Source: an uncultured Mucilaginibacter sp.
GTDB lineage: Bacteria > Bacteroidota > Bacteroidia > Sphingobacteriales > Sphingobacteriaceae
DNA: 64,000 nucleotides
NCBI GenBank assembly: GCA_903915155.1
Contig: CAIWRU010000018.1
Location: 2,344 to 66,343, forward strand
Direction: 5' to 3'
In this document: positions 1 through 64,000 of the stretch, piece after piece
Layout of the letters: every line of letters starts with the position of its first letter
How positions within the stretch are numbered: position 1 is the first letter of the stretch
The notes under the pieces: generated by a model
Told to the model about the DNA's origin: nothing
Databases searched by the model: none
What the model saw: only the letters and a program-made list of their open reading frames with translations
Translations under genes and position numbers: made by a program

Positions 1-96
1 TTCGCAGCGGGTACCTTCAGGCAGCATGTGGTAAACTTCCATAGCAGTAGAAGGTATTTCGGATATAAGGTTTTTATATTTATGCTGATCGTTCAT
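1..96 (-). CDS. Uma2-family (PD-(D/E)xK) endonuclease, 5' part only; runs off the window edge
   Basis: Hand translation from ATG at 96: MNDQHKYKNLISEIPSTAMEVYHMLPEGTRCE, open to base 1. The TAMEVYxMLPEGT start resembles Bacteroidota Uma2 proteins as I recall them. Confidence 0.55.
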   Translation of the reverse strand, partial: MNDQHKYKNLISEIPSTAMEVYHMLPEGTRCE

Positions 97-185
97 GCTT
101 TATAGCCCTGTTATTACAAATATAACTTATTCGGGATAAAAAAGTTATTGCGATTTTTAAATTATATCGCAAGAAAAACAAGCGG

Positions 186-231
186 GGCACAAGTAGCATT
201 TACCCGCTTGCCTGCCCGACATACTTGCGCC
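186..231. repeat. REP-like imperfect inverted repeat
   Basis: ggcacaagta (186-195) vs tacttgcgcc (222-231), 9/10 complementary. Confidence 0.35.
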
Positions 232-253
232 AGTGTGAGCAGTAATGAATATA

Positions 254-847
254 TTATAATGAAATTCCTTTATAGTTTCTTAAAATAAAGTGATCTTCAG
301 AATTTTCATTTACAACTTTTTTCAGGAGTTCTTTATCAGTACTTAATAAGTCAATATCACTATGGTGGGATATTTTTATAATAAGTGGTAATTCACCATG
401 TGAAATATCTAAATCGTTATATAGCAAACCATCTTGCTTAAATAAAGCAAATGGATATGTAATTAAATCCCTTGAATATTTTACGAGATCCTTAGTAGTT
501 AATATTAAAGCGCCTTTGAATTTATTAGGAATATTATTTTGTTTGAATAATGCTCGTAGAGAAGGCAAAGTATCCTCTTCATAAGGAAACCAATCCATGT
601 CTTTTGTATCATGGTTTACAATCCAGCAAGCACCATTATCCAGTTTTTGTATTATGGTTTTGAACCAGTTTTCATAAGCTTCAAGATACTCCGTTAAACC
701 TATTTCCCTACCTTCATATCCACCGGATAATTGAAATGAAACCCCATACCATTTCGGATATTTATAAAACTCATAACCTAAGTAATCGATATATACCTCT
801 CTATCATAAGGCAATAATGTTTTAATATTTTTCTTAAACTCTACCAT
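254..847 (-). CDS. Hypothetical protein, AT-rich, 197 aa
   Basis: ORF begins 6 nt after the polA stop on the same strand; one 60-nt line (421-480) has 16 G+C; no motif recognised. Confidence 0.7.
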   Translation of the reverse strand: MVEFKKNIKTLLPYDREVYIDYLGYEFYKYPKWYGVSFQLSGGYEGREIGLTEYLEAYENWFKTIIQKLDNGACWIVNHDTKDMDWFPYEEDTLPSLRALFKQNNIPNKFKGALILTTKDLVKYSRDLITYPFALFKQDGLLYNDLDISHGELPLIIKISHHSDIDLLSTDKELLKKVVNENSEDHFILRNYKGISL

Positions 848-853
848 AGATTA

Positions 854-3667
854 TCAATGCGCCTCCAACCAATTCAATCCCGTCCCAATCTCCACCATAA
901 TAGGCACGGTAGTTTTAATGGCGTTTTTCATGTTGAGTAGAATGATGGGTTTTACGGTTTCCACTTCTTCGTTGGGTACGTCAAACACCAACTCATCATG
1001 CACCTGCATGGTCATGCGGGCGTTTAGTTTTTGGGCCACAAATTCGCGGTGGATGTTGATCATGGCTATTTTTATCATGTCGGCAGCCGAACCTTGTATC
1101 GGCGCGTTGATGGCATTTCGCTCGGCGAAGCCGCGTACGGTAGCATTGGCCGAGTTAATGTCGCGCAGGTAGCGGCGGCGGCCCATGAGGGTGGTAACGT
1201 AGCCGTTCTCACGGGCAAAGTTCATGGTATCGCTCATGTAGTTTTTTATGCCGGGGAACTGCGCGAAATAGTTGTCGATAATGTCGGCAGCTTCCTTACG
1301 CGGAATGCCCAGGCTTTGCGACAAACCAAATGCCGACTGCCCGTAAATGATACCGAAGTTCACGGCCTTGGCATTGCGGCGCTGGGTACTGTCCACCTCG
1401 TCCAAGCCTATGCCGTACACATTGGCGGCAGTAGCGGTGTGGATGTCGAGGTTTTTAACGAAGGCCTCCATCATGTTAGCGTCCTTGCTTATTTCGGCTA
1501 TGATACGAAGTTCGATCTGTGAATAATCCGCAGAAACGATAACATGCCCGCTGTCGCGCGGGATAAATGCCTTGCGCACCTCGCGGCCGCGTTCGGTACG
1601 GATAGGGATATTCTGCAGGTTGGGATTGGTGGAGCTTAATCGCCCGGTGGCAGCAACCGCCTGGTTGTAGGAAGTATGCACACGCCCTGTTTTGGCATTC
1701 ACCATTTGCGGCAGCGCATCAACATAGGTTGATTTTAGTTTTTGCAGCTGGCGGTAGTCTAAAATATCGCGCACAATATCGCTCTTTGCGGCTAAAGCCA
1801 ACAGCACATCCTCGCCGGTTTGGTATTGGCCTGTTTTGGTTTTTTTAGCTTTAGGGTCGAGCATTAATTTCTCGAACAATACCTCGCCCAGTTGTTTTGG
1901 CGATGCAATGTTGAAACGTACACCCGCTTTTTCATAAACTATTTTCTCCAGTTTGGCTACGTCGGTTTCCAGCTCTTTTGAGAATTCTTTTAGCGTATCG
2001 TGGTCTATTTTTACGCCTTCGTATTCAATATCGGCTAGAACATAGATCAGCGGGTTCTCAATTTCGTGCAGCAGCTTTTCGGCCTCTACGTCCTTTATTT
2101 TTGGCTCGAAAATTTGTTTTAATTGCAGGGTGATGTCGGCGTCTTCGGCAGCGTATTCTTTTATCTTTTCTATCTCCACATCGCGCATACTGCCCTGGCC
2201 TTTACCCTTGGCACCGATAAGCGCGGTGATGGATACCGGTTTGTAACCCAAATAATTTTCCGACAACACATCCATGCCGTGGCGGGTATCAGGGTCGATG
2301 ACATAATGCGCCATCATGGTATCAAACAAGGGGCCTTTTACTTCAATACCATACCATTTTAGCATCAGTATGTCGAACTTCAGGTTCTGGCCTATTTTAC
2401 CTATCGCGGCATCTTCAAGTACATCCTTAAATTCAGCTACTATTTTGGTGGTTTCGTCCTGGTCAGCAGGCACAGGTATGTACCATGCCTCGTTTGCTTT
2501 TATGGCGAACGACAGGCCTACCAATTCGCAAAAATTAGCGTCGGTGCCGGTTGTTTCGGTATCGAAGCAAAATTCCTTTTGCTTTTTTAGCAGGGCAATC
2601 AGTTCACTACGTTTCTCAAACGTATCAGCCAAATGGTATTCATGCGGTACACTATCGATATTTTTTGATGGTGCCGGTTCGTATGCAGGTTCGCCTATGT
2701 CCTGCACATCTACCGTCATGGTGGTGCGGCCGGTGGCTACCGGGTTGCCAAATAAATCGGTTTGGATGGAAACTGCTTTTAGTTCGGTAACGCTGAAATC
2801 ATCGCCAAACACGCGGCGACCCAATGTGCGGAATTCCAGTTCGGCAAACAGAGGTTCCAATAGTTCCTTACTTGGCGCACACATTTCCAACCCGGCTTCA
2901 TCCAGTTCAACAGGCGAATTCAGATTAATGGTGGCTAACCGTTTCGACATTAGTCCCTGCTCGGCAAATTGCTCCACGTTCTCGCGCATTTTGCCTTTTA
3001 GCTCGTGGCTATGGGCGATGATCTCTTCCACCGAGCCGTATTGTTTAATAAGCGCCTTGGCCGTTTTTTCGCCAATGCCGGGGATACCAGGGATGCCGTC
3101 GACCGCATCACCCCACAGGCCTAAAATATCTATCACCTGTTCAACACGTTCAATTTCCCATTTGTCCAGTACTTCCTTCACGCCCAAGATCTCCATTTCG
3201 TTACCCATGCGGGCAGGCTTGTAAATATGAATATTGGGCGATACCAACTGCGCGAAATCCTTATCGGGGGTCATGCAGTAAACCTGGTAGCCTTTTGCTT
3301 CGGCTTTTTTAGCCAGGGTGCCAATAATGTCATCGGCTTCGTAACCATCAGAAGTTATGAGTGGGATATTGAAACCCAAAACCACCTTAAATATATAGGG
3401 TAACGCTTTGGACAGGTCCTCAGGCATAGCCTCACGGTGGGCTTTGTATTTTTCGTATTCAGTGTGGCGTTCGGTAGGGGCGTCGGTATCAAAAACCACG
3501 GCCATATGGGTGGGTTTTTCCTTCTTCAAAACATCCAACAGCGTATTGGTAAAACCCATTACAGCCGATGTATTTAACCCGCCCGAAGTAAACCGCGGGC
3601 TTTTACTCAAAGCGAAATGCGCCCGGTAAATAAGCGCCATGCCATCCAAAAGAAATAGTTTTTTCAT
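854..3667 (-). CDS. polA: DNA polymerase I
   Basis: 5'-3' exonuclease start (LFLLDGMALIYRAHF), 3'-5' exo DTETT, polymerase motifs ADYSQIELR, RNAKAVNFGIIYG, MQVHDELVF; 937 aa. Confidence 0.99.
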   Translation of the reverse strand: MKKLFLLDGMALIYRAHFALSKSPRFTSGGLNTSAVMGFTNTLLDVLKKEKPTHMAVVFDTDAPTERHTEYEKYKAHREAMPEDLSKALPYIFKVVLGFNIPLITSDGYEADDIIGTLAKKAEAKGYQVYCMTPDKDFAQLVSPNIHIYKPARMGNEMEILGVKEVLDKWEIERVEQVIDILGLWGDAVDGIPGIPGIGEKTAKALIKQYGSVEEIIAHSHELKGKMRENVEQFAEQGLMSKRLATINLNSPVELDEAGLEMCAPSKELLEPLFAELEFRTLGRRVFGDDFSVTELKAVSIQTDLFGNPVATGRTTMTVDVQDIGEPAYEPAPSKNIDSVPHEYHLADTFEKRSELIALLKKQKEFCFDTETTGTDANFCELVGLSFAIKANEAWYIPVPADQDETTKIVAEFKDVLEDAAIGKIGQNLKFDILMLKWYGIEVKGPLFDTMMAHYVIDPDTRHGMDVLSENYLGYKPVSITALIGAKGKGQGSMRDVEIEKIKEYAAEDADITLQLKQIFEPKIKDVEAEKLLHEIENPLIYVLADIEYEGVKIDHDTLKEFSKELETDVAKLEKIVYEKAGVRFNIASPKQLGEVLFEKLMLDPKAKKTKTGQYQTGEDVLLALAAKSDIVRDILDYRQLQKLKSTYVDALPQMVNAKTGRVHTSYNQAVAATGRLSSTNPNLQNIPIRTERGREVRKAFIPRDSGHVIVSADYSQIELRIIAEISKDANMMEAFVKNLDIHTATAANVYGIGLDEVDSTQRRNAKAVNFGIIYGQSAFGLSQSLGIPRKEAADIIDNYFAQFPGIKNYMSDTMNFARENGYVTTLMGRRRYLRDINSANATVRGFAERNAINAPIQGSAADMIKIAMINIHREFVAQKLNARMTMQVHDELVFDVPNEEVETVKPIILLNMKNAIKTTVPIMVEIGTGLNWLEAH

Positions 3668-3672
3668 AATCT

Positions 3673-3853
3673 GATTTCACCGATTTTGATTTGATTTCAC
3701 CGATTTTGGGTGGTCAAATTTTTAACGGGGTGTTTCAAAAATACGATTTATGTTGGTTTGTATTGTAGCTGAAAAAAAATGCCTGTGAAGACACAGGCAT
3801 TGGGGCATGAGGAAAATCAATCGGTGAAGTCATTCGTCCAAATCGGTGAAATC
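3673..3853. repeat. Paired inverted 13-mer repeats in the tag-polA intergenic region
   Basis: gatttcaccgatt at 3673-3685 and 3693-3705; complements aatcggtgaagtc at 3819-3831 and aatcggtgaaatc at 3841-3853. Confidence 0.65.
3772..3801 (-). terminator. Intrinsic terminator after tag
   Basis: aatgcctgtg-aaga-cacaggcatt 10-bp stem; the adjacent A run on + gives a U tail on the minus strand. Confidence 0.75.
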
Positions 3854-4427
3854 ATTTGAAAGAGCAATCAGGCAAATGGTCATTCACCATGCCGGTGGCC
3901 TGCATGTGGGCGTAGCAAATGGTGGTGCCGAAGAATTTGAAACCGCGCTTTTTCATGTCATTGCTGATGGCATCGGATATGGGGGTGCTGGCAGGGGTAA
4001 TACCTGTAGGGTTGTTGATGGGCTTGCCATCGGGCATAAAGCTGTAGAGGTATTTATCGAATGAGCCGAATTCTTTTTGCACATCGATAAACAGTTTGGC
4101 GTTGCTGATGGACGAGGCTATTTTCAGGCGGTTACGGATGATGCCTTCATCGTTTAACAGGCGCTGTACATCTTTATCATCAAAGTCGGCTACTTTTTTT
4201 ACGTCAAAGTCGGCAAATGCTTTCCGATAGTTCTCACGGCGGCGCAGGATGGTTATCCAGCTGAGGCCCGCCTGGGCGGATTCGAGGATGAGGAACTCGA
4301 ATAGTTTTTTATCGTCGTGGGTTACTTTGCCCCATTCTTCATCGTGGTATTTGATGTATAGCGGGTCGGTTCCCGGCCAGGTGCAGCGTTTTAAGTCTTG
4401 AGTCTTAAGCCTTGAGTCTTGAGTCAT
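3852..4427 (-). CDS. tag: DNA-3-methyladenine glycosylase I
   Basis: RCTW...YHDEEWG, LFEFLILESAQAGLSW, IIRNRLKI, C-terminal NDHLPDC zinc ligands. Confidence 0.95.
   Translation of the reverse strand: MTQDSRLKTQDLKRCTWPGTDPLYIKYHDEEWGKVTHDDKKLFEFLILESAQAGLSWITILRRRENYRKAFADFDVKKVADFDDKDVQRLLNDEGIIRNRLKIASSISNAKLFIDVQKEFGSFDKYLYSFMPDGKPINNPTGITPASTPISDAISNDMKKRGFKFFGTTICYAHMQATGMVNDHLPDCSFK
4390..4424 (-). repeat. Five 7-bp tandem units inside the tag 5' end
   Basis: Minus strand ACTCAAG ACTCAAG GCTTAAG ACTCAAG ACTTAAA, translated as TQDSRLKTQDLK. Confidence 0.85.
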
Positions 4428-4790
4428 TTATTTGAATTTATCGGGATTGTTCATCATATAAATAAGTAACCGTGTGATTTCCTCACTTTGCTGGTTTAGT
4501 TCTGCATATTTTTCATTTGAAATATAGTTACATGCTAAGGAGGCATCAAGCCATGCTTGGGTTTCCCCATTTTCCATATCAGCATCGCTAAGTTTACTAA
4601 TCAAATGATTGGGGTATCTTCTCTTTTTATAAGCTTCTGCAACTGATGCTAATACTGATCTTGAAGACCGTCTTATTTGATCCACCAAACTATATGTTTC
4701 TTCTTTGGGAAAATTCTTTGTTAAAAAGAATATTTCCATTGATAATGAAAAAGCTTTCTTATAAACTATCAAATCTCTGAATGAACTCAT
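4428..4790 (-). CDS. Four helix bundle protein (23S rRNA IVS protein / bAvd-like family)
   Basis: SFRDLIVYKKA...FPKEETYSLVDQIRRSSRSV...E..Y signature; 120 aa; AT-rich; stop abuts the tag ATG. Confidence 0.9.
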   Translation of the reverse strand: MSSFRDLIVYKKAFSLSMEIFFLTKNFPKEETYSLVDQIRRSSRSVLASVAEAYKKRRYPNHLISKLSDADMENGETQAWLDASLACNYISNEKYAELNQQSEEITRLLIYMMNNPDKFK

Positions 4791-4800
4791 ACTTTTTGGC

Positions 4801-4828
4801 TTAGGACTAAGTGCTCAAGACTTTGGAC
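4801..4828. repeat. Degenerate 7-bp array upstream of the four helix bundle gene, inverted relative to 4390-4424
   Basis: + strand ttaggac taagtgc tcaagac tttggac. Confidence 0.65.
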
Positions 4829-4888
4829 TAAATTTATAAATCTTTATTGTAAAAATATTTAAATTGCTAAAAATTTTATCAAAGCATT

Positions 4889-5266
4889 ATGGAAAGTTTA
4901 TCGCCAAATATTTTTGTTCGGGACATGAATAAAACTATTGAATTTTATAAACAATTAGGATTTGCAGTAACCATGAGCGTACCTGAAACAGGTAACGAAT
5001 TGGTTTGGGCAATGATGACTAACAGCAGTGTTACCTTTATGTTCCAAACTTTTGACAGCCTGGCCGATGACCTGCCGGAGATAAGCCGACAAGATGGCGG
5101 ATCACTTTTGTTGTACATTAACCTGAAAGGAATAACCGCGTTTTTTGAGTCGGTAAAAGACAAGGTGCAGGTGTTAAAAGGGCCTGAAAAAACTTTTTAC
5201 GGCGCTACCGAGTTTTCTATTTTGGATAACAACAATTATGTGTTGACTTTTGCCGAACATGAGTAG
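4889..5266 (+). CDS. VOC / glyoxalase-bleomycin resistance family protein
   Basis: LSPNIFVRDMNKTIEFYKQLGF and KTFYGATEFSILDNNNYVLTF pattern. Confidence 0.85.
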   Translation: MESLSPNIFVRDMNKTIEFYKQLGFAVTMSVPETGNELVWAMMTNSSVTFMFQTFDSLADDLPEISRQDGGSLLLYINLKGITAFFESVKDKVQVLKGPEKTFYGATEFSILDNNNYVLTFAEHE

Positions 5267-5630
5267 CCCTATTATATTTAAACGTGTTGACCACATCCAC
5301 ATTGCCGTACCATCTGAGAAACTGGAGGAAGCGAAGAATTTCTATACCGATGTAATTGGTTTGGAACTGATCGACCGGCCGAACCACCTTTTTACCACCG
5401 CGGGTTATTGGTTCAATATTGGCAATGTACAATTGCACGTTGGTGTCGAACCGCAAATGCCTGTTTCAACCCGGCATACAGCTTTTGAGGTGGCTGATGT
5501 GGATGCGGCGCTAAATTACCTGAAAGATAAAGTGCAAATACTGGCAGAGCCTGTTATCCCCGGTCGCAGGCGCTTTGCGTTCCTTGATCCGTTTGGTAAC
5601 CGAATAGAATTGCTACAGTTATTGGGCTAA
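5250..5630 (+). CDS. VOC / glyoxalase family protein
   Basis: RVDHIHIAV, FYTDVIGL, QLHVG, HTAFEV, FLDPFGNRIEL metal-binding pattern. Confidence 0.9.
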   Translation: MPNMSSPIIFKRVDHIHIAVPSEKLEEAKNFYTDVIGLELIDRPNHLFTTAGYWFNIGNVQLHVGVEPQMPVSTRHTAFEVADVDAALNYLKDKVQILAEPVIPGRRRFAFLDPFGNRIELLQLLG

Positions 5631-7132
5631 TGCTTCCTCCAATTGCTTTATCAGTTTATTTCTATCCATTGGGTAGCCCGCTTTTGAAAGTTCCCAGGTG
5701 CCGTCCTTTTTAATGATTACATAAGTAGGGTAACCATCTCCTTTAACTTTTGTCATAATGTCCTTGCTTAAATTGCTGTTTGCCAAAATATGGGTACCTT
5801 TCATATCAAAATAAGCAATCAGGTTTTTCCACTCGGCCTCATGATCCAGATCTCTATTGGCAATATAAAGGTAATCCAACCCCTTGCCTTTAAAATAGGC
5901 TTTTATTGCAGGGCCATTATCATGTATCTCATTGCGGCAGGGGCCGCACCAGGTCCCCCACATATCAAGTAATACGGTTTTTCCTTTGGTTAGCGCCAGT
6001 ACGTCATCAAATGTGTTTAGCTTAGTACCATTGTCAGGCACAAAACCATATCGGCCGTAAGTGGCTTTTTTTCCATTTCCCTAATAGTATCTATTGAAGG
6101 TTGGAACCAGCTTATATATTTACTGCCGGGATATTTCAGTTTAAAACCATCAAAAATCGAAACCAAGTTTTTGGGGTTATGCTCGTTCAGTGCAACATCA
6201 AACAAAATAGCATATAAAAACTCTGCAGATTGACCTGTAAAATAATGCTTGATGATCTTTTCCTGAAGTAAATTTTGCACATCATCTTCAAATTCCTTTT
6301 TTCCGGTAGTTACATCGGTATTGTACCACTGTTTAAAAAAAGCTTCGGGGTTTTTATAGCTGTCCATCCAGAGCCTTTCCTTTTCGCGCCCCAAAAAGGT
6401 CCGCAGCAACAGGGTATAATTAAAGGATGTTAAAGCTTCGTCGTTGTTTAATTTAATGGTTGCAAATAAGCTATCCTGTATAGCCTTCCATTTAGGTTCA
6501 TTATGGGCATAAGATTGCTGGATCCCGTATTTGTTATTTTCTTTATATTGATAATATTGATAAACAGCATCATATTTTATATTGATCTCTTCATTTTTAA
6601 TGAAATCAGGCGTGGGTTTATACAAGCCAATGTATTTCTTTAAAGCAACTTTAAGGTCATTCTGATGCTTTTTTGCTAAAACTATGATCCGGTTGGGCAG
6701 GGTGTCGCCCCATAATGACTCCAAATGCTCGTCGGCCAGCAGCGCTAGTAACGGCTGGTTATTATTACTGCCTTTGCCGGTGACCGCTATACCGTTGTCT
6801 TTATTTTTGAGATCGGCCTTAAAGTTAACGTCATTGCCGGGCGAGAGGTATAACATATAAACGATTGTTTTTGCACTATCAGCATCGCTATTGCTGTACA
6901 TTAGGTAAGCGTACTGCGGCTTTGTCAGCTGAAATATATGCGATCCTTTCCCGGCTTTCAACGGTATGTCGAGCGTTCCCTTTTTTAGATAATCGTAAGT
7001 CAAAGCCATATCAGGCATCCAGATATGGCAACTTGTTGAGGTTGAATTTGTTAGCGAAATATTTAGTTTAGCATCTTGTGCAAAAATCACAAGCGGGTAA
7101 AATATTATCAACAATAAAAACAGTTTTTTCAT
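5619..7132 (-). pseudogene. TlpA/ResA-like thioredoxin-domain exported protein, split by a 1-bp frameshift at 6042-6045
   Basis: ORFs 6017-7132 (signal peptide) and 5619-6041 (DMWGTWCGPCR) join as ...TADMVFVPDNG... if one T is added to the T4 run (A4 on +). Confidence 0.8.
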
Positions 7133-7220
7133 ACGGATGGATAAAGTACAGATGTTATTGGTGACAAGTTACTTCTTAAAAATCTCATTATATAATAATT
7201 AACAAGATTTAACAGGGTAG

Positions 7221-7553
7221 TCATAAAGCCAGTTCAACCTCGGGATCCCAAAATACTTGTTTAAAGTTTTGTATTTGGTCGTCTACTACCTTTATGCCTT
7301 CGCTTTCTAAAAGTTCAGCCATTAAGTTACCGCCAAAGTGATGTTTGGCAGTCAAGAGCCCTTGCCTGTTAACTACCCGATGTGCGGGAACGGGTGGCTG
7401 TTCGTTTCCGCAGGCCTGCATGGCATAGCCCACCATGCGCGATGAGCCTTTAGTGCCGAGATAAGAGGCAATGGCGCCGTATGAGGTTACCCGACCTTTG
7501 GGAATGAGCCGGGCCACCTGGTAAACTTTATCGAAAAAATTAATATCATCCAT
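7221..7553 (-). CDS. MGMT-family / alkyltransferase-like (Atl/YbaZ-type) DNA-binding protein
   Basis: VYQVARLIPKGRVTSYGAIA, RMVGYAM, VPAHRVVN (Ala where active alkyltransferases have the PCHR Cys). Confidence 0.9.
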   Translation of the reverse strand: MDDINFFDKVYQVARLIPKGRVTSYGAIASYLGTKGSSRMVGYAMQACGNEQPPVPAHRVVNRQGLLTAKHHFGGNLMAELLESEGIKVVDDQIQNFKQVFWDPEVELAL

Positions 7554-7566
7554 TTGCGCCTGCTTA

Positions 7567-8229
7567 TTACATTTCCCCGTTTGGGAATGAGAATTTAAGG
7601 TAGTTAATATTCTTATTATCCTTTAAATATTTTTTCTCGTAATATGTTTTGATCGATAGTACCTCATCGGCATAAGGCGAGTGGTACAGGTCCTCGGTTT
7701 TTATATGCAGGCCCAGGTTTAGTTCGGCTATTTTTTCGGCGGTGAAGGCGTAAAAATCATCGTTATCGGTTTTTAGGTTTATGTAGCCACCGGGTTTTAA
7801 GAACTGTTTATACATATCCAAAAAGCGGGGCGATGTTAAGCGTTTCTTTTCTCGGCTAAGCTGGGGCTGCGGATCGGGGAAGGTGATCCATATTTCGTCA
7901 ACTTCGCCGGGGGCAAAGTAATCGAGGATATTCTCAATTTGTATGCGTAGAAAAGCCACGTTAGGCACGTTTTCTTCCAGCGCGGTTTTGGCGCCCCGCC
8001 AAATGCGGTTGCCTTTATAATCAATACCAATAAAGTTTTTATCGGGGAACAGTTGCGCCAGGTTTACCGTGTATTCGCCTTTCCCGCAGGCCAGTTCCAG
8101 TACAACGGGATGGCTGTTTTTAAAAAACTCACCGGCCCAGGTACCTTTTAATGGTTTGCCTGCGTCTAATTGAAAAACATTGCTGAAGGTATCTATTTCG
8201 GCAAAACGCCTTAATTTATCTTTTCCCAC
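7567..8229 (-). CDS. trmB: tRNA (guanine-N7)-methyltransferase
   Basis: LELACGKGEY, FIGID, ITFPDP, LKTDN motifs. Confidence 0.95.
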   Translation of the reverse strand: MGKDKLRRFAEIDTFSNVFQLDAGKPLKGTWAGEFFKNSHPVVLELACGKGEYTVNLAQLFPDKNFIGIDYKGNRIWRGAKTALEENVPNVAFLRIQIENILDYFAPGEVDEIWITFPDPQPQLSREKKRLTSPRFLDMYKQFLKPGGYINLKTDNDDFYAFTAEKIAELNLGLHIKTEDLYHSPYADEVLSIKTYYEKKYLKDNKNINYLKFSFPNGEM

Positions 8230-8289
8230 TTTAAAAAATTAAAGCGCAAAAATAATAAAAACAAGATGATATGGGGAGACGCGGATTAA

Positions 8290-8311
8290 GAGACGCAAGG
8301 TATTGCGTCTC
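8290..8311. repeat. REP-like hairpin
   Basis: gagacgcaa-ggta-ttgcgtctc perfect 9-bp stem; extra gagacgc copy at 8276. Confidence 0.6.
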
Positions 8312-8324
8312 GACAGTAGGATTA

Positions 8325-8732
8325 CTATAAACCGTAAGGATATCTTTGATCCACTTTGTCTTTTTTGCTGAACAGGTGCTTTACTTTATCCCAAACACTC
8401 ACCACCGAATCTTCGTTAATATAGCCCGAAGCCTTTTGCGATACAAGGCCAACCAGTGCTTTTATAATAAAGCCCGAATTTTTGAACAATGTTTTGTTAA
8501 GGGTAAGCGGTATAATGAAGCGCGACAGGATGCTTACAAAGTCCTGGTTAAAGATATTGGTTTTGTTTTCGCCGGTGTTATTGGCTTTTGGGAATAAGGA
8601 ATACAAGGTGGTAAGCACCGTTACAGGGCTGCTAAAGCGTGCTTTTAGTGCAACACTTTTCTCCTCCTCCAATTGCCGCAAACGAACAATTTCTTCTTTT
8701 AGCTGCCAGCTGTTAGTAATAGGTTGATCCAT
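8325..8732 (-). CDS. Hypothetical protein
   Basis: 135-aa ORF overlapping the upstream stop by 1 nt; operon context. Confidence 0.75.
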   Translation of the reverse strand: MDQPITNSWQLKEEIVRLRQLEEEKSVALKARFSSPVTVLTTLYSLFPKANNTGENKTNIFNQDFVSILSRFIIPLTLNKTLFKNSGFIIKALVGLVSQKASGYINEDSVVSVWDKVKHLFSKKDKVDQRYPYGL

Positions 8733-9073
8733 TATTTTAATAACTTTTGAATAAGGGCATTAATAATTGGTTTTTCAAGGCGTTTTTTATTTAGCTTAAC
8801 GACAACCGCTATAAGCAAATAAATTAAGGCAACGCAGCCGAAGCCCTCCCAAAGTGAATCAAACTTATATGCCAAATAAAACCCGAGCGTAATACTGGCA
8901 AATATGAAGGCCATTACACTACATAACATTACCACCACATCAGCTATCATGCTGGCGGCGACAGATGTACCCCCTTCAATAGCCCTAAGCTTGGCTAATT
9001 TAAGGCGTATCTCGCCGTACTCTTTTAGCTGATCGAGAATTGGCGGCGGTGTTTCTTTGTTAGGCTCTTCCAT
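8732..9073 (-). CDS. Two-TM 'phage holin family'-type membrane protein (chromosomal, next to YtxH)
   Basis: LKEYGEIRLKLAKL followed by two hydrophobic segments; typical neighbour of YtxH genes. Confidence 0.7.
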   Translation of the reverse strand: MEEPNKETPPPILDQLKEYGEIRLKLAKLRAIEGGTSVAASMIADVVVMLCSVMAFIFASITLGFYLAYKFDSLWEGFGCVALIYLLIAVVVKLNKKRLEKPIINALIQKLLK

Positions 9074-9123
9074 GTATATATTTTATGATCCCGGGCAGTG
9101 TAGCCACCCGGGATAAAGAAAAT

Positions 9124-9390
9124 TTAAGCGTGTTCCAGGTCATCCTGGTACTCTGCTTCAGCACCGTTTATTTTGGTTTTGATGTTGTCGACTATCTTGT
9201 CTTTTAAACCCACCAGGTTATCAATTTCGGCGGCGGCTGTATCTTTTATCGAGTCGCCAAGGTTTTTTAATGATTCGGTAAGCTTATCGCGTGTTTCGCT
9301 GCCTTTTTCGGGCGCGAATAACATACCTAATGCGGCACCTGCAGCCAGCCCGGCAAGCAGTGCAACTACTACTTTTGTGTTATCATTCAT
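9124..9390 (-). CDS. YtxH domain protein
   Basis: LLAGLAAGAALGMLFAPEKGSETR signature; start placed at MNDNTK (9390) rather than 9447. Confidence 0.9.
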   Translation of the reverse strand: MNDNTKVVVALLAGLAAGAALGMLFAPEKGSETRDKLTESLKNLGDSIKDTAAAEIDNLVGLKDKIVDNIKTKINGAEAEYQDDLEHA

Positions 9391-9526
9391 AATACTATAA
9401 TTTTTAAGTTGATGATTTGTTTTAAAAACGGCTAAATATCTTGCCAAGTATCGTTAAACCGACAATCTGGCGGTAAATTTTCACTTGCTAGCCCTGTTAT
9501 TCATCAAATATAATCATTTATCGCTT

Positions 9527-10576
9527 TTATATATCAGTTTCACTGCCGGTTCTTATTCGTTCCAACCGGTCGGCCGCAAGCCTGTTGGTTTCGTATATTT
9601 CAACCAGTATTAAAAAGTACGACAACAGCACCGGGCCAAAAACCAGGCCCAATATACCAAACAGCGGCAAACCAATAAACACGCCAATTACCGATATAAT
9701 AGGATGCGTATTGCCAACGCGCTTGTTAATAATCACACGCAGCACATTATCAACATTGCCAATAAATAATAAGCCGTAGGCCAGTATCAATATCCCTTTT
9801 ATGGTATGATCATTAGCTATAAATATAAGGCCGGTTGGGATGCACAATGTAGGTGCGCCCACTACCGGTAAAAATGACATGAATGAACCGATAACACCCC
9901 AAAAAACGGGATCTTCTATTCCAAACGCGTAAAAACCCAATGCCAGCAGCGTACCCTGAGTAATAGCAATTATGCCCTGCCCCAATACATTTGAGTAGGT
10001 TGAATTGCGCATGGCTTCGGCAAATTTAAGTGCGTGCTGCTCGCGGAAGGGCGCATATTTTAGCAGCCCCGACTCGAAAGCATTGCGTTGGGTAAGCATA
10101 AAGTACAGCAAAAAATACAACACAAGCAACGTTAAAATTATACTGGCGGCGCTACTTAATATCGACGGGAACAGGTCGGCGGCGAAGGTGCCGAGTTTTT
10201 GCAGCGTATTTTCGGCAAAGTGCTGCTGACCTAAATTTTTGGCAGCGAAGACATCGATCTTGGTTACCCACTCCTGTATGGGGAAGGTGTCTTTATTAAT
10301 GCCCGATATTTTCCCTATCACCATAAAGCTTAGTGATAGAAAGGGGATAACGATAACGATAAGCGAACTGAAAATAATGAGTAGTGCTATAACAGTCTTA
10401 TTCCAGCCTTTTTTATCAACCAGGAATATATATAGCGGCCTGAAAATGGTAAAAAGCACAATAGCGCCGAGTATAGAACTGAATAAACCGCTTAAAGCGT
10501 ACACTAAAAAGCAACCCAGCGCAATTATGCTTACCAGGATAATGTTGTTACGTTGCTTATAATTAAAAATCGACAT
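9527..10576 (-). CDS. AI-2E family transporter
   Basis: Multi-TM 349 aa; GQGIIAITQG, SFLPVVG, DNVLR, GLVFGPV motifs. Confidence 0.9.
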   Translation of the reverse strand: MSIFNYKQRNNIILVSIIALGCFLVYALSGLFSSILGAIVLFTIFRPLYIFLVDKKGWNKTVIALLIIFSSLIVIVIPFLSLSFMVIGKISGINKDTFPIQEWVTKIDVFAAKNLGQQHFAENTLQKLGTFAADLFPSILSSAASIILTLLVLYFLLYFMLTQRNAFESGLLKYAPFREQHALKFAEAMRNSTYSNVLGQGIIAITQGTLLALGFYAFGIEDPVFWGVIGSFMSFLPVVGAPTLCIPTGLIFIANDHTIKGILILAYGLLFIGNVDNVLRVIINKRVGNTHPIISVIGVFIGLPLFGILGLVFGPVLLSYFLILVEIYETNRLAADRLERIRTGSETDI

Positions 10577-10671
10577 GCAGGCAGATTAGTGATAACGCTA
10601 TCACATAAACAAAAAAAGCCTGAATGTTTTGAGGATGAAAAGAAATTTGGTTAAGGTACAGTCAGGTATTT

Positions 10672-10860
10672 ATGACCCATAGGGTCAACCCCTTTGTAGA
10701 AACAGCCGTGCCGTATTTTTTGCCTCGTAGAGGCTACCCTTTATTCAACCGCTAAGCCATTAAGATATTAATTAAAACAACCTCCGGGTAGGGTAGCTCC
10801 TAAGGAGCAATAGGTTGTTATTTATTTTTTCTACTACAAAGGGGTTATCCCTACGGGATA
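10672..10860. repeat. MITE/BIME-like cluster of REP hairpins
   Basis: Hairpins tgaccc-ata-gggtca, gcctc-gta-gaggc, gctcc-taa-ggagc, tatccc-tac-gggata; perfect 13-bp inverted repeat aacccctttgtag (10687-10699) / ctacaaaggggtt (10834-10846). Confidence 0.7.
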
Positions 10861-10981
10861 TTTTCATTCAATGCAATAATTGCTGACCTATTTTATTCCC
10901 CACACGACGAAACTGCATACAACCAAATAAGATAGGAGTCGAGATGTATATTGTTACAGTCACGGCCCTGGCTGCTAATCT

Positions 10982-11191
10982 CTATTCCTTATCCTTCAAC
11001 AAAGCATTTATGCGGTCGCAGCTGGAGACTATGGTTTCGATAAAAAAAGCAATATCAGGCGATTCATCGGGCATTTCGTACTTCAATTCTTCAACAGACA
11101 GTTGTATGTTGGAAAGTTGATTGCGTATATCGTGCCTCAGGCCGCTCAAATATAGCTTGAGTTCGTGTTCGTCCCTTGGCGGCTTTTCCAT
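10982..11191 (-). CDS. Stand-alone HisKA/DHp-like small protein
   Basis: H-box LRHDIRNQL in 69 aa with no ATPase domain; starts 3 nt after the upstream stop. Confidence 0.7.
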   Translation of the reverse strand: MEKPPRDEHELKLYLSGLRHDIRNQLSNIQLSVEELKYEMPDESPDIAFFIETIVSSCDRINALLKDKE

Positions 11192-11194
11192 TTT

Positions 11195-12631
11195 TTACTT
11201 AAGGTTGATGGCCTTCATTTTATTGTACAAAGTTTTACGGTCGATATTTAGTATCTCCGCAGCTTTGGTTTTATTAAAATTAACCTCTTTTAATACATTT
11301 AAAATAGTTTCGTATTCAGCCTCAAGTGCGGCGTTTTTAAGGTCGTGGCGGTTCTCTTTCGATTCAGGAGTTTCAACCGGCGATGAAGATGCACTGCTGC
11401 CATTACTCCCGTAATCAAAAGCCATCATCCGGTTCGATATTTCGAGCGGCAGGGCCTTCATCATAATTTCGTTGCCTTCGGTAAGCAGGGTTGCGCAGCG
11501 TACAATATTTTTCAGCTCGCGGATGTTACCCGGCCAGCGGTAGCTCATAAAGCACTCCACAACTTCGGGCGAGAATGAGGTTACGTTACGGCTCAGTTCC
11601 TGGTTGGCTATTACTAAAAAATGCTCGGCCAGCAGCATGATATCGTTCCCGCGATCGCGCAACGGCGGCATGTAAATACTGAATTCGTTAAAGCGGTGGT
11701 ACAAGTCTTCACGGAAACGGCCCTTTTGTATAGCTTCCTGCAAGTTTTCATTGGTCGCAACAATAAGGCGCACGTCAAGGTCTATTTCTTTGGTGCTGCC
11801 TATCCTTTTTACTTTACGTTCCTGCACGGTACGCAGCAGCGCAGCCTGTATATCGTACGACAAGTTGCCTACTTCATCCAAAAACAAAGTACCGCCGTTA
11901 GCCATTTCAAAGTGGCCTATTTTGGTATACAAAGCGCCGGTAAATGAACCTTTTTCATGGCCAAAAAATTCGCTGGCTGCAAGCTCCTTTGTAAGCGAAC
12001 CGCAATCCATAGCCACAAAAGGGTGGTTATGCCGCGGGCTGCTCAGGTGGATGCTTTTTGCAACAGCTTCCTTACCGGTACCGCTATCGCCTATAATAAT
12101 TACGCTGTAATTTGTAGGGGCCACCAGGTCTATCTGCCTTAATATCTCTTTCGAAGCACGGCTGGTGCCAAAAACAAACTCGCCATTTTGAACAACTTTT
12201 TTATTTTCTTTTGATTTTGAATGCGTGATGGCCGGTTCAATATCATCGCGCATATCCTCCGATAAAGCGTATTGGGTTTCAATAGCTTTATTGATGGTGT
12301 TCAATATTTCGTCGGGATATAAAGGCTTGGTTATATAGTCGTACGCGCCCATTTTAATGAGCTCCACAGCCATTTTAATATCAGAATAGCCTGTAATGAT
12401 GATAACCCCGGTTTTGGGGTATTGCATTTTTATATTTTTAAGCATTTCGCGGCCGTCGGTATCTTCCAGCCTGAAATCGCACAATACGAGGTTGAATTCC
12501 CCATTTTTGAGGAGTTCCATACCGGCATTGCCGTTTGAGGCCGTTTGAACGTCGAATCCGTTACGGGTTAAAAACTTTGACAGTAATAAGGCAACGTTAA
12601 CCTCATCATCAATGATGAGAATCTTCTTCAT
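11195..12631 (-). CDS. NtrC-family sigma-54-dependent response regulator (REC-AAA+-HTH)
   Basis: REC IIDDE; GDSGTGKE, GHEKGSFTGA, LFLDEV, FREDLYHRF, WPGNIREL; Fis-type HTH LNIDRKTLYNK. Confidence 0.95.
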   Translation of the reverse strand: MKKILIIDDEVNVALLLSKFLTRNGFDVQTASNGNAGMELLKNGEFNLVLCDFRLEDTDGREMLKNIKMQYPKTGVIIITGYSDIKMAVELIKMGAYDYITKPLYPDEILNTINKAIETQYALSEDMRDDIEPAITHSKSKENKKVVQNGEFVFGTSRASKEILRQIDLVAPTNYSVIIIGDSGTGKEAVAKSIHLSSPRHNHPFVAMDCGSLTKELAASEFFGHEKGSFTGALYTKIGHFEMANGGTLFLDEVGNLSYDIQAALLRTVQERKVKRIGSTKEIDLDVRLIVATNENLQEAIQKGRFREDLYHRFNEFSIYMPPLRDRGNDIMLLAEHFLVIANQELSRNVTSFSPEVVECFMSYRWPGNIRELKNIVRCATLLTEGNEIMMKALPLEISNRMMAFDYGSNGSSASSSPVETPESKENRHDLKNAALEAEYETILNVLKEVNFNKTKAAEILNIDRKTLYNKMKAINLK

Positions 12632-12724
12632 AATTACATAACTGTTAACAGGTAAATGTATTTAATCTGTTAAGTTACACAAAAATGCTAAAAGTTGAGA
12701 AATATTATGAAATTGTTGTTTTTT

Positions 12725-13306
12725 TTATTTTAGATTGAAGCCGTAAGCCACCCTAAAGCCCCAAAAGGTATTGTAGTTACCATCGCCATAAAAGCTTTGG
12801 GTTTTTTGCAAGCGTATGCCACCGTCGATAAAATTATGGTTAGGCAATTTAAACAATATACCCATTTGCGGGGCCCAGGTAAACGCATTGCCATTAATGC
12901 CATAAACAGCTGTACGGTTTAATAAAAGCGTTTCGCCGGCTTCGCCCTGTATGTAAAAGGTGCGGATAAGATAAAATTTTAACCCCAGTTTTAACGGTGC
13001 GGCACTCATGTTTGGGGTTTTAACGCCCACTATATACTGCGGGTTTGAACTTGAGTTGCTGGCCGAAAACATGGTATAACCTACATTACCTGTAACATAA
13101 AACTTTGGGGTAATGGGTACATCGAGCTGAACCGATGCGCCTATTCCGTATTTATATGAATTATTAAAATTACCTGTAGGGAATGAAAAATCAGGACCAA
13201 AAGTTATACGTGCGGTATCGGGAACGGCATTGTACTGTGCTTTCGCGGCATAGGTAAAGCTGATAAAGGCTATTAAAATAAACAGTTTTTTGTAAGCAAT
13301 CTTCAT
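12725..13306 (-). CDS. Small outer-membrane beta-barrel protein
   Basis: Signal peptide, alternating beta-strand pattern, ends RVAYGFNLK; paralog of 16124-16714. Confidence 0.75.
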   Translation of the reverse strand: MKIAYKKLFILIAFISFTYAAKAQYNAVPDTARITFGPDFSFPTGNFNNSYKYGIGASVQLDVPITPKFYVTGNVGYTMFSASNSSSNPQYIVGVKTPNMSAAPLKLGLKFYLIRTFYIQGEAGETLLLNRTAVYGINGNAFTWAPQMGILFKLPNHNFIDGGIRLQKTQSFYGDGNYNTFWGFRVAYGFNLK

Positions 13307-13567
13307 GTTATGTGGTTAGATTAATGGTGTTAGAACGTACAATGCCGCAACAACGTATATGTGGTAAAAATTTTATTTAAAGCAATTATACACTTTTTGT
13401 GCAAAGCTAATATCAGTTTTGGTTTTATAAAATGCTTTGTAATAATATTATTGCGCAAGAGTTGGGTTTAAAGCTCACATAAGAGACCCAAAGTGTTGAA
13501 TCCCTTATGTGAGTTTATCTTTTTACTGTCCGTCCGTTCTCGGTGCAACACTATAATGTCCGGGTGA

Positions 13568-15916
13568 TTAAATCACCAATGAATTATCACCCGCTTTAAG
13601 TACGTATTGCTTGCCTTTCCACACAAAAATGCCTGTTGTATTTTGAGGCAGGCTTATTTTTACCTTGAATTTGTTGTTACTGATTTTATAATCAACGGCC
13701 ACTTTTCCATTTGGATGCGGTATTTCGCCGCTAACTTTTGTTAATATGCCTAAATGCGGTTCGATCTTTATTTTGCTGAAACCCGGCGCATAGCTATCAA
13801 TACCCAATACCGTTCTGAAAAACTCGATGTTGGGGCTGGCTCCCCAGGCGTGGCATTCCGACCGTACCGTACCCAAGCTTGAATCTTCGGCCCAGGTGGT
13901 CATTCCTACGGCTATATTCTCGCGCCAAATGTCGAGCCAGTTCATGTAATCATCGCCTTTTCCTGCTTTCGTCAGCGCCTGGTTCAGGTAATATTTAAAA
14001 TAAACGCTGCATTGGGTTAAGCTTTTATCGTTCAAAAGGCTATCAACTACAGCGGGCATATCAGCCTGGCTTACCACGCCTGTAAGTATAGCCAGCGAGT
14101 TAGTATGTTGCGAATACCCGTTTTTATCTTTTGTATCGGCATATAGTTTTTTAACCGGGTCCCAATATTTGCGTTGTATGGTAGCCTTTAGCTGTGCCGC
14201 TTTTTGGTTGTAGATAGTTGCATAATCATGCAAGCCTATCTTAGCCTCCATTTCTGCTGCCCATTGGTAGGCCCAAAGCAGTTGCAGATCGTAAATAGCC
14301 GCGCTGCCGTCGGAGCCTTTCACCCCTCCCCCAAAATTACCCGCCCAATCAACAAACGCCCAGTATGGGGTATTTTTTAACGAACCATCAGCCTGCTGGT
14401 ATTTGCTGAAAAAATCAAGAATGTCCCTTTCGCCAACCAGCTTATCTTTTATAAATTTATTATCGCCCCGGTACATCCAGTAATCATGCAGCATGCAGAT
14501 ATACCATAAGGAGAATGTGGATATGATCTGCGTACCTTTTGTAGGGTAACAGCTACGGGTAACGCCTTCAGCTATGCGCGAATGATCTATCTCAGTAAGG
14601 GCATTTCGCGCCAGGCGGTCATCGCTGGTATTGTAGTATGATATCAGGGCCTGTATGCGGGTATCGCCAATATATTGCAATTGCTCGTAATACGGGCAAT
14701 CGGTGTAAGTTTCGTATGCGTTGAGGCGGGCTGTGCGCCAGCCAATGTCTAATATTTGTTTTATTTCGTTGTTATCGGTGTTGAATACTGCTGTGCGTTT
14801 GAATGGATAGCCTGTGAATGTGCCATACAGATCATTAATAACCAGCGGATCATTTTTGGTTTGTACAATTACCTTTATATAGCGATAGGTACGGAAGTTT
14901 AACGTAGTAAAGGTTTGCCCATTACTGCCGTTGGAGATGAGGCTGTCTATGCGGCCTATGAATTCCTTGCCATCTACATCATTGCGGTTGCTTTTGCGAT
15001 GGGTGCCTTTATCATAAAGTGTTTCGGCGTAGCCTAATGATATACCCGCATCTTTTCCACCACTAAAATTGAAGGTTATATAGGCGTTTGTTTCAAAAGT
15101 TTGGTCGAGCAGTAAATATGCGGTGGTGTTAGCCGGTATAGTTACCGCTGTTTTTTCTGCCGGGAAAGTTGCCGGTACATTTACACCGATAGCACTGCGC
15201 AATTTGGGGATGCGCTGGTAGGTCATTTCTCTTGGCGGGAGCGTTGATGGCACTAAGGCCCAATCAATACCCCACGACATCCCTTTAAGTGTGCCGTCCA
15301 TTATTTTGCCTGCAAAGGGCCAGGCGGTATCGTCATAATTTGCAGCAGTCCAATCGCCTTTAACGGTTTGGTTCATATCCACCATTTCGCCTTTGCTGGC
15401 GGCAAAAAAGAAACCGGGGATGGGTTGATGGCCGTTATCACGAATACATTTCCAGGTGTTATCCGTATTCAGTATCTCTTCGCCGGTGGTGTTGCCTTGT
15501 ATGATGAACCCGGTGCGCACGCTGATTATTGCTTCCGGCCGATATTGCGCTTCATTCCATACCAATGCAGCTACTATGTTTTTACCTGTTGTGAGATAGG
15601 GTGCAAGGTCTACCGTTTCATAATTCCAGAAATAGGTATCCCCGCGCGTAGGGCCAAGCGAAACCATCGTGCCGTTCACAAATAATTTATAGCGGTTATC
15701 GGCTGATAAATGAATAATGAACGATGCCGGTTTGGCAGCCAGGTCAATGCTTTTACGGAAGTAGTAAATGCCGTATTCGTTGCCGGGATCATTTTGGGCG
15801 GCTATCCATTTGGCGTTCCAGGGCCTTGCTTCCTGTAAATTTGTGGATTGCGCATGGGTTGTTTTTACAGCGGCCATAATTACTATAGCTGTGCATAATG
15901 TAAAAAGGTATTTCAT
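13568..15916 (-). CDS. Alpha-L-rhamnosidase (GH78-like), secreted
   Basis: Signal peptide; TDCPYYEQLQYIGDTR, TTWAE, SECHAWGASP motifs. Confidence 0.9.
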   Translation of the reverse strand: MKYLFTLCTAIVIMAAVKTTHAQSTNLQEARPWNAKWIAAQNDPGNEYGIYYFRKSIDLAAKPASFIIHLSADNRYKLFVNGTMVSLGPTRGDTYFWNYETVDLAPYLTTGKNIVAALVWNEAQYRPEAIISVRTGFIIQGNTTGEEILNTDNTWKCIRDNGHQPIPGFFFAASKGEMVDMNQTVKGDWTAANYDDTAWPFAGKIMDGTLKGMSWGIDWALVPSTLPPREMTYQRIPKLRSAIGVNVPATFPAEKTAVTIPANTTAYLLLDQTFETNAYITFNFSGGKDAGISLGYAETLYDKGTHRKSNRNDVDGKEFIGRIDSLISNGSNGQTFTTLNFRTYRYIKVIVQTKNDPLVINDLYGTFTGYPFKRTAVFNTDNNEIKQILDIGWRTARLNAYETYTDCPYYEQLQYIGDTRIQALISYYNTSDDRLARNALTEIDHSRIAEGVTRSCYPTKGTQIISTFSLWYICMLHDYWMYRGDNKFIKDKLVGERDILDFFSKYQQADGSLKNTPYWAFVDWAGNFGGGVKGSDGSAAIYDLQLLWAYQWAAEMEAKIGLHDYATIYNQKAAQLKATIQRKYWDPVKKLYADTKDKNGYSQHTNSLAILTGVVSQADMPAVVDSLLNDKSLTQCSVYFKYYLNQALTKAGKGDDYMNWLDIWRENIAVGMTTWAEDSSLGTVRSECHAWGASPNIEFFRTVLGIDSYAPGFSKIKIEPHLGILTKVSGEIPHPNGKVAVDYKISNNKFKVKISLPQNTTGIFVWKGKQYVLKAGDNSLVI

Positions 15917-16070
15917 TTATCTGTTAATGGTTTAAACTAAAAGGTTATCGCAATATCAGTAAAAAAATACATTTTTTAATAGTATAAAACAATTTAGCAT
16001 ATATGTTACAAGTGATGTGTTCGTTCTCTCCTAGTGTAACAATTGCAGAACATCTGCCAGAACAAAAACA

Positions 16071-16103
16071 AAAAAGGCCACGGGGTTATACCGTAGCCTT
16101 TTT
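16071..16103. terminator. Bidirectional-type intrinsic terminator
   Basis: aaaaaggc-c-acgg-ggttata-ccgt-a-gccttttt, 20 nt past the stop of 16124-16714. Confidence 0.75.
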
Positions 16104-16123
16104 GAATTGTTGTGTAAATGTGC

Positions 16124-16714
16124 TTAAAAACCGTAAGCTACACGTAAGCCAACAAATTTAACTTTGCTGTCGTTTACGTTAGTTACAAAGTTGGTGGTCG
16201 ATTCGTAACGTACACCGGCATCGATATAATTACCGCCGCCTAACTGAAACTGGTAACCAATTTGTGGAGCCCAAACAAATGCGTCTGATTTATCAAAACC
16301 TACGTTGCTTTTGTTTAATGCGAAAGCTACACCTGCTTCACCCTGGATGTAAAAGTTACTTACCGGGAAGAATTTTAAACCGGCTTTAACAGGCAATAAC
16401 TGGATGTCGGGCTGTGATACGCTTATACCATCGATAGTTTTCTTTGCAAAAAAGTTATCGTAACCTGCGTTAACAGTAACAAATAACTGGTTGCTTACCA
16501 CAGGGATATCAGCCTGTACTGAACCGCCGACGCTCCAGTTGTATGCGTTTTTAAAGTTGCCTATTGGCAGGCCTCCGTCAACACCTATGCTATAACGAAT
16601 GCCGGATGGGGTAGTTGTTGTAGTAGATGTTGTAGTTGTAGTTTGTGCTTTTGCACTGAATGCGAATGCAGCAAATGCTAATGCTAATGCTGAAATTTTT
16701 AATGAACTTTTCAT
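16124..16714 (-). CDS. Small outer-membrane beta-barrel protein
   Basis: Signal peptide, Thr linker, beta-strands, C-terminal Phe (RVAYGF). Confidence 0.85.
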   Translation of the reverse strand: MKSSLKISALALAFAAFAFSAKAQTTTTTSTTTTTPSGIRYSIGVDGGLPIGNFKNAYNWSVGGSVQADIPVVSNQLFVTVNAGYDNFFAKKTIDGISVSQPDIQLLPVKAGLKFFPVSNFYIQGEAGVAFALNKSNVGFDKSDAFVWAPQIGYQFQLGGGNYIDAGVRYESTTNFVTNVNDSKVKFVGLRVAYGF

Positions 16715-16883
16715 GTTGTTATAATATTAAGTTGTTGTGTCTGTTTCTAAAAGACGCAGCAAAGTAACATCACAAAAACAGAAGTTTTTTCATCCTAATG
16801 TCACCATTATTCAATCGATTGATTAACAGCAAGATAATTTTTGTGCTAAATCGGTTTATTGTATCCCTATGACACTATTCTGA

Positions 16884-17666
16884 CTATTTTCCTTTAAATT
16901 CAGGCTTTCTTTTTTCCATAAATGCGGCCACTCCCTCCTTAATATCCTCAGTGCCAAAGCATTTTCCAAACTCCTCAATCTCTACCTCAAAGCCGTTTAC
17001 ACCCGGGGTGGATGCAGCATTTACCGCCTTAATAGCCGATGCCAGCGCCAGCGGCGCACGTAGCAGCATTTTGTTCAGCAGTTCCTCAGCTTTGGCCAAT
17101 AGTTCATCCTGGCTCACTACATGGTTCACCAGGCCAAATTGATAAGCATCATCAGCAGTAATCATATCGGCGGTCATGATCATTTCAAGGGCCTTGCCTT
17201 TGCCCACTAAGCGGGTAAGGCGCTGGGTGCCGCCGTAGCCGGGTATCAGGCCTAAAGTAACTTCGGGCAGGCCCATTTTGGCGTTGGTTGATGCTATGCG
17301 TATATGGCAAGCCATCGCCAGTTCTAAACCACCGCCCAGGGCAAAGCCGTTAACGGCAGCTATTACGGGTTTTGTTCCGTTCTCTATCACATCAAAAACT
17401 TTACTATGGCCCTCACGCGCCAAATCCCGACCCGCATCGGCATCCAAAGCTACAAATTCGCTGATATCGGCACCGGCTACAAAAGCTTTTTGGCCCGCGC
17501 CAGTGATGATTAAGCCGCCTGTCGAGGCATCATTAAACGCATCGGTAATGGCGGTATGCAGCTCGGCAAGGGTGGCTTTGTTCAGGGCGTTGAGCTTGCT
17601 TTCGCGGTTGATGATGATATATTGGATGCGGCCCTTTTGCTCGATCAATAAATTTTCAAATGCCAT
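16884..17666 (-). CDS. Enoyl-CoA hydratase/isomerase (crotonase family)
   Basis: AFVAGADI, ALGGGLELAMACHIR, GLPEVTLGLIPGYGGTQRL. Confidence 0.95.
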   Translation of the reverse strand: MAFENLLIEQKGRIQYIIINRESKLNALNKATLAELHTAITDAFNDASTGGLIITGAGQKAFVAGADISEFVALDADAGRDLAREGHSKVFDVIENGTKPVIAAVNGFALGGGLELAMACHIRIASTNAKMGLPEVTLGLIPGYGGTQRLTRLVGKGKALEMIMTADMITADDAYQFGLVNHVVSQDELLAKAEELLNKMLLRAPLALASAIKAVNAASTPGVNGFEVEIEEFGKCFGTEDIKEGVAAFMEKRKPEFKGK

Positions 17667-17677
17667 AAACTATCGGT

Positions 17678-18097
17678 TTAAAAATTACGGTGCTGGTGTA
17701 CCCAGTTGGTTATGTATGTCACAATATCGCCTGTGTTGGTGCCGGGTGGGAACAGCTCGCCAACGCCCAGTTTCTTTAGCTCGGTCATATCTTCGGATGG
17801 GATAATGCCGCCGCCGGTGACCAGCACATCGTCCATGCCCTTTTCCTTTATCAGGTTGATGATCTTGGGGAAAACCGTCATGTGGGCGCCCGAGAGGATG
17901 GATATGCCGATGGCGTCAACATCTTCCTGCAGGGCCGTGTTCACCACCATTTCGGGGGTTTGGCGCAGGCCGGTGTAGATCACTTCCATGCCCGCGTCGC
18001 GCAGCGAGGTGGCGATGATGCGTGCGCCACGGTCGTGCCCGTCGAGCCCAACTTTAGCAACTAATACACGGATCGGCCGGTTAAAGGTATTACTCAT
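17678..18097 (-). CDS. Cobalamin-binding domain subunit of an acyl-CoA (methylmalonyl-CoA) mutase
   Basis: [10 protein letters not shown] DxHxxG motif, SILSGAH, GGGIIP. Confidence 0.92.
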
Positions 18098-18197
18098 GGT
18101 AAGCGCCGGGGTTTATTTTGTGAGGTAAAAGTAAGAAGAAAATGTGGCGTTTTTACCGATTCACATTTTGCTGAACATCCACATTTTACCATAACTC

Positions 18198-18252
18198 AAA
18201 CACAGCATAAATGAACCCAAACAAACCGAAATTAGCCTAAATATCCCCAAAC
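18198..18252. other. Helically phased AAA tracts
   Basis: AAA at 18198, 18209, 18219, 18229, 18239, 18249 (10-11 bp period). Confidence 0.55.
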
Positions 18253-18258
18253 ACTTTC

Positions 18259-19146
18259 TCAATACTTCTTATAAACATTATACAACACATTCAGATCCAG
18301 CTGCGTGAGCTGCGGCGTGTAATCCGTTTGCACAAAATGCCGCTTAAAGGCGACTATTGCGGCGCTTAGGTTGCGTGTATCGTAACCTATCAGGCGCAGG
18401 GCAGTGTTGGGGTCGAAATTATCTGGAGCAAGTTCAAGCACATCATCGCTCCAGTAGCCGAAACCGTGCTGCGCCAGTATCTGCCACGGGAAATACGGGC
18501 CGGGGTCGGGTTTGCGACCGGGGGCTATGTCCTGGTGACCAATGAAGTTAGCAGTTGGTATATTATAAGCCTTTTTTAACTGCGCCAGCAGTGCCAGCAG
18601 GCTGTTGATCTGCGCGGGGGCGAAAGGCTCGCTGCCGTTGTTATCCAGTTCGATGCCGAGCGAGATGCTATTCATATCGGTAATGCTGCCCCACTTGCTT
18701 ATGCCGGCCTGCCAGGCGCGCAGGTAATCGTTCAGCATATGGTAAACATGCCCATCCCTGCCGATAACATAGTGCGCGCTTACCTGTGTGCTGGTTACGG
18801 TGAATGTTTTAAGGGTTTGCGCAGCGCTATCCTGCGCGGTAAAGTGGATGATGACGTAATTGGGCTTGCGCGCGTTTAAGTTTACCGTACCCACCCAACT
18901 GCTGGGGATTGGTGCGCCGGTAGTGTCGGCAAGGGCTACGGGTTGCTGGCGTTGCATTACGTTGAGCACAGAATCGGTTTCCTTTTTATATACTTTGTTG
19001 GTAACGGCGTAGGGGCCTTTGGGCGAACAGGCGCTTATGAATAAGGTGAAAGCTAAAAGGTAAAAGGCGAAAGGTATTTTAAAACAGGTGAAAGGCGAAA
19101 GGCAAAACCTAAAAGGTAGCGTGGTATTGGTGAACTTGTTTTTCAT
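18259..19146 (-). CDS. N-acetylmuramoyl-L-alanine amidase (Amidase_2, AmiD-like), probable lipoprotein
   Basis: IIHFT, VSAHYVI, RAWQAG, SLGIELDN, GHQDIAPGRKPDPG; lipobox-like ISAC. Confidence 0.92.
   Translation of the reverse strand: MKNKFTNTTLPFRFCLSPFTCFKIPFAFYLLAFTLFISACSPKGPYAVTNKVYKKETDSVLNVMQRQQPVALADTTGAPIPSSWVGTVNLNARKPNYVIIHFTAQDSAAQTLKTFTVTSTQVSAHYVIGRDGHVYHMLNDYLRAWQAGISKWGSITDMNSISLGIELDNNGSEPFAPAQINSLLALLAQLKKAYNIPTANFIGHQDIAPGRKPDPGPYFPWQILAQHGFGYWSDDVLELAPDNFDPNTALRLIGYDTRNLSAAIVAFKRHFVQTDYTPQLTQLDLNVLYNVYKKY
19043..19119. repeat. Ten 7-bp AAGGYRA-like units inside the amidase signal-peptide region
   Basis: aaggtga aagctaa aaggtaa aaggcga aaggtat ... caggtga aaggcga aaggcaa aacctaa aaggtag. 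Confidence 0.8.
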
Positions 19147-19212
19147 ACGGGCAAACTGATACTGCTAAAATACGCAATGTATTTTAGTAATAGGCGTTGG
19201 CCGCTTATTGTT

Positions 19213-19623
19213 TTAACTATGTATGGCGTAATGGAATAATACGAATATCGCTACGGCTACATCAACAACTATAAAGCCGTCGACCAGGATATAGTGGGCG
19301 GTGGTGTGCTGGCCGAGCGCCTTGTGGTAGGCCTCATCGCGGAAGGCTTTTACGTAGGTTGAGTCTTGCAGCAGCGCGGCGTTGGCTGTGGTGGCGGTTG
19401 TGGGCTTAAAAAAGTCGGATGTGGCGTTTTTACGGTTTTGGCGGAATATTTTGAGGTCGGCTTTGCTGAGCTTGAATTTATGGGCATCCTTTTGGGCCTG
19501 TTTTACCGAGGCCGAGGTATCGCTGCGCAAGGCCTCATTACCGGTGGTTTCGGCCAGCAGGCTGCCGGTGAAAAAGGTAAGCAGTATGATTGTAAACAGT
19601 GCTATTTTTTGCATGATGATCAA
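19213..19623 (-). CDS. Hypothetical exported protein with a C-terminal hydrophobic anchor
   Basis: N-terminal signal peptide and C-terminal hydrophobic segment. Confidence 0.65.
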   Translation of the reverse strand: MIIMQKIALFTIILLTFFTGSLLAETTGNEALRSDTSASVKQAQKDAHKFKLSKADLKIFRQNRKNATSDFFKPTTATTANAALLQDSTYVKAFRDEAYHKALGQHTTAHYILVDGFIVVDVAVAIFVLFHYAIHS

Positions 19624-19775
19624 AAATTGAATCAGGTTTATGGGTTTATACGGGGTTGGTGGGATTTTGTTTTGGGGTTGATATTATCTTGTACTGCGCA
19701 ACGTGGTCGGCGAGTGTGGTTTCCTTATAATTAATAATTTTACAATTGCGGTACGGTGTTTGCCTTTAATGCGCC

Positions 19776-20186
19776 ATGAGTAAACTATTGGTGATTGACG
19801 ATTGTGAGACGGATCATTTTATTATGGACAGGATGTTGGGATTGCACGGGCTTTTCCCGGGTAAGGAGTTGTGTTTTGATGCCGAAGCGGCTATAAACCA
19901 ATTGGAAGATGATTGCCTTGACGAAAGTAAATTGCCCGACGTTATTTTCCTGGACCTTTTTATGCCGAGATTTAACGGCTTTAATTTTCTGGACAGGTTC
20001 AGAAAACTATACCCTGCTATCGACAAAACTATACACATTTTTATTATCAGCTGCTCCATAAACCCGGCTGATAAAATAAATGCGGAAAAATACCCCTTTG
20101 TAAAAGGCTATTTTTTGAAGCCCGTAAACATGAATACTTTAAAAAACATTGCACTGGCTTATGGCCAAACCCTGCAATCAGCATAA
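19776..20186 (+). CDS. Single-domain response regulator (CheY-like receiver)
   Basis: LVIDD, IFLDLFMP, IISCS, FLKP. Confidence 0.9.
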   Translation: MSKLLVIDDCETDHFIMDRMLGLHGLFPGKELCFDAEAAINQLEDDCLDESKLPDVIFLDLFMPRFNGFNFLDRFRKLYPAIDKTIHIFIISCSINPADKINAEKYPFVKGYFLKPVNMNTLKNIALAYGQTLQSA

Positions 20187-20192
20187 TATATT

Positions 20193-20345
20193 ATGGAGTA
20201 CATAAATCATTATTTTAGCGCCGGCACCTGGTACCAAAACGTAATTATGTATGCTTTACTGGCAGGGCTGGTTTATGCTAACATTGTGTTGATTAAAAAG
20301 GGTGAGAAGAAAAAGGCTGGTGTAGGTGTGAGGAGAGGTGGGTGA
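20193..20345 (+). CDS. Candidate 50-aa single-TM small protein (below the ORF-track cutoff)
   Basis: Hand translation MEYINHYFSAGTWYQNVIMYALLAGLVYANIVLIKKGEKKKAGVGVRRGG; ATG 6 nt after the receiver gene stop. Confidence 0.4.
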   Translation: MEYINHYFSAGTWYQNVIMYALLAGLVYANIVLIKKGEKKKAGVGVRRGG

Positions 20346-20403
20346 TAAGATGCCGGTCTCTCTCTTTAATTTTATACTAAATGAATTGCAATGTCGAAGC
20401 ATT

Positions 20404-20604
20404 TCATAAATAATGAATATCTTTTATAGCTATAATAGCATCATATCTATTCATAAGTTGGATGTTAGAAAAATCTTTTTTGGAATATCCGGAGTCCAAA
20501 AGATAAACCCGAATCGCTGCATTTTTATTAATGGCTTTTAAATTTCCTAAGTGTAAACTATTTTTATAAATAGCAAATAGTGAGTTTGTCAAATCCTTAT
20601 TCAT
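20404..20604 (-). CDS. Hypothetical 66-aa protein divergent from the C gene
   Basis: ATG ORF in the AT-rich islet; no motif recognised. Confidence 0.4.
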   Translation of the reverse strand: MNKDLTNSLFAIYKNSLHLGNLKAINKNAAIRVYLLDSGYSKKDFSNIQLMNRYDAIIAIKDIHYL

Positions 20605-20634
20605 TGGTAATTTTTAATCAAATATAAAAATAAA

Positions 20635-20667
20635 TTGACACTTATAGTCCGTTGACTTATAGTCAAC
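20635..20667 (+). promoter_or_regulatory. Tandem C-box operator overlapping a TTGACA-N17-TATAGT promoter
   Basis: CACT-TAT-AGTC (20639-20649) and GACT-TAT-AGTC (20654-20664), 15 bp apart; TTGACA 20635-20640; TATAGT 20658-20663. Confidence 0.88.
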
Positions 20668-20686
20668 AAAATACCAACTTGCTCAA

Positions 20687-20908
20687 ATGAGCATAAAGGT
20701 CAAAGTCGGCTTGAGGATAAAAGAACTCCGAAATAAAATTGGTATCTCCCAAGAGGCTTTAGCTAATAAGGCGGAAATTGACAGAACCTATGTTACCGAT
20801 GTTGAAAATGGCAGACGAAATATATCTATTGAAAATCTGGCTAAGCTTATTAATGCTTTAGAAATCCCATTTAAGGATTTTTTCGACTCCCCTAATTTCA
20901 ATAAATAA
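20687..20908 (+). CDS. Controller (C) protein-like XRE/HTH regulator
   Basis: 73 aa; SQEALANKAEIDRTYVTDVENGRRNISI, with the DRTY recognition-helix motif of R-M controller proteins; C-boxes directly upstream. Confidence 0.88.
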   Translation: MSIKVKVGLRIKELRNKIGISQEALANKAEIDRTYVTDVENGRRNISIENLAKLINALEIPFKDFFDSPNFNK

Positions 20909-22914
20909 TGGGAGCATTTTATTCAAATACTCTTGTCGATTTTATTGATGATGATAATGATTCAATTATTGGTTCTCTCACTACACAAGCTGGTGCAGCA
21001 GGTTTTCATCAACAACTACACACCCAAACTTTTTCTTGGATTGAAGAAATTAACATTCTAAAATCTTCATTTATTAAGTTGATTAGTGTTAATCCCAATG
21101 CGTCAACTTTTGGAATATTATTAGAATATCCAATTGCAAGAAGGGATAAAAGGATAGATGCAGTAATTATAGCTAATAATTTGATAATAGTAGTTGAATT
21201 TAAAGTGGGAAAATCAGAATATATAGGAATAGATAAAGAACAATTATTAGACTATTGTTTAGATATTAGGGATTTTCATTTTGAATCGAGAGATAAAATA
21301 ATTGTTCCTTTATTGGTGGCCACTACAGGCAATTCATTGTCAACTGAACTAATTAAAATTGAAAATTTTGTTCAAAATATTGTGTTCGCCAACTCGGAAG
21401 ATTTAAGTGACAAGCTAAATATTGTAATTAACAAGTTTAGTGATAGTACTTTCTTAATTAATTATATTAAATGGAATGAAAGTGACTATTCACCTACTCC
21501 AACCATAGTTGAAGCTGCTCGAACTTTATACGCTGGTAAATCTGTAACTGAAATAACGCGATCACATGCTAAAAGGATCAATTTGACCAAAACTACAGAT
21601 GCTGTTATTAATGCAATAACTTTAGCAAAAGCCAGCAATCAAAAAATTATTTGTTTCATTACAGGGGTACCAGGTGCTGGAAAAACTTTAGCCGGTCTTA
21701 ATATCGCCCATCACAAAGATTTTCAAAATAAAGAGGGTTCCTTATCAACTTTTCTTTCAGGCAATGTTCCCTTAATTAAAGTCTTGCGTACAGCTTTATC
21801 GCGTGATGCAAATAAGAAATTAAAAAAAGCAGGATCTTCAGCTAAAGTAAAAGAATCCGAAAGAATTATTGCTTTCATAGAGAATGTTCACAATTATTTT
21901 AAGTTGTACTATACAGACGAAAAAATACCGAATAGAAAAATTGCTAATAATAAAATTGTAATTTTTGACGAGGCACAAAGAGCATGGGATGCAGAACAAT
22001 CGATGAAAAAATTTCAAAGAAATTCTTCAGAGCCAGAAATGATGTTTGAGATTATGAATAGGCATGATGATTGGGCTGTAATTGTTGCTTTGGTTGGCGG
22101 TGGACAAGAAATAAATACTGGTGAAGCCGGTTTACCGGAATGGGGAAGAGTTATTGAAGAAAAATATAATAATTGGAAAGTATATATATCGCCTCAACTC
22201 AAAATTGGAGATCATAGTACCGGTAACCTTACATTATTCAACATCCTGCCAAAAAATGTCGAAATTATTGAAGATCCATCATTGCATTTAAATGTATCCT
22301 TACGCTCTTACAAAGCCGAAGATTTATCTAATTGGGTTAGTCTTGTCTTGACAGATAAATCAAATGAAGCAAAAGAAATTTTTAAAAATAAATTATCCAA
22401 ATATCCAATAGTGTTGACTAGAGATTTAGAAAAAGCAAAAAGTTGGCTTAAAGATAAATGTCAAGGTTCAAGAAGAATGGGCTTAGTTGCGAGTTCAGGT
22501 GGTAGGCGATTAAAAGCAACAGGCTTAGATGTCAGGACAGAATTCGAACCTGCTGAATGGTTTTTAAATGACCGCAATGATGTGAGATCATCCTATTATT
22601 TAGAAATTCCGGCTACTGAATACAAAGTGCAAGGATTAGAATTGGATTGGGCGGGCGTATGCTGGGATATTGATTTATTCAGGGATAAGAACAAATGGAT
22701 TTTTAAAACTTTTTCAGGATATAAATGGAATAACGCAAATACTCTTGAAAAGAGGAAATATATAATTAATAAATATAGAGTTCTGCTAACAAGGGCAAGA
22801 GAGGGAATGATAATTTTTATTCCCAAAGGAAGTAGTGACGATCATACGAGAAACCCAGGCCATTACAATTCGATAGTGGATTATCTTATTTCCTGTGGGG
22901 TACCTGAACTATAA
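20908..22914 (+). CDS. PD-(D/E)xK nuclease + SF1 helicase (DUF2075 / Schlafen group 3-like) protein
   Basis: N-terminal E...RID...VEFK...QLLDY; Walker A GVPGAGKT; Walker B IFDEAQR; GGGQEI; EYKVQGLELD; YRVLLTRAR; TAATG overlap with the C gene. Confidence 0.88.
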   Translation: MGAFYSNTLVDFIDDDNDSIIGSLTTQAGAAGFHQQLHTQTFSWIEEINILKSSFIKLISVNPNASTFGILLEYPIARRDKRIDAVIIANNLIIVVEFKVGKSEYIGIDKEQLLDYCLDIRDFHFESRDKIIVPLLVATTGNSLSTELIKIENFVQNIVFANSEDLSDKLNIVINKFSDSTFLINYIKWNESDYSPTPTIVEAARTLYAGKSVTEITRSHAKRINLTKTTDAVINAITLAKASNQKIICFITGVPGAGKTLAGLNIAHHKDFQNKEGSLSTFLSGNVPLIKVLRTALSRDANKKLKKAGSSAKVKESERIIAFIENVHNYFKLYYTDEKIPNRKIANNKIVIFDEAQRAWDAEQSMKKFQRNSSEPEMMFEIMNRHDDWAVIVALVGGGQEINTGEAGLPEWGRVIEEKYNNWKVYISPQLKIGDHSTGNLTLFNILPKNVEIIEDPSLHLNVSLRSYKAEDLSNWVSLVLTDKSNEAKEIFKNKLSKYPIVLTRDLEKAKSWLKDKCQGSRRMGLVASSGGRRLKATGLDVRTEFEPAEWFLNDRNDVRSSYYLEIPATEYKVQGLELDWAGVCWDIDLFRDKNKWIFKTFSGYKWNNANTLEKRKYIINKYRVLLTRAREGMIIFIPKGSSDDHTRNPGHYNSIVDYLISCGVPEL

Positions 22915-23114
22915 CTCCTCGTTTCCTTACTGTGTACATCGGCCATAGTGTAAAATTAAACAACATTTTCGTGGTTTGGTTCGGGGTTCCTGGCCCGGGT
23001 TGCGCGTGGGTAGTAAAAAAATCGCGTTCACGGTTATTCACCACTTTTGAACGCTGGAAAATGTTTAAACTTCTGTTTATTAACGCCTTAAGTGTTTGGG
23101 GGTGTATGGGTAGC

Positions 23115-23213
23115 GTTTATGTTTGTTTCGGTTTGTTTGGGCTCGTTTGGGTACTGTTTATGGGGTGTTTAGGCCCTGTTTAGGTGGTGTTTGGGTTCGT
23201 TTAGGCTATGTTT
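23115..23213. other. Helically phased GTTT tracts in a G/T-skewed segment
   Basis: GTTT at 23115, 23125, 23135, 23145, 23156, 23167, 23178, 23189, 23199, 23210 (95 bp over 9 intervals). Confidence 0.7.
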
Positions 23214-23310
23214 GGGTTATGCCAATTTGCTGATATCCAATGAAAAGTGAACGCGCCAAAAAGCATTCAAAACAGGCAGTTTGATAGTTGGCGGTTTGCG
23301 TGCATCGGCT

Positions 23311-23318
23311 TACCTTTG
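23311..23318 (+). promoter_or_regulatory. Bacteroidota sigma-A -7 box
   Basis: TACCTTTG matches TAnnTTTG, 38 nt upstream of the ATG at 23357. Confidence 0.45.
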
Positions 23319-23331
23319 CATACCTTCAACT

Positions 23332-23354
23332 CCCCCTTTAGGGGGTTGGGGGGC
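23332..23354. repeat. 23-bp REP-like element, copy 1
   Basis: ccccctttagggggttggggggc, identical to 47336-47358. Confidence 0.8.
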
Positions 23355-23356
23355 TA

Positions 23357-23986
23357 ATGATACAAGTATTCGCAAACAACCCCTACCAGGAGAACACCAT
23401 AGTTTTATACGACGACAGCGGCGAGTGCGCCATCATCGACCCGGGTATGTACACGGCAGCGGAACAGAACGCGGTGGTGAACTTTATCCGCGATAAGGGC
23501 CTTAAACCGGTGCTGCTGCTCAACACGCATTGCCATATTGACCATGTGCTGGGCAACCGCTTTGTATTCGACCAGTATGGCCTCAAGCCGCAATTCAACA
23601 TCGGCGAGCAGGAGATACTGGATGCCGTGCCTGCCTATGCACCGAGTATGGGGTTCAGGTATGAACTATCGCCACTGCCCGAGGTGTATTTGCCCGAGAC
23701 AGGCACCATAAGCTTTGGCAACACTACTTTGGAACTGATATTCGCGCCGGGGCACTCGCCCGCGCATTTGTGCTTTTATAACCGCAAGGATAATATACTG
23801 GTGGGCGGCGATGTGCTGTTCCGCGGTAGTGTTGGTCGCAGTGATTTGCCGGGCGGCAATCATTTGCTGCTGTTGAAGAACATTGAGGAGAAATTATTCA
23901 CACTTCCGGGTGATTGTACGGTGTATCCTGGTCATGGCCCGGAAACAACTATAGGTTACGAAAAAGAAACCAATCCCTTTTTTTAA
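23357..23986 (+). CDS. MBL-fold metallo-hydrolase (glyoxalase II / YcbL-like)
   Basis: THCHIDH, PGHSP, GDVLF, PGHG. Confidence 0.93.
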   Translation: MIQVFANNPYQENTIVLYDDSGECAIIDPGMYTAAEQNAVVNFIRDKGLKPVLLLNTHCHIDHVLGNRFVFDQYGLKPQFNIGEQEILDAVPAYAPSMGFRYELSPLPEVYLPETGTISFGNTTLELIFAPGHSPAHLCFYNRKDNILVGGDVLFRGSVGRSDLPGGNHLLLLKNIEEKLFTLPGDCTVYPGHGPETTIGYEKETNPFF

Positions 23987-23997
23987 CTTAGCGGGGA

Positions 23998-24072
23998 GAA
24001 GTTAAAAGTAGAAAGTCAAAAGTTCTTTGCGCTTTAAACTTTCGACTTTGAACTTTAAACTTTAAACTATAC
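23998..24072. repeat. Inverted 7-bp repeat arrays
   Basis: gaagtta aaagtag aaagtca aaagttc / gctttaa actttcg actttga actttaa actttaa actatac. Confidence 0.75.
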
Positions 24073-24075
24073 AAT

Positions 24076-25299
24076 TTGAATACATCGGTCTATATAGCTA
24101 AGCGGTACCTTTTTTCGCGGAAGAAGATGAACGCCATTAATATCATCTCGGGCATAAGTATGCTGGGGGTGTTTATCGGCAGCGCGACGCTGGTTATTAT
24201 TTTGTCGGTTTTCAACGGTTTTGAGCATGTGATACTGGGGCTCTACAGCAACTTCACCCCCGAACTAAAGATTGAACCTCGCCTCGGTAAAACCTTTGAT
24301 CCTACTGCACCATATTTCGCTCAGATACATAAGGATGCACACGTATTTTCCTATACCGAGGTCTTGCAGGAAAAGGCGCTGATGATGTACAGCAACAAGC
24401 AGTTCATCGGCACCATAAAGGGCGTTAGCGACGATTTTTTAAAAAATAAACAACTCGATAGCACTATACAGGATGGCTCATTTACTTTAAAAACGGGCGG
24501 TTTAAATTACGCGGTTATTGGCGGCACGGTAGCGGGCAGCCTGGGGGTGAATTTGAACAGCCCAGACCCATTGCGCATTTACGCGCCAAACCGTAACGCC
24601 ATGGGTGGCTCCGACCCGCTGAATGAGTTTGTGGTGCGCAGTATTGATCCCTCGGGCGTGTTTACCATTCAGGCCGATTTTGATGATATAGCGGTTACCC
24701 CCATCAGTTTCGCCCGTGACCTGTTGAAGCAGCCCGTGAATGTAACCTCGATAGAAATTAATTATAAAAAGGGCACTAACCTGGATATTGTGCAACAGGA
24801 AGTGCAGGATAAAATAGGCAATAAATATACGGTGAAGAACCGCATTCAGCAGGATACCGAATTATACAAAACATTAAACTACGAACGTTGGTTTATATTC
24901 ATGATACTGGTTTTTGTGCTCATCATCGCCATATTCAACATCATAGGCTCGTTAACCATGCTGGTGATAGACAAACGGAAGGACATAGCCGTATTGAGCA
25001 GCCTGGGCGCAGGGAAAAGGCTGGTGCAGGGCATCTTCTTTTTTGAGGGAATGATGATATCGGGCATTGGTTGTATAGCGGGGATGGTGCTGGGGTTGGC
25101 GTTTTGCCTTTTACAGCAACATTATGGTTGGATAAAAATGGGCGGCAACATGACCGTAATTGATGCCTACCCCATTGAGCTAAGAGCCACGGATTTTGTG
25201 ATGGTACTGTTAACAGTTGGGGTAATAGCAGTAATAGCATCGGGCATTAGCGCCAAGTTGAGCGTGAAGGGATTGGATGATATTAAAGGGGAGTTGTAG
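24076..25299 (+). CDS. LolC/LolE-like (FtsX family) ABC permease
   Basis: IAKRYLFS, LSVFNGF, IAIFNIIGSLTMLVIDKRKDIAVLSSLGA; four TMs. Confidence 0.88.
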   Translation: MNTSVYIAKRYLFSRKKMNAINIISGISMLGVFIGSATLVIILSVFNGFEHVILGLYSNFTPELKIEPRLGKTFDPTAPYFAQIHKDAHVFSYTEVLQEKALMMYSNKQFIGTIKGVSDDFLKNKQLDSTIQDGSFTLKTGGLNYAVIGGTVAGSLGVNLNSPDPLRIYAPNRNAMGGSDPLNEFVVRSIDPSGVFTIQADFDDIAVTPISFARDLLKQPVNVTSIEINYKKGTNLDIVQQEVQDKIGNKYTVKNRIQQDTELYKTLNYERWFIFMILVFVLIIAIFNIIGSLTMLVIDKRKDIAVLSSLGAGKRLVQGIFFFEGMMISGIGCIAGMVLGLAFCLLQQHYGWIKMGGNMTVIDAYPIELRATDFVMVLLTVGVIAVIASGISAKLSVKGLDDIKGEL

Positions 25300-25303
25300 T
25301 GTT

Positions 25304-25445
25304 GAGGTGAAAGCTGAAAGGCGAAAGGTATTTAATTTAACAGTTGAAAAATAGAATAAACAATATATATTGCAGATGCGATGGGGGATTAGAATTATCG
25401 GCTGTAAAAAAGCTTTAACCTTTCGCCTTTAACCTTTTACCTTCA
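25304..25445. repeat. Inverted 7-bp repeat arrays upstream of rbfA
   Basis: gaggtga aagctga aaggcga aaggtat (25304-25331) / agcttta acctttc gccttta acctttt accttca (25411-25445). Confidence 0.75.
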
Positions 25446-25451
25446 AAAGAC

Positions 25452-25823
25452 ATGGAATCAAAACGTCAGCAAAAATTCGCCGGGGTAATTCAACAGGACC
25501 TGGCCGCCATATTTCAGCGCGAGGGCAACAATTATTTGCCAAATACAATGGTTACCATAACAAAGGTTCGCGTAACGCCCGACCTGGCCATAGCACGCAT
25601 ATTCTTAAGCTTTTTTGGTAATGCCAACGCACAGCTGGCTTTGCAAACCATTAAACAGCACGCATCAGAAATACGCTACAAATTAGGCTCGCGCATAAAA
25701 GACCAGGTGCGCATTATACCGCAGCTTGAATTTTTTGTGGACGATACCAGCGAATACGTCGACCGCATGGACAAGATATTCGACAAGCTAAACAAAGAGG
25801 AACGCCAAAAAGATCCGGAGTAA
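25452..25823 (+). CDS. rbfA: Ribosome-binding factor A
   Basis: VTITKVRVTPDLAIARIFLS, RIIPQLEFFVD. Confidence 0.95.
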   Translation: MESKRQQKFAGVIQQDLAAIFQREGNNYLPNTMVTITKVRVTPDLAIARIFLSFFGNANAQLALQTIKQHASEIRYKLGSRIKDQVRIIPQLEFFVDDTSEYVDRMDKIFDKLNKEERQKDPE

Positions 25824-25831
25824 GTCTTACT

Positions 25832-26542
25832 ATGGATGCTACTTCGCGCTTGGCAATATGGCTGAATGACCACCCGCAGCACATAAGCAATGTGGTTGAC
25901 TATAATGCGGCTACCGACAAGCTGTTCAAATTCGACCTTACAAAAAGTAATGCCGAACTAAGCCCGGCACTGGTTAATGATACAGCGAATTTTAGCGCTT
26001 GGGTAAATAAAAAACTGGCGGATAATCATTGTCGCTACGGCATTGGCGGCTATATGGAACTGCGTACCATTTATGATAACCGCGAACAATTTGATACCAC
26101 TGATGAACCCCGTCGCCTGCATTTAGGCGTAGATATCTGGAGCGATGGCGGTACGCCCGTTTACTCACCGCTCGACGGAAAAATTCATAGCTTTAAGGAC
26201 AACGCCAACTTCGGCGATTATGGCCCGACCATAATCGTAGAACACCATCTGAACGAACGAACACTTTATAGCCTGTACGGGCATTTAAGTCGCGAAAGTT
26301 TAGCAGGCCTAACCATCGGTATGCCTGTAACGAGCGGGCAGCAAATAGCAACATTTGGCACAGCCGAAGTAAACGGCAACTGGCCACCACATTTACATTT
26401 TCAATTGATGCTGGATATGGAAGGCATGGCAGGCGATTATTTTGGTGCGTGTAAACTATCTGAAAAAGAGAGATACCTGAAGAATATCCCTGACCCGCAG
26501 CTATTATTAAGATTTGCTAAGGCTGTCAATGAATCGGCTTAA
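25832..26542 (+). CDS. Peptidase M23 family protein
   Basis: LHLGVDI (HxxxD), YSLYGHL, PHLHFQ. Confidence 0.88.
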   Translation: MDATSRLAIWLNDHPQHISNVVDYNAATDKLFKFDLTKSNAELSPALVNDTANFSAWVNKKLADNHCRYGIGGYMELRTIYDNREQFDTTDEPRRLHLGVDIWSDGGTPVYSPLDGKIHSFKDNANFGDYGPTIIVEHHLNERTLYSLYGHLSRESLAGLTIGMPVTSGQQIATFGTAEVNGNWPPHLHFQLMLDMEGMAGDYFGACKLSEKERYLKNIPDPQLLLRFAKAVNESA

Positions 26543-27632
26543 ACACCCGGTTCCATCTTATCTTGCTAAAAAACGACCCGGTGCTATCAACGCTCATCCA
26601 GGTGAGTATAGCTTTGCCTACTATGTGATCCTCGGGTACAAAGCCCCAATAGCGCGAGTCTTCGGAGTTATGGCGGTTATCGCCCATCATCCAGTAGTAG
26701 TTCATTTTAAAGGTGTAGGTGTCGACTTTTTTTCCGTTTATCAAAACATCGTTGCCAAGCACCAGTAATTTATTATTCTCATACACCTGTATGGCCCTAC
26801 GATAAAGGGGTAGCGTAAGACTATCGAGTTTTACCGTCCAGCCTTTTTTGGGGATGATGATAGGCCCGTAATTATCTACGTTCCATCGGAAATTCGGGTC
26901 GCGCGGAAATATATCTCCATCGTAAACGCCGTTTAATTGTGTGCTTTCGCGTACAGAGATGACACCTGCATTCGTCTTTATTTTGGCTGCAGCCTGGCGG
27001 GTCATTAGCATTTCATAATCCGTGGTGGTAAATTGCTGGCTTATAGTAATGCCCAGTGTTTTTATAGTATTGGGGGCGATTGTTGTTCCATCCGCATGAA
27101 CAATATAGGCCGACTGTAAATATTGGGGAATGCCTTCAGGTTCGCCATTAATAAAAACACGGCCATTCCTTATGGCCAGCGTATCGCCGGGAGTACCCTG
27201 GCAGCGTTTGATGTAATTCTCCTGCTTATCTATTGGGCGGTACAGGGGTGAGTCAATATCCATAGGGTAATTGAACACTACTACATCACCACGTTTCACA
27301 TGGCTAAAGCCCGGCAGGCGGAAATAAGGTAATTGTATGCCATCCCAATAGGAGCGCTTGCCTGTTAACGGCATAGTGTTTTGCGCGAAGGGAAAAGCGA
27401 TAGGGGTAATGGGTGTGCGTGCGCCATAATTTACCTTACTTACAAACAGAAAATCGCCCACTAAAAGCGTGCTTTCCATTGAGCCGCTTGGGATAACATA
27501 GGCCTCGATAAAAAAGGCCCTGATAACTATAGCAACAATTACGGCAAAAAATATGGCGTTTATCCATTCGCGTAAGGCGCTTCTCCTTTTTTGGGGTTTG
27601 GGTTTATTCTTTTTCCAAAATTTCCAGTTCAT
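26526..27632 (-). CDS. lepB: Signal peptidase I, second shorter copy
   Basis: IPSGSME catalytic Ser, NYIKRC Lys, MMGDNRHNSEDSRYWGFVP. Confidence 0.9.
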   Translation of the reverse strand: MNWKFWKKNKPKPQKRRSALREWINAIFFAVIVAIVIRAFFIEAYVIPSGSMESTLLVGDFLFVSKVNYGARTPITPIAFPFAQNTMPLTGKRSYWDGIQLPYFRLPGFSHVKRGDVVVFNYPMDIDSPLYRPIDKQENYIKRCQGTPGDTLAIRNGRVFINGEPEGIPQYLQSAYIVHADGTTIAPNTIKTLGITISQQFTTTDYEMLMTRQAAAKIKTNAGVISVRESTQLNGVYDGDIFPRDPNFRWNVDNYGPIIIPKKGWTVKLDSLTLPLYRRAIQVYENNKLLVLGNDVLINGKKVDTYTFKMNYYWMMGDNRHNSEDSRYWGFVPEDHIVGKAILTWMSVDSTGSFFSKIRWNRVFKPIH

Positions 27633-27650
27633 GCCTCACCCCTAAAACCA

Positions 27651-29129
27651 CTAATGGATAAAATTAAACAGCCTGCTCCAGCGTATCTTGTGCAGAAAGC
27701 TGGCGTTATCGTCAAAGCTCATCCATATAAATACAGCCTTACCCACAATATGGTCTTCGGGTACAAAACCCCAGAAGCGCGAATCTTCTGAATCATGGCG
27801 GTTATCGCCCATCATCCAATAATAGTCCATTTTAAACGTATAGCTATTTGTTTTTTGCCCGTTGATGAATATATCATCGCCTTTAACCTCTACCTTATTG
27901 TGCTCATAAACTTCAATGCAACGCTCATATACCGGGAAAGTCATGCTGTCGAGTTTTACTGTCCACCCTTTTTTCGGAACGATAACAGGCCCGAAATTAT
28001 CTACGTTCCATTTGTATTGTGGCAATTTACCATTCAGCATGGCATACGCCGGGTAATTGGCTACAGCACCACGGGGGAAAACCGGGTAAAGCGGATCAGA
28101 TTCGCCTCTCGGCGCAATGATCGGCTTAAGGTCCTTTACATTTGAATACCCACCGAATATTTTGGCTGATGCTGCGGTCATAGTAGGGACAGGCGGACTA
28201 TATAAAGTGATATTCAGTTCGTCAAATACATCAGGATTAACTTCTGTGCCGTTTGTTTTATAAGTGTACTCTGTTTGTTCGCCGGGCGGGTTTGGCATTG
28301 CTTTGCCGTTCACATAAACCTGCGCGTTAACTACGCTTAGGGTATCGCCGGGTGTGCCCTGGCAACGTTTTATATAATTTTCCTGTTTATCAACCGGGCG
28401 GTATAACGGCGAATCAGCATCCATCGGGTAATTAAAAACCACCACATCACCCTTTTTTACCTCTTCAAAACCGGGTAAGCGATGGTAACCCAATTCCCAG
28501 CCATCCCAATAAGCCTTAGTGCCTAACACGGGCATGGTGTGGTGTGCGAAAGGGAAAGCAATAGGTGTCATCGGTGTGCGGGGGCCGTAGTTAAGCTTGC
28601 TTACAAATAAAAAATCGCCAACCAATAATGATCGCTCCATTGATGGTGTGGGTATGGTGTAAGCCTCGATAAAAAATGTGCGTATCAAAGTAGCCGCTAA
28701 AACCGCGAAAATAATAGCCTCTGTCCATTCGCGGGATGTTGATTTTTTCAACGTTTTTTGATGTTTCTCCTTAAATTCAGGAGTAGCCGATGGGCCCACA
28801 TATTTTGTTGTACTATCAAATCCCCATTTAGGCAGGAATATAAATGGTAGCAGTATGCCGGCGGCCTGTTCGCGCAGGCTGAATTTACCGAATGATTTTA
28901 AAAGATCGATAGTTAAGCCAATGCAAACAAATACGTTTATTAAAGGCACAAACAGCAATATTGTCCACCAGGCGGGCCTGCCGCTTAGTTTTGTGGTTAT
29001 ATAAAAATTATAGATGGGTATGATAGCCTCCCAGCCCGGGCGACCGGCTTTTTGAAATAATTTATAGAGCCCAATATACGGCAGTATTATTAGAACAATA
29101 AAAAAGAGGAAGAAGCCGGCTATATTCAT
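27651..29129 (-). CDS. lepB: Signal peptidase I with extra N-terminal membrane domain
   Basis: IPTPSME, NYIKRC, GDNRHDSEDSRFWG; N-terminal KLFQKAGRPGWEAIIPIYN module. Confidence 0.93.
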   Translation of the reverse strand: MNIAGFFLFFIVLIILPYIGLYKLFQKAGRPGWEAIIPIYNFYITTKLSGRPAWWTILLFVPLINVFVCIGLTIDLLKSFGKFSLREQAAGILLPFIFLPKWGFDSTTKYVGPSATPEFKEKHQKTLKKSTSREWTEAIIFAVLAATLIRTFFIEAYTIPTPSMERSLLVGDFLFVSKLNYGPRTPMTPIAFPFAHHTMPVLGTKAYWDGWELGYHRLPGFEEVKKGDVVVFNYPMDADSPLYRPVDKQENYIKRCQGTPGDTLSVVNAQVYVNGKAMPNPPGEQTEYTYKTNGTEVNPDVFDELNITLYSPPVPTMTAASAKIFGGYSNVKDLKPIIAPRGESDPLYPVFPRGAVANYPAYAMLNGKLPQYKWNVDNFGPVIVPKKGWTVKLDSMTFPVYERCIEVYEHNKVEVKGDDIFINGQKTNSYTFKMDYYWMMGDNRHDSEDSRFWGFVPEDHIVGKAVFIWMSFDDNASFLHKIRWSRLFNFIH

Positions 29130-29143
29130 TATGCAGGTGGTTG

Positions 29144-29893
29144 TTAAATATCGAAGTTAAACATGTCGTTTATAGAATGGAAACCGGTATTATCATTCAG
29201 CCATTCAGCCGCCAGCACTGCGCCAAGTGCAAAACCATTGCGGTTATGGGCAGTATGTTTAAATTCAATACTGTCAACTTCCGAGTCGTAAATTACCGTG
29301 TGGGTGCCGGGTACGCTATCCATGCGGTATGATTCAATAAGCAGGGCGCTGTTGCCAACATTATCATCGCTATCTTTTCCATCGGCAACCAAAACATTGG
29401 CCCAATTTTTTTTGGCATCAAGGTTTTCAATTATGCCTTCGGCGATGGTGATGGCGGTGCCACTTGGCGAATCAAGCTTTTGCGTGTGATGAATCTCCTC
29501 TACCTGTACCTCGTAGTAGGGATAGTTGTTCATTAGCTTTGCCAGTATTTTATTTACGTGAAAGAAGATGTTTACACCTACGCTAAAATTGGTGGCATAT
29601 AGCAAGGTATGGTTACCATCTTCGCATTGTTGTTTTATTTCGTCGAGCTGATCATACCAGCCGGTTGTACCCACAACCACGGGTACGCCCGCATCAAAGC
29701 ACACATTAATATTTGATATTACCGATGATGGCGTAGTAAACTCAATAGCTACATCGGCCTGCTTCAGGTTTTCGGCAGTAAGCTCGTGCAGGTTATCGAA
29801 ATCAATTTTTAACACAATCTCGTGTTTACGGTCGGTGGCAATCTTTTCAATTATCTTACCCATTTTCCCGTAACCTAATAATGCTATCTTCAT
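29144..29893 (-). CDS. dapB: 4-hydroxy-tetrahydrodipicolinate reductase
   Basis: GYGKMG, VVGTTG, NFSVG, EIHHTQKLDSPSGTA. Confidence 0.97.
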   Translation of the reverse strand: MKIALLGYGKMGKIIEKIATDRKHEIVLKIDFDNLHELTAENLKQADVAIEFTTPSSVISNINVCFDAGVPVVVGTTGWYDQLDEIKQQCEDGNHTLLYATNFSVGVNIFFHVNKILAKLMNNYPYYEVQVEEIHHTQKLDSPSGTAITIAEGIIENLDAKKNWANVLVADGKDSDDNVGNSALLIESYRMDSVPGTHTVIYDSEVDSIEFKHTAHNRNGFALGAVLAAEWLNDNTGFHSINDMFNFDI

Positions 29894-30033
29894 CAGTATA
29901 AATATTTTTTGTGGCGATAAACTAATAATTATTGGACTGTAAAGGTAAGTTTTATACCGGGAATAATTGAGCCATTTTCACATTGTGCGCAGTACATTAG
30001 CTTAAAAATTAATGCTTTGGCCGGATACTATTA

Positions 30034-30732
30034 TTAAAACGACATGGTAAGCTTTACGCCCGGGATATAAGATCCGCTATATAAAGCATAGATGGGCTGC
30101 TGCTGGTTAATTATTGCAGGTTGTATCCTGAATGAGAAATCAGTATCCATGGTGTAGGAGTGCTGGAATTTAGCATCAATGTAAGCATCAACCATTTGGA
30201 TGCCCCAGGCGCCTAAAAAGCCTAAAATGCTCAAATCGCGGTTACGGCGGTAGCTGTCAACCAAATTATATACGGTTTGCTGCGGCACGTTATAGGTAAT
30301 ATAGGTTTGATAAAGCGCGGCCTGAGGCAGACTCGGAGAATACGGCGTACCATGCTCATAGTATTTGGCTACTATGAGATTAGGCGCATAATAACGCTGG
30401 TTAAAGGCAATAGCATCAGCCAGCAGGCCAAGGCCGGCATAAATTATAGGTACTTTCCACCATTGGTGGTTATATATCTGCCCCCAGCCGGGTATCATTA
30501 ATGAGCGCATAACCGCCTTATGCGGGCTGTGGGTGCTATCGGGATGATATATCTTATCATCGCCGTGTTTTACTTTGGGTGCAAAGCGTTTGGAGGTAAC
30601 CGAATCAGATCGCTGGTTAATGCTATCCCTCGGGGTAGGTTTTGCATTAAGCACCGGGCCCTGCGCCATAGCCGAAAAGGCAATGCCGGCTACCAAAAAA
30701 ACTACGAGCAGGTATTTACACATTTTTACCAA
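30034..30732 (-). CDS. DUF5683-like conserved protein
   Basis: SLMIPGWGQIYNHQWWKVPIIY and VDAYIDA motifs; usual position between parB and dapB in Bacteroidota. Confidence 0.75.
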   Translation of the reverse strand: MVKMCKYLLVVFLVAGIAFSAMAQGPVLNAKPTPRDSINQRSDSVTSKRFAPKVKHGDDKIYHPDSTHSPHKAVMRSLMIPGWGQIYNHQWWKVPIIYAGLGLLADAIAFNQRYYAPNLIVAKYYEHGTPYSPSLPQAALYQTYITYNVPQQTVYNLVDSYRRNRDLSILGFLGAWGIQMVDAYIDAKFQHSYTMDTDFSFRIQPAIINQQQPIYALYSGSYIPGVKLTMSF

Positions 30733-31631
30733 TCCAACATTTCAAGGATGCGGCCAAGGTCATCCTCTGATAAAAATGGTATTTCAATAGTACCATTTCC
30801 CTTGCCGTTAACTTTAAGTTTAACCCTTGTACTAAACTTTGATGCCAGGTCATCCTCTATCTTTTGTAAATGATAAGCGATAGGCTCCGGCTGTTTACCT
30901 TCTTTTTTTACCGGTAGCTTTTGCATATCGCGTACCAGTTCTTCAACCTTACGAACGGATAAACCTTCCTTTTTAATATGCTGATGGATAAATAATTGTT
31001 TAGCGGGGTCGTCAATACCTATCAATGCGCGGGCATGGCCCATGCTCAAAGCGCCGTCGCGGATGGATGCCTGTATGGTTGGCGGCAGCTTTAACAGGCG
31101 CAGGTAATTGGTAACGGTCGAGCGGTTTTTGCTTACACGTTCGCCCAGCTGTTCCTGTTTAAGGTTGCATTCTTCTATCATCCGTTGAAAGCTAAGCGCT
31201 ACCTCAATTGCATTGAGGTTTTCGCGCTGTATGTTTTCAATAAGCGCCATTTCCAGCATTTGCTGGTCGTTAGCGGTACGTACGTAGGCCGGTATCTGGG
31301 TTAAGCCTGCCAGTTTCGACGCGCGCAAACGGCGTTCACCCGATATTAACTGGTAGCTATGCGCGTTAACGCGCCTAACGGTTATGGGCTGTATAAGGCC
31401 CTGTAGTTTTATTGATTCGGATAATTCCTGTAATGCCTGCTGATCAAAATCAGTGCGCGGCTGAAAAGGGTTCACCTCAATTTCGGCTATCCTGATCTCA
31501 TTAACCGAACCCATATCATTTACCTCGGGCGATGACCCCATTGGCCTGCCTTTATCGGGCATAACGCTTACAGAATCATTAAGCAAGGCGCTTAACCCTT
31601 TCCCCAGGGCATTTCGTTTTTCTGCACTCAT
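30726..31631 (-). CDS. parB: Chromosome partitioning protein ParB
   Basis: ALGKGLSALL, NPFQPR, ISGERRLRA, ENIQRENL. Confidence 0.96.
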   Translation of the reverse strand: MSAEKRNALGKGLSALLNDSVSVMPDKGRPMGSSPEVNDMGSVNEIRIAEIEVNPFQPRTDFDQQALQELSESIKLQGLIQPITVRRVNAHSYQLISGERRLRASKLAGLTQIPAYVRTANDQQMLEMALIENIQRENLNAIEVALSFQRMIEECNLKQEQLGERVSKNRSTVTNYLRLLKLPPTIQASIRDGALSMGHARALIGIDDPAKQLFIHQHIKKEGLSVRKVEELVRDMQKLPVKKEGKQPEPIAYHLQKIEDDLASKFSTRVKLKVNGKGNGTIEIPFLSEDDLGRILEMLDW

Positions 31632-31634
31632 TTG

Positions 31635-32438
31635 TTAAGCTGTTTCGGTAGTTGCCGCGGTTTGGTCCTCAACCAACCCGTTTTTGCGTATAATTTCGCG
31701 GGCAAGGTTCAAATAATTTATAGCGCCTTTGCAGGTAGCATCATGCATAATAACTGATATACCGAAGCTCGGGGCCTCGCTCAAACGTGTATTGCGCTGT
31801 ATGATGGTATCAAATACCATGTCTTCAAAATGATTGCGTACTTCCTCAACCACCTGGTTGCTCAGGCGCAGGCGCACATCATACATGGTTAATAAAATGC
31901 CTTCTACCTTTAACGTGGTATTTAAACGGGTTTGTACAATTTTTATGGTATTGAGCAATTTGCCCAGGCCTTCCAAAGCGAAGTATTCGCACTGCACCGG
32001 TATAATTACCGAATCGGCGGCGGTTAATGAGTTAATAGTGATCAAACCTAACGACGGCGAGCAATCGATGATGATAAAATCATACTCATGACGAAGTCCA
32101 TCCAGTACTTCCTTCATTTTAAACTCACGATTCTCGAGGTTGATCATCTCTATTTCGGCACCCACCAGGTCGATATGCGCAGGCAGCAGATCAAGGTTTG
32201 GGGTATCGGTGTGCTGTATGGCCTCGTGCGGATCAATATTATTGATGATACACTCGTAAATACTATTTTTTATATTGCGCGGATCGAACCCTATGCCCGA
32301 TGTTGAATTGGCCTGCGGATCGGCATCAACCAATAGTGTCCTGTATTCTAAAACGGCTAAACTTGCTGCCAGGTTAATGGATGATGTAGTTTTCCCTACG
32401 CCGCCTTTTTGGTTGGCTAAAGCAATAATTTTACTCAT
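31635..32438 (-). CDS. parA: Chromosome partitioning ATPase ParA/Soj
   Basis: NQKGGVGKTT, DADPQAN, IIDCSPSLG, QCEYFALEG. Confidence 0.96.
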   Translation of the reverse strand: MSKIIALANQKGGVGKTTSSINLAASLAVLEYRTLLVDADPQANSTSGIGFDPRNIKNSIYECIINNIDPHEAIQHTDTPNLDLLPAHIDLVGAEIEMINLENREFKMKEVLDGLRHEYDFIIIDCSPSLGLITINSLTAADSVIIPVQCEYFALEGLGKLLNTIKIVQTRLNTTLKVEGILLTMYDVRLRLSNQVVEEVRNHFEDMVFDTIIQRNTRLSEAPSFGISVIMHDATCKGAINYLNLAREIIRKNGLVEDQTAATTETA

Positions 32439-32723
32439 TGTGTATATTAAATTTTATTATTGAGTTTTATAACAAACGGCAATTAGAAACATAAATTTCT
32501 AACTTCGTTAAGTTTTAAAGCGGTGCTAAAATACAAAGTTAATAATTGCTTGCATTTTGCACCATGGGTTAAGCGGTTAAGGGATGTAATTTTACTCACA
32601 TTTTTTGGCTACTTACACACAATATCCGGCTTAAAAAGTTAATATGCACGGCTTTATATAAACAGACTACAAAGTATTAAAAGCTTCGTATGTCACATAA
32701 TATTTTCAATAACTATAAATTAA

Positions 32724-33245
32724 ATGATCACCATTATATCATCAACCAACAGGCCCGGCAGCACAACGCTTAAAGTGGCAAAATACTACCAGAAAAGGCT
32801 GCGCGAAAAAGGCGTGGAAGCGGGCCTGCTATCGCTTATCGACCTGCCGCCCTACCTAATGGTGACCGCATTACTTAAAGGGCGTAACGAAGCGTTTGAG
32901 CCAATACAGCAAATTATTACCCAAACCGATAAATTCATTTTTATAATCCCTGAATATAATGGCAGTTACCCCGGCGTTTTAAAGGTAATGATAGATGCCT
33001 GTGCGTTCCCCGAAAGCTTTTATGAAAAAAAGGCAGCGTTAGTGGGGGTGTCGGCAGGTAAATACGGCAACATACGCGGCATAGACCATTTTACAGGCGT
33101 ATGCCATTATTTAAACCTGCATGTGCTGCCGCTAAAACTGCATATCGCTAACACCAAGCAGGAAGTAGATGCGGATGGTAACCTTTTTAAAGAAGATACC
33201 CTGAAGTTTACTGATGAGCAGATGGATAAATTTATTTTATTATGA
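32724..33245 (+). CDS. NADPH-dependent FMN reductase
   Basis: STNRPGS, PEYNGSYPGVLK. Confidence 0.9.
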   Translation: MITIISSTNRPGSTTLKVAKYYQKRLREKGVEAGLLSLIDLPPYLMVTALLKGRNEAFEPIQQIITQTDKFIFIIPEYNGSYPGVLKVMIDACAFPESFYEKKAALVGVSAGKYGNIRGIDHFTGVCHYLNLHVLPLKLHIANTKQEVDADGNLFKEDTLKFTDEQMDKFILL

Positions 33246-33297
33246 TTACAGCGGTTAGCTGACAAAAACTAAACCGAGAGTGCCTATATTTGGCTAT

Positions 33298-34698
33298 ATG
33301 AGCACAGTAACCGTTTCCGCCCTAAAAGCTTTTGAAGCATTACAGCAAGTTCCGGATGAGCAATTGCAATGGCTTATTGACCACAGCGAGAAGCGGACAA
33401 TACCCGATGGCGAACTATTGACAAGCCCGGGCCTGCCAATGACGGGGCCGCACTTTATTATTACCGGGCAACTGGAAGGCTCGTTAATACAAAACGGCAG
33501 CAAGCGCGAACTGGCTATTTTTGAAGCCGGTGATATAACAGGTTATCTGCCTTATTCAAGGGGAATGGTTTCAAAAGTTTATATAAGGAGCATGGGCGAT
33601 GTGCTGGTACTTTCATATCCTACAGATAAGATAAGGGTAATGATAGAAACCCAGTTTGAGCTTACCCAGGCGCTGGTGCATGAAATGAGCAACCGTGTAC
33701 GCAGCTTTACAACCATGCAGCAACAGAACGAAAAAATGATGGCATTAGGTAAGCTTTCGGCCGGGTTGGCGCATGAGCTGAATAACCCGGCATCGGCCAT
33801 TGTGCGCGATTCTGTATCGCTGCGCGAACATTTAAAAATGCAGCCCGAAGGCTTTAAAAAAGTAATAGCCATACAAATGGATGCCGAGCAGGTAGATGGC
33901 GTACAACAGGAACTTTTTAAAATATTAACCGAAAAAGACAGGCCTGTTTTAAGCCTGAAAGAAAAATCAAAACGCGAAGACGAACTTACCGATTGGCTGG
34001 ATGAACATGGCGTGGAAGACAACTATGACATAGCGGAAAATTTTGTCGATTTTAATTTTGATGTTGACAGCCTTGAACGCTTTAGTAAGCATATACCCGA
34101 TGCTTATTTAGCCCCGGTTTTTAACTGGATAAGCGACCTGCTGGTTACGGAACGAATGGTGGAAGATATACAGGAATCATCGCGGCGCATTGCCGAACTG
34201 GTAAGCTCGGTTAAAACCTTTACCCACATGGACCGCGGCGCTGATAAGCAATATGCCGATATTCATAATGGCATACGCAATACGCTTACTATGCTTGGCT
34301 ATAAATTAAAAAAAGGCAATATTACTTTGGTTGAAGAGTTTGACAATACATTACCCCCGGTAAAAGCTATGATAGGCGAATTGAACCAGGTGTGGACAAA
34401 CCTGATTGACAACGCGCTTGATGCCATGGAGCCAAACGGCAAGGGCACCCTAACTATAAAAACACAAAAGGACCGCGAATTTGTACAGGTTTGCATTATG
34501 GATGATGGCCCTGGCATACCTGCTGAAATAGTATCGCAGATATTCGACCCATTTTTTACAACCAAGGAAATAGGCAAGGGCACAGGAATGGGCCTTGAAG
34601 TGGTACAGCGCATTGTACAACAGCACAATGGATCAGTAAAAGTAAAATCAGTACCGCATCGTACAGAATTTGAGGTTTGTTTTCCCATCGATGGCTAA
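33298..34698 (+). CDS. Sensor histidine kinase with N-terminal cNMP-binding-like domain
   Basis: GLAHELNNP, NQVWTNLIDNA, DDGPGI, FDPFFTTK, GTGMGL; start placed at MSTVT (33298), after TATATTTG. Confidence 0.92.
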   Translation: MSTVTVSALKAFEALQQVPDEQLQWLIDHSEKRTIPDGELLTSPGLPMTGPHFIITGQLEGSLIQNGSKRELAIFEAGDITGYLPYSRGMVSKVYIRSMGDVLVLSYPTDKIRVMIETQFELTQALVHEMSNRVRSFTTMQQQNEKMMALGKLSAGLAHELNNPASAIVRDSVSLREHLKMQPEGFKKVIAIQMDAEQVDGVQQELFKILTEKDRPVLSLKEKSKREDELTDWLDEHGVEDNYDIAENFVDFNFDVDSLERFSKHIPDAYLAPVFNWISDLLVTERMVEDIQESSRRIAELVSSVKTFTHMDRGADKQYADIHNGIRNTLTMLGYKLKKGNITLVEEFDNTLPPVKAMIGELNQVWTNLIDNALDAMEPNGKGTLTIKTQKDREFVQVCIMDDGPGIPAEIVSQIFDPFFTTKEIGKGTGMGLEVVQRIVQQHNGSVKVKSVPHRTEFEVCFPIDG

Positions 34699-34737
34699 AA
34701 AAGAAATTCATCACATTAACCAAACAGCACACAACCC

Positions 34738-36399
34738 ATGGAACGCCCGATAATTTTTTTGATAGATGATGACCCCCAGGTTTTACGCGCCATAACCCGC
34801 GACATTAAAACCAAATTTGGCAAAGAATATAAAATTTTAAGTACCACTTCGGCAAATGAGGCGCTGGAAACTTTTACCGACCTGAAAAACAGCTCGGACG
34901 TAATTGCCATGTTCATCAGCGATCAGCGTATGCCGGAAATGGAAGGAGTAGCTTTGCTGGAGAAGGCTATCAAAGTATTTCCGACCGCGAAAAGGGTATT
35001 GCTTACCGCCTATTCCGATACCGACGCGGCTATAAAAGCCATTAATGACGTGCAGCTTGATTACTACCTGATGAAACCCTGGGACCCGCCCGAGGAAAAA
35101 CTATACCCCGTTATAAATGATCTGCTGGAAGACTGGCAAAGTGACTATATCCCCGATTTTAAGGGGATAAAAGTGGTTGGTTACCAGTTCTCGCCGCAAT
35201 CGCATTTGGTTAAGGATTACCTGGCCAGTAACTTGGTGCCTTACAAATGGTTCGATATAGAAAAGAACCCGGAAGCACAGGATATTATCAACCTAAATAA
35301 AATAGCTACGGATCAATTGCCATTAGTGGTTTTTGACGATGGTGCGCTGTTAACACAACCTACCATACGGGCAATAGCCGAAAAAATCGGGGCCAATCCG
35401 CAAATAACTAATGATATTTATGATGTGGTGATCATAGGTGCAGGACCGGCAGGTTTAGCGGCGGCGGTATATGGCGCTTCGGAAGGGTTGAAGACATTAT
35501 TGATAGAACGCAAAGCCCCCGGTGGGCAGGCAGGTACCAGTTCGAGGATAGAAAATTACCTGGGCTTCCCGGCAGGGTTAAGCGGCGCAGATCTTACCCG
35601 GCGAGCCATTAGCCAGGCCATGCGCTTAGGCGCGGAATTTTTATCGCCACAAGCGGTAAATGATATTAAACAAAAAGACGGCTATAAAACCATTATACTA
35701 GATGATGGCCCGGAAATTATCAGTCGGGCCGTAATTATAACCACCGGGGTTGATTACCGGAAGTTAGAAACCAAAGGCGTTGAAAACTTTACCGGCGCGG
35801 GCATTTATTACGGTGCAGCAACTACCGAGGCATCGGCTTGTAAAGATAAAGAGGTATATGTTATCGGCGGCGGGAACTCGGCGGGGCAGGCGGCGGTTTA
35901 TCTTTCCAAATTCGCCAAGAACGTTTACATCGTCATACGTAAAGATAGCCTGAGCTATACCATGTCGGCCTATTTGATACAGCAAATTGATAACATCCCT
36001 AACATCACCGTTTTGCCCGATACTGAGATCATTGAAGCTATGGGTGATAATTCATTAGAACAATTAACGCTATTGAATGTAAAAACCAAAGAAACTGCAA
36101 CTAAAGACGCTGCCGGGTTGTATATTTTTATCGGCGCCAAACCTTATACCGACTGGATAAAGCTTGATATTTTACGGGACAACAAAGGTTTTATTGAAAC
36201 CGGGCGGGATTTGCGTGTACGTGACGAATTTGGCAGGATATGGAAACATAAACGCGACCCATTTTTATTGGAAACCAGTTGCCCCGGTATTTTTGCCGCA
36301 GGCGATGTACGCTCGGGCGCTATGAACAGGGTAGCATCGGCCGTTGGCGAAGGCTCAATGGCGATAAGCTTTGTGCATAAGTATTTGGCAGAGGTATAG
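34738..36399 (+). CDS. Response regulator receiver fused to a thioredoxin-reductase-like FAD oxidoreductase
   Basis: REC (IDDD, SDQRMP, KPW), GAGPAGL, GGQAGTSSRIENYLGF, GGGNSAGQ, FAAGDVR. Confidence 0.92.
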   Translation: MERPIIFLIDDDPQVLRAITRDIKTKFGKEYKILSTTSANEALETFTDLKNSSDVIAMFISDQRMPEMEGVALLEKAIKVFPTAKRVLLTAYSDTDAAIKAINDVQLDYYLMKPWDPPEEKLYPVINDLLEDWQSDYIPDFKGIKVVGYQFSPQSHLVKDYLASNLVPYKWFDIEKNPEAQDIINLNKIATDQLPLVVFDDGALLTQPTIRAIAEKIGANPQITNDIYDVVIIGAGPAGLAAAVYGASEGLKTLLIERKAPGGQAGTSSRIENYLGFPAGLSGADLTRRAISQAMRLGAEFLSPQAVNDIKQKDGYKTIILDDGPEIISRAVIITTGVDYRKLETKGVENFTGAGIYYGAATTEASACKDKEVYVIGGGNSAGQAAVYLSKFAKNVYIVIRKDSLSYTMSAYLIQQIDNIPNITVLPDTEIIEAMGDNSLEQLTLLNVKTKETATKDAAGLYIFIGAKPYTDWIKLDILRDNKGFIETGRDLRVRDEFGRIWKHKRDPFLLETSCPGIFAAGDVRSGAMNRVASAVGEGSMAISFVHKYLAEV

Positions 36400-36459
36400 A
36401 AAAACATAACCAACTACAATATAAAACTAATTTATTAGTTTAGCTTTAAATCATGATTC

Positions 36460-37581
36460 ATGAAAAAGCTGCTTTTAATTGCCTTACTGTCTTTTTTATC
36501 AATAAATGTAAAGTCGCAGGTACTGGAAAAGACATTGCAAGAAGTAAAAAAATATAAGAACATCAGTTACGACGATGTTTTAAAGTTTCAATTTTCTTTC
36601 CAGGAAAGCGCTTATATTGATACCACCCATGTACAAATAACACAAATGCCAAATGAGATGCAGATTGGCGGTTATTTTAAACTAACAAACAAAACAGCTA
36701 CGCAAACTTTTGATGGGAACAAGACCATTGAACTGAATTTAAGTGATAGCACTTACAGCATTAGTACCGATGCGGTTACAAGTCAATACAGCAGAAATAT
36801 TTTATATTGGAGCAAGCAGTTAGATAAGTATTTAAAAACACCATCTAAAATAAAAAGCCTTACAGATACGATAATAAACAATGTCCCTTATTACCATATA
36901 AATGTGGTTGTATATGATTCTGTAAAAAACAAGGAACACATATTTGATTATGTGAGCTTAACTATCGACAAAAAAACATTCTTGCCTTATTCTATTAGAG
37001 ACAATAGCAAGGGATTTGATGATGCCGGTACGGTATTAAGCATGTTGGAGGAGCACACCTTTAAAAACTATCAGCTTAATCCGGCAGGGTTCGCTGATCT
37101 TTCAGTGGCTACCATACCCGGGTATTTCAAGTTGCCGGTTAGAAAAGTTTATACTCCCTTAGCAAACGGGACAAAGGCACCGCACATAAACCTTAATGAC
37201 CTTGCCGGGCATCCATATCAATTTGACAATTTAAAAGGAAAAACGGTGTTATTAAGTTTTGACTTTGTAGGATGCCCACATTGTATCGATGCTGAACAAA
37301 CGTTAATAAAGCTCCAGGAAAGATATAAAAACACCAACGTGGTTATTGCAATTTTATACCCGATAGATAAAAAAGAAGCCGTTTTAAAACACAATGCAAA
37401 CAGTAAAATTACCTTCACAAGTTATACCACTGAAGGAACTGTACAAAACCTTTACCAGTATGAGGGTTACCCTGCGTTTTATATCATTGACAAAAATGGC
37501 AACATTGCAGGAAATTATTGCGGTTATACTAATGAACTGCAAGATAGGCTGACTGCAATGATAGATAGCGCAAATAAATAA
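36460..37581 (+). CDS. Exported TlpA/AhpC-TSA thioredoxin-domain protein
   Basis: Signal peptide; FDFVGCPHC; YPAFYIIDKNGNI. Confidence 0.8.
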   Translation: MKKLLLIALLSFLSINVKSQVLEKTLQEVKKYKNISYDDVLKFQFSFQESAYIDTTHVQITQMPNEMQIGGYFKLTNKTATQTFDGNKTIELNLSDSTYSISTDAVTSQYSRNILYWSKQLDKYLKTPSKIKSLTDTIINNVPYYHINVVVYDSVKNKEHIFDYVSLTIDKKTFLPYSIRDNSKGFDDAGTVLSMLEEHTFKNYQLNPAGFADLSVATIPGYFKLPVRKVYTPLANGTKAPHINLNDLAGHPYQFDNLKGKTVLLSFDFVGCPHCIDAEQTLIKLQERYKNTNVVIAILYPIDKKEAVLKHNANSKITFTSYTTEGTVQNLYQYEGYPAFYIIDKNGNIAGNYCGYTNELQDRLTAMIDSANK

Positions 37582-37583
37582 CG

Positions 37584-38279
37584 CTATAAACCGCCGCCAC
37601 TTACCCACTTAGCAATGATGAATGCTGCCGCTGCGGCAAGGGCGCCGATAAACAGCACTTTAAAGGCGCCACTTACAGCTGGCTGCCCGGTTACCTTACT
37701 TTTAAAATATCCGAACACAAACAAGCAAACCAAAGTAATAGCACATGAATAATAAAGCGCCGTTTGGGAGTTAGCTACAAAAAAATATGGCGAAAGCGGG
37801 ATGATGCCCCCCACTATGTATGACAGCCCAATGGTAACTGCGCTCTGAGTGGCACGGTTGGCCTGTGGTTTTTCAAGCCCCAACTCATAGCGCATCATAA
37901 AGTCCACCCATTTATCTGTATCCTTGGCCATTTCATCAGCCACCTGTTGCTGTAATTTTTCCGACAGGCCAAAATCGGCAAATACCTCCATTACTTCTTG
38001 TTTTTCCTGTTCAGGTACGCGTTCAACCTCATCATATTCACGCTTTAGTTCCGAGGCATAATGGTCGGCTTCGGTACGCCCTGCCAAAAAACCACCCAGG
38101 CCCATGGCTATGGAGCCGGCAACAATTTCGGCAATGCCGGCCGTTACTACTATACCGGATTTTGCAACAGCGCCGCTTAAACCGGCTGCCAACGCAAATG
38201 GAACTGTTAAGCCATCGCTCATGCCTATAACAATATCGCGAATGGTATCGGAGCTTTTTAAATGCTGTTCTTTGTGCAT
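37584..38279 (-). CDS. VIT1/CCC1 family iron/manganese transporter
   Basis: IRDIVIGMSDGLTVPFALAAG, IAMGLGGFLA, FMMRYELGLE. Confidence 0.93.
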   Translation of the reverse strand: MHKEQHLKSSDTIRDIVIGMSDGLTVPFALAAGLSGAVAKSGIVVTAGIAEIVAGSIAMGLGGFLAGRTEADHYASELKREYDEVERVPEQEKQEVMEVFADFGLSEKLQQQVADEMAKDTDKWVDFMMRYELGLEKPQANRATQSAVTIGLSYIVGGIIPLSPYFFVANSQTALYYSCAITLVCLFVFGYFKSKVTGQPAVSGAFKVLFIGALAAAAAFIIAKWVSGGGL

Positions 38280-38373
38280 GCCTTAAAGGTACATGGTAAA
38301 TGGGGGTCAGTGTCAATAAAAAAACAATTTGTTATTAGTCTTAATTATATATCGGTAAACAATCGCTTAAAGG

Positions 38374-40347
38374 CTACCGTACCACAACTACCCAGCCCGT
38401 CATTAAAGGGGTGTTGTTTTTAAGGTCGAGGACATAGTAATAAGTGCCTGTAGGCACCTGCTCGCCATTATATTTTCCGTTCCAGGGCTTGCTATACCCA
38501 ATATCGCGGTATACCTGTTGCCCATAGCGGTTAAAAACTGTCATGATGCTCTGCGGATAAGTAATTAGGGCATCGATATTCCACAAGTCGTTAATACCAT
38601 CGCCATTGGGCGAAAACGAATTGGGGATGGTTATTTTCTTATAAACCTTCACAAAAACCTCGTCGGTGCTTGTACCGCAATTTTGGGTTGATGTTGCGTG
38701 CAGTGTATAGGTAATATCATCCGTAGGGTTGGCGATTGGGTTTAATATGTTGGGATCGGAAAGGCCTGTAGTTGGTGTCCATGAAAAAACATCGGCATAC
38801 TGTGCGGTCGCAGTTAATTTTACCGATTGGCCTTCAAAAATAACCTTATCCGGCCCCGCATTTGCAATGGGAGCCTTTAACACATTAATGTTTACAGATG
38901 TAGTGTCGGTACAGCCGTTTTTATCGGTTACAGTAACTTTATAAGTTATATTGTCGGCTGGAGTTGCCACCGGGTTCGACATGGTTGAATCAGACAACGT
39001 TTTCCCGGGCGACCAACTATATGATACTCCTCCGGTTGCATGCAGGTTGGTGTTAGTGCCTTCGCAAATAGTAAGATCAGCAGTAGCGGTAATTACAGGT
39101 GTTGGGTTTACGGCAACCTGTACCGGGTTTGATGGCGGCGACGGGCAATTATTTTCATTGTACGCTACAACCGTATAGGTGCCTCCGTCCGCAGGGCTTG
39201 CAGCAGGAATAATTAATGGGTTATCGGTGCTGGTGCTTTTATCGGGTTTGGTCCATACGTAAGTTACACCGCCTGTTGCAGTTGCGGAAAGTGTAAAAGG
39301 CTGGCCTTCGCATACTTGGGTTGGCGCAGTGATAATTGGGGGCGCCAATATTTTGGGGCTAACAATTACTTGAAGCGGCGGCGAATAAACCCGGCATTTT
39401 TCAGAGGTGATATTCGCTGCTTCGGCTACACCTATACGGTATTGATAGGTACCTATGGTTGGTGTAAAATTCTGGGGCAAATTGGCCGATGTAGCGCCGG
39501 GTATATCTGTCCAGATTCCATTATTAATATTTTGTTGCCACTGGAAGGCCGGGGCAGTATACGAATTTGCAGGAATAGATGATACCAGTGTAAATGAAAC
39601 CGGGTCGCCGGTACATGCTTGTACGGGAGTTGTTACATTCACACTATTGAACCCGGCGGAGATGGCCGGCCCATAAGCACGGAACGTAATATCGTCCAAA
39701 ACAAGGTCATTACCATTACCACCGTTCGCATCATTGGTCATAGTAACTACAACGTTAGTAACACCGGCAGGCAGCGCGAATGCCGGTGTGGCGTAAAGCT
39801 GCCAGGGCGACTGGCTGGGATCATTCGGCAAAATATCGGGTGTAGTGTACTGTTCAAGCTGCTTACCGTCAGGTGTTGAAATAACAAATGTTATTCTGGG
39901 GTTGATAGTGCCTGCGCTTATGGATTGTTTAATGAGGTTACATATATAAACCGAAAACTGGTAAGTTGTTTCAGGGCACAAAGCGCCTGTGGGTACGGTG
40001 TAGGTAAAAAAAACGTTCGGAGGTGTGCCCGGCGGATTAATGGTAGCGTTTATCCACATCATATAACCGTTGGGATTACCGGTATGGTCATGCACAAGAT
40101 TTTGCCAGGTATCCAAGTGGCAATTGTTAGTGTTGTCAATGCTGCTTACAATGCTATAATAGCCATCATTAGGGCAACCTGTAGTATAGGTCATATTAGT
40201 TTTAGCCCCCAAAGCCGGCCCCGGGCTTGGGCCCGACCCAAAATCTTCGGTATATATCGGGTCGCCGAGGCTGCCTTGCGCCGAGGCAGTAAACGACATG
40301 GCCATCATTACCACCACGAAAAAATATACAACAAATATGGAGCGCAT
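38374..40347 (-). CDS. T9SS cargo with Ig-like repeats and gliding-motility (type B) C-terminal domain
   Basis: IPNSFSPNGDGINDLW...FNRYG...WNG...GTYYY C-terminus; GGNGNDLVLDDITF; YSWSP/NPVATP repeats. Confidence 0.88.
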   Translation of the reverse strand: MRSIFVVYFFVVVMMAMSFTASAQGSLGDPIYTEDFGSGPSPGPALGAKTNMTYTTGCPNDGYYSIVSSIDNTNNCHLDTWQNLVHDHTGNPNGYMMWINATINPPGTPPNVFFTYTVPTGALCPETTYQFSVYICNLIKQSISAGTINPRITFVISTPDGKQLEQYTTPDILPNDPSQSPWQLYATPAFALPAGVTNVVVTMTNDANGGNGNDLVLDDITFRAYGPAISAGFNSVNVTTPVQACTGDPVSFTLVSSIPANSYTAPAFQWQQNINNGIWTDIPGATSANLPQNFTPTIGTYQYRIGVAEAANITSEKCRVYSPPLQVIVSPKILAPPIITAPTQVCEGQPFTLSATATGGVTYVWTKPDKSTSTDNPLIIPAASPADGGTYTVVAYNENNCPSPPSNPVQVAVNPTPVITATADLTICEGTNTNLHATGGVSYSWSPGKTLSDSTMSNPVATPADNITYKVTVTDKNGCTDTTSVNINVLKAPIANAGPDKVIFEGQSVKLTATAQYADVFSWTPTTGLSDPNILNPIANPTDDITYTLHATSTQNCGTSTDEVFVKVYKKITIPNSFSPNGDGINDLWNIDALITYPQSIMTVFNRYGQQVYRDIGYSKPWNGKYNGEQVPTGTYYYVLDLKNNTPLMTGWVVVVR

Positions 40348-40569
40348 TTAGTAGCCCGGGATTTATAAAGGATACCAAAAATATAATAATAAACCGATGA
40401 TACGCCAAAACCACGCCGCGTAACGTATTTTTTGCATAAATGATAATTATAGCATAATTAATAGAGCTATTTGGAATAGTATTTGCCGGCAAAATGATAC
40501 TGATACTATTGCCCGCAACTAATTGTAGTAAAACAAATTGTATTTTTGCTTCACCTGATTAATTTGCCT

Positions 40570-42627
40570 GTGAAAAAACTTTACCTAACTGTATTTCTTG
40601 TTTATGCCTTTAGCGCGGTTTCGTTTGCACAAAAGCAGGTCGACTCCTTAAAAAAAGACAGCGCCAGGCTGCTCAACGAGGTGATAATAAAAGGCTATTT
40701 ATCTGATCAGCCCGTACTGGCTGTACCCGCATCGGTTAGTGTGCTTAGCCCCGACCAGTTAAAATTACAACCTGCCAACTCATTAGTATCTGCCATGAAT
40801 ACCGTTCCGGGTGTGCGAATGGAAGAGCGTTCGCCGGGGAGTTACCGTTTATCCATTCGCGGCAGTTTACTGCGGTCGCCGTTTGGGATACGGGATGTGA
40901 AAATATATTATGATGAGTTGCCTTTGACCGACGCTGGCGGCAATACTTACCTTAATGCTATCGATTTTAATAGCGTACAAGGCGTTGAAGTGCTGAAGGG
41001 CCCAGACGGTAGCTTGTTTGGCGCCAACTCGGGCGGCGTGGTTCTCATCAGCCCGGTAAGCCGTTATGCCGACAGCAGTTTTGTATCGGCGGGGATTGAC
41101 GGCGGGTCGTATTCTCTTGTGCATGAAAATTTAGCTTACCAAAACCACACCACAAACAACCAGTTTAATTTTAACCAGGCTTACGAAACTTATGGCGGTT
41201 ACCGGCAAAACAGCAGCATGCACCGCAATTACTTCCAGGCTACTGACAAATATACTTATGCTAAAAATGCTGACCTGAAAGCGCTGGTTTTTTATTCAGA
41301 CCTGTTTTATAAAACGCCCGGTGGATTAACCTTAGCCCAGGAAGAAGCCGACCCACAGAATGCAAGGCTGCCTACGGCGTTTACGCCGGGCGCTATTCAA
41401 CAAAAAATTGCTATCGGCACAAAAATGTGGTTTGGCGGCCTGGTTAACGAGGTGCATATAACCGATAACATTCGTAACGTGCTGGCTGTGTATGGCAGCT
41501 ATGTTAATTTTTATAATCCCTTTATCACCAATTATGAGAACAGGTATGAGAGCACCTATGGCATGCGTACTTATTTTGAAATTACGGGTGATAAAACCAA
41601 AAGCTATTTTTGGAAAGCCTATGTAGGGTTGGAATGGCAGCAAACCGATGCCGACATAAACAATTACGGCAACGTAATGGGTGCAAGGGATACCGCACAA
41701 ACGCTGGATAAAATCAACACCAACCAACATTTTATTTTCGGCAGATACAGTGCCGACCTGCTTAAGCACCTGCACATTGAGGGCGCTTTGAGCTTGAATT
41801 ATTACGATTACAAATTCAGGAACGTATACCCGAATAATGAGGCGGGATTTACCAATCGGCCGTTTAACATGGAGTTGATGCCAAGACTGGCTTTATCGTA
41901 CCAAATAACTAACGACTTTGCCTGGCGGCTATCGGTTAGCAGGGGATATTCAACACCTACTACAGCCGAGATAAGGCCTACCGACAACGTGATCAACACC
42001 AACCTGCAGGCCGAATATGGCTGGAATTATGAAACCGGGTTCAGGCTACGCAACGAGGATGAAAGTATGTACCTGGATGTATCGGGGTTTTTATATAAAC
42101 TGCAAAACGCCATTATACTGCACATAAACCCCGATGAAACGGAAACTTATCTAAACTCGGGTGGCACCAATCAACCGGGCTTTGAGTTGTTTTTTACGGA
42201 TTGGCTGATAAGCCAGAACAGTTCGGGATTCGTAAGGGGGCTGCAGTTTAATGAATCGGCTACGTATGATAAGTTTACTTTCAGCAATACGCATAACCAG
42301 CTTACGGGCGTACCGCAACAAGTATATGTTACCAGCGTACAGATAAAATTACCGCAGCAGATCTATTTTTACGTTGAACATAACTACACCGCCCGCATAC
42401 CATTGAACGATGCCAACAGTGTTTTTGCCCCGCACTATAATTTACTAGCCGCCAAAGCCGGATGGCAGCATGTGTTTATAAAGACAAGGCTTGAACTATA
42501 CGGCGGGGTTGATAATATTTTGAATGAGAAATATAGTTTGGGTGATGATTTGAACGCGGTAGGGAACAGGTATTATAACCCTGCGCCTTTGAGGAATTAT
42601 TTTGTAGGGTTGAAGGTGACCATATAA
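40570..42627 (+). CDS. TonB-dependent receptor (non-SusC type)
   Basis: Plug motifs PGV..SIRG, VEVLKGPDGSLFG; C-terminal GVDNILNEKY...RNYFVG; probable GTG start at 40570 (ORF track starts at 40546). Confidence 0.9.
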   Translation: MKKLYLTVFLVYAFSAVSFAQKQVDSLKKDSARLLNEVIIKGYLSDQPVLAVPASVSVLSPDQLKLQPANSLVSAMNTVPGVRMEERSPGSYRLSIRGSLLRSPFGIRDVKIYYDELPLTDAGGNTYLNAIDFNSVQGVEVLKGPDGSLFGANSGGVVLISPVSRYADSSFVSAGIDGGSYSLVHENLAYQNHTTNNQFNFNQAYETYGGYRQNSSMHRNYFQATDKYTYAKNADLKALVFYSDLFYKTPGGLTLAQEEADPQNARLPTAFTPGAIQQKIAIGTKMWFGGLVNEVHITDNIRNVLAVYGSYVNFYNPFITNYENRYESTYGMRTYFEITGDKTKSYFWKAYVGLEWQQTDADINNYGNVMGARDTAQTLDKINTNQHFIFGRYSADLLKHLHIEGALSLNYYDYKFRNVYPNNEAGFTNRPFNMELMPRLALSYQITNDFAWRLSVSRGYSTPTTAEIRPTDNVINTNLQAEYGWNYETGFRLRNEDESMYLDVSGFLYKLQNAIILHINPDETETYLNSGGTNQPGFELFFTDWLISQNSSGFVRGLQFNESATYDKFTFSNTHNQLTGVPQQVYVTSVQIKLPQQIYFYVEHNYTARIPLNDANSVFAPHYNLLAAKAGWQHVFIKTRLELYGGVDNILNEKYSLGDDLNAVGNRYYNPAPLRNYFVGLKVTI

Positions 42628-42645
42628 GGTCCGGCCCCCTGATTT

Positions 42646-42730
42646 TGTCATGCTGAGGAACGAAGCATCTTCTACGCCATGCATATCGTCTACCTATTTT
42701 AGAAGATCCTTCACTACGTTCAGGATGACA
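42646..42730. repeat. Palindromic MITE-like element
   Basis: tgtcatgctgaggaacgaagcatct (42646-42670) / agatccttcactacgttcaggatgaca (42704-42730), imperfect inverted repeats. Confidence 0.7.
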
Positions 42731-42752
42731 AACGAGTGTGGGTGGACGTGGT

Positions 42753-42840
42753 TGCGTTAGGGATTGCAGCGGATACCGGCCATGTGGCTAAGGCCTTGCG
42801 CAGTATGAGCGGAAAGCCCGACCCGTAGGGTAACGCCCAA
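42753..42840. repeat. Second GC-rich intergenic repeat-like element
   Basis: gcgttagggattgcagcggat...gcggaaagcccgacccgtagggtaacgccc; short terminal complementarity; resembles a dispersed Sphingobacteriaceae repeat from memory. Confidence 0.45.
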
Positions 42841-42922
42841 ATTATCATTCAATTAACAAACCCGCATTCTTCTCCAAAAAGAAAAACACAGAAGATAATT
42901 AAATGAAAATTTCAATAGGATA

Positions 42923-42960
42923 GCAATAAGCGTATCTCACGACAAAAATACGCTTATTGC
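42923..42960 (-). terminator. Hairpin at the 3' end of the GH20 gene
   Basis: gcaataagcgtat / atacgcttattgc perfect 13-bp stem overlapping the stop codon. Confidence 0.55.
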
Positions 42961-45542
42961 TTTGATGGTACTGTTTCTGAAACGTTACTGCCGCGGCCTT
43001 TATTATCAAAAGCGCGGAATTTTACATTGTGTCCGGTTACTGTAACACCATCGTTATATACCTTGCTTTTTGCATCCGGGTCCTTGCCATCGGTGGTGTA
43101 ACGGATGGTAAACCCGGGGAATTGCATGTTAGCCAGGTACTTGCCATCCTGCAAAATTACTCCTGGTTTTGGTATGCGATAGTTGTAGCCGCCGCTGTAA
43201 TAAGTTAGGCGCGGCAACTCGCGTTTGCCTAAAATATTTACAAAATTGGCCCAGGCCTGTTGGTAGCCAGCGTTGCTTTTAGTGGTATCAGGTTCGGTGG
43301 CCCAATCAGGGTTTGGCGCCCAGCTGCGTTCGGCAAGGCTAAGCAGCGACGGGAATATCATGTATTCGGCACGTTCAGGCGTTTTGATATTCTCGCCCCA
43401 TAAACAACCCTGCAAGCCGAGGATATTTGTTTTGCCGTAATCGGTTAAACGTTGTTTGCCAACAAAAATATTGGGGTTTAGCGGCTGACCGTTTTTATCG
43501 AGCTTGGTATTTTTAAAGTAATCGAAAGGGATGAAAGAGAATGGCTTATCCACATCAATATAAGCGCCCCAGTAATAGCCAGGCTCGTCGAACGATTTGT
43601 AGTGTGCCATATCGAAATACAAATTGGTTACCGATGCCAGTACTACTTTGTAGCCGCCGTTAGCCAGTTTGTAAGCCAGGTCTTCCTGCCCGTCGCCTAA
43701 AACGTTGTTCCAAACTTCGGACTGGATATGGTTGCCCTCAAAATCAGGGTTGGGGATGTTGTAAGGTTTGCCATCGAGTATGGTTTTGCGCAGGGTCATT
43801 TCTTCCCAGCCGGCCAGCTGCAGGCCACGGGCTTTTAACATTTGCCCTAAGCGTCCATAAAAGTAGTACCACATATCGTTTGTACTTTGTATTTCGGGAT
43901 GGGCGGCTTTTAGTGTTAAATACGCAGGAGACTTTTCCCAAACATGGGCGGGCACTTCGTCGCCGCCAAAGTTGATGGTGGTTAAAGGCGCGCCGGCTTC
44001 TTTATAAGTAGAAACGATGTTATTGATGATTTCATCAAAAAAAGTATAGGTTGATGGCAGCGAAACATCGATCACATTGTCGGTCCATGATTGTACCGAT
44101 GCGTATTCCGATTCGTCCTTCATATCATGCAGCGAATATTTTTCAGCTTCGGCCTGTTTGCCTTCGGCTGCTAAACGCGCGTAGCGGGAGTTCATTGATT
44201 TTACAGCAGCACGGGCATGGCCGGGCGACTCAATCTCGGGAACAACCATAATATGACGCGCGGTAGCATATTTCAATATCTCCACATAATCTGCATGCGT
44301 GTAAAAGCCGCTGCCTGCCAGTTGACCAACATCGGGCCCTGAACCATGCGATGCAGGCAGGTGGGTTTTGCTATCAAGCGTATGGCCACGCTGTGCACCT
44401 ACCGAGGTTAACTCTGGCAGGGCTGGTATCTCTATTCGCCAACCTTCATCATCGGTTAAATGGAAATGGAACACGTTCAATTTATATAGCGCCATGGCAT
44501 CCAGCAGTTTTAAAACTTCCTGTTTGGTTTGGAAGTTACGGGCAACATCAAGCAACAATGCACGGTAAACAAACCGGGGCTGGTCCTTAACTTCGACACA
44601 AGGTATTTGAATAGCTTTTTGCGGATGGGAGTAGGCTGATGCCGGAATTAATGTTTTGAGCGACTGGATGCCATAAAAAGCACCCGCCGGGGTTGACGCG
44701 GTGATGGTGATATGATCGGCAGTTACATCAAGGTTATAGGCTTCTGCACCCATGCCATCAGCATGTTTAAGGTAAATGTTATTGCTTACTGCGGCTGTTT
44801 TTAGTTCCGTGCCCAATAATTTCTTAAGATCCGTTTTTAGTCCTTCAACTTCGTTGCCAAAACCAGGATCGGCCATAATGGCTAATTTGTTGGTCAATAC
44901 AAAAAAGCCGTCAGTTTCTTTATAACTAGCCGGTGTGGGAAATACTTTAGTTAATTGTGTTTCCGGTACATCGGCTATGGCTTTATTTTGATTATAAATG
45001 ATTGCAGGAGTAACAAGGCCTATATAGCTCGGTGAGAATGGTTTAATACTGAAATTGCCGATTGCATAGCCTTTTTCGGGCTGTGCATCCCAAACCAGGT
45101 AAAAGCCCTCGGGCGAATCGCTGATGTTCACTACTTCATCGCCCAAAAATTCAATCCGTGCCGTTGCACCGGGTTTTAGTTCGGTAAAAGTGGTGGTTGG
45201 CGTTACACTGAACAGGTCGCCATTTAACTGGTTGATGACGGCATTGCCCGTTACGGTTGCCGGGGTAATATCGCGCGCCGAGTTAAAATATAGTTTCCAT
45301 CCTGAAGAGGGAAGCGTTTGGCGACCATTGTTGGTAATATTGAGCGCGTTTAATGATTGGCCCTTGTTGTAATTATTTTGTACAGCTTCCCAGCTAATGC
45401 TGATATTGCGTGCATTGAACGCGGGTTGATTGGTTTGGGCCATTGCACTGGTACAAAAAGCCGAGGCAAGAAACAGGATAATAAAGCGGCGCATGAAAAA
45501 TTTGATATGAGGTTCGACAATAAATTGCAAACTAAAATACAA
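42954..45542 (-). CDS. Beta-N-acetylhexosaminidase / chitobiase (GH20)
   Basis: LLDVARNF, HFHLTDDEGWR, PEIESPGHA, FGGDEVP catalytic DE pair, QGCLWGE. Confidence 0.93.
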   Translation of the reverse strand: MYFSLQFIVEPHIKFFMRRFIILFLASAFCTSAMAQTNQPAFNARNISISWEAVQNNYNKGQSLNALNITNNGRQTLPSSGWKLYFNSARDITPATVTGNAVINQLNGDLFSVTPTTTFTELKPGATARIEFLGDEVVNISDSPEGFYLVWDAQPEKGYAIGNFSIKPFSPSYIGLVTPAIIYNQNKAIADVPETQLTKVFPTPASYKETDGFFVLTNKLAIMADPGFGNEVEGLKTDLKKLLGTELKTAAVSNNIYLKHADGMGAEAYNLDVTADHITITASTPAGAFYGIQSLKTLIPASAYSHPQKAIQIPCVEVKDQPRFVYRALLLDVARNFQTKQEVLKLLDAMALYKLNVFHFHLTDDEGWRIEIPALPELTSVGAQRGHTLDSKTHLPASHGSGPDVGQLAGSGFYTHADYVEILKYATARHIMVVPEIESPGHARAAVKSMNSRYARLAAEGKQAEAEKYSLHDMKDESEYASVQSWTDNVIDVSLPSTYTFFDEIINNIVSTYKEAGAPLTTINFGGDEVPAHVWEKSPAYLTLKAAHPEIQSTNDMWYYFYGRLGQMLKARGLQLAGWEEMTLRKTILDGKPYNIPNPDFEGNHIQSEVWNNVLGDGQEDLAYKLANGGYKVVLASVTNLYFDMAHYKSFDEPGYYWGAYIDVDKPFSFIPFDYFKNTKLDKNGQPLNPNIFVGKQRLTDYGKTNILGLQGCLWGENIKTPERAEYMIFPSLLSLAERSWAPNPDWATEPDTTKSNAGYQQAWANFVNILGKRELPRLTYYSGGYNYRIPKPGVILQDGKYLANMQFPGFTIRYTTDGKDPDAKSKVYNDGVTVTGHNVKFRAFDNKGRGSNVSETVPSKQ

Positions 45543-45576
45543 ATTTTAATATGACTACCCTACTTTTTAAAATATT

Positions 45577-46494
45577 TTAAAAAGAAAATTTTATCCAGCC
45601 GCTACCTTCATACCCAAATGTAAAGAGTTTTGGATGAATGATCTCGGCCATTATCTCGATCGAATCAACAATTCGCGGACCGGGGCGGTTAAAATATTGG
45701 TTGCCATCGGCAATATAAACCCGGTTGTTTTTTACGGCCTGCATATCGGCAAAGCCGGGCAGGTTTAACAACAGGTCTATCTCGCGTATGGTGCGTTCGA
45801 TGGAAAAACCGCAGGGCATAACCACAATAATTTCCGGGTTTGATTGCTGTATATCCTCCCATTTTACAAATGGCGAATGTTTGCCTGCTTCGGCCAGCAG
45901 GCTATTTCCACCTGCAATGCCGACCAGTTCGGGTATCCAGTTGCCCGATACCATGAGTGGTTCCAACCATTCGATACAAGCCACAGTCGGGCGGGTCTCG
46001 ACATATTTTAATTTATGGCGGATAATGTCGACACGCTCCTGTAAATTTTCGATCAGCTCATTGCCAGCTGCTTCAGCATTAAGGGCAGCGGCTACTGTTG
46101 CAATGTCGGTAAAAATATCATCAAGCTTATTGGGTTGCAGGGAAACAATGCGCGATTGTTTGTCAAGGTAATTATCCAACGCTTCTTCCACTTCCTTTAA
46201 TGATACGGCGCAAACTTCGCATTGTGCCTGGGTAATGACCACATCGGGCGATAATTGTTTTATAACCTCGCGCTTTACAGTATAAACTGATAAGGCATCT
46301 GCCAGTATCTCCTTTACTTTTATGTCGATCTCGTTACTGCTTAAATTATCGGGGAAGTTGGCTTCGGAACAAACGGGCAGGTGTTTGATACTTTCGGGAT
46401 AATCACATTCGTGCGACCGGCCCACCAGGCTATCTTCGAGGCCAAGGGCACAAACAATTTCGGTAGCGGCAGGCAGAAGGGAGATGATTCTCAT
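45577..46494 (-). CDS. BtuF-like cobalamin/Fe-siderophore periplasmic binding protein
   Basis: MRIISLLPAATEIV...VGRSHECDYP, QAQCEVCAV, FNRPGPR; start placed at 46494. Confidence 0.85.
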   Translation of the reverse strand: MRIISLLPAATEIVCALGLEDSLVGRSHECDYPESIKHLPVCSEANFPDNLSSNEIDIKVKEILADALSVYTVKREVIKQLSPDVVITQAQCEVCAVSLKEVEEALDNYLDKQSRIVSLQPNKLDDIFTDIATVAAALNAEAAGNELIENLQERVDIIRHKLKYVETRPTVACIEWLEPLMVSGNWIPELVGIAGGNSLLAEAGKHSPFVKWEDIQQSNPEIIVVMPCGFSIERTIREIDLLLNLPGFADMQAVKNNRVYIADGNQYFNRPGPRIVDSIEIMAEIIHPKLFTFGYEGSGWIKFSF

Positions 46495-46500
46495 TTTTTT

Positions 46501-46673
46501 GATGTGCAAATATGCAGATGTGCAAATGTGCGGATTTTATTAATTATTGAATTACTGATTTATTGAATTATTGAATGGGTTGGTGCCATTCCTTCTACAT
46601 TACCAACCGTGAAATTCATCTGCACATCCGCACATCTGCACATTTGCACATCCTTCTTGCATATCTGCACATC
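46501..46673. repeat. Inverted 8-bp repeat arrays enclosing a second 8-bp array
   Basis: gatgtgca-type x4 (46501-46535), attattga-type x4 (46543-46576), tgcacatc-type x6 (46617-46673). Confidence 0.8.
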
Positions 46674-46693
46674 CAAGCGCTATCTTTACAGGA

Positions 46694-47320
46694 ATGATAT
46701 TCCTTACCTTTTTCATAGGGCTGATAGCAAATTTTATTGGTTATATACCACCCGGGAACATTAACCTTGCGGTGGTACAGGTTACCCTGAACCGCGGGTT
46801 GAAACAAGCGCTGCAATTCATTATCGCTTTTTCGTGCGTGGAGTTTTTTTTTACTTACTTTATTATGCACGCCGCACGTTGGCTGTCGGGACAGGTGCAT
46901 TTGGATACAGTGATAGATTGGGTGATGGTGATTTTGTTTACCGTTTTGGGTGTTATTACCTGGCTGCACCGTAAAAAACCACCGGAAACTAATTACTCCG
47001 AGCGTGACAGCATAAAATATGGCATACTGCTGGGTTTTTTAAACCCCATGCAGATACCTTTCTGGATGATAACAGGTACTTACCTCATCACCCATGAATG
47101 GATAGAAGATGGCAGGATAGCGCTGGTAATATTTAGTATTGGCAGTGCTGCCGGGGCATTTTTATGCCTGTTTTTGTATGCCAAGTTTGCGGAATATATT
47201 CAAAGCAAATTTGCGCTAAGTACCAAAGTGATCAATACGGGCATAGCCATCTTGTTTTTCTCGTTCGCGGCATATCATGTGGTGAAACAAGTTTACCTGG
47301 TGTTTTTTAAACATAGATAA
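46694..47320 (+). CDS. LysE family translocator
   Basis: IPPGNINLAVVQ, GFLNPMQIPFW; multi-TM. Confidence 0.85.
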   Translation: MIFLTFFIGLIANFIGYIPPGNINLAVVQVTLNRGLKQALQFIIAFSCVEFFFTYFIMHAARWLSGQVHLDTVIDWVMVILFTVLGVITWLHRKKPPETNYSERDSIKYGILLGFLNPMQIPFWMITGTYLITHEWIEDGRIALVIFSIGSAAGAFLCLFLYAKFAEYIQSKFALSTKVINTGIAILFFSFAAYHVVKQVYLVFFKHR

Positions 47321-47335
47321 CTTCAAACAAAAGCG

Positions 47336-47358
47336 CCCCCTTTAGGGGGTTGGGGGGC
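47336..47358. repeat. 23-bp REP-like element, copy 2
   Basis: Identical to 23332-23354; supplies the last codons (SPPTP) and stop of the 47342-48991 gene. Confidence 0.8.
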
Positions 47359-48991
47359 TTTTCTTCACCCTCCTCAATTCCAATAAATTCAACGAATTCT
47401 TACTATACCCTGTTATATTATTCTGGTACAAGTTCACCAGCTTATCATAATATAAAATTACCACCGGCGATTGCTGCATAATGATATTATCCATCTGCTG
47501 GTAAAGGCGGTAACGGGCGCTGTCGTTGGTCACATGGTAGCTTTTCACAAACAGCTCATCAAACTGTTTACAATTAAACCCGGTATAGTTTGGGCCGTAA
47601 GGCACTTTGTTCTTCGAGTAAAAAACAGAAAGATAATTCTCCGCGTCAGGATAATCCGCTGTCCACGACCCACGGAAAAAGTTTACCCCGTTCTTCGAGA
47701 TCAGTTCGCGCAAACTGGCACCCTGGGTTATTTCTACGCGTGTTTTTATTCCTACACGGTCAAGCTCGCCCTGTATATATTCAATCAGGTCGCGATAACT
47801 TGTGGTGGTAGTAAGCAATATCTCGGGCATCCCCTTACCGTTTGGGAAGCCCGCTTGCGCCAGCAGCCTACTTGCCTTTTCGGGGTTATAATTATAGCCG
47901 CATACCTTTTTATCATCAAAGCCCGGCATCCCGCGGGGGATAAAACCCGCATAACCCGGCGTACCTACATTATTGCGCAGGTACTTCATCATCTTTTGCT
48001 TGTCAATAGCGTAATTAATGGCCTGTCGCACTTTCAAAAACCGCAGCGGCGAATGTTTTAGTATCGGCAAATTGGTATCTACCAGCATCCCCAAGTATTC
48101 GGTATTTAAAAAGGGATGTATCACCATTATAAATTTACCCTTATACTTTTGGGTGATGTGGCCGCTCTTGGTCAATATATCATCGCGGTAACTGCCATCA
48201 ATACCGTTAAAAAAATCAAGGTCTTTTTTTATGAAGCTCATAAAAGCAGTTTGCTTATCGGGGATGAATGTGGCCCGCACCGCATCTAAATAAGGCATGG
48301 AGTGACCAGTACTATCCTTCTCCCAGTATTTTTCATTTTTCAGCAGCACCAGTACTTCGCCCTCTTTCCAGTATTTAAACCTGAATGGTCCAGTCCCCAC
48401 CGGGTGGCTGCGGAAATCCTTCCCATAAAAATCAACCACCTCATGCGGTACCACGCTGCAATACTGCGCGGTAAGCAGGCTTAGCAACGGCGGGAAAGGC
48501 TGCTGTAATTTTATAAGGAATGTACTATCGTCCAAAGCAATAAAGCCGCTTTTGCCGCATACCTTATCACTAAATATCCACGAACCCGATGAGCCAACAC
48601 TTGGGTCTATTAACCGCCCGAAGCTGTAGGCAAAGTCGGCAGCCACCACGCGCCGGCCAATGCCGTTCTTAAATTGTGCAGCAGCATGGAAATAAACATC
48701 CCGCCGCAAATGGAAAGTATATTGCTCGCCGTTGGTACTAATATCCCAGCTTTTGGCAATGCAGGGCCGTATGCGCAGGCTATCATCAACCTCAACCAAA
48801 CCGTTAAAAATTTGATTATCCATCCACAGCGCATTTTGGTTACGCGCAAACGCCGGATCGAGCGAACTAAGCCCGTCGTTTAAGTTTAGGTTAAATATAG
48901 TTTTGTTGCTATCGCGGTCAGAAGTATGGCAGGCGCTTATAAATAATTGCAAAAATAATATAGCAGGCAAACATTTTACAAGTTTATTCAT
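47342..48991 (-). CDS. ABC transporter solute-binding protein family 5 (peptide/nickel), lipoprotein
   Basis: Lipobox ISAC; SLDPA, AKSWDIS..YTFHLR, PVGTGPF, VRQAINYAID. Confidence 0.9.
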   Translation of the reverse strand: MNKLVKCLPAILFLQLFISACHTSDRDSNKTIFNLNLNDGLSSLDPAFARNQNALWMDNQIFNGLVEVDDSLRIRPCIAKSWDISTNGEQYTFHLRRDVYFHAAAQFKNGIGRRVVAADFAYSFGRLIDPSVGSSGSWIFSDKVCGKSGFIALDDSTFLIKLQQPFPPLLSLLTAQYCSVVPHEVVDFYGKDFRSHPVGTGPFRFKYWKEGEVLVLLKNEKYWEKDSTGHSMPYLDAVRATFIPDKQTAFMSFIKKDLDFFNGIDGSYRDDILTKSGHITQKYKGKFIMVIHPFLNTEYLGMLVDTNLPILKHSPLRFLKVRQAINYAIDKQKMMKYLRNNVGTPGYAGFIPRGMPGFDDKKVCGYNYNPEKASRLLAQAGFPNGKGMPEILLTTTTSYRDLIEYIQGELDRVGIKTRVEITQGASLRELISKNGVNFFRGSWTADYPDAENYLSVFYSKNKVPYGPNYTGFNCKQFDELFVKSYHVTNDSARYRLYQQMDNIIMQQSPVVILYYDKLVNLYQNNITGYSKNSLNLLELRRVKKSPPTP

Positions 48992-49162
48992 GTACTGCTA
49001 ATATCGTTAAAAAAGTGCTTTTTATACTTGATTTCCATCAGCTTAGTGTAACAATATTTATATAGATCGCCATATCTTTAATATTTATCACATAAAGTTA
49101 TAGGCTTATTAAAAAATGATTTAATTTCGATGCTGTAAGTTTTTTATTTTTTCCTAACGAAA

Positions 49163-49750
49163 ATGAAAGCTATTGAGAGGTATATGAGGCAATTAGTAGG
49201 GATGGTTATGCTGTTATGCTTTGCTGTACCAGTAATTGCCCAACCAAAAGCTGTCCGGCCAACAACCCAGCGCAAGGATTTTTACCAACTTGTAAAAGAG
49301 GCTAATCTTAATTTTACCTTCCCTACCGGCTTCCGCGAAATAAAAGCGGTCGATAACGAAGATTTCTCGTTCGACTATGCCATGGAAGTACCCGGCAAAA
49401 ACTTTGAGATGTGGCTGCAGGTACGCTCACAAAAACAAAACTGGATAAGCTATGAAAAGGCCAGCGGTGATAAAAGAACCGAGCTTGCCAACCCGGATTC
49501 GATGTATATTTATATGAGCAAGGCCACGGCAACCGCGCTATCGGGCGACAATAATTACCTGGTACGCAACATCCCGCCCGATGTGCTGGCACGTTACAAT
49601 GCCGATGCAGGCAAGTCGTATCTCCTGAACCTGCTCGATCTGCCTACAACAAAACATTATAAGTATGCATTGATTATATCGTTGCAAAAAAATCATACCG
49701 GCACGCTTATGGCCGTGTATTTTACCAACGATAAAGACGCCGACTTTTAA
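49163..49750 (+). CDS. Hypothetical exported protein, possibly truncated by an in-frame stop
   Basis: Signal peptide; the frame stays open for 18 more codons after TAA at 49748. Confidence 0.75.
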   Translation: MKAIERYMRQLVGMVMLLCFAVPVIAQPKAVRPTTQRKDFYQLVKEANLNFTFPTGFREIKAVDNEDFSFDYAMEVPGKNFEMWLQVRSQKQNWISYEKASGDKRTELANPDSMYIYMSKATATALSGDNNYLVRNIPPDVLARYNADAGKSYLLNLLDLPTTKHYKYALIISLQKNHTGTLMAVYFTNDKDADF

Positions 49751-49855
49751 AGGTATGTGTACCGCGCCGGGCACTGCATGAAATTTAAACCGCCAACAAC
49801 CGGATAATTGTTAATAAGTTGACATTATTCCGTTAGCATTTTGGCTTCATTATTC

Positions 49856-49863
49856 TATTTTTG
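49856..49863 (+). promoter_or_regulatory. Bacteroidota -7 box upstream of parE
   Basis: TATTTTTG matches TAnnTTTG; a TTTG lies upstream at about 49840. Confidence 0.45.
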
Positions 49864-49946
49864 CTGGTAAGGGGCATAACTCACCACTAACAATTTTTTG
49901 AATTTTTCTGTCCGACAGAAAAGCAGGTCGAGCGTGGCGACGACCA

Positions 49947-49981
49947 AAATACTTGCTACCTGATACTAAATACTTGATACT
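49947..49981. repeat. Five 7-bp units just before the parE start
   Basis: aaatact tgctacc tgatact aaatact tgatact. Confidence 0.75.
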
Positions 49982-49986
49982 AAAAA

Positions 49987-51879
49987 ATGGCTGAAGTAAA
50001 TTACGATGATGATAGTATACGGTCGTTAGACTGGAAAGAACATATCCGCCTGCGCCCCGGCATGTACATAGGCAAGCTTGGCGACGGATCGGCTTATGAC
50101 GATGGTGTGTACGTATTACTTAAGGAGATAGTGGATAACTCCATCGATGAGTTTGTGATGGGCTCGGGCCGCTCTATCGAAATAAACATGAGCGACCACA
50201 AGGTATCTGTGCGCGATTATGGTCGCGGCATACCGCTGGGCAAAGTGATAGATTGCGTTTCAAAAATAAATACCGGTGGTAAGTATGATAGCAAGGCTTT
50301 CCAAAAATCAGTGGGATTAAATGGTGTGGGTACAAAGGCGGTTAACGCACTGTCGAACAATTTCATCGTACAATCCTACCGTGACGGCCGCACCAAAATA
50401 GCCGAATTTGCCAAAGGCGAACTCATCCGCGACGAAGCCGAGAAGGAAACATCGCAACGCAACGGCACTGCCATAAACTTCATCCCCGATGATACCATCT
50501 TCCGCCACTACCGTTTTATACCGGAGTTTGTGGAGAATATGATATGGAACTATGTGTTCCTTAACTCGGGCCTTACCATCAACTTTAACAACCAAAAATA
50601 TTTTTCGGAGCGCGGTTTGTATGACCTGCTCACCAAAAACACCAACACCGAGCACCTCCGCTACCCCATCATCCACCTAAAAGGCGAGGATATTGAAATA
50701 GCCATGACCCACGGTCAGCAATACGGCGAGGAATACTATTCCTTCGTTAACGGTCAGCATACCACCCAGGGTGGTACCCACCAGGCCGCATTCCGCGAGG
50801 CCGTGGTAAAAACCATCCGCGAGTTTTATGATAAGGATTATGATGCTTCGGATATTCGCGCCTCGATAGTTGCTGCTATCGCGATAAAAGTACAGGAACC
50901 AGTGTTCGAATCGCAAACCAAAACTAAACTGGGTTCGCAAAATATAGGGCCGGAAGGGCCATCGGTACGTACATTTATCACCGATTTTATAAAACGTGAG
51001 CTGGATAACTACCTGCACAAAAACCCGTCGGTTGCCGATGCGCTGAAAGCCCGTATACTGCAATCGGAACGCGAGCGTAAGGATATTGCCGGTATAAAAA
51101 AGCTGGCCAACGAACGCGCCAAAAAAGCATCATTGCATAATCGCAAACTGCGCGATTGCAAGCTGCATTTTGAAGATACCCACGAGCGCAAACAAGATAC
51201 CACGCTATTCATCACGGAAGGTGATTCGGCCAGTGGCTCCATCACCAAATCGCGCGATGTACAAACCCAGGCAGTATTTAGTTTGAAGGGAAAACCACTC
51301 AACTGCTACGGGCTAACCAAAAAAGTGGTGTACGAGAACGAAGAATTTAACCTGCTGCAACATGCGCTGAATATTGAGGACGGCCTTGATGGCTTGCGCT
51401 ACAATAACATTGTAATAGCCACCGATGCCGATGTGGATGGTATGCACATCCGCCTGCTGCTCATGACCTTCTTTCTCCAGTTCTTCCCCGACCTGGTAAA
51501 GGCCGGCCATGTTTTCATCCTGCAAACACCGCTTTTCCGCGTGCGTAATAAAAAGGAAACCATTTATTGCTACAGCGATGAAGAGCGCCGCAACGCCATA
51601 GCCAAACTGGGCGTAAAACCCGAGATAACCCGCTTCAAAGGCCTCGGTGAAATATCACCCGAAGAATTCGGCCTGTTCATAGGCAAGGATATCCGCCTCG
51701 ACCCGGTAATACTGAAAGACGCTAACATTAAGGGCCTGCTCGAATATTATATGGGCAAAAACACCCCCGACCGCCAAAAACATATTGTTAACAATCTGCG
51801 GGTTGAAAAGGATGATGAAAGCATTAACCCATTGATTGCTGAAGACTTGGAAAGCGTGAGTTTGGATGTGGCGGTATAA
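49987..51879 (+). CDS. parE: DNA topoisomerase IV subunit B
   Basis: [48 protein letters not shown]; 630 aa. Confidence 0.93.
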
Positions 51880-51883
51880 GAGG

Positions 51884-52013
51884 AACCAGGATTTTTTAGA
51901 TTAAATGGATTTTCAGGATGCTGATGACTTACGAAGTTTTAAAAACTAAGTTTGTTTTTTACGTTCCATCCCGCCAAAAATTTTCATCCTGTAAATCCGT
52001 TAAATCTTAGTTC
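51884..52013. repeat. Inverted 9-mer-type repeats after parE
   Basis: agattaaatggattttcaggatg (51898-51920) vs catcctgtaaatccgttaaatct (51985-52007), 20/23 complementary. Confidence 0.7.
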
Positions 52014-52067
52014 TTATTTTAAAATTTCCCTATCTTGTATCCCCTTCTTTTATTTAGGGCAGATTAA

Positions 52068-52559
52068 ATGATAAACCACGAAATAAAAATAGCTTTCCAG
52101 GAATACGAAACATTAACCGAGCTTGACAAGCCCGATCAGCTTTTATGCCTTGATGCTGTAAAGGCAATGGCCAATTCACATTCACCTTATTCAAAATTTC
52201 GCGTGGGAGTAGCCATGCGGCTACAAAGCGGGAAGATATTATACGCCAGCAATCAGGAAAATGTAGCCTACCCATCGGGCCTGTGCGCCGAGCGTGTGGC
52301 ACTATTCAATTGGGGCGCAAACCATCCCGATGACCCGATCGAGACCATGGCCATAACTGCGCACACTGATGAGTTCGTTATCAATAAACCCATCACCTCA
52401 TGCGGAGCATGCCTGCAGGTGCTGGCCGAATACGAGAAAAAACTGGATCGGCAAATAAACATACTGCTCTACTGCCAAAACGGCCCCGTATGGAAGATCA
52501 AAGGCATACAAAATCAGCTGCCATTTTTATTTTATGAGGATAGGCTGATCATACAATAA
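52068..52559 (+). CDS. cdd: Cytidine deaminase
   Basis: SPYSKFRVG, NQENVAYPSGLCAERVA, SCGACLQ. Confidence 0.93.
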   Translation: MINHEIKIAFQEYETLTELDKPDQLLCLDAVKAMANSHSPYSKFRVGVAMRLQSGKILYASNQENVAYPSGLCAERVALFNWGANHPDDPIETMAITAHTDEFVINKPITSCGACLQVLAEYEKKLDRQINILLYCQNGPVWKIKGIQNQLPFLFYEDRLIIQ

Positions 52560-52563
52560 TAAA

Positions 52564-52893
52564 ATGGGAAAATACGCCAAATGGTTCCGTATTATTTTAA
52601 TTAGTGTTGGAGTAATAATAGTTATAAGTTTAAGCTATACAACCCATCTTGCAAATGTTAAAAATTTAGCTTATAATTTTAATGGAAGGGTGGGGTTCGT
52701 TTCTTATGACGAAAAAAGAGAAGCCACAGTTTTTATAAATGACACCGATTATTACCTATCATACCCAAATTGGGACTTTGACCATGACACAATAAAAGTG
52801 GGTGATTCAATGATTAAAAAAAGAGGTTCGTGGGTAATAAAACTTATTCATAGAAATGGACGGATAACTACAGAAGGCGATGAAAAGCCTTAA
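52564..52893 (+). CDS. Hypothetical AT-rich membrane-anchored protein
   Basis: Starts 4 nt after cdd; N-terminal TM; line 52621-52680 has 14/60 G+C. Confidence 0.65.
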   Translation: MGKYAKWFRIILISVGVIIVISLSYTTHLANVKNLAYNFNGRVGFVSYDEKREATVFINDTDYYLSYPNWDFDHDTIKVGDSMIKKRGSWVIKLIHRNGRITTEGDEKP

Positions 52894-52930
52894 TACTTCT
52901 TTCCCAATAAGCGTAAAGGCCAGCCCGCAT

Positions 52931-52953
52931 GCTTCGACAAGCTCCAGCATGAC
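52931..52953. repeat. Half copy of the palindromic repeat family seen at 42646
   Basis: gcttcgacaagctccagcatgac; its reverse complement resembles gtcatgctgag...cgaagc. Confidence 0.55.
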
Positions 52954-53016
52954 CCAACTCTATACGTTCTATAGCCAAACAAAAAAATATATTAACTTCG
53001 GGTAAAGTATAAATAA

Positions 53017-53421
53017 ATGAAAATCCTCTTTTTCCTTATGCTCATTTGCCTCGTGCCCTGCTGTTTAAAGGCACAGGATTCAACCCTCGGCAAAACAAAA
53101 GACCAGATCAGGGCCATGGTAAAGCCATATCCCGCCATCAAATTGTCGCCTGGCGATAATGCCGACACCCTTACCATGCAGGGCGACCTTAAAACAATTG
53201 TTTTTTATAAAAACAATGTTTGCTATGGCTCCGAAAGCATTTTGCCACTAAAGTTGATGGATATGGCAACCCAAAAAATGACCAAAGATGGTTACAAAAA
53301 GATTAAAGATAACGTATGGATAAGCCCCAGCGGTGTAATAAGGGTTGAGCTAACGGTTGATCAAAAAAACAACGTATTTGTTACAGAGACTACGCGCGCT
53401 GATTCAACTGGTCCCAATTAA
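53017..53421 (+). CDS. Hypothetical exported protein
   Basis: Signal peptide ending LKA-QD; 134 aa. Confidence 0.7.
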   Translation: MKILFFLMLICLVPCCLKAQDSTLGKTKDQIRAMVKPYPAIKLSPGDNADTLTMQGDLKTIVFYKNNVCYGSESILPLKLMDMATQKMTKDGYKKIKDNVWISPSGVIRVELTVDQKNNVFVTETTRADSTGPN

Positions 53422-53441
53422 AAACGGCTCGGTATAAGCCA

Positions 53442-53837
53442 CTATCCCCCATACTGCTCATCCGTCACATGCTCCATCCAATCAACCGGCGAGCCGTTAA
53501 GTTTTTCCTGGATGGCGATGTGGCTCATGGAGGTGGTGGCAGCGGCACCGTGCCAGTGCTTTTCACCGGGCGCAAAAAACACCACATCACCGGGGTGGAT
53601 CTCTTCTATATCACCACCATCGCGCTGCACCCTGCCACTGCCTACGGTAACAATAAGGGTTTGGCCAAGCGGGTGGGTATGCCACGCCGTGCGTGCGCCT
53701 GGCTCAAAAGTTACCAATGCCATAGCAACACGCGCCGGGTCGGGCGGGGTGAAAAGCGGGTCGATACGTACAGTACCGGTAAAATATTCTGCGGGGCCTT
53801 TTCCCGAAGGCTGCGAACCGCTGCGTTTAATTTCCAT
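53442..53837 (-). CDS. Cupin domain protein
   Basis: [26 protein letters not shown]. Confidence 0.92.
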
Positions 53838-53940
53838 AAAATTTATTGTTAGATGATAACAGCGTGGTTAATTAATTGTTGTTGCTTAGTTTATATACGT
53901 GTTAAGCTTGACAGGATACTCATAACAAATTCTAATCAAT

Positions 53941-54084
53941 TATGTCATTTCGACGAGCCGGTTAAGGTTGTGCAAGAGGGGGTGAGGAGAAATCTTATAC
54001 ACTATGCACAGCGAACTTGCAGGCGTATAAGATTTCTCACCTGCCCTAAATCACGTCCCACCTCCGAAGGTTCGAAATGACATA
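53941..54084. repeat. MITE-like element with nested inverted repeats
   Basis: tatgtcatttcga / tcgaaatgacata (13 bp perfect) and gagaaatcttatac / gtataagatttctc (14 bp perfect). Confidence 0.8.
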
Positions 54085-54098
54085 CACTTAGGGTGAGG

Positions 54099-56672
54099 TT
54101 ACTTATTCCCCGTCGTATCCTTTTTAGCCGGACTCGCAGGCGGCAATTTTGGCGGTTGTATCGAATCCTTTTTCACACTCGAACCGGGTTTAAGCGCCGG
54201 TGCTTTTGAGGTGCTATCAGGCTTTCCTTTTACGCCCGGTAAGTTTTTAAGCGCGTTGGTAGTATCCTTCCCGGCAGTAATGCCCGGTGGTTTTTTAATG
54301 GTGCTATCTGCCGCGGCTTTTACATCAGTCGGCACCCTGCTTCCATTTTTGCCTGTGTACATTTTCTTTGCCCGTGGCTCGCCGGCGACCGGTGGTTTTA
54401 CTTTTTGGGTAGTATCAGGTTTTCTGTTATACGATGGCAGTACCGATTCTTTCGATACCGGCCTGTCCTTAGGTTTCCATATAAAACCCTTCAATATTTT
54501 TTCATCCTCTTTAACCTTATTAATAGGGGCGTATGAGTGGTCGTCCTTGGTTAAATAGGCCAGGTCGGTCACTTCATTGTTTTTCAATAGTAAGCGCATT
54601 CTGCTGGTTATGGAATGGTTCATATCCGTTACCTGGTGTGTGGTGCTGTCGCGCACAAAATATATACTCTCCACGTTGCCGTCAATAATCACCCGCCGTA
54701 ATTTGCTGTCCTTAAAAAAGCCCCGCATTTTTTTGCCCCCAACCTGGTTAAAATGCAGCGAATCCTCCTTTTCCACATTCACAATAAACGCGTTGGGAAA
54801 CATATCCATCTTGTCAAGCTTTTTATTTTTCAATATCAGGTTAATGGTATCGCCCGATAATTGCGAACCCTGCGTCCATACCATAGGTTTGGTATAACAT
54901 CGTATCGTCGAATCTCCATTACTGTAAAAAATCGAATCGGCTACGGCCTGCAGGTCTGATTTAAATATCTTGGCACTATGAAAGGCCATTATTATCCTCA
55001 CTCGTGCCGTATCTTTCAGCGGTACCGTTCGGTCTAAAAACGTCGAGTCTATCTTAATATTCTTTTTAACTTTCGCTACTAAAATATCCTTTTTCGGCTT
55101 TGCCGCCACAGGCTTTGGCTTGCCAAAATAATCCTGGTGCCAGTATGTGGTATCCTTCGGGAACTTGGGAGGCGTAAGCGTTAATTCTTTGGGCGATTTT
55201 TTATAAACGATGTGCTTCACCGCGTTTTTCGATGTATCTATCCTGTGTGTTAACTTGTCCTCAAGCTGTATGCTGTCCAGTTCCTTAACGGTCAGTATGC
55301 GCGTTTCAATAGTATCGGCACTCATATAAACCGAATCCTTTTTTATTTTGCTGGTATCCTTAAGACTTACGGGTTTATTGGGCGATAAAATCTCATTGGT
55401 ATCCAGCTTGCCCTTTTGCAGCCCTTTTGCAGCAGCCTTTAATTTGTTTAGGGTGTTTTTATCCAGTTTTTTACTCTGTGCCGATAGTATCTTCCCTGCC
55501 GAATCAACCGTCATGTTTTTAGGCAATTTTTTACTGAACGAATCTATCACCGGCATAGTTAACCCCTGTGCTGCCGCCGCGTTTTTCAACCGAGTACTTT
55601 TGCTGAATGAATCTATCACCGGCATCGTCAGCTTCCTGTTTGCCGAATCAATTAAACCTGTCTGCCCGGCTTGTCCCTTAACTGGTGGTTTTACTTTAGC
55701 GGTAACCGTTTGTTTTTTATCGTTCCCCTTACCCTTTTTTACAAGCGAAGGCATGGGCTTGTGTGCCGTATCTTTTTTGGTGGTGTCCTTATCTTCGGTA
55801 ACCATTATAACATAAGGGTCGCGGGTAACTATAGCCAGGTCGTTCTTTTTAAAATAGGTACCCAAACCGCCTTTAATAGTTACTTTTTGTTCGTTATCAT
55901 TAAATGTAACATGTTTTACCGCACGGCCAAAGCCTTTCAGCCGGTCATAATACAACGTATCGCCCACTAATGATTTTGTCCCCTGTTTGTATAAGTTATT
56001 TTTGTTGAACAGTGCTATTTCGGTTTTGGTGTCATACGTGCCGTTTTCGGTTAACAGCGTGTCTTTATCTTTGGTACCGCAAATGGTTGTAGGGCCGTAA
56101 AAGTAATTGATGCGCGTTTGCGAATTATAGCGCATGGTATCCGTATTTATAATCGCATCATTAGTGGTCGATACTACATTATACTTAAAATACGCATCGT
56201 GCGAGCCTGCAAAATAATAGCCGTTTTTGCTTGTCAGCGTATTGGTTTTGCTAACCAGCTTGCCGCCATTAGTGTAAGTGCCAATTTTGGTGGCTGTATT
56301 ATAGGTAAAAAAATTAGTGGTTAGGGTAGCATCCTTATCAACCATTTTAACATTGTCGGTTAAAATGGCTATTTTGGTGTTACCGTTATAGTTAAGCTTG
56401 TCCGAGTAAATGTTCAGCGTATCGCCCTGGTTTATGTTTACATGGCCAAAGGCGTCGCAGGCGTTTTGGGCCGAGTAAAAGTATACACTGTCCGACCGCA
56501 TACGCGTGGCATCCTGTGTCCATACGCCGTCATATACCTTAATAACATCTACGCCATTTATCTTAACGTGTTCGCTTCTGTTAGATGAAATCAAATTTAC
56601 CTTCGATTTTTTTTGGCACAATGCGGTGCCGCTTATCATCAGTAATAAAAAAATTATAACGTATTTACTCAC
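54099..56672 (-). CDS. OstA-like (LptA/LptD N-terminal domain) protein with long Lys-rich insertions
   Basis: Signal peptide; repeated beta-jellyroll (SDSVYFY, LYSDKL, GDTLYYD, ADSIFYS, QLSGDTI). Confidence 0.8.
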   Translation of the reverse strand: MSKYVIIFLLLMISGTALCQKKSKVNLISSNRSEHVKINGVDVIKVYDGVWTQDATRMRSDSVYFYSAQNACDAFGHVNINQGDTLNIYSDKLNYNGNTKIAILTDNVKMVDKDATLTTNFFTYNTATKIGTYTNGGKLVSKTNTLTSKNGYYFAGSHDAYFKYNVVSTTNDAIINTDTMRYNSQTRINYFYGPTTICGTKDKDTLLTENGTYDTKTEIALFNKNNLYKQGTKSLVGDTLYYDRLKGFGRAVKHVTFNDNEQKVTIKGGLGTYFKKNDLAIVTRDPYVIMVTEDKDTTKKDTAHKPMPSLVKKGKGNDKKQTVTAKVKPPVKGQAGQTGLIDSANRKLTMPVIDSFSKSTRLKNAAAAQGLTMPVIDSFSKKLPKNMTVDSAGKILSAQSKKLDKNTLNKLKAAAKGLQKGKLDTNEILSPNKPVSLKDTSKIKKDSVYMSADTIETRILTVKELDSIQLEDKLTHRIDTSKNAVKHIVYKKSPKELTLTPPKFPKDTTYWHQDYFGKPKPVAAKPKKDILVAKVKKNIKIDSTFLDRTVPLKDTARVRIIMAFHSAKIFKSDLQAVADSIFYSNGDSTIRCYTKPMVWTQGSQLSGDTINLILKNKKLDKMDMFPNAFIVNVEKEDSLHFNQVGGKKMRGFFKDSKLRRVIIDGNVESIYFVRDSTTHQVTDMNHSITSRMRLLLKNNEVTDLAYLTKDDHSYAPINKVKEDEKILKGFIWKPKDRPVSKESVLPSYNRKPDTTQKVKPPVAGEPRAKKMYTGKNGSRVPTDVKAAADSTIKKPPGITAGKDTTNALKNLPGVKGKPDSTSKAPALKPGSSVKKDSIQPPKLPPASPAKKDTTGNK

Positions 56673-56677
56673 AATGG

Positions 56678-56718
56678 CAAAATTAGTTTTTTGTTGGGGT
56701 TATTAAATTATAATTTTG
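56678..56718. promoter_or_regulatory. Back-to-back -7 boxes for the OstA-like gene and tilS
   Basis: TAATTTTG on minus (56685-56678) and on plus (56711-56718), 5 and 4 nt from the start codons. Confidence 0.55.
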
Positions 56719-56722
56719 ATGA

Positions 56723-58057
56723 ATGCTGCCGGTTAAACATTTTACTGCATTTATTCAACAAAATAACCTGTTCGCGCCCGGTAGCAAGATACTGGCTGCG
56801 GTTAGCGGGGGTATGGATTCGGTTTTAATGGCACATTTATTAAAGGCCGCCGGGTATGATCTTAGCATTGCTCATTGTAATTTCCAGTTGCGCGGTGCCG
56901 AAGCCATTGCCGACCAGGAATTTTGCCAGCATCTAGCTCAACAACTCAGGGTACAATTCCACACGGTTAACCTTGATACCACGGCTTATGCCGCCGAAAA
57001 AAAAATATCCATCCAAATGGCCGCCCGCGATCTGCGGTACCAATGGTTCGACCAGTTAAGGCAGCAATACAGTTATGATGCTATTGCGCTTGCGCATCAC
57101 CAAAACGATACTATTGAAACAATATTGTTAAACCTTACCCGCGGCACAGGTATTGCCGGGCTGCATGGCATATTACCCAAAAACGGTTACCTGGCGCGCC
57201 CGCTGCTTTTTCTAAACCGCGATGAGATACAGCACCTTATCCTACAAAATAAGTTAAGCTATGTTGAGGATAGTTCAAACTCGTCAACAAAATACGCCCG
57301 GAACAAAATACGCCACGAGGTTATCCCCAAACTAAAGGAGCTGAACCCGGCGCTTGAAAATACTTTTGAAAACAACCTGCGCCACTTCCGCGACCTGGAA
57401 ACATTGCTCGAACTGCGCCTGGATGAACTGAAAAAGGAATTATTTATTTATGCCGATAATGATATTCATTTATCAATTGCCGCCGCAAAACAATTAAACC
57501 CGCAACGCCTGCTGCTTTTTAAATTATTGCAGGAATATGGCTTTAATGAAAGTACGGTGGATGATATTATCGCATCGCTGCACAAGCATTCGGGCCGTAC
57601 TTTTGAAGGTGCTGGCTATGTACTGGTGCTTGATCGTGAGACACTCATCCTTAGTCCCACAAATGCACACCAATACAATGCCGTACAAATCAATGAATCC
57701 GTTCATGAGGCTACCTATGGCAACTATAAAATAACTTTATTGCATGATGACAGCCCGCTCATCATAAGGGATAACCCGCTGGCGGTAAGCATTGATACTG
57801 AATTATTGGTTTACCCGTTAACTATCCGGCCTTGGCAGCAAAGCGATACTTTTTACCCGCTGGGGATGAAAACAAAGCAAAAAATAAGCGATTTTTTTAT
57901 CCAGCAAAAACTGCCTGTCCACCAAAAGAAACAGGTGCCCTTGTTGATTAATGGTAACGGCGACATTATGTGGATAGCGGGCTATCGCTTGAGCGATAAG
58001 TACAAAGTGAGTAAAAACACTAAAAAAGTTACTATATTCGAACTGATAAAAACATGA
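56723..58057 (+). CDS. tilS: tRNA(Ile)-lysidine synthetase
   Basis: AVSGGMDS PP-loop, ARDLRY, LAHHQNDTIET, RPLL, RNKIRH. Confidence 0.96.
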   Translation: MLPVKHFTAFIQQNNLFAPGSKILAAVSGGMDSVLMAHLLKAAGYDLSIAHCNFQLRGAEAIADQEFCQHLAQQLRVQFHTVNLDTTAYAAEKKISIQMAARDLRYQWFDQLRQQYSYDAIALAHHQNDTIETILLNLTRGTGIAGLHGILPKNGYLARPLLFLNRDEIQHLILQNKLSYVEDSSNSSTKYARNKIRHEVIPKLKELNPALENTFENNLRHFRDLETLLELRLDELKKELFIYADNDIHLSIAAAKQLNPQRLLLFKLLQEYGFNESTVDDIIASLHKHSGRTFEGAGYVLVLDRETLILSPTNAHQYNAVQINESVHEATYGNYKITLLHDDSPLIIRDNPLAVSIDTELLVYPLTIRPWQQSDTFYPLGMKTKQKISDFFIQQKLPVHQKKQVPLLINGNGDIMWIAGYRLSDKYKVSKNTKKVTIFELIKT

Positions 58058-58539
58058 GTGATAAACCGGCTTATATTGAAAAGCAATACCTCGGCAGGGA
58101 ATTTATACCTTTGACTATACGCCTTGTGATGGCGATGTTTTGCTTTGCAGCTTATTTTTTTACCGATATAGGCAGTAATAACAACGATCTGCTGGCCGTG
58201 GTAGGGTTTGCCATTTTGGTTATTTCCATCATCATGGGCTTTTTGCTGCATTTTCGCACCCGGGTTATCAATAATAGCATTTTGCTTGATGGCCTGTGGA
58301 CAACCCGCCTGGTGAAAATAGACCTAAACAGCATTGTGAAAGTTGAAAAAGCCGAATACAGCCGGTACCTGTTCAATAACCCCGTTTATAACCTGCACAG
58401 CAAAGGAACCATCCGTTTTTATACCGGCGGCAAAAACGCCATCCATTTAACCGACCGCGACGGGCTGGTTTACATTATCGGTTCACAACACACCAATGAG
58501 TTTTTACGGGCCATACAAGGAGAAATGAATAATAAATAA
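58054..58539 (+). CDS. Conserved hypothetical membrane protein
   Basis: ATGA overlap with tilS; two TMs followed by a soluble domain. Confidence 0.8.
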   Translation: MSDKPAYIEKQYLGREFIPLTIRLVMAMFCFAAYFFTDIGSNNNDLLAVVGFAILVISIIMGFLLHFRTRVINNSILLDGLWTTRLVKIDLNSIVKVEKAEYSRYLFNNPVYNLHSKGTIRFYTGGKNAIHLTDRDGLVYIIGSQHTNEFLRAIQGEMNNK

Positions 58540-58566
58540 GTTCAGGAAGTAAATGGCTCCGTCGTG

Positions 58567-58773
58567 CTACATGCTCAAAAACATGATGAGCAGGAAAAGC
58601 GTTAAAAATGGCAATATTGTTAAAACTGCTCTTACAAAAAATATCAACCGGGGGTTCTTCTCAGCGTACTCGTATTTATGGTTAAAATTCTGTACGGTGT
58701 AATAGGATATAATAAAAGCTATAAATAAGCCAATAATTATCTCGTACACATTGCTCACTATATAATTTATCAC
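58567..58773 (-). CDS. Small two-TM hypothetical protein
   Basis: 68-aa ATG ORF with two hydrophobic segments. Confidence 0.5.
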   Translation of the reverse strand: MINYIVSNVYEIIIGLFIAFIISYYTVQNFNHKYEYAEKNPRLIFFVRAVLTILPFLTLFLLIMFLSM

Positions 58774-58885
58774 AGGCTAAAGAAGTATTTGCGGATGCAA
58801 GGTAATAAACTTCTAAAAATTAAAACGGAATAAAAGCCGAAAAACGGCGTAAAACATCACACGCTTTTTTTATGCTTATTTTAAG

Positions 58886-58966
58886 TAAGAGGGAACGATA
58901 ACAAATTTAATCCTGCTATCACCTATGTGTCGTAGGTTAAGCCCCACAGAAAGGTGAGGCTTTTTG
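58886..58966 (+). ncRNA. Candidate small RNA or cis-leader with three hairpins and a terminator
   Basis: Stems gataacaa/ctgctatc, acctat/gtaggt and aagcc-c-cac/gtg-a-ggctt followed by a T run; no ORF; no family recognised. Confidence 0.4.
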
Positions 58967-59111
58967 TTAGGTGCCCTGGCCCAAAACTGTTTGAAAATAG
59001 TACTTTATGCCCGCGCTAATATCGCCCCAATTTTTATTGTATTAAGGGAATGATAAAAAAACGCATTCAGTTTAAAATGTTTTTCGTTCTTATCCGTCTA
59101 TAATACTATAT

Positions 59112-60293
59112 ATGAAAAAACGCATCTATCTCATTCTCGCTATATTCGTTCTTGCCGACATTTATTTCTTCCAGCTTGTAAAAACATTAACCGCTAACGC
59201 CTTCATTGTAAATGGCTATTGGGCATTTGACCTGCTGCTTATTTTCGGCTTGTTATTTTTCTTTATTGTACGCACGCCCGGCAAAGGACCGGCGAAAGCA
59301 ATATCCTGGGTGATGGCGCTCGTTCTTTTATCGCTTGTGCCCAAAATATTCGCACTGCCGGTATTGCTGTTAGAAGATATTACACGACTGTTCCGCGGTT
59401 TTCCGCCGCGTAGCGTGTGGGTAAGCGAGTTGGCATTAGCAATTGCTGCCATACCGTTCCTGGGCTTATTGTTTGGGTTGACAAGGGGCGGCCACTATTA
59501 CAAGGTGCATAAAGAAACATTGTTTTTTGACGATCTTCCCGAAGGTTTCGACGGGTTCACTATTACGCAGCTTTCCGACATCCATTCCGGTAGTTTCACC
59601 AGCGAAAAAGGCGTGGAAAAAGGCGTGGCGATGGTGAACGAACAAAACTCCGACCTCATCCTTTTCACCGGCGACCTTGTAAACAACCAGGCGTCGGAAA
59701 TGGACCCATGGATACCCACCTTTGCTAGGTTAAAGGCACCCTATGGGAAATACTCGGTGTTGGGCAACCATGATTATGGCGACTATATGCGCTGGGAAAA
59801 AGAGGCCGATAAGCACGATAACCTTGTACGCCTGAAACAGGTACACGGCGAGATAGGCTTTAAACTGCTGCTGAACGATGCCGTCATCATAAAAAAGGGG
59901 GACGAAGAAATATCCCTGATCGGTGTGGAGAATTGGGGCAAGGGTGGTTTCCATAAATATGGCGACCTTAAAAAAGCCGCTGCCAAAGTACCGCACAAAG
60001 CATTCAAGATCCTCATGTCGCACGACCCATCGCACTGGGATGCAGTAACGCTGGGCCATGACCGACACATACACCTTACACTGTCGGGCCATACACACGG
60101 CATGCAATTTGGTATTGAGCTGTTTGGTTTTAAATGGAGCCCCATTAAATACGTGTACCGCCAATGGGCAGGGCTATATCAAACGGCCGGAAAATATCTG
60201 TATGTGAATCGTGGTTTCGGGTTCCTGGGCCTCAAGGGCCGTGTAGGTATATGGCCGGAAATAACGGTTCTTACACTAAAACGGAAAAAGTAA
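59112..60293 (+). CDS. Membrane-anchored metallophosphoesterase (YkuE/YaeI-like)
   Basis: SDIHSG, FTGDLVN, VLGNHDY, SHDP, SGHTHGMQ. Confidence 0.93.
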   Translation: MKKRIYLILAIFVLADIYFFQLVKTLTANAFIVNGYWAFDLLLIFGLLFFFIVRTPGKGPAKAISWVMALVLLSLVPKIFALPVLLLEDITRLFRGFPPRSVWVSELALAIAAIPFLGLLFGLTRGGHYYKVHKETLFFDDLPEGFDGFTITQLSDIHSGSFTSEKGVEKGVAMVNEQNSDLILFTGDLVNNQASEMDPWIPTFARLKAPYGKYSVLGNHDYGDYMRWEKEADKHDNLVRLKQVHGEIGFKLLLNDAVIIKKGDEEISLIGVENWGKGGFHKYGDLKKAAAKVPHKAFKILMSHDPSHWDAVTLGHDRHIHLTLSGHTHGMQFGIELFGFKWSPIKYVYRQWAGLYQTAGKYLYVNRGFGFLGLKGRVGIWPEITVLTLKRKK

Positions 60294-60316
60294 ATAAGTC
60301 CCTTTATCGGGCGAAC

Positions 60317-60547
60317 TTATACTACTGCAAGCTGTTTAATATTCAGCAAGGCATGAATATCAACTTCGAGTACACTCGCAATTTTAAAAACGGTTTCAAC
60401 TGTTATGCGGGTGCGGCCCATCTCCATTTTGCTGTAAGCATTTTGTGAAATTTTTAATTGATGCGCCAGGTATTCCTGTGAATAATTGCGCATCAAACGT
60501 GCATTACGCAGGTTCAACGCAATTCTTTTATTTATCTGGTCAAGCAT
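60317..60547 (-). CDS. XRE-family HTH regulator
   Basis: YSQEYLAHQLKISQNAYSKME.G.T.I. Confidence 0.88.
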   Translation of the reverse strand: MLDQINKRIALNLRNARLMRNYSQEYLAHQLKISQNAYSKMEMGRTRITVETVFKIASVLEVDIHALLNIKQLAVV

Positions 60548-60712
60548 TCCTAAAAGTTTTAAACTTACTAACGAAGAAAATTATCGCACGGTTTTTTCTT
60601 TTAGGATATTTTGATATTTCTTTGGATTTGAGAAGCGGGGCCTTTAAAAAGGGCAAAAAGAGTCAACGGGTTGCCATCAATCCTAGTTTGAATTAATAAC
60701 GTAACCCTTAGC

Positions 60713-61858
60713 TTAACTAATAACCGCCATCATATACTCAATGGCCCCGTCAGCATGTAGTGCTGCAGTAGCTTCCATGGTTTGTTCGGCGGTGACGCCG
60801 GCCCTTGCCCGCATCTCCGTTTCATATGCCGCAATTGCCGACTGCACATCATCAAAATCATCGCTTGTTAAGCAAAGTCCCAATTCCAGCGCGTCGAGCA
60901 TTGCCATGTTTACGCCTTCTCCGGCAAATGGTGGCATCAGGTGCGCCGCATCGCCCAGCATAGTAAGGTTAGGTAAAGCATCCCAGTTTTGATCAAAGGG
61001 CATACAATATTGCGGACGCGGCACATAATCGGTGCTTGCATTTTCAAACAATTCGAGCCATAGGGCATCCCAACCGGCATATTCCTTTTTAAACCATTCC
61101 ATTACTTGTGCTTTATCGGCAAAATCAATTCCAATTGCTTTGGTCCAGTCTTCATCGCAGTTAAAACTAGCATAAAAAACCAGACTGCCGTCACCTTTCG
61201 AACTTACGATAAGGCTTTTGGTATCACCCATGGCAAATATTTTACCGCCATTAAGCAGTTCATGTATTTTAGGGATCACCACCGCAGAATTATATACCGC
61301 ACCTTCCACCGCCGTAATTCCCGAATAAAAAGGCCGGATGGGCGTAATATACGGCCGTAATTTTGAGTTCGCCCCGTCTGCCGCTATCACAATATCGGCA
61401 AAAGCACTATGGCCGTTCTCAAAATCAAGCTTGCATGCGCCGTTTTGCTGTGATAACGATACAAACTTGCTGCCCCACACTACCGTACCCGGCAGCAGTG
61501 ATTCTAGTAATATTTTCTGTAGCGGGCCGCGGTCTATTTCCGGGCGATTGGAACCATCCCGTCCGTCTGTATCATCATCAAAAACAATATTGGCATGCTT
61601 GTCAGTAATACATAGTTTATCAGCACCCGGGCGATAGTTGGCCCAAAACTCGTCTATCAATCCTGCTTCACGTAAAGCCCGCAGCCCTGATTCTTCATGC
61701 AGGTCCAGGGTAGCGCCTTTCGCCCTGGCTTCGCTGTTCATGTCCCTTTCATACACGGTAACATCGGCGCCGTTCATTTGCAATATCCGCGCAAGTGTAA
61801 GCCCGCCGGGCCCGCCGCCAACAATGGCTATGCTTTTATCTTTTATTAGCTTATTCAT
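60713..61858 (-). CDS. FAD-dependent monooxygenase, TetX-like clade
   Basis: GGGPGGLT, YERD...GATLDLH, NRPEIDR, GDAAHLMPPFAGEGVN; 381 aa. Confidence 0.85.
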   Translation of the reverse strand: MNKLIKDKSIAIVGGGPGGLTLARILQMNGADVTVYERDMNSEARAKGATLDLHEESGLRALREAGLIDEFWANYRPGADKLCITDKHANIVFDDDTDGRDGSNRPEIDRGPLQKILLESLLPGTVVWGSKFVSLSQQNGACKLDFENGHSAFADIVIAADGANSKLRPYITPIRPFYSGITAVEGAVYNSAVVIPKIHELLNGGKIFAMGDTKSLIVSSKGDGSLVFYASFNCDEDWTKAIGIDFADKAQVMEWFKKEYAGWDALWLELFENASTDYVPRPQYCMPFDQNWDALPNLTMLGDAAHLMPPFAGEGVNMAMLDALELGLCLTSDDFDDVQSAIAAYETEMRARAGVTAEQTMEATAALHADGAIEYMMAVIS

Positions 61859-62059
61859 AGTTTGGTTTGTCTGTTATTGGTAATGACGAATGACAAGGCC
61901 AATAATTCTATTTTTTTGAAAAATATTTTTTTTCATAGTTGGCCATATCCTGTCTTGATACTTGCTACTCCTCCCAAAGCAAACGTTTGTGCTGTTATTT
62001 AATAAACCTGTTCATTATTAATAAGTTAATTTTAAAAAACACACCAACTACCCAACACT

Positions 62060-63362
62060 ATGAGAACACTTAAACTTTTACTTCCTGTTGTATTTTTGGT
62101 AGCGGCATTTACTTTTTCAATATCATGTAAGAAAGACGCGACCCACACTAGCCCCGACACTACCACCCCCCCCCATTAAAACTGCTACAGATACCATCCC
62201 GCTAAGCAACGCTTATGGCGCTCCGGATGAGAACAATATAAACATAGCCGATGACGGCACCCACAATTGGACCAGCAATAAGGATACGGCCCGCGTTTAC
62301 GCCACTTTTAATAATACAGGCGTATTAAATGTTTCCATAATGGCAAAAGCACCGGCCGGCGATTGCACCGTGCTTATTGAAATAGGCACCCAAACCCTCA
62401 CTGTAAAAGTGCCACAAAATGCCAACTACAATATCATACCTGCCGGCACCATAAACATAAACAGCACTGGCATTAAAGCCATCCAAATAATTGGTAAAAA
62501 CCAGGTCGGCGGCTATTTTCCCGATATACGATCATTGCTTATATCCGGCGCAGCAAGTGTTGATGCCTGGTATAATAGGTCGGCATATCGCACCTGTGCT
62601 TCGGTGCATGATGGCTATAATATCCCCTCCGGCGATACCGCGTCATGGTTTTATAACGAGATAAACGTACACCCGGGCAGCGATGTAGTTAACACCTTTT
62701 TTATGGCGAATGGTTTTTATAATGGCTATTTCGGCATACAGGTAAACAGCCCGACCGAGCGCCGCATCATATTTTCGATATGGAGCGATTACGATACCAA
62801 CAACCCCAACGAAGTACCTTCGGCCTATGCGGTAACGCTGGTTGAAAAGGGCAGTATGGTAACTACCGAAGAAACATTTGGTAACGAAGGCACCGGCAGG
62901 CATTCCATAGCGGTGTATCCATGGGTTACGGGCACCACGTATAAATTTTTAGTGCATTCCGTACCCGATGCTAATGGGATCACTTACTCCGGGTTTATTT
63001 TCCTTAACAATAAATGGAACCTCGTAGCAAAATACTACAAACCCATTGGCAATGCCAATATGGATGGGTTGTATTCATTCATTGAGGATTTTGGCGGTGG
63101 CCTTAACAGCTACAAACAACGCAGCATGACCATGCAGAACCAGTACATTGTAACCACGCACGGCAAATGGGTGCAATTAACCAGTGCCTATTTTACCACA
63201 ACCACGCACGACGATAATTTTTCGCGCACCGACTACGGCAATGCTATAAACAACACCGGTTATAACATGTTCACCGGTGGCTTTGTGCCGCAAACGGCTA
63301 TGGATAACCAAAACTTTAACTGTAACACTGGTAAAACGCCAAATGTGACGTTGCCTGAGTAA
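62060..63362 (+). pseudogene. DUF5077/DUF3472-like lipoprotein gene frameshifted at a poly-C9 tract
   Basis: ATG 62060 gives a lipoprotein signal (FSISC-KKD) and stops at 62179; with C8 the frame runs into ORF 62340-63362 (WFYNEI, GYFGIQVNS, ERRIIFSIW), 433 aa in total. Confidence 0.82.
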
Positions 63363-63642
63363 ATAAATTTTATCAGAGTTATTGCAATAGGCACGAACTC
63401 ATACAGGCATCGAGACGTAATTTATTCTATTGATATACAGTTGATTATATCTTACTAGCAAAACAGTGTCACCACTTTTCCCGTACTGTCTTCGTAACTT
63501 ACAGTATTCCGCAAGCATGGGCCGTGAGACTAATGTTTGTGTAGTTCTTTGAAATATCTTTAGAATAAATGCAGAACCGCACCAACATCACAAGTTGGTT
63601 TTGCCGGGAGGCATATCAATTTTCTTAAGTCAAAGTTTTTTA

Positions 63643-63720
63643 CCCTCTTTGCGGCTTACCCCGCAGAGAGGGTGGTCGGGCGAAGCAACGACCGGTCCGA
63701 AGAACTCCTACGGAGGTGAG
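63643..63720. repeat. Composite intergenic palindromic element with a nested REP
   Basis: ccctctttgcgg/ccgcagagaggg, ggtcg/cgacc, ctcc-tac-ggag. Confidence 0.6.
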
Positions 63721-63753
63721 TAAACGGAGCGCGTTCATTGCCGCATTGGTATA

Positions 63754-64000
63754 TTACACAGCTTCAACAGCCGCAGCGGTTTCCTCAACTATCGGTGCCT
63801 TTTTAGCCTGCATTTTTACTGTACGTAAATGTACCAGGTGTAATATACCCACCAACAGCGCAAGTATACCTTCTATCAGCAACACATTTTTTGTCCCTAT
63901 TATTTCCGATACCCATCCCACAAATAAACCGCCAAACGGCATCATGCCAAAAACGGCCATCGCAAAAAAACTGATCACCCTGCCGCGCATGGCCGGTTCG
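63754..64000 (-). CDS. MFS transporter, 3' part; runs off the window edge
   Basis: MRGRVISFFAMAVFGMMPFGGLFVG motif typical of the last MFS helices. Confidence 0.8.
   Translation of the reverse strand, partial: EPAMRGRVISFFAMAVFGMMPFGGLFVGWVSEIIGTKNVLLIEGILALLVGILHLVHLRTVKMQAKKAPIVEETAAAVEAV

Follow-up and report, generated by a model that had tools for sequence, protein, structure and literature searches.

In the window, by which we mean the whole stretch of 64,000 nucleotides that was analysed, a gene for a four-helix-bundle (4HB) protein lies between two inverted arrays of short tandem units. We refer to the arrays as the 5′ and 3′ arms, and to the gene with its arms as the cassette. The features of the locus are as follows.

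4854–4882, minus strand: weak match to a sigma-70-like promoter (9/12 positions; the consensus is not of the Bacteroidota type), lying upstream of the 5′ arm
4801–4832, minus strand: 5′ arm, decayed, about 4.5 heptamers in 32 nt (AGTCCAA AGTCTTG AGCACTT AGTCCTA AGCC)
4428–4790, minus strand: 4HB gene, 120 aa, TIGR02436/PF05635, Avd-like
4389–4427, minus strand: 3′ arm, ATG and ACTCAAG-type heptamers, equal to Tag residues 1–13 (MTQDSRLKTQDLK)
3852–4427, minus strand: tag, DNA-3-methyladenine glycosylase I, 191 aa, whose ATG abuts the 4HB stop codon (TAAATG)
3778–3801, minus strand: terminator-like hairpin and T-run 3′ of tag, from a consensus scan only
Downstream of tag: 937-aa ORF, read as polA from its translation

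Along the minus strand, the 5′ array (4832–4801) is followed by a 10-nt spacer, the 4HB ORF (4790–4428), the 3′ array and tag. The 5′ array is degenerate, yet its 7-nt phase is kept. After the 4HB TAA, the 3′ array reads ATG ACTCAAG ACTCAAG GCTTAAG ACTCAAG ACTTAAA A (4427–4389); TRF placed it at 4394–4425 with a period of 7 and 4.6 copies. The promoter-like site would place both arms on a single transcript, and the terminator-like hairpin would stop a 4HB-tag transcription unit ahead of polA. The two sites are compatible with one 4HB-tag transcript.

The 4HB ORF matched PF05635 (1.5e-30, 105.9 bits; cut-off 33.8) and TIGR02436 (93.2 bits; cut-off 24), above both curated cut-offs, and it matched bAvd at 4.6e-10 (PF22296, 40.4 bits). 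Solved relatives of the protein in the PDB are 2RLD (3.7e-10) and 2GSC, with five chains per entry. Tag matched PF03352 at 5e-77. No Rfam family, including those of rRNA, was matched in 3800–5000. The four neighbouring ORFs scanned with Pfam were Tag, the 4HB protein and two glyoxalase-family proteins, and the cassette is set between a glyoxalase-family gene on one side and tag on the other.

The arms are complementary over 28 nt (4398–4425 with 4805–4832) at 20 of the bases (71%), with a perfect 10-bp core (4393–4402 with 4814–4823), and the MFE and centroid folds both pair them. The first-pass annotation of this DNA had described complementary arrays whose stem could enclose a gene of the 23S rRNA intervening-sequence (IVS) and Avd-like family. 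Both points were borne out, and the stem is weak at this copy.

The tag junction across the genus

Family models of Tag begin at residue 13 (TIGR00624) or residue 17 (Pfam), and the preceding part, MTQDSRLKTQDL, is an extension. No in-frame ATG, GTG or TTG other than the ATG of the array was found before the conserved RC-W motif of Tag. Therefore, the array supplies the Tag start codon and the extension, in agreement with the first-pass annotation, which had read the downstream array as the Tag N-terminus. The array portion of Tag comprises the start codon and the first 12 codons.

Among 229 genomes of the genus, 34 carried an orthologue of the 4HB gene (at least 74% amino-acid identity), and in 29 of them it was directly upstream of tag. 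The Tag N-terminus consisted of ATG and the array, in frame, in all 27 genomes in which it was readable. It followed the pattern MT[QSK]DSRLKT[QS]DLK-RC, and most orthologues were alike in the length of 13 codons; one allele was longer by exactly 21 nt, equal to three units. The distance from the 4HB stop codon to the Tag ATG was 4 nt or less in 19/27. In most relatives, the upstream gene terminates within the 5′ arm (…WDELSLES*).

Arms in the orthologous cassettes were typically 26–39 nt long, mostly longer and stronger than those in the window, and the unit of their 5′ arms was AGTCTTR, repeated 4–5 times. The 5′ arm in the window was the most decayed of the 34. Most relatives have another, co-directional gene upstream of the cassette. 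Here, the glyoxalase-family gene is now divergent, and this rearrangement of the upstream neighbour is probably why the 5′ arm decayed. The glyoxalase-family gene itself (4889–5630, plus strand) is co-directional upstream of the cassette in two relatives (G068 and G098), which suggests an inversion in this lineage with a breakpoint at the 5′ arm.

Among the orthologues, dN/dS of the 4HB gene was about 0.05 at a saturated dS of about 2; judged from these rates, the gene is under strong purifying selection. The 5′ arms shared 6-mers at 0.35, compared with 0.08 for the adjacent spacer. As this sharing persists despite the saturated dS, the arms are maintained.

Four other states were seen at tag loci devoid of the 4HB gene. 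The first, at four loci, was a gene-less GTTGGCA/TGCCAAC hairpin. The second, a hybrid at one locus, combined a 5′ arm of the GTTGGCA family with a remnant of ACTCAAG type within Tag. In the third, at four loci, the first codons of Tag retained decayed pieces of arm units. The fourth was non-syntenic, with a Tag N-terminus of 6–8 residues. In the first state, the 3′ arm of the TGCCAAC family also gives ATG and a Tag extension of 13–14 residues. The GTTGGCA family forms the arms of a paralogous 4HB clade (57–66% identical) upstream of nadD. The extension is therefore independent of the presence of the 4HB gene. The first-pass annotation had named, as evidence against its reading, relatives without the gene that have the same Tag extension and arrays. 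This was partly borne out: relatives lacking the gene do keep an array-encoded extension, made of units from another family.

In a tree of the Tag protein (177 aa, poorly resolved), filled alleles were spread over the entire tree. The cassette was inherited along with tag through much of the genus, and its 3′ arm was taken over as the first codons of Tag. In one genome (G246), the cassette follows the usual upstream gene and its 3′ arm is the N-terminus of a different protein.

Many orthologous cassettes (six loci and others) also have a partial "anti-arm", cgactttagatt…, located 20–40 nt upstream of the 4HB ATG and missing from the window copy. Local pairing of this sequence with the 5′ arm is possible; it is an alternative to the long-range stem and would free the 3′ arm, hence the Tag start.

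Relocation and the genome-wide class of hairpins

A second junction, between a NeuB-like and a sterol-desaturase-like gene, holds an orthologous 4HB cassette in five relatives (G167, G085, G238, G123 and G007). These cassettes have AGTCTTR/GACTYAA arms and the spacer motif cgactttRgRttt, as at tag. In G007, the copy at the second junction is a pseudogene, and an intact copy is retained at tag. The second-junction copies formed one group in a maximum-likelihood tree (support 73/94; core 100/97), with the two G007 copies in different clades. Other species show an empty gap of 13–15 nt at this junction (four loci), a gene-less hairpin of the same unit family as the cassette arms (one locus), arm remnants (three loci) or, in some, unrelated REP-like inserts. 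No flanking direct repeat or target duplication was visible between filled and empty alleles at the second junction. A third 4HB clade, with arms of AGTRGC hexamers, was found upstream of both folC and metF.

Thus, the gene and its arm family were copied at least once to another intercistronic junction, and gene and arms behave as one relocatable unit. The first-pass annotation had taken the cassette for a small self-contained mobile or RNA-processing element, and had suggested looking for empty alleles at tag. Empty alleles were seen at the second junction. A discrete unit of gene and arms, present at a second junction in five relatives, agrees with mobility; "self-contained" is not demonstrated, as neither an enzyme nor a target duplication was found. 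The observation of an armed 4HB gene with an array-built Tag start is confirmed, and the interpretation as a whole is partly supported.

The tag and NeuB-desaturase junctions in relatives also host other repeats (noted at 12 loci, one of them in G186). These include a REP-like palindrome pair, gtcattgcgaggaacgaagcaa…, and a 4–5-fold tandem tagagacgcaatgctttgcgtcttt attaaaaaacgcgg. Small hairpin repeats of various kinds thus settle in these two gaps, which are hot spots for them in general.

Within the genome of the window, all 11 PF05635 genes were bracketed by inverted arrays of 7–8-nt units, and the unit differed from locus to locus. Arrays of 2.9 or more units detected by TRF in this genome numbered 362 for heptamers and 145 for octamers, and there were 82 strict inverted pairs. 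Their loop lengths were bimodal: 73 were 140 nt or shorter, none fell in 141–340 nt, and 9 were 341–600 nt. Seven of the nine long-loop hairpins were 4HB genes. The 73 gene-less hairpins use unit families of resident 4HB arms. For some gene-less families (GATGTGCA and AGATATG), the cognate 4HB gene is absent here and present in relatives. Arms had 4–5 units in 145 of 164 cases, and the mean arm was 4.4 units (30.7 nt) for heptamers and 4.3 units (34.2 nt) for octamers. These means are too similar to tell a constant unit number, which would hint at measurement by the protein, from a constant arm length, which would hint at RNase III.

The G-rich arm came first in 73/82 hairpins, on either strand. 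The stop codon of a long ORF lay in or just before the first arm in 49/82, compared with 4.7% of random placements, and first arms were richer in stop triplets (3.2 vs 2.0). A general role of 5′ arms as suppliers of stops in all frames, with 3′ arms open in all frames, was rejected because the families ATTTCGA, GATGTGCA and GTTCATG have no stop triplets.

Fit to the intercistronic gap was measured on 59 cassettes from nine genomes. A co-directional upstream stop codon was located 30 nt or less before the 5′ arm in 39 and inside the arm in 12 (51/59 in total), and the next ATG was a median of about 6 nt past the 3′ arm in 50/59. A translated, read-through arm was found in 4/59, two of which were tag cassettes. 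The cassette therefore exactly fills the intercistronic gap, and the translated arm is exceptional. The first-pass annotation needs correcting here, as the cassette does not insert at gene starts.

Several individual hairpins were observed. In the window, two consecutive gaps of one operon (23999–24068 and 25305–25443) each contain a gene-less heptamer hairpin, with units AAGTAAA/CTTTAAA and AGGTGAA/CTTTAAC, respectively. The surrounding ORFs are 23357–23986, 24076–25299 and 25452–25823; the first arm begins about 6–13 nt past the stop codon, and the second ends about 8 nt before the start codon. A nested structure at 46501–46652 of the window has GATGTGCA ×4.4 and CATCTGCA ×4.5 arms around an array of TTATTGAA ×5. 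In relatives, GATGTGCA is the arm family of the 4HB clade MSDKPNLIVDLTF…, and this clade is absent from this genome. The nuoA-nuoB gap (contig C68, 4360–4875) holds a gene-less AGTCTTA/GACTTAA hairpin of the unit family of the tag cassette, with a solo TCTTGAY array ahead of it. Two hairpins of the ATTTCGA type that lie outside the window have loops of 505–536 nt and no 4HB gene (contig C93, 13480–14100; contig C69, 6505–7100). One loop holds an ORF of 148 aa with a signal peptide on the opposite strand, and the other has no ORF of at least 60 aa. These loops may represent other cargo or a decayed gene.

We compared protein identity with the sharing of arm 6-mers among 68 cassettes pairwise, using only pairs whose flanks lacked tblastx similarity.

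Protein identity <45%: arm 6-mer sharing 0.02–0.03 (about 2100 pairs)
Protein identity 45–60%: arm 6-mer sharing 0.08 (70 pairs)
Protein identity 60–75%: arm 6-mer sharing 0.27 (40 pairs)
Protein identity ≥75%: arm 6-mer sharing 0.62 (20 pairs)

Pairs within a genome showed the same trend (Spearman rho 0.15, p = 0.016). Arm sharing rises with protein identity, indicating that gene and arms share their history as a unit. Changes in the unit have spread to all units of both arms, indicating concerted evolution. Such co-divergence is also expected from common descent of a duplicated unit and is not in itself a proof of recognition.

Proposed explanation and its rivals

We lean slightly towards the explanation that the locus is a resident hairpin-armed cassette, in which a TIGR02436 4HB gene lies within inverted arrays of 4–5 heptamers between protein-coding cistrons. 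In the 4HB-tag transcript, the arms would pair across the ORF, over about 30 bp in relatives and at about 20 of 28 positions here. The Tag ATG immediately follows the 4HB stop codon, where the 3′ arm has its inner end, and translation of Tag may be coupled to that of the 4HB gene by termination-reinitiation. A stem of this length, we infer by analogy with the Coxiella IVS, for which this was shown, would be a substrate for cellular RNase III. Movement between junctions, we infer, would need no dedicated transposase; arms of one unit family could recombine, so that a gene-less hairpin is converted into a gene-bearing one. As an oligomer, the 4HB protein may recognise its own repeat unit. The several gene-less families of this genome that have no cognate 4HB gene count against the cassette explanation. 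So do the mismatch counts, the small advantage in pairing of own arms and the predicted loss of the Tag ATG on cleavage, all given below, as well as the decay of the 5′ arm in the window.

Alternatively, the cassette could be a pure RNA-processing element, its arms serving solely as a site at which RNase III cuts the 4HB mRNA out of the operon transcript and its mobility being irrelevant. We regard this as possible but doubtful. The genome has an RNase III gene (rnc), and a long-range stem of the leader with the 3′ arm was predicted by MFE folding in 33/34 orthologous cassettes, in the window copy too. The IVSs of Coxiella, Leptospira and Salmonella provide a precedent (PMC4990558), and RNase III processing at this locus is only an analogy with those of 23S rRNA. 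Mismatches in the sense-strand stems of 97 cassettes comprised 108 G·U and 131 A·C (p = 0.15), and 36 gene-less hairpins with an inferable transcribed strand had 27 G·U and 28 A·C. The wobble signature of more G·U than A·C was thus absent in the 97 cassettes and 36 hairpins, so that these counts do not demonstrate selection for a helix in RNA. In addition, a cut in mid-stem would part the Tag ATG from the coding region, and the layout is kept in 29 species. The mismatch counts and the loss of the ATG on cleavage count against a purely RNA-level role, which also leaves unexplained the 73 gene-less hairpins with shared unit families and the composition of the arms as tandem arrays. Arm pairing within a species was only slightly stronger than between species (−38.6 vs −37.1 kcal/mol, permutation p = 0.02); as a test of covariation, this comparison was set aside, its effect being small because all orthologues share the unit family.

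A DNA-level alternative is that the arms are REP/MITE-like hairpin or cruciform sites mobilised in trans, for example by a Y1/RAYT-type transposase, with the 4HB gene as a passenger or accessory. For each gene-bearing hairpin there are about 8 without a gene, hairpins are concentrated at gene ends (the 49/82 given above), the mismatch spectrum is strand-symmetric, turnover among species is high at the two junctions, and the genome has five Y1_Tnp genes. However, none of the five was seen to adjoin a heptamer hairpin, one of them being located between two short arrays of another repeat (CGCGTGT/ACACGCG), and no target-site duplication was found. Nor does this alternative explain why each 4HB gene occupies the loop of a hairpin and invariably points the same way as the adjacent genes, or why the arm units track the protein clade. 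We consider it unlikely.

The heptamer run in Tag might be a contingency (phase-variation) tract, in which gain or loss of 7 nt switches Tag off or on, given that 7 is not a multiple of three and that the tract lies between the sole ATG and the conserved core. This is very improbable. The units are imperfect (4.6 copies with variants), similar arrays occupy non-coding gaps in 50/59 cassettes, and the longer Tag allele differs by a whole three units. We rejected slippage of units as a source of Tag phase variation, because the readable orthologues are uniformly in frame.

Pairing at the window locus alone would be marginal. Its ungapped inverted-repeat score was 10, which was reached by 28 of 1234 control ORFs of a size similar to the 4HB gene (2.3%), none of the 28 showing periodicity as well, and the fold z-score of the whole cassette was −1.79. 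Eight of the nine intact 4HB genes in the genome, that is, all others, scored 16–32, values reached by 0–2/1234 controls. Scores in the 34 orthologous cassettes ranged from 10 to 28.5, the window copy being the lowest. Pairing at the window locus is therefore secured by the family context and by the scores of the orthologues. The energy of the flanks in RNAduplex was rejected as a chance statistic (−27.8 kcal/mol for the window; 637/1234 controls as low) and was replaced by the ungapped score and periodicity, as it is confounded by GC-rich spurious ORFs. Chance low-complexity sequence, with arrays and gene unrelated, has a negligible probability and was rejected on the paralogue scores against controls and on the retention of arms in 33 orthologous cassettes despite the saturated dS.

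Relation to known systems

Among the "hypothetical" families of Bacteroidota, cyanobacteria and proteobacteria, PF05635/TIGR02436 ranks with the commonest. To our knowledge, its only known contexts are diversity-generating retroelements (DGRs) and rRNA intervening sequences, the latter of an origin that has been unexplained for more than 30 years. We found no paper in literature searches that links this family to arrays outside rRNA.

The closest comparison is with the ORF-bearing 23S rRNA IVSs of Coxiella and Leptospira ("S23p"). In the IVS of Coxiella burnetii (23S helix 45), RNase III excises the element with cuts in mid-stem, the stem is 28 bp long, its region carries tandem GACAGAT heptamers, and the element was proposed to have once been mobile (PMC4990558). 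The cassette shares with these IVSs the protein family in the loop, a terminal inverted-repeat stem of about 28–33 bp with tandem heptamers in the stem region, and a size of about 430–520 nt. The terminal repeats enclose the ORF as a stem, as in the MFE folds described above. In contrast to an insertion in a 23S rRNA helix (9, 25 or 45), the cassette lies between protein-coding genes, its host being an mRNA intercistronic gap. Its arms overlap the stop and start codons of the neighbours and one arm is translated, and purifying selection on its 4HB gene is strong, in contrast to the decay of the ORF in Coxiella.

PF05635 has been recognised as Avd-like (PMC10053308), and the DGR accessory protein Avd (bAvd) has a homologous four-helix-bundle fold (PF22296). 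The window 4HB protein scored 32 bits against the equivalog model NF033474, below its cut-off of 80, and no reverse transcriptase or template/variable repeat was seen beside the gene, where four ORFs were scanned with Pfam. It thus falls outside DGR Avd, for which a match to NF033474 and linkage to a DGR reverse transcriptase are expected.

REP/BIME elements with RAYT and MITEs resemble the hairpins in being abundant, short and intergenic, at gene ends, with rapid turnover of presence and absence. They differ in that the arms here are tandem arrays with a unit that varies by family, and in that neither terminal inverted repeats with target duplication nor a linked transposase were seen here. 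The 4HB protein has no known catalytic motif. With no target duplication at the second locus and no transposase in the cassette, the element does not qualify as a MITE or insertion sequence.

Inverted heptamer arrays in Xanthomonas and Nostoc (GGGAATC / GGGGAYT) were interpreted as G-quadruplex formers, and no gene family was named (PMC4692102). They are likewise tandem heptamers with about 4 units preferred, between co-directional ORFs, with the G-rich array after the stop codon and dozens of convergent pairs that can form stem-loops (PMC4692102). In the present class, units are not prone to form G4 structures, and some members carry the 4HB gene. We group the cyanobacterial STRR repeats with these arrays as a near comparison. 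Repeat hairpins between bacterial genes, with or without a 4HB gene, form a large class that is essentially undescribed.

We tentatively raise a broader possibility, that 4HB (Avd-like) proteins and inverted short-tandem-repeat hairpins are one system. The protein, as an oligomer, would recognise a clade-specific unit present 4–5 times per arm; gene-bearing hairpins would be autonomous and gene-less ones their derivatives; the gene would move between hairpins of one unit family by recombination of arm with arm; and the elements would settle harmlessly in operons. If this is true, the system would take in the 23S rRNA IVSs as well as the heptamer arrays known from Xanthomonas and cyanobacteria, and settling in operons would go as far as an arm that provides a housekeeping enzyme with its start codon and N-terminus.

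The locus contributes the exaptation of an arm for the start and N-terminus of such an enzyme, the replacement of one arm family by another at a single junction, and the co-divergence of protein clade and repeat unit. One genus offers a tractable system: two junctions with alleles that are filled, empty, reduced to a hairpin or reduced to remnants, clades matched to units, and a housekeeping enzyme with a translation start built from the element. The function of IVS proteins and heptamer arrays becomes a question for experiments on binding, processing and coupling. For annotation, start codons and N-termini beside such arrays are easily miscalled. PF05635 genes are also present, unremarked, inside operons, one example being the capsule locus of Riemerella (PMC13688083).

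Follow-up and report, generated by a model that had tools for sequence, protein, structure and literature searches.

What does an R-M-type controller regulate when the nuclease gene behind it has no methyltransferase to be timed against? The question is raised by a locus of two genes, one for a small helix-turn-helix (HTH) protein and one for a large nuclease-helicase, within a 64-kb window of Bacteroidota DNA (the window being the whole stretch of 64,000 nucleotides that was analysed). The original prediction presented the locus as a candidate undescribed defence system for which no named system of the same architecture could be given. We consider it probable that the two genes form a horizontally acquired anti-phage module, in which an R-M-type controller (C) protein is paired with an Nhi-like single-protein nuclease-helicase, and that this module would regulate itself and work independently of methylation.

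Organization and genomic setting of the locus

The features of the locus are collected in Table 1. The 73-aa HTH protein with its DRTY motif, the TAATG junction and the 668-aa protein that had been read from the DNA are all confirmed by the open reading frames and the sequence. The stop codon of the C gene (TAA, 20906-08) and the start codon of the effector gene (ATG, 20908-10) overlap by one base, from which we infer that translation of the two genes is coupled.

Table 1. Coordinates of the features of the locus within the 64-kb window
Feature	Position	Strand	Basis or detail
Divergent ORF, 66 aa, possible accessory gene	20404..20604	-	within low-GC islet
Candidate promoter 1, interleaved with C-boxes	TTGACA 20635-40 / 17 nt / TATAGT 20658-63	+	consensus scan
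Predicted double C-box operator	20639..20664	+	OL 20639-20649, spacer CGTT 20650-20653, OR 20654-20664
Candidate promoter 2	TTGACT 20652-57 / 17 nt / CAACTT 20675-80	+	read by eye
Controller (C) protein gene, 73 aa, single HTH_3 domain	20687..20908	+	Pfam, PADLOC, PDB matches
Nhi-like nuclease-helicase gene, 668 aa, PADLOC PDC-S41	20908..22914	+	profile match, homology to verified protein
PD-(D/E)xK nuclease core, residues ~60-130	21085..21297	+	conserved residues, NERD in homologs, Foldseek
Nuclease residues	E73 21124-26, D84 21157-59, E97 21196-98, K99 21202-04, Q112 21241-43, Y116 21253-55	+	
SLFN-g3/DUF2075 SF1B-like helicase-ATPase, residues 248-639	21649..22824	+	PF09848, Foldseek
Walker A GVPGAGKT, residues 253-260	21664-21687	+	
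Walker B IFDEAQ, residues 352-357	D354-E355 21967-21972	+	

Both genes lie in an islet (20350-22930) with a G+C content of 32.3%, whereas the window averages 43.5%. No stretch of 2.58 kb in the window is poorer in G+C; the islet lies about 4 sd under the mean, and the two 60-base lines that had been quoted for its AT-richness do contain 19/60 and 33/60 G+C on recounting. The neighbouring genes, as annotated by precomputed Pfam matches on the identical contig, are housekeeping genes (ECH, B12-binding, Amidase_2, Response_reg, Lactamase_B, FtsX, RbfA, and M23), and no methyltransferase, specificity subunit or integrase is found among them. Among the ORFs of the window that reach 150 aa, none has motifs of N6/N4 or C5 methyltransferases; the motif scan and the Pfam neighbours thus agree with the ordinary host surroundings that had been described. 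A search close to the islet found neither a tRNA nor an integrase.

The divergent 66-aa ORF upstream is possibly an accessory gene. Counterparts with 46-47% identity occupy the same position at the orthologous locus L003 and in the only other genome of the genus that carries the module (G020, locus L104), and no match was found in Pfam, PADLOC, NCBIfam, or PHROGs. A 15-nt inverted repeat (20365-79 / 22946-60) flanks the islet and was considered as an insertion scar, but it is missing at L003 and L104 and is therefore taken as a chance occurrence. When same-genus genomes were compared in search of an empty site, the MBL-FtsX pair was found to be kept and the left flank to lack synteny, and neither a clean empty site nor exact islet borders could be defined from this comparison. 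Amidase_2 adjoins the module only in the window and at the loci L003 and L005.

The effector is a member of the Nhi-like family

All 668 residues of the effector can be assigned, in an AF2 model with a pLDDT of 89.3, to a nuclease, a linker, and an SF1B core with insertions. The motif set that had been recognised in the sequence is present (E73, R82-I83-D84, V96-E97-F98-K99, and Q112...Y116 in the nuclease; Walker A/B and SF1 motifs in the helicase), and E73, D84, E97, K99, Q112, and Y116, together with the Walker A/B and other ATPase motifs, are invariant in 70 homologs of 42-72% identity. The NERD model (PF08378) scores above its cutoff in homologs that are 53% identical, and Foldseek returns weak matches for the N-terminal part that are all PD-(D/E)xK nucleases (VC1899, McrC, Can2, Bax1, and Hjc). 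The helicase region, in which the arginines of VLLTRAR are R629 and R631, matches Pfam PF09848 (SLFN-g3_helicase) at E 6.2e-76, and its top Foldseek matches are RecD, SLFN11/SLFN14, Dna2, and Upf1 (E 1e-9 to 1e-6). A PDB sequence search with the whole effector gave a P-loop match to 2r2a only, and one with a profile of the N-terminal domain gave no match.

An N-terminal nuclease joined to a DUF2075 domain is the architecture of both Nhi (Bari et al., bioRxiv 10.1101/776245) and Nhi-like (bioRxiv 10.1101/2022.05.11.491447), and the profile search that had been proposed places the effector in an already named family: it matches the PADLOC model PDC-S41 (PDLC05014) at E 2.6e-245, with residues 2-668 aligned to positions 3-653 of 657. 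Nhi-like is system SG141, a verified anti-phage protein of 611 aa from Bacillus cereus FSL H8-0482 (Millman et al. 2022, bioRxiv 10.1101/2022.05.11.491447). The effector is 28% identical to its first 399 aa (Millman supplement file 11) over 398 columns (E 1e-36), and also 28% identical, end to end over 667 columns (E 9e-60), to a B. cereus ortholog that shares 88% identity with the verified protein and itself matches PDC-S41 at E 1.4e-114. Homology therefore extends over the full length, the order of the PD-(D/E)xK nuclease and the DUF2075/SF1 helicase is the same, and both proteins appear to be methyltransferase-independent effectors. They differ in that the present effector, at this 28% identity, falls in a separate, Bacteroidota-centred clade known from sequence alone, and in that a C-type controller gene overlaps the effector gene and an operator lies upstream, whereas the B. 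cereus locus has no adjacent regulator. Because the effector belongs to the validated Nhi-like family, the locus represents, on this homology, a known defence gene in a regulated form and not an undescribed system. Of the candidate system as proposed, the coupling of an R-M controller to a nuclease-helicase without a conserved methyltransferase partner stands; the novelty of the effector architecture does not.

Immunity conferred by a single protein with a nuclease and a DUF2075 helicase is likewise known from Nhi (SERP2475 of Staphylococcus epidermidis; Bari et al.) and lactococcal AbiO, but the effector has no meaningful sequence match to either beyond the P-loop. The Nhi profile (PDLC02372) reaches only E 1e-3, over residues 6-124 of the helicase half in the P-loop region, and the PADLOC AbiO model reaches E 2e-3 over about 120 residues of the helicase part. 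The mechanism proposed for Nhi, in which phage SSB or replication intermediates are sensed before the DNA is nicked and unwound (PMC12904381), serves here as the model for the effector. The eukaryotic Schlafen group 3 proteins (SLFN11, SLFN14, and others), which are among the top structural matches, have a C-terminal helicase of the same Pfam family, PF09848, and an antiviral or genome-guarding role such as is predicted for the effector; their N-terminal part is a Schlafen/AlbA_2 RNase domain in place of the PD-(D/E)xK nuclease, and identity is about 8-12%. The literature search found no paper using the term PDC-S41, and nothing useful on it came from the supplementary material to the PADLOC guilt-by-embedding preprint.

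The controller protein and its operator

The 73-aa protein is, judging from its relatives, a genuine R-M-type controller of the PvuII-like DR(T/S)Y group. It matches Pfam HTH_3 at E 4.7e-16 and PADLOC Control_protein at E 9.6e-21, its best PDB sequence matches are C.BclI (8.5e-14), C.AhdI (1.7e-12), and C.Esp1396I (2.5e-9), and its recognition helix reads DRTY (D32-R33-T34-Y35). The earlier assignment of the protein as a C regulator with two C-boxes ahead of its gene is borne out by these relatives and by a conserved, genome-unique operator. The operator, CACT-TAT-AGTC-CGTT-GACT-TAT-AGTC, matches the PvuII-type consensus GACT-N3-AGTC-N4-GACT-N3-AGTC at 15 of 16 specified positions, and its spacer, with the central GT, is near to the CGTG that is usual where the C protein has a DR(T/S)Y helix (PMC2175313, the source of the consensus, spacer classes, and promoter geometry used). 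No other match with two or fewer mismatches occurs in the window, none arose in 100 shuffles, and the 3.73-Mb genome (99.7%-complete) contains the site once. Across eight orthologous loci the operator block is near-invariant and its flanks vary.

Two candidate promoters are threaded through the operator. The TTGACA/TATAGT pair is the best sigma-70-like match within 20150-23400 (11/12), by an E. coli-type consensus from which Bacteroidota host promoters differ. In the TTGACT/CAACTT pair the second element ends 6 nt ahead of the ATG at 20687, a geometry that mirrors the leaderless C-dependent promoter of pvuIIC (PMC2175313), and the spacing is kept in clade-A loci. We infer promoter function for these elements (20635..20680) from their sequence and position.

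The circuit resembles those of C.PvuII, C.BclI, C.AhdI, and C.Esp1396I in its 73-aa HTH protein and DRTY helix, and the PvuII type in its double C-box of 26 bp with GT at the centre of the spacer, in a C gene that lies upstream of and overlaps the nuclease gene, and in a predicted -35 element that overlaps half-box 2A and belongs to a promoter whose mRNA is probably leaderless. In contrast to Type II R-M circuits, what appears to be controlled is an ATP-dependent Nhi-like nuclease-helicase and not a Type II REase, and there is no methyltransferase here to time against.

It can be proposed from these parallels that basal transcription would supply small amounts of C protein and effector from one mRNA. 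The C protein would bind OL first and activate the promoter whose -35 overlaps half-box 2A, giving, by analogy with pvuIIC, a transcript that is probably leaderless; at higher concentration it would also occupy OR and shut the promoter. Activation at OL followed by repression at OR would keep the nuclease-helicase, which could harm its own cell, at a low and constant level and would delay its appearance after transfer into a new host. Self and non-self would be told apart without methylation, the effector acting, as has been suggested for Nhi, on phage replication intermediates or SSB-coated ssDNA by unwinding them and nicking or degrading the DNA.

Distribution of the family and of the regulator

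The family is large, with 808 clusters at 50% identity reaching E<=1e-30 and at least 551 loci in GTDB representatives, and was surveyed in a sample of 80 representative loci. An HTH regulator lies directly upstream of the effector in 23 of them, in at least five clades and three to four phyla. About 70% of family members, the verified Nhi-like protein included, have no adjacent regulator, so the regulator would not be essential to effector function. Methyltransferases occur within 8 kb of at most 4 of the 80 loci (three C5 and one N6), as counted by a motif prefilter that atypical enzymes could escape. A Pfam scan of neighbours, covering 28 loci (the first of three neighbour batches), found family members mostly among housekeeping genes and not in recognisable defence islands. 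The survey called for by the original prediction thus upholds the lack of a methyltransferase as conserved partner, while the expected defence-island enrichment was not seen in these 28 loci.

The module is accessory and, on genomic evidence, horizontally acquired: just 2 of the 25 genomes from the genus carry it, the effector gene tree is incongruent with taxonomy and scrambled across phyla, the islet is low in G+C, and effector homologs are present on plasmids and in one phage record. Its pairing of a C controller with an Nhi-like effector appears not to have been described in the literature searched. Among the C-positive clades, a PvuII C-box with three or fewer mismatches is confined to clade A and Schlesneria, and the Flavobacterium and Rheinheimera clades carry variant palindromes instead; the idea that every C-positive clade has a strict PvuII C-box was therefore rejected, and no common operator is claimed.

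Alternative explanations

The effector might be a Type IV, modification-dependent restriction enzyme whose expression the C protein merely tunes. A methyltransferase would then be unneeded because only modified foreign DNA would be cut, and the missing methyltransferase partner, the weak resemblance of the N-terminal model to McrC, the occurrence of DUF2075 NTPases beside modification-dependent endonucleases (PMC6765204), and the HNH_4 proteins that neighbour 3 of the 28 scanned loci all fit this explanation. It is nevertheless unlikely: Pfam scans of the effector and its homologs show no domain recognisable as a reader of modified bases (SRA, PUA, DUF3427, and the like), the nuclease, linker, and SF1B core with insertions take up the whole protein, and modification dependence is not a described property of Nhi or Nhi-like, its nearest validated relatives.

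We regard as improbable a toxin-antitoxin or abortive-infection pair, in which the HTH protein would act as antitoxin, neutralising the nuclease-helicase toxin through direct binding and also repressing the operon. A small XRE-family HTH gene does overlap a larger, potentially toxic gene, and the AbiO model matches the helicase part weakly, but the NCBIfam matches of the HTH protein to the antitoxins HipB, HigA, and Y4mF are weak and all far below curated cutoffs. The protein is a bare HTH domain, equal in length to C.BclI and C.AhdI, with no extra toxin-binding segment, and the effector would need no neutraliser, since about 70% of the family has no HTH partner.

Elsewhere, C proteins have been found in R-M systems (PMC12707154), and the effector could in principle be the restriction component of one that has its methyltransferase gene at another place in the genome. 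This is very improbable, given that the C-box occurs only once in a nearly complete genome, which leaves no second C-controlled locus, that methyltransferases are so rare around the 80 family loci, that the effector has no target-recognition domain, and that its validated relative acts as a single gene. A nuclease-helicase of RecD/Dna2 type with a housekeeping role in DNA repair or recombination and a chance local repressor, which the structural matches to RecD and Dna2 and the housekeeping neighbours might recall, can be dismissed almost entirely in view of the presence of the module in so few genomes of the genus, its low-G+C islet, its scrambled phylogeny, and the validated defence family to which the effector belongs.

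The reading as a self-regulated anti-phage module of controller and Nhi-like effector thus remains the probable one. Counted against it are the distance of its clade from the verified protein, the restriction of the Nhi model match to the P-loop region, the mostly housekeeping surroundings of the family in the one batch surveyed, the use of an E. coli-type consensus to assign promoters in a Bacteroidota host, and the regulator missing beside most family members.

Implications for C circuits and Nhi-like enzymes

The effector alone adds little, coming as it does from a large family with a relative already shown to be anti-phage. The mildly interesting point is regulation: a textbook R-M controller and operator are placed on a nuclease without a methyltransferase, and pairing with an HTH regulator recurs in about a quarter of the sampled family loci. 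Such loci will be mislabelled by annotation pipelines that read a Control_protein next to a nuclease as an incomplete Type II R-M system.

We suggest tentatively, as something a little short of an even prospect, that C circuits are not a speciality of R-M systems but a portable dose-and-timing cassette, captured several times by methyltransferase-less Nhi-like nuclease-helicases. These captures would span at least five clades, with operators that vary among them, in Bacteroidota, Pseudomonadota, Planctomycetota, and probably others. On this view a C circuit would serve chiefly to cap nuclease autotoxicity and to stage establishment after horizontal transfer, and the head start given to a methyltransferase would be just one of its uses. 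It would also suggest that the action of Nhi-like enzymes on host DNA is intrinsically sensitive to dose. The module offers a natural system for asking what C circuits do in the absence of any methylation race, and whether derepressed Nhi-like enzymes are toxic.

The locus and its effector

The window encodes an intact nuclease-helicase whose family is validated in defence; its gene is overlapped by that of a real controller (C) protein, which has a unique, conserved operator, and there is no methyltransferase. The noted pairing of a 73-aa helix-turn-helix protein, joined by TAATG, to a 668-aa effector is borne out by the ORF listing and the raw sequence (see table). The claim that no methyltransferase lies nearby also held, as N6/N4 or C5 methyltransferase motifs were found in no ORF of at least 150 aa across the 64 kb. 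The islet has a G+C content of 32.3% against 43.5% for the window, and is its lowest-G+C 2.58-kb stretch, around 4 standard deviations under the mean. On an identical metagenomic contig, precomputed Pfam domains mark its neighbours as housekeeping genes only.

Features of the window and of related loci
Feature	Position	Strand	Remark
Islet	20350-22930		low G+C
Operator	20639-20664		left box (OL) 20639-20649, right box (OR) 20654-20664
Candidate -35, TTGACT	20652-57	+	overlaps spacer and half-box 2A
Candidate -10, CAACTT	20675-80	+	17 nt after TTGACT; ATG 6 nt further
73-aa ORF	20687-20908	+	ORF listing, raw sequence
TAATG junction	20906-20910		raw sequence
668-aa ORF	20908-22914	+	ORF listing, raw sequence
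66-aa ORF	20404-20604	-	divergent from C gene
Receiver-domain protein and 50-aa ORF	19776-20345		between host-like amidase region and islet
Phased motif	23156-23218		between islet and MBL-fold gene
Second C-protein relative	G000:C89:557-757		elsewhere in the genome
Different HTH subfamily	L016:1163-1402, L017:7750-7995, L019:209-475		upstream of effector
MPNIKFSYLYRDGGNYK protein	L003:4400-4702, L004:1948-2250, L005:7438-7734, L006:7543-7734, L014:7411-7803, L030:7596-7916, L025:10008-10313, L038:9990-10307, L039:5398-5721
C5 methylase arrangement	L035:6166-7991, L066:6334-7993		same strand as effector

The 66-aa ORF inside the islet has no match in four HMM libraries; counterparts of 46-47% identity occupy the equivalent position in L003 and in the same-genus genome G020 (locus L104), and it is possibly an accessory gene specific to the clade. 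No counterpart of the orphan receiver-domain protein (136 aa, G+C 39%) or of the 50-aa ORF beside it turned up in L003, in L005, in the 19 kb that surround the module in G020, or in the ~10 kb that precede the MBL gene in five further genomes of the genus. The intergenic motif, GTTTAGGnnnTGTTTrGG, is phased at 11 nt and occurs in four copies.

The effector harbors at residues 248-639 the SLFN-g3_helicase domain, formerly DUF2075 (Pfam, E 6e-76), and matches over its full length the single-gene candidate PDC-S41 (PADLOC, E 2.6e-245), the PDC entries being candidate systems from guilt-by-embedding (bioRxiv 10.1101/2024.01.29.577857). The Nhi-like phage-defence protein verified by Millman et al. 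2022 (bioRxiv 10.1101/2022.05.11.491447) was named by them after Nhi of Staphylococcus epidermidis (Bari et al., bioRxiv 10.1101/776245). Its first 399 residues, from Bacillus cereus FSL H8-0482 in the supplement of that study, align with the nuclease and first helicase half of the window effector (28% identity, E 1e-36). A B. cereus plasmid protein with 88% identity to the verified sequence (tblastn) aligns with the effector end to end (28% identity, 667 columns, E 9e-60) and matches the PDC-S41 model (E 1.4e-114), so PDC-S41 and Nhi-like are one family, of which the window effector is, by sequence comparison, a distant member. What had been proposed as an undescribed system thus has an effector from an already named one. 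The PADLOC model of Nhi proper meets it at the P-loop region only (E ~1e-3), as does that of AbiO (E ~1e-3).

The proposed catalytic residues are conserved, since the nuclease positions E73, D84, E97, K99, Q112 and Y116, together with the Walker A loop, D354-E355, Q357-R358 and R629/R631 of the ATPase/helicase, are invariant in 70 homologs from many phyla (42-72% identity). NERD (PF08378) scores above cutoff in homologs at 53% identity to the effector. A confident AlphaFold2 model (pLDDT 89.3, pTM 0.85) finds as its top PDB matches RecD, human SLFN11/SLFN14, Dna2 and Upf1, all of them SF1B-type helicases. The N-terminal domain, modelled separately (pLDDT 88), finds matches that are only weak (E 3e-3 to 1e-1) and are without exception PD-(D/E)xK nucleases: VC1899, McrC, Can2/Card1, Bax1, Hjc and a Cas4-like protein.

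The controller and its operator

The 73-aa protein is a bare HTH_3 domain (Pfam, E 4.7e-16) with DRTY as its recognition helix. Its top PADLOC model is Control_protein (E 9.6e-21) and its closest solved structures are the R-M controllers C.BclI (8.5e-14), C.AhdI (1.7e-12) and C.Esp1396I (2.5e-9); as judged from sequence, it is a genuine R-M-type controller. A second, weaker relative in the same genome (34% identity, E 1.9e-8) has a reading frame broken by TAA.

The operator described by Mruk et al. is GACT-N3-AGTC-N4-GACT-N3-AGTC with a conserved central GT (PMC2175313). Upstream of the C gene, CACT-TAT-AGTC-CGTT-GACT-TAT-AGTC agrees with this PvuII-type consensus at 15 of 16 specified positions, and its spacer, CGTT, is close to CGTG, the usual one for C proteins with a DR(T/S)Y helix (PMC2175313). 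It is the sole match in the window at up to 2 mismatches (none in 100 shuffles), and no other such site exists in the 3.73-Mb, 99.7%-complete genome. Across eight loci of clade A, the orthologous C-positive group that includes the window's, a 30-nt operator block is near-invariant between variable flanks, and in one locus TAT has become CAT in both boxes simultaneously.

The strong C-dependent promoter of PvuII has a -35 that overlaps half-box 2A, and it gives a leaderless mRNA (PMC2175313); the candidate -35 in the window likewise overlaps this half-box. The spacing of TTGACT, CAACTT and ATG is preserved in orthologous loci, with differing intervening bases. The top sigma-70-like match of the region, TTGACA/17 nt/TATAGT (11/12), also falls within the C-boxes. 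These promoters are putative, assigned by an E. coli-type consensus from which those of the host's phylum, the Bacteroidota (Mucilaginibacter-like relatives), differ.

Distribution and partners

The effector family encompasses more than 8000 word-based candidates, 808 clusters (50% identity) at E<=1e-30, and at least 551 loci among GTDB species representatives. Carriage is uneven, with 2 carriers among 25 genomes of the genus to which the window belongs, phyla are freely intermixed on the gene tree, and homologs also reside on Bacillus megaplasmids, on plasmids of Persicobacter and in a single phage record.

In 23 of 80 representative loci, the gene immediately upstream of the effector, often overlapping it, encodes an XRE/C-type HTH protein. 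These loci belong to a Sphingobacteriaceae/Chitinophagaceae clade, of which the window is a member, to a Flavobacterium clade, to Rheinheimera, to Schlesneria with an adjoining Flavobacteriales group of a different HTH subfamily, and singly to Akkermansia, Ruminococcus and Pyrinomonadaceae. On the gene tree, this clustered distribution requires at least eight gains or losses. For the 57 sampled loci without an adjacent regulator, the best matches to the C-box pattern (4-8 mismatches) are at background level. In three Flavobacteriales MAGs (L016, L017, L019), a second XRE-family HTH subfamily ('VNIVGxRVKEAR...') replaces the C protein, and no PvuII-type C-box was seen upstream of its genes.

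The effector is not always paired with a cognate methyltransferase, because only four (three C5 and one N6/Eco57I-type, by motif prefilter and then Pfam) lie within 8 kb of it in the 80 loci. In a Calditrichaceae (L035) and a Brocadia (L066) MAG, a C5 DNA methylase (PF00145) and a homologous protein of 107-123 aa that lacks a Pfam match precede the effector on its strand, with a gap of 4-6 nt before it; this looks like a three-gene arrangement unlike that of the window.

Nor do the otherwise heterogeneous neighbours include a recurrent partner, 148 of them, from 28 loci (L003-L030), matching 145 Pfam families. HNH_4 endonucleases occur beside three of these loci, and in one a second SLFN-g3_helicase protein adjoins the first. 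A ~100-aa protein beginning 'MPNIKFSYLYRDGGNYK...', absent from the window and with no Pfam match, adjoins the Nhi-like gene in 9 of the 80 loci. Its orientation differs between them (upstream and divergent, upstream and co-directional, or 16-34 nt downstream), and it is possibly a facultative partner.

Proposed mechanism

The main rival explanation, less probable but still a candidate, is that the effector is a Type IV, modification-dependent enzyme; Pfam scans found no reader domain in it. Specific results contradict the readings of the pair as a toxin-antitoxin system, of a cognate methyltransferase encoded at an unlinked site, and of the nuclease-helicase as a housekeeping enzyme.

In the favored scheme of a C-controlled defence effector, a weak basal promoter would yield the first C protein in a PvuII-like circuit, which would then activate its promoter from OL and repress it from OR. 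Such activation and repression would hold the dose of the effector low and constant and delay its appearance in a new host. This enzyme may tell self from non-self without methylation, by analogy with Nhi, which is proposed to sense phage SSB and then nick and unwind DNA (PMC12904381).

A 2025 review assigns C proteins to Type II systems and to a single Type I locus (PMC12707154), and a 2025 paper describes them as Type II regulators (PMC12255303); in the literature that could be searched, no description was found of one driving an Nhi-like gene. The effector is of a known kind, and its pairing with a C protein is apparently undescribed, though unsurprising.

Follow-up and report, generated by a model that had tools for sequence, protein, structure and literature searches.

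A predicted controller-protein switch heading a methyltransferase-free PDC-S41 defence candidate in an uncultured Mucilaginibacter sp.

Main finding

The 35 bp at positions 20635-20669 of a 64,000-nucleotide stretch of DNA from an uncultured Mucilaginibacter sp. (GCA_903915155.1, CAIWRU010000018.1:2344-66343; the whole stretch is hereafter called the window) are, judging from their sequence, a true and ordinary-looking operator of a restriction-type controller (C) regulator of the DRTY, or Esp1396I, type, and C protein is predicted to bind there. The operator probably belongs to a canonical C switch which governs a leaderless, bicistronic mRNA for the C protein and a PDC-S41 effector. C proteins are the textbook timers of restriction-modification (R-M) systems, holding back the restriction enzyme until the methyltransferase has protected the genome.

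The islet and its proteins

The operator lies in an islet (about 20350-23000) with a GC content of about 30%, as against about 50% in the flanks; the low GC content marks it as clearly acquired. The islet is bordered by genes for a response regulator and an MBL-fold hydrolase, and contains three genes only:

20404..20604, minus strand: divergent ORF of 66 aa, with counterparts in the related loci L005 (67 aa) and L051 (66 aa)
20687..20908, plus strand: gene for the C (controller) protein, 73 aa, HTH_3 domain with a DRTY recognition helix (Pfam, PDB and PADLOC matches)
20908..22914, plus strand: effector, 668 aa, PDC-S41 defence candidate with a Schlafen group-3/DUF2075 helicase (PADLOC, Pfam, ORF call)

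The 73-aa protein is of the size typical of C proteins (about 70-100 aa with a single Cro/CI-type HTH domain), and matches Pfam HTH_3 (4.7e-16) and PADLOC Control_protein (9.6e-21). Among proteins of known structure it matches C.BclI (8.5e-14) and C.AhdI (1.7e-12), both over 62-66 residues, and C.Esp1396I (2.5e-9). Alignment to the last of these places the recognition helix at D32-R33-T34-Y35 and equates Glu25, Arg35, Thr36 and Arg46 of C.Esp1396I with E23, R33, T34 and R44, four residues that are invariant in 63 distinct relatives. The protein profiles and structure matches are in agreement with the original prediction of a C-box pair; the pair is of the Esp1396I/DRTY type and precedes a genuine C-protein gene.

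[quoted passage not shown] An overlapping downstream gene of this kind is typical of C cassettes, the toxicity of PDC-S41 being putative. The effector matches PADLOC PDC-S41 over its full length (2.6e-245) and Pfam SLFN-g3_helicase (6.2e-76). No methyltransferase domain was found in the islet's three proteins (Pfam and PADLOC among the searches), and we therefore refer to a C-switch-like cassette and not to an R-M system. The divergent 66-aa protein shares 47% identity with its counterpart in L005; none of the small divergent proteins, whose lengths are 66, 86 and about 104 aa, matched a Pfam or PADLOC family.

Anatomy of the operator

Metagenome contigs were scanned with the C protein, and the best 80 of the 149 loci recovered (60-97% identity) were aligned on the start codon. 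The position matrix was built from the 72 distinct operators among these best 80 of 149 loci, mostly metagenomic, and every count out of 72 given here and below refers to that set. The operator consists of the following elements:

20635..20669, plus strand: bipartite C operator, 35 bp, comprising OL, spacer and OR with their flanks, TTGACACTTATAGTCCGTTGACTTATAGTCAACAA
20636..20637, plus strand: outer TG, equivalent to T2G3 of Esp1396I, within TTGACA (T 70/72, G 72/72)
20639..20649, plus strand: box 1 (OL, distal), CACT-TAT-AGTC, CACTTATAGTC, centre 20644/45, that is, -42.5 relative to the ATG
20650..20653, plus strand: inter-operator spacer CGTT with the central GT, its TT starting the -35/-33 TTG (invariant, 72/72)
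20654..20664, plus strand: box 2 (OR, proximal), GACT-TAT-AGTC, GACTTATAGTC, centre 20659/60, that is, -27.5
20651..20667, plus strand: perfect 17-bp palindrome made of box 2 and its flanks, GTTGACTTATAGTCAAC, read from the sequence
20667..20668, plus strand: outer CA, counterpart of C33A34 in Esp1396I and read as TG on the opposite strand (C 72/72, A 71/72)

The window therefore holds two GACT-N3-AGTC-like boxes whose centres are 15 bp apart, the outer TG/CA, the central GT and a CGTx spacer, the last of which co-varies with a DRTY recognition helix (PMC2647307). One outer half-site reads CACT, which falls within the variation of wild-type PvuII. Counted by hand, 27 of the 35 bases are identical to the C.Esp1396I operator, among them every base that is read directly, and T2G3, G17T18 and C33A34 are included. 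The operator given for that system in the original prediction, ATGTGACTTATAGTCCGTGTGATTATAGTCAACAT, is correct (PMC2504287), and TTGACA, both boxes, CGTT, the palindrome, TATAGT and the 15-bp spacing are all present where that prediction had placed them.

The pattern ACTN3AGTCN4GACTN3AGT occurs once in the window as opposed to never in 100 shuffles, and the double-box pattern at 0 mismatches is found once in the whole 3.73-Mb genome, which rules out a chance occurrence. The GAC at 20637-39 was also considered as a shifted OL half-site. This candidate was rejected because the GAC/GTC centres would be 10 bp apart, where the Esp1396I structures tolerate 7-8 bp, and because its G already serves the Arg35 contact.

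Conservation among relatives

Elements and distances are conserved family-wide in the aligned sequences. The best 80 of the 149 loci share the architecture aATGAC(A/C)CTTA(T/A)AGTCCGTTGACTTA(T/A)A(G/A)(T/G)C(A/C)ACA(A/T)T - N4-5 - xA(C/A)CTTxC - N4 - ATG, in which the operator core AGTCCGTTG is invariant among the 72 distinct operators; 69 of 79 loci have 38 nt between the core and the ATG. The cassette in relatives precedes not only PDC-S41 but also SRA-HNH, HNH_2, McrB-like AAA_5, GmrSD and small HNH genes, all of them either defence candidates or Type IV-like nucleases that have no methylase.

Full-length PDC-S41 is encoded in about 27 of 401 genomes of the phylum, with a C gene upstream at four loci only, and at most of the 23 PDC-S41 loci checked in the phylum both an upstream C gene and a TAnnTTTG within 90 nt are missing. 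A scan of genome contigs with the 668-aa protein returned one true relative, L005. The exact pattern CTTANAGTCCGTTGACT was found, among 400 genomes of the phylum, in the window's own genome only, so that the cassette appears to be rare in species representatives despite its 149 metagenome relatives. The operator scan of viral contigs gave 0 matches and hence no sign of phage carriage.

Predicted promoter and transcription start

Two pairs of promoter-like hexamers, together with an inverted repeat at the start codon, can be read from this region:

20635..20640, plus strand: TTGACA, the -35 of the original prediction (position 20635 is A in 70/72, and T in the window and L038 only)
20658..20663, plus strand: TATAGT, the -10 of the original prediction, inside box 2 (last base T in 34, G in 36 and A in 2 of 72)
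20652..20657, plus strand: conserved -35 hexamer TTGACT, or Bacteroidota -33 TTG, formed by the spacer and the left half of OR (TTG 72/72)
20675..20682, plus strand: weak -10/-7 element CAACTT(GC), 17 bp after TTGACT, with the hexamer at 20675-80 ending 6 nt before the ATG
20680..20693, plus strand: inverted repeat TGCTC-AAAT-GAGCA across the start codon, from a scan and folding
20687, plus strand: predicted transcription start, coinciding with the first base (A) of the C gene's ATG and giving a leaderless mRNA, derived from distances

A sigma-70 promoter, with transcription starting near 20670, had been proposed for the first pair. In a consensus scan TTGACA-17-TATAGT is the top sigma-70-like match of the islet (11/12). 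Its role as the operative promoter is unsupported: the -35 begins with T in 2/72, and the last T of the -10, which is indispensable for a sigma-70-type promoter, is kept in 34/72. The bases of both hexamers are accounted for by operator contacts, the TG within TTGACA being the T2G3 contacted by Arg35 in Esp1396I (PMC2504287), while in the same operator TATA is the centre of the bend and GTC is contacted by Arg46 and Thr36. We therefore consider these hexamers to be by-products of the operator, which as such provide no evidence of a foreign origin.

The second pair is the one that the family conserves. In the best 80 of the 149 loci the downstream element takes the form xA(C/A)CTTxC, in which the A at position 2 and the T at positions 5 and 6 each occur in 72/72, and the six bases preceding the xAxCTT hexamer are variable. 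The mapped CR promoter of Esp1396I likewise has its -35 (GTGTGA) at the matching operator positions, together with a weak -10, and is activated from the distal and repressed from the proximal site (PMC2691842). CAACTT itself is a poor fit to TATAAT, agreeing at 2/6 positions. The motif given for Bacteroidota sigma-A in the original prediction, TTTG / TAnnTTTG, is confirmed by the literature (PMC7366714, PMC9723704), and its -7 box, TAnnTTTG, spans -12 to -5 (PMC9723704). The plus-strand block CAACTTGC at -12..-5 matches it, again poorly, at 3/6 positions, the matching A, T and T being the bases that are invariant among the best 80 of 149 loci; at this position L030 has TACTTTTC and L010 has AATATTTG, both of them 5/6 matches. 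If +1 is 20687, GTTG lies at -36..-33. The spacing of the Bacteroidota -7 box and that of the conserved promoter place the predicted start at the ATG, 20687, and not near 20670. From its sequence, the xAxCTT/TTGACT promoter could be readable by either type of sigma factor.

The operator ends at 20669, leaving a gap of 17 nt before the ATG at 20687. In leaderless C genes this gap peaks at 17-18 nt (PMC2632904), from which a leaderless C mRNA is predicted here also. The AhdI CR mRNA is reported to be leaderless in work cited in PMC2691842 and PMC2632904. It counts against the model that leaderless mRNAs account for about 4-5% of Bacteroidota genes (PMC9723704, PMC7366714). An earlier survey of leaderless C genes found no -10 element (PMC2632904); in the C family of the window, xAxCTT, with its fixed position, stands out as a candidate -10/-7 element.

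The segment 20670-20703 folds with a minimum free energy of -9.0 kcal/mol (z -4.96). As modelled, this hairpin would hide the AUG only on transcripts begun upstream of 20680. Across the family, 4.15 paired bases were observed versus 3.93 after permutation, a level reached in 1/500 with kinship uncontrolled; this covariation effect is too small for us to claim conservation of the hairpin.

Proposed mechanism

We consider it probable that the region functions as a canonical C switch. A weak promoter composed of TTGACT (20652-57) and CAACTT (20675-80) would start transcription at 20687. A C dimer at OL, centred at -42.5, would activate it through Glu23 touching an arginine of sigma region 4.2. 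The host sigma-A keeps the sequence TRERVRQ, which, by comparison with an E. coli probe, we take to contain the equivalent of Arg588 (R588). C proteins are not known to activate a Bacteroidota sigma-A, which counts against the model. A second C dimer would then bind cooperatively at OR (-27.5), occlude the -35 and shut the promoter, and the outcome would be a self-limiting, copy-number-independent expression of the toxic effector. The C protein bound at OL would also cover the -30 region of a divergent, Bacteroidota-type promoter for the small partner gene. Such a class-II arrangement, with an acidic HTH residue touching Arg588 of sigma, has been suggested for C proteins on the model of lambda cI (PMC2504287), whose dimer at OR2 occupies the position of OL here.

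That activation precedes repression is not guaranteed, box 2 being at least as good as box 1 by the Esp1396I rules. The upstream 11/12 hexamers could, in the window and L038, furnish a second start.

Asymmetry of the two boxes

The original prediction described the asymmetry of the boxes as reversed, and relative to Esp1396I, that one system, this holds: here it is the left box that contains the imperfect half-site, in Esp1396I the right one. The relatives place this observation in a family context. In the best 80 of the 149 loci the outer half of box 1 is CACT in 51, CCCT in 17, CACC in 2 and CTCT in 2 of 72; GACT is found in 0/72, and the first base is C in 72/72. For box 2 the outer half reads AGTC in 33/72, mostly within the PDC-S41 sub-clade of the window, and degenerate (AGGC, AAGC, ATGC and others) in 39/72. 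At the level of sequence, the family rule is that the inner half-sites are invariant and the outer ones relaxed, with OR perfected in the sub-clade of the window.

By the rules established for Esp1396I, a G-to-C change at the outer base of box 1 costs only the hydrogen bond between Thr36 and cytosine, the Arg46 contacts being kept (PMC3351150). In the weak OR of Esp1396I (TGAT) both types of contact are lost, and the affinities are 5.6 nM for OL and 120 nM for OR. In the window OR is, on these contact rules, probably at least as strong as OL, the reverse of Esp1396I. Wild-type PvuII has TACT at the equivalent position of box 1 (PMC2647307), and it fills OL first and activates even when the two boxes are made identical (PMC2647307). 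The original prediction had gone on to suggest that C acts mainly as an autorepressor. We find this possible, as a live minority reading, but unsupported, since the off-consensus base is family-wide and costs one contact, and since PvuII with TACT still activates.

As box 2 has all of the contact bases and box 1 lacks one, the window of activation may be narrow, which would make of the switch a homeostat rather than a delay timer. A homeostat of this kind may suit a system that has no methyltransferase to await. This can be extended to a broader reading, rather unlikely in our estimation, in which the C switch of this Bacteroidota family has been retuned to a pure homeostat for defence nucleases that are methylase-less, modification-dependent or self-toxic in another way, and combined with a hybrid promoter, leaderless-only translation and a portable head. 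The repressing box would then be at least as strong as the activating box, with the outer base of OL fixed as C; the promoter would be a hybrid serving sigma-70 and Bacteroidota sigma-A, and RNA initiated upstream would hide its AUG.

Predicted divergent promoter and origin of the cassette

The divergent gene has a predicted promoter element of its own:

20619..20626, minus strand: exact Bacteroidota sigma-A -7 box (TAnnTTTG), TATATTTG, with a predicted start near 20614

This box is 9 nt from the operator of the window. Among the best 80 of the 149 loci a TAnnTTTG on the same strand is found in 34/72 relatives, 15-31 nt from the core, compared with 0-2/72 for three control patterns.

An origin outside the phylum, to which the promoter type had been taken to point, is unsupported. 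The closest relatives are Bacteroidota or lie on contigs with Bacteroidota-type promoters, and the sequence suggests that the cassette is at home in Bacteroidota. Of the named relatives, the closest is from a Bacteroidota MAG (L005); it shares 68% identity in the effector and 88% in the C protein, and its operator is the same as that of the window over 20636-20668. L030 and L010, which are more distant, lie in genomes that belong to the same class as the window. Shine-Dalgarno motifs are almost absent from the window, accompanying 2 of its 41 ORFs. When plasmids were searched with the C protein, the best relatives stayed below 57% identity, so that no donor outside the phylum can be named. A broad host range of the switch, also suggested in the original prediction, is plausible; C proteins are known for such a range (PMC2647307), with which a promoter readable by either type of sigma factor would accord.

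Alternative readings

If TTGACA/TATAGT were the working promoter, starting near 20670, both boxes would lie within it, the perfect one over its -10, and C would be essentially an autorepressor devoid of an activation phase. We regard this as quite unlikely. It has in its favour that these hexamers are the islet's best sigma-70-type match (11/12 with a 17-bp spacer), that box 2 carries the complete Esp1396I contact set and box 1 lacks one contact, and that a methylase-less system needs no delay timer. Weighing against it are the poor conservation of the two critical T residues (first of the -35, 2/72; -7T of the -10, T in 34 and G in 36 of 72, among the best 80 of 149 loci) and the fact that C contacts (T2G3, half-sites, TATA) account for all of the bases of the two hexamers. 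Classical -35/-10 boxes are, moreover, not used by Bacteroidota sigma-A (PMC7366714), the invariant xAxCTT and its fixed 6-nt distance from the ATG would be left without a role, and a transcript from 20670 would fold its AUG into the -9.0 kcal/mol hairpin. In PvuII, finally, neither the off-consensus box 1A nor identical boxes prevent OL-first filling and activation. Another possibility is that of two overlapping promoters, in which the upstream one is a C-independent starter, repressed by C and poorly translated owing to the AUG hairpin, and the downstream one is C-activated, leaderless and productive. A positive-feedback switch requires some C-independent priming, PvuII possesses such a promoter pair interleaved with its C-boxes (PMC2175313), the -35 is improved to TTGACA in the window and L038, and the fold of the hypothetical leader has a z of -4.96. 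Half of the family (best 80 of 149 loci), however, lacks the last T of the upstream -10, which therefore cannot be a general route of priming; in PvuII the geometry differs, the -10 of the weak promoter being in the 1B/spacer/2A segment (PMC2175313); a sigma-70-type promoter is not expected to function well in Bacteroidota; and the hairpin covariation (4.15 vs 3.93 paired bases) is weak. We regard such a promoter pair as unlikely.

Very improbable, in our opinion, is a third reading, modelled on Kpn2I-type arrangements with C acting on the opposing promoter, in which the operator chiefly represses the divergent small gene and the C/effector operon is constitutive at a low level. The divergent -7 box, where present (34/72, best 80 of 149 loci), is 4-9 nt from the operator flank, the centre of OL is about 30 bp upstream of the predicted divergent start, and action of C on divergent or M promoters has precedents (EcoSal review, PMC12707154). 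Yet the divergent -7 box is absent from half of the relatives in the same set, and several relatives carry no divergent gene so placed, while the operator and downstream block are still invariant. The fixed distance between operator and ATG points to control of the C gene itself.

Comparison with known systems

Among the closest known systems is that of C.Esp1396I, with its operator and CR promoter, from Enterobacter sp. (PDB 3CLC; PMC2504287, PMC2691842, PMC3488213). The two operators share a length of 35 bp, 27/35 bases, centres 15 bp apart, the outer TG/CA and the central GT, and the proteins share the DRTY helix and the equivalents of Glu25/Arg35/Thr36/Arg46. In both, the spacer together with the left half of OR holds the -35, and C is overlapped by a downstream toxic gene, putatively toxic in the window. 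They differ in the position of the imperfect half-site (OR, TGAT, in Esp1396I; OL, CACT, here), and in the spacer, which is CGTG in C.Esp1396I and CGTT here, so that TTGACT forms a good -35. Esp1396I transcripts carry a leader of 27 nt that includes a Shine-Dalgarno sequence, whereas a leaderless mRNA is predicted here from the 17-nt gap. Unlike Esp1396I, the system in the window has neither a methyltransferase nor an OM site and its operator is unique in the genome; the primary sigma factor of the host phylum is also different from that of the Esp1396I host.

C.PvuII (PMC2175313, PMC2647307) resembles the system in the window in its two boxes with 15-bp spacing, in a first base of box 1A that is off consensus (TACT vs CACT), in a leaderless C-dependent mRNA (predicted here), in a -35 overlapping OR, in the divergent gene beside the operator and in the promoter-like overlapping hexamers within the boxes. 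It belongs to another class (HRTY/TGTA, as opposed to DRTY/CGTT in the window), its divergent gene encodes a methyltransferase rather than a 66-aa protein, and its cargo is a Type II endonuclease rather than the PDC-S41 helicase-nuclease. C.BclI and C.AhdI (PDB 2B5A, 1Y7Y), compared as proteins only, are the closest solved C proteins and also belong to the DRTY subfamily; they differ in controlling classical Type II R-M systems in Firmicutes or Proteobacteria. Lambda cI at OR2/PRM provides a geometric analogy only, with an activator dimer near -42 beside the -35 and a second, cooperative site that represses, the protein family and the operator being different.

Implications

That C genes also occur outside R-M contexts was on record by 2009 (PMC2632904). 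In the literature searched, itself limited, we came across no account of Bacteroidota in which a C cassette precedes PDC-S41 or Type IV-like nucleases. Here a C switch that retains its contact residues, its operator geometry and the spacing of leaderless C genes heads defence genes that have no methyltransferase, in a phylum whose primary sigma factor reads other promoter motifs. Should the retuned homeostat, rather unlikely as it is, be true, the cassette would be a "safe-expression head" exchanged among PDC-S41, SRA-HNH, McrB-like and GmrSD genes, with divergent small proteins occupying the place that the methyltransferase has in PvuII. The family would offer a test of whether class-II-type activation via sigma region 4 extends to Bacteroidota sigma-A, and a natural test, with nothing to await, of whether the purpose of a C switch is homeostasis or timing.

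Promoter region and start codon of C

The following features of the window are referred to here:
~20350-23000, low-GC islet
20635-20669, operator, a two-box C site
20687-20908 (+), C, controller protein of 73 amino acids
20908-22914 (+), PDC-S41, defence candidate of 668 amino acids, overlapping the C stop codon
22915-23350, G/T-rich stretch with phased GTTT tracts, found just past the right border of the islet

At window position 20635 a single base converts the ATGACA of the family into a perfect TTGACA, a property shared only with L038, a relative whose C protein is 97% identical. The substitution may be neutral, or it may be an up-mutation, specific to this lineage, of the upstream promoter-like sequence.

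The C start codon is spanned by an inverted repeat, TGCTC-AAAT-GAGCA (20680-20693). In an RNA begun at approximately 20670, the start favored by the original prediction, this repeat and an outer ACC/GGT helix fold at -9.0 kcal/mol (z -4.96), and the resulting hairpin would hide the AUG of C; in a leaderless RNA, begun at the predicted start of 20687, the hairpin cannot form. Relatives in which the second codon is GAT possess a different 5′ arm (TCCA/TGGA), and the signal for the hairpin across the family is weak. In one relative (L082) the C start is located 66 nt from the operator core; the usual start position is occupied by TTA rather than ATG, and the open reading frame begins 28 nt further downstream, with the operator and the -10 block (the conserved xAxCTT hexamer preceding the C ATG) retained. 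Either decay of this copy or the presence of a leader could account for the arrangement in L082.

Genes divergent from C

In the PvuII restriction-modification system the slot divergent from C is occupied by the methyltransferase, whereas in the window, in the Bacteroidota MAG locus L005, and upstream of the operator in the C-protein relatives (L038-L117) recurrent small proteins are found there. No Pfam or PADLOC family was found for these proteins. It is possible that they act as partners to the defence module.

Small proteins encoded divergently from C
~104 aa: start M-NI-F-YLYRDGANYK; in most loci
86 aa: MKKI-S-EELKKEA...FFI-LN-G-RSSKR
66-67 aa: window 20404-20604 (-); also L005 and L051
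L005: 2491-2694 (-) and 2102-2404 (-); genes for 67 aa and 100 aa both present

The divergent open reading frames of L043 and L049 (255 and 261 amino acids) match Pfam RE_HpaII (1.9e-77) and specify a Type II restriction endonuclease resembling HpaII; at these loci the C-PDC-S41 cassette is therefore adjacent to, and points away from, a classical restriction gene.

PDC-S41 genes without C

A search of genomes of the phylum revealed approximately 23 full-length PDC-S41 genes in other Bacteroidota (L008-L029), ~40-44% identical to that of the window, which possess neither an upstream C gene nor TAnnTTTG within 90 nt. Several groups among these loci have conserved upstream sequence in common, for example GAATCCCTATAATTC...CAACCCCTCAA in L017, L020, L021, L026, and L027; such sequence may constitute a further regulatory element.

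Cargo of the C/operator cassette

In loci L065-L117, where C identity is 60-70%, the same C gene and operator front a varied cargo (examples, with positions: L066, 3225; L070, 2945; L086, 476; L094, 3248; L091, 267).

Cargo behind the cassette in L065-L117
SRA-HNH, ~235 aa
HNH_2, 332 aa
McrB-like AAA_5, 462 aa
GmrSD, 576 aa
small HNH, 187 aa

A methyltransferase gene in the slot directly after C is absent from all of these varied-cargo loci. The C/operator cassette has the appearance of a portable head for regulating Type IV-like nucleases.
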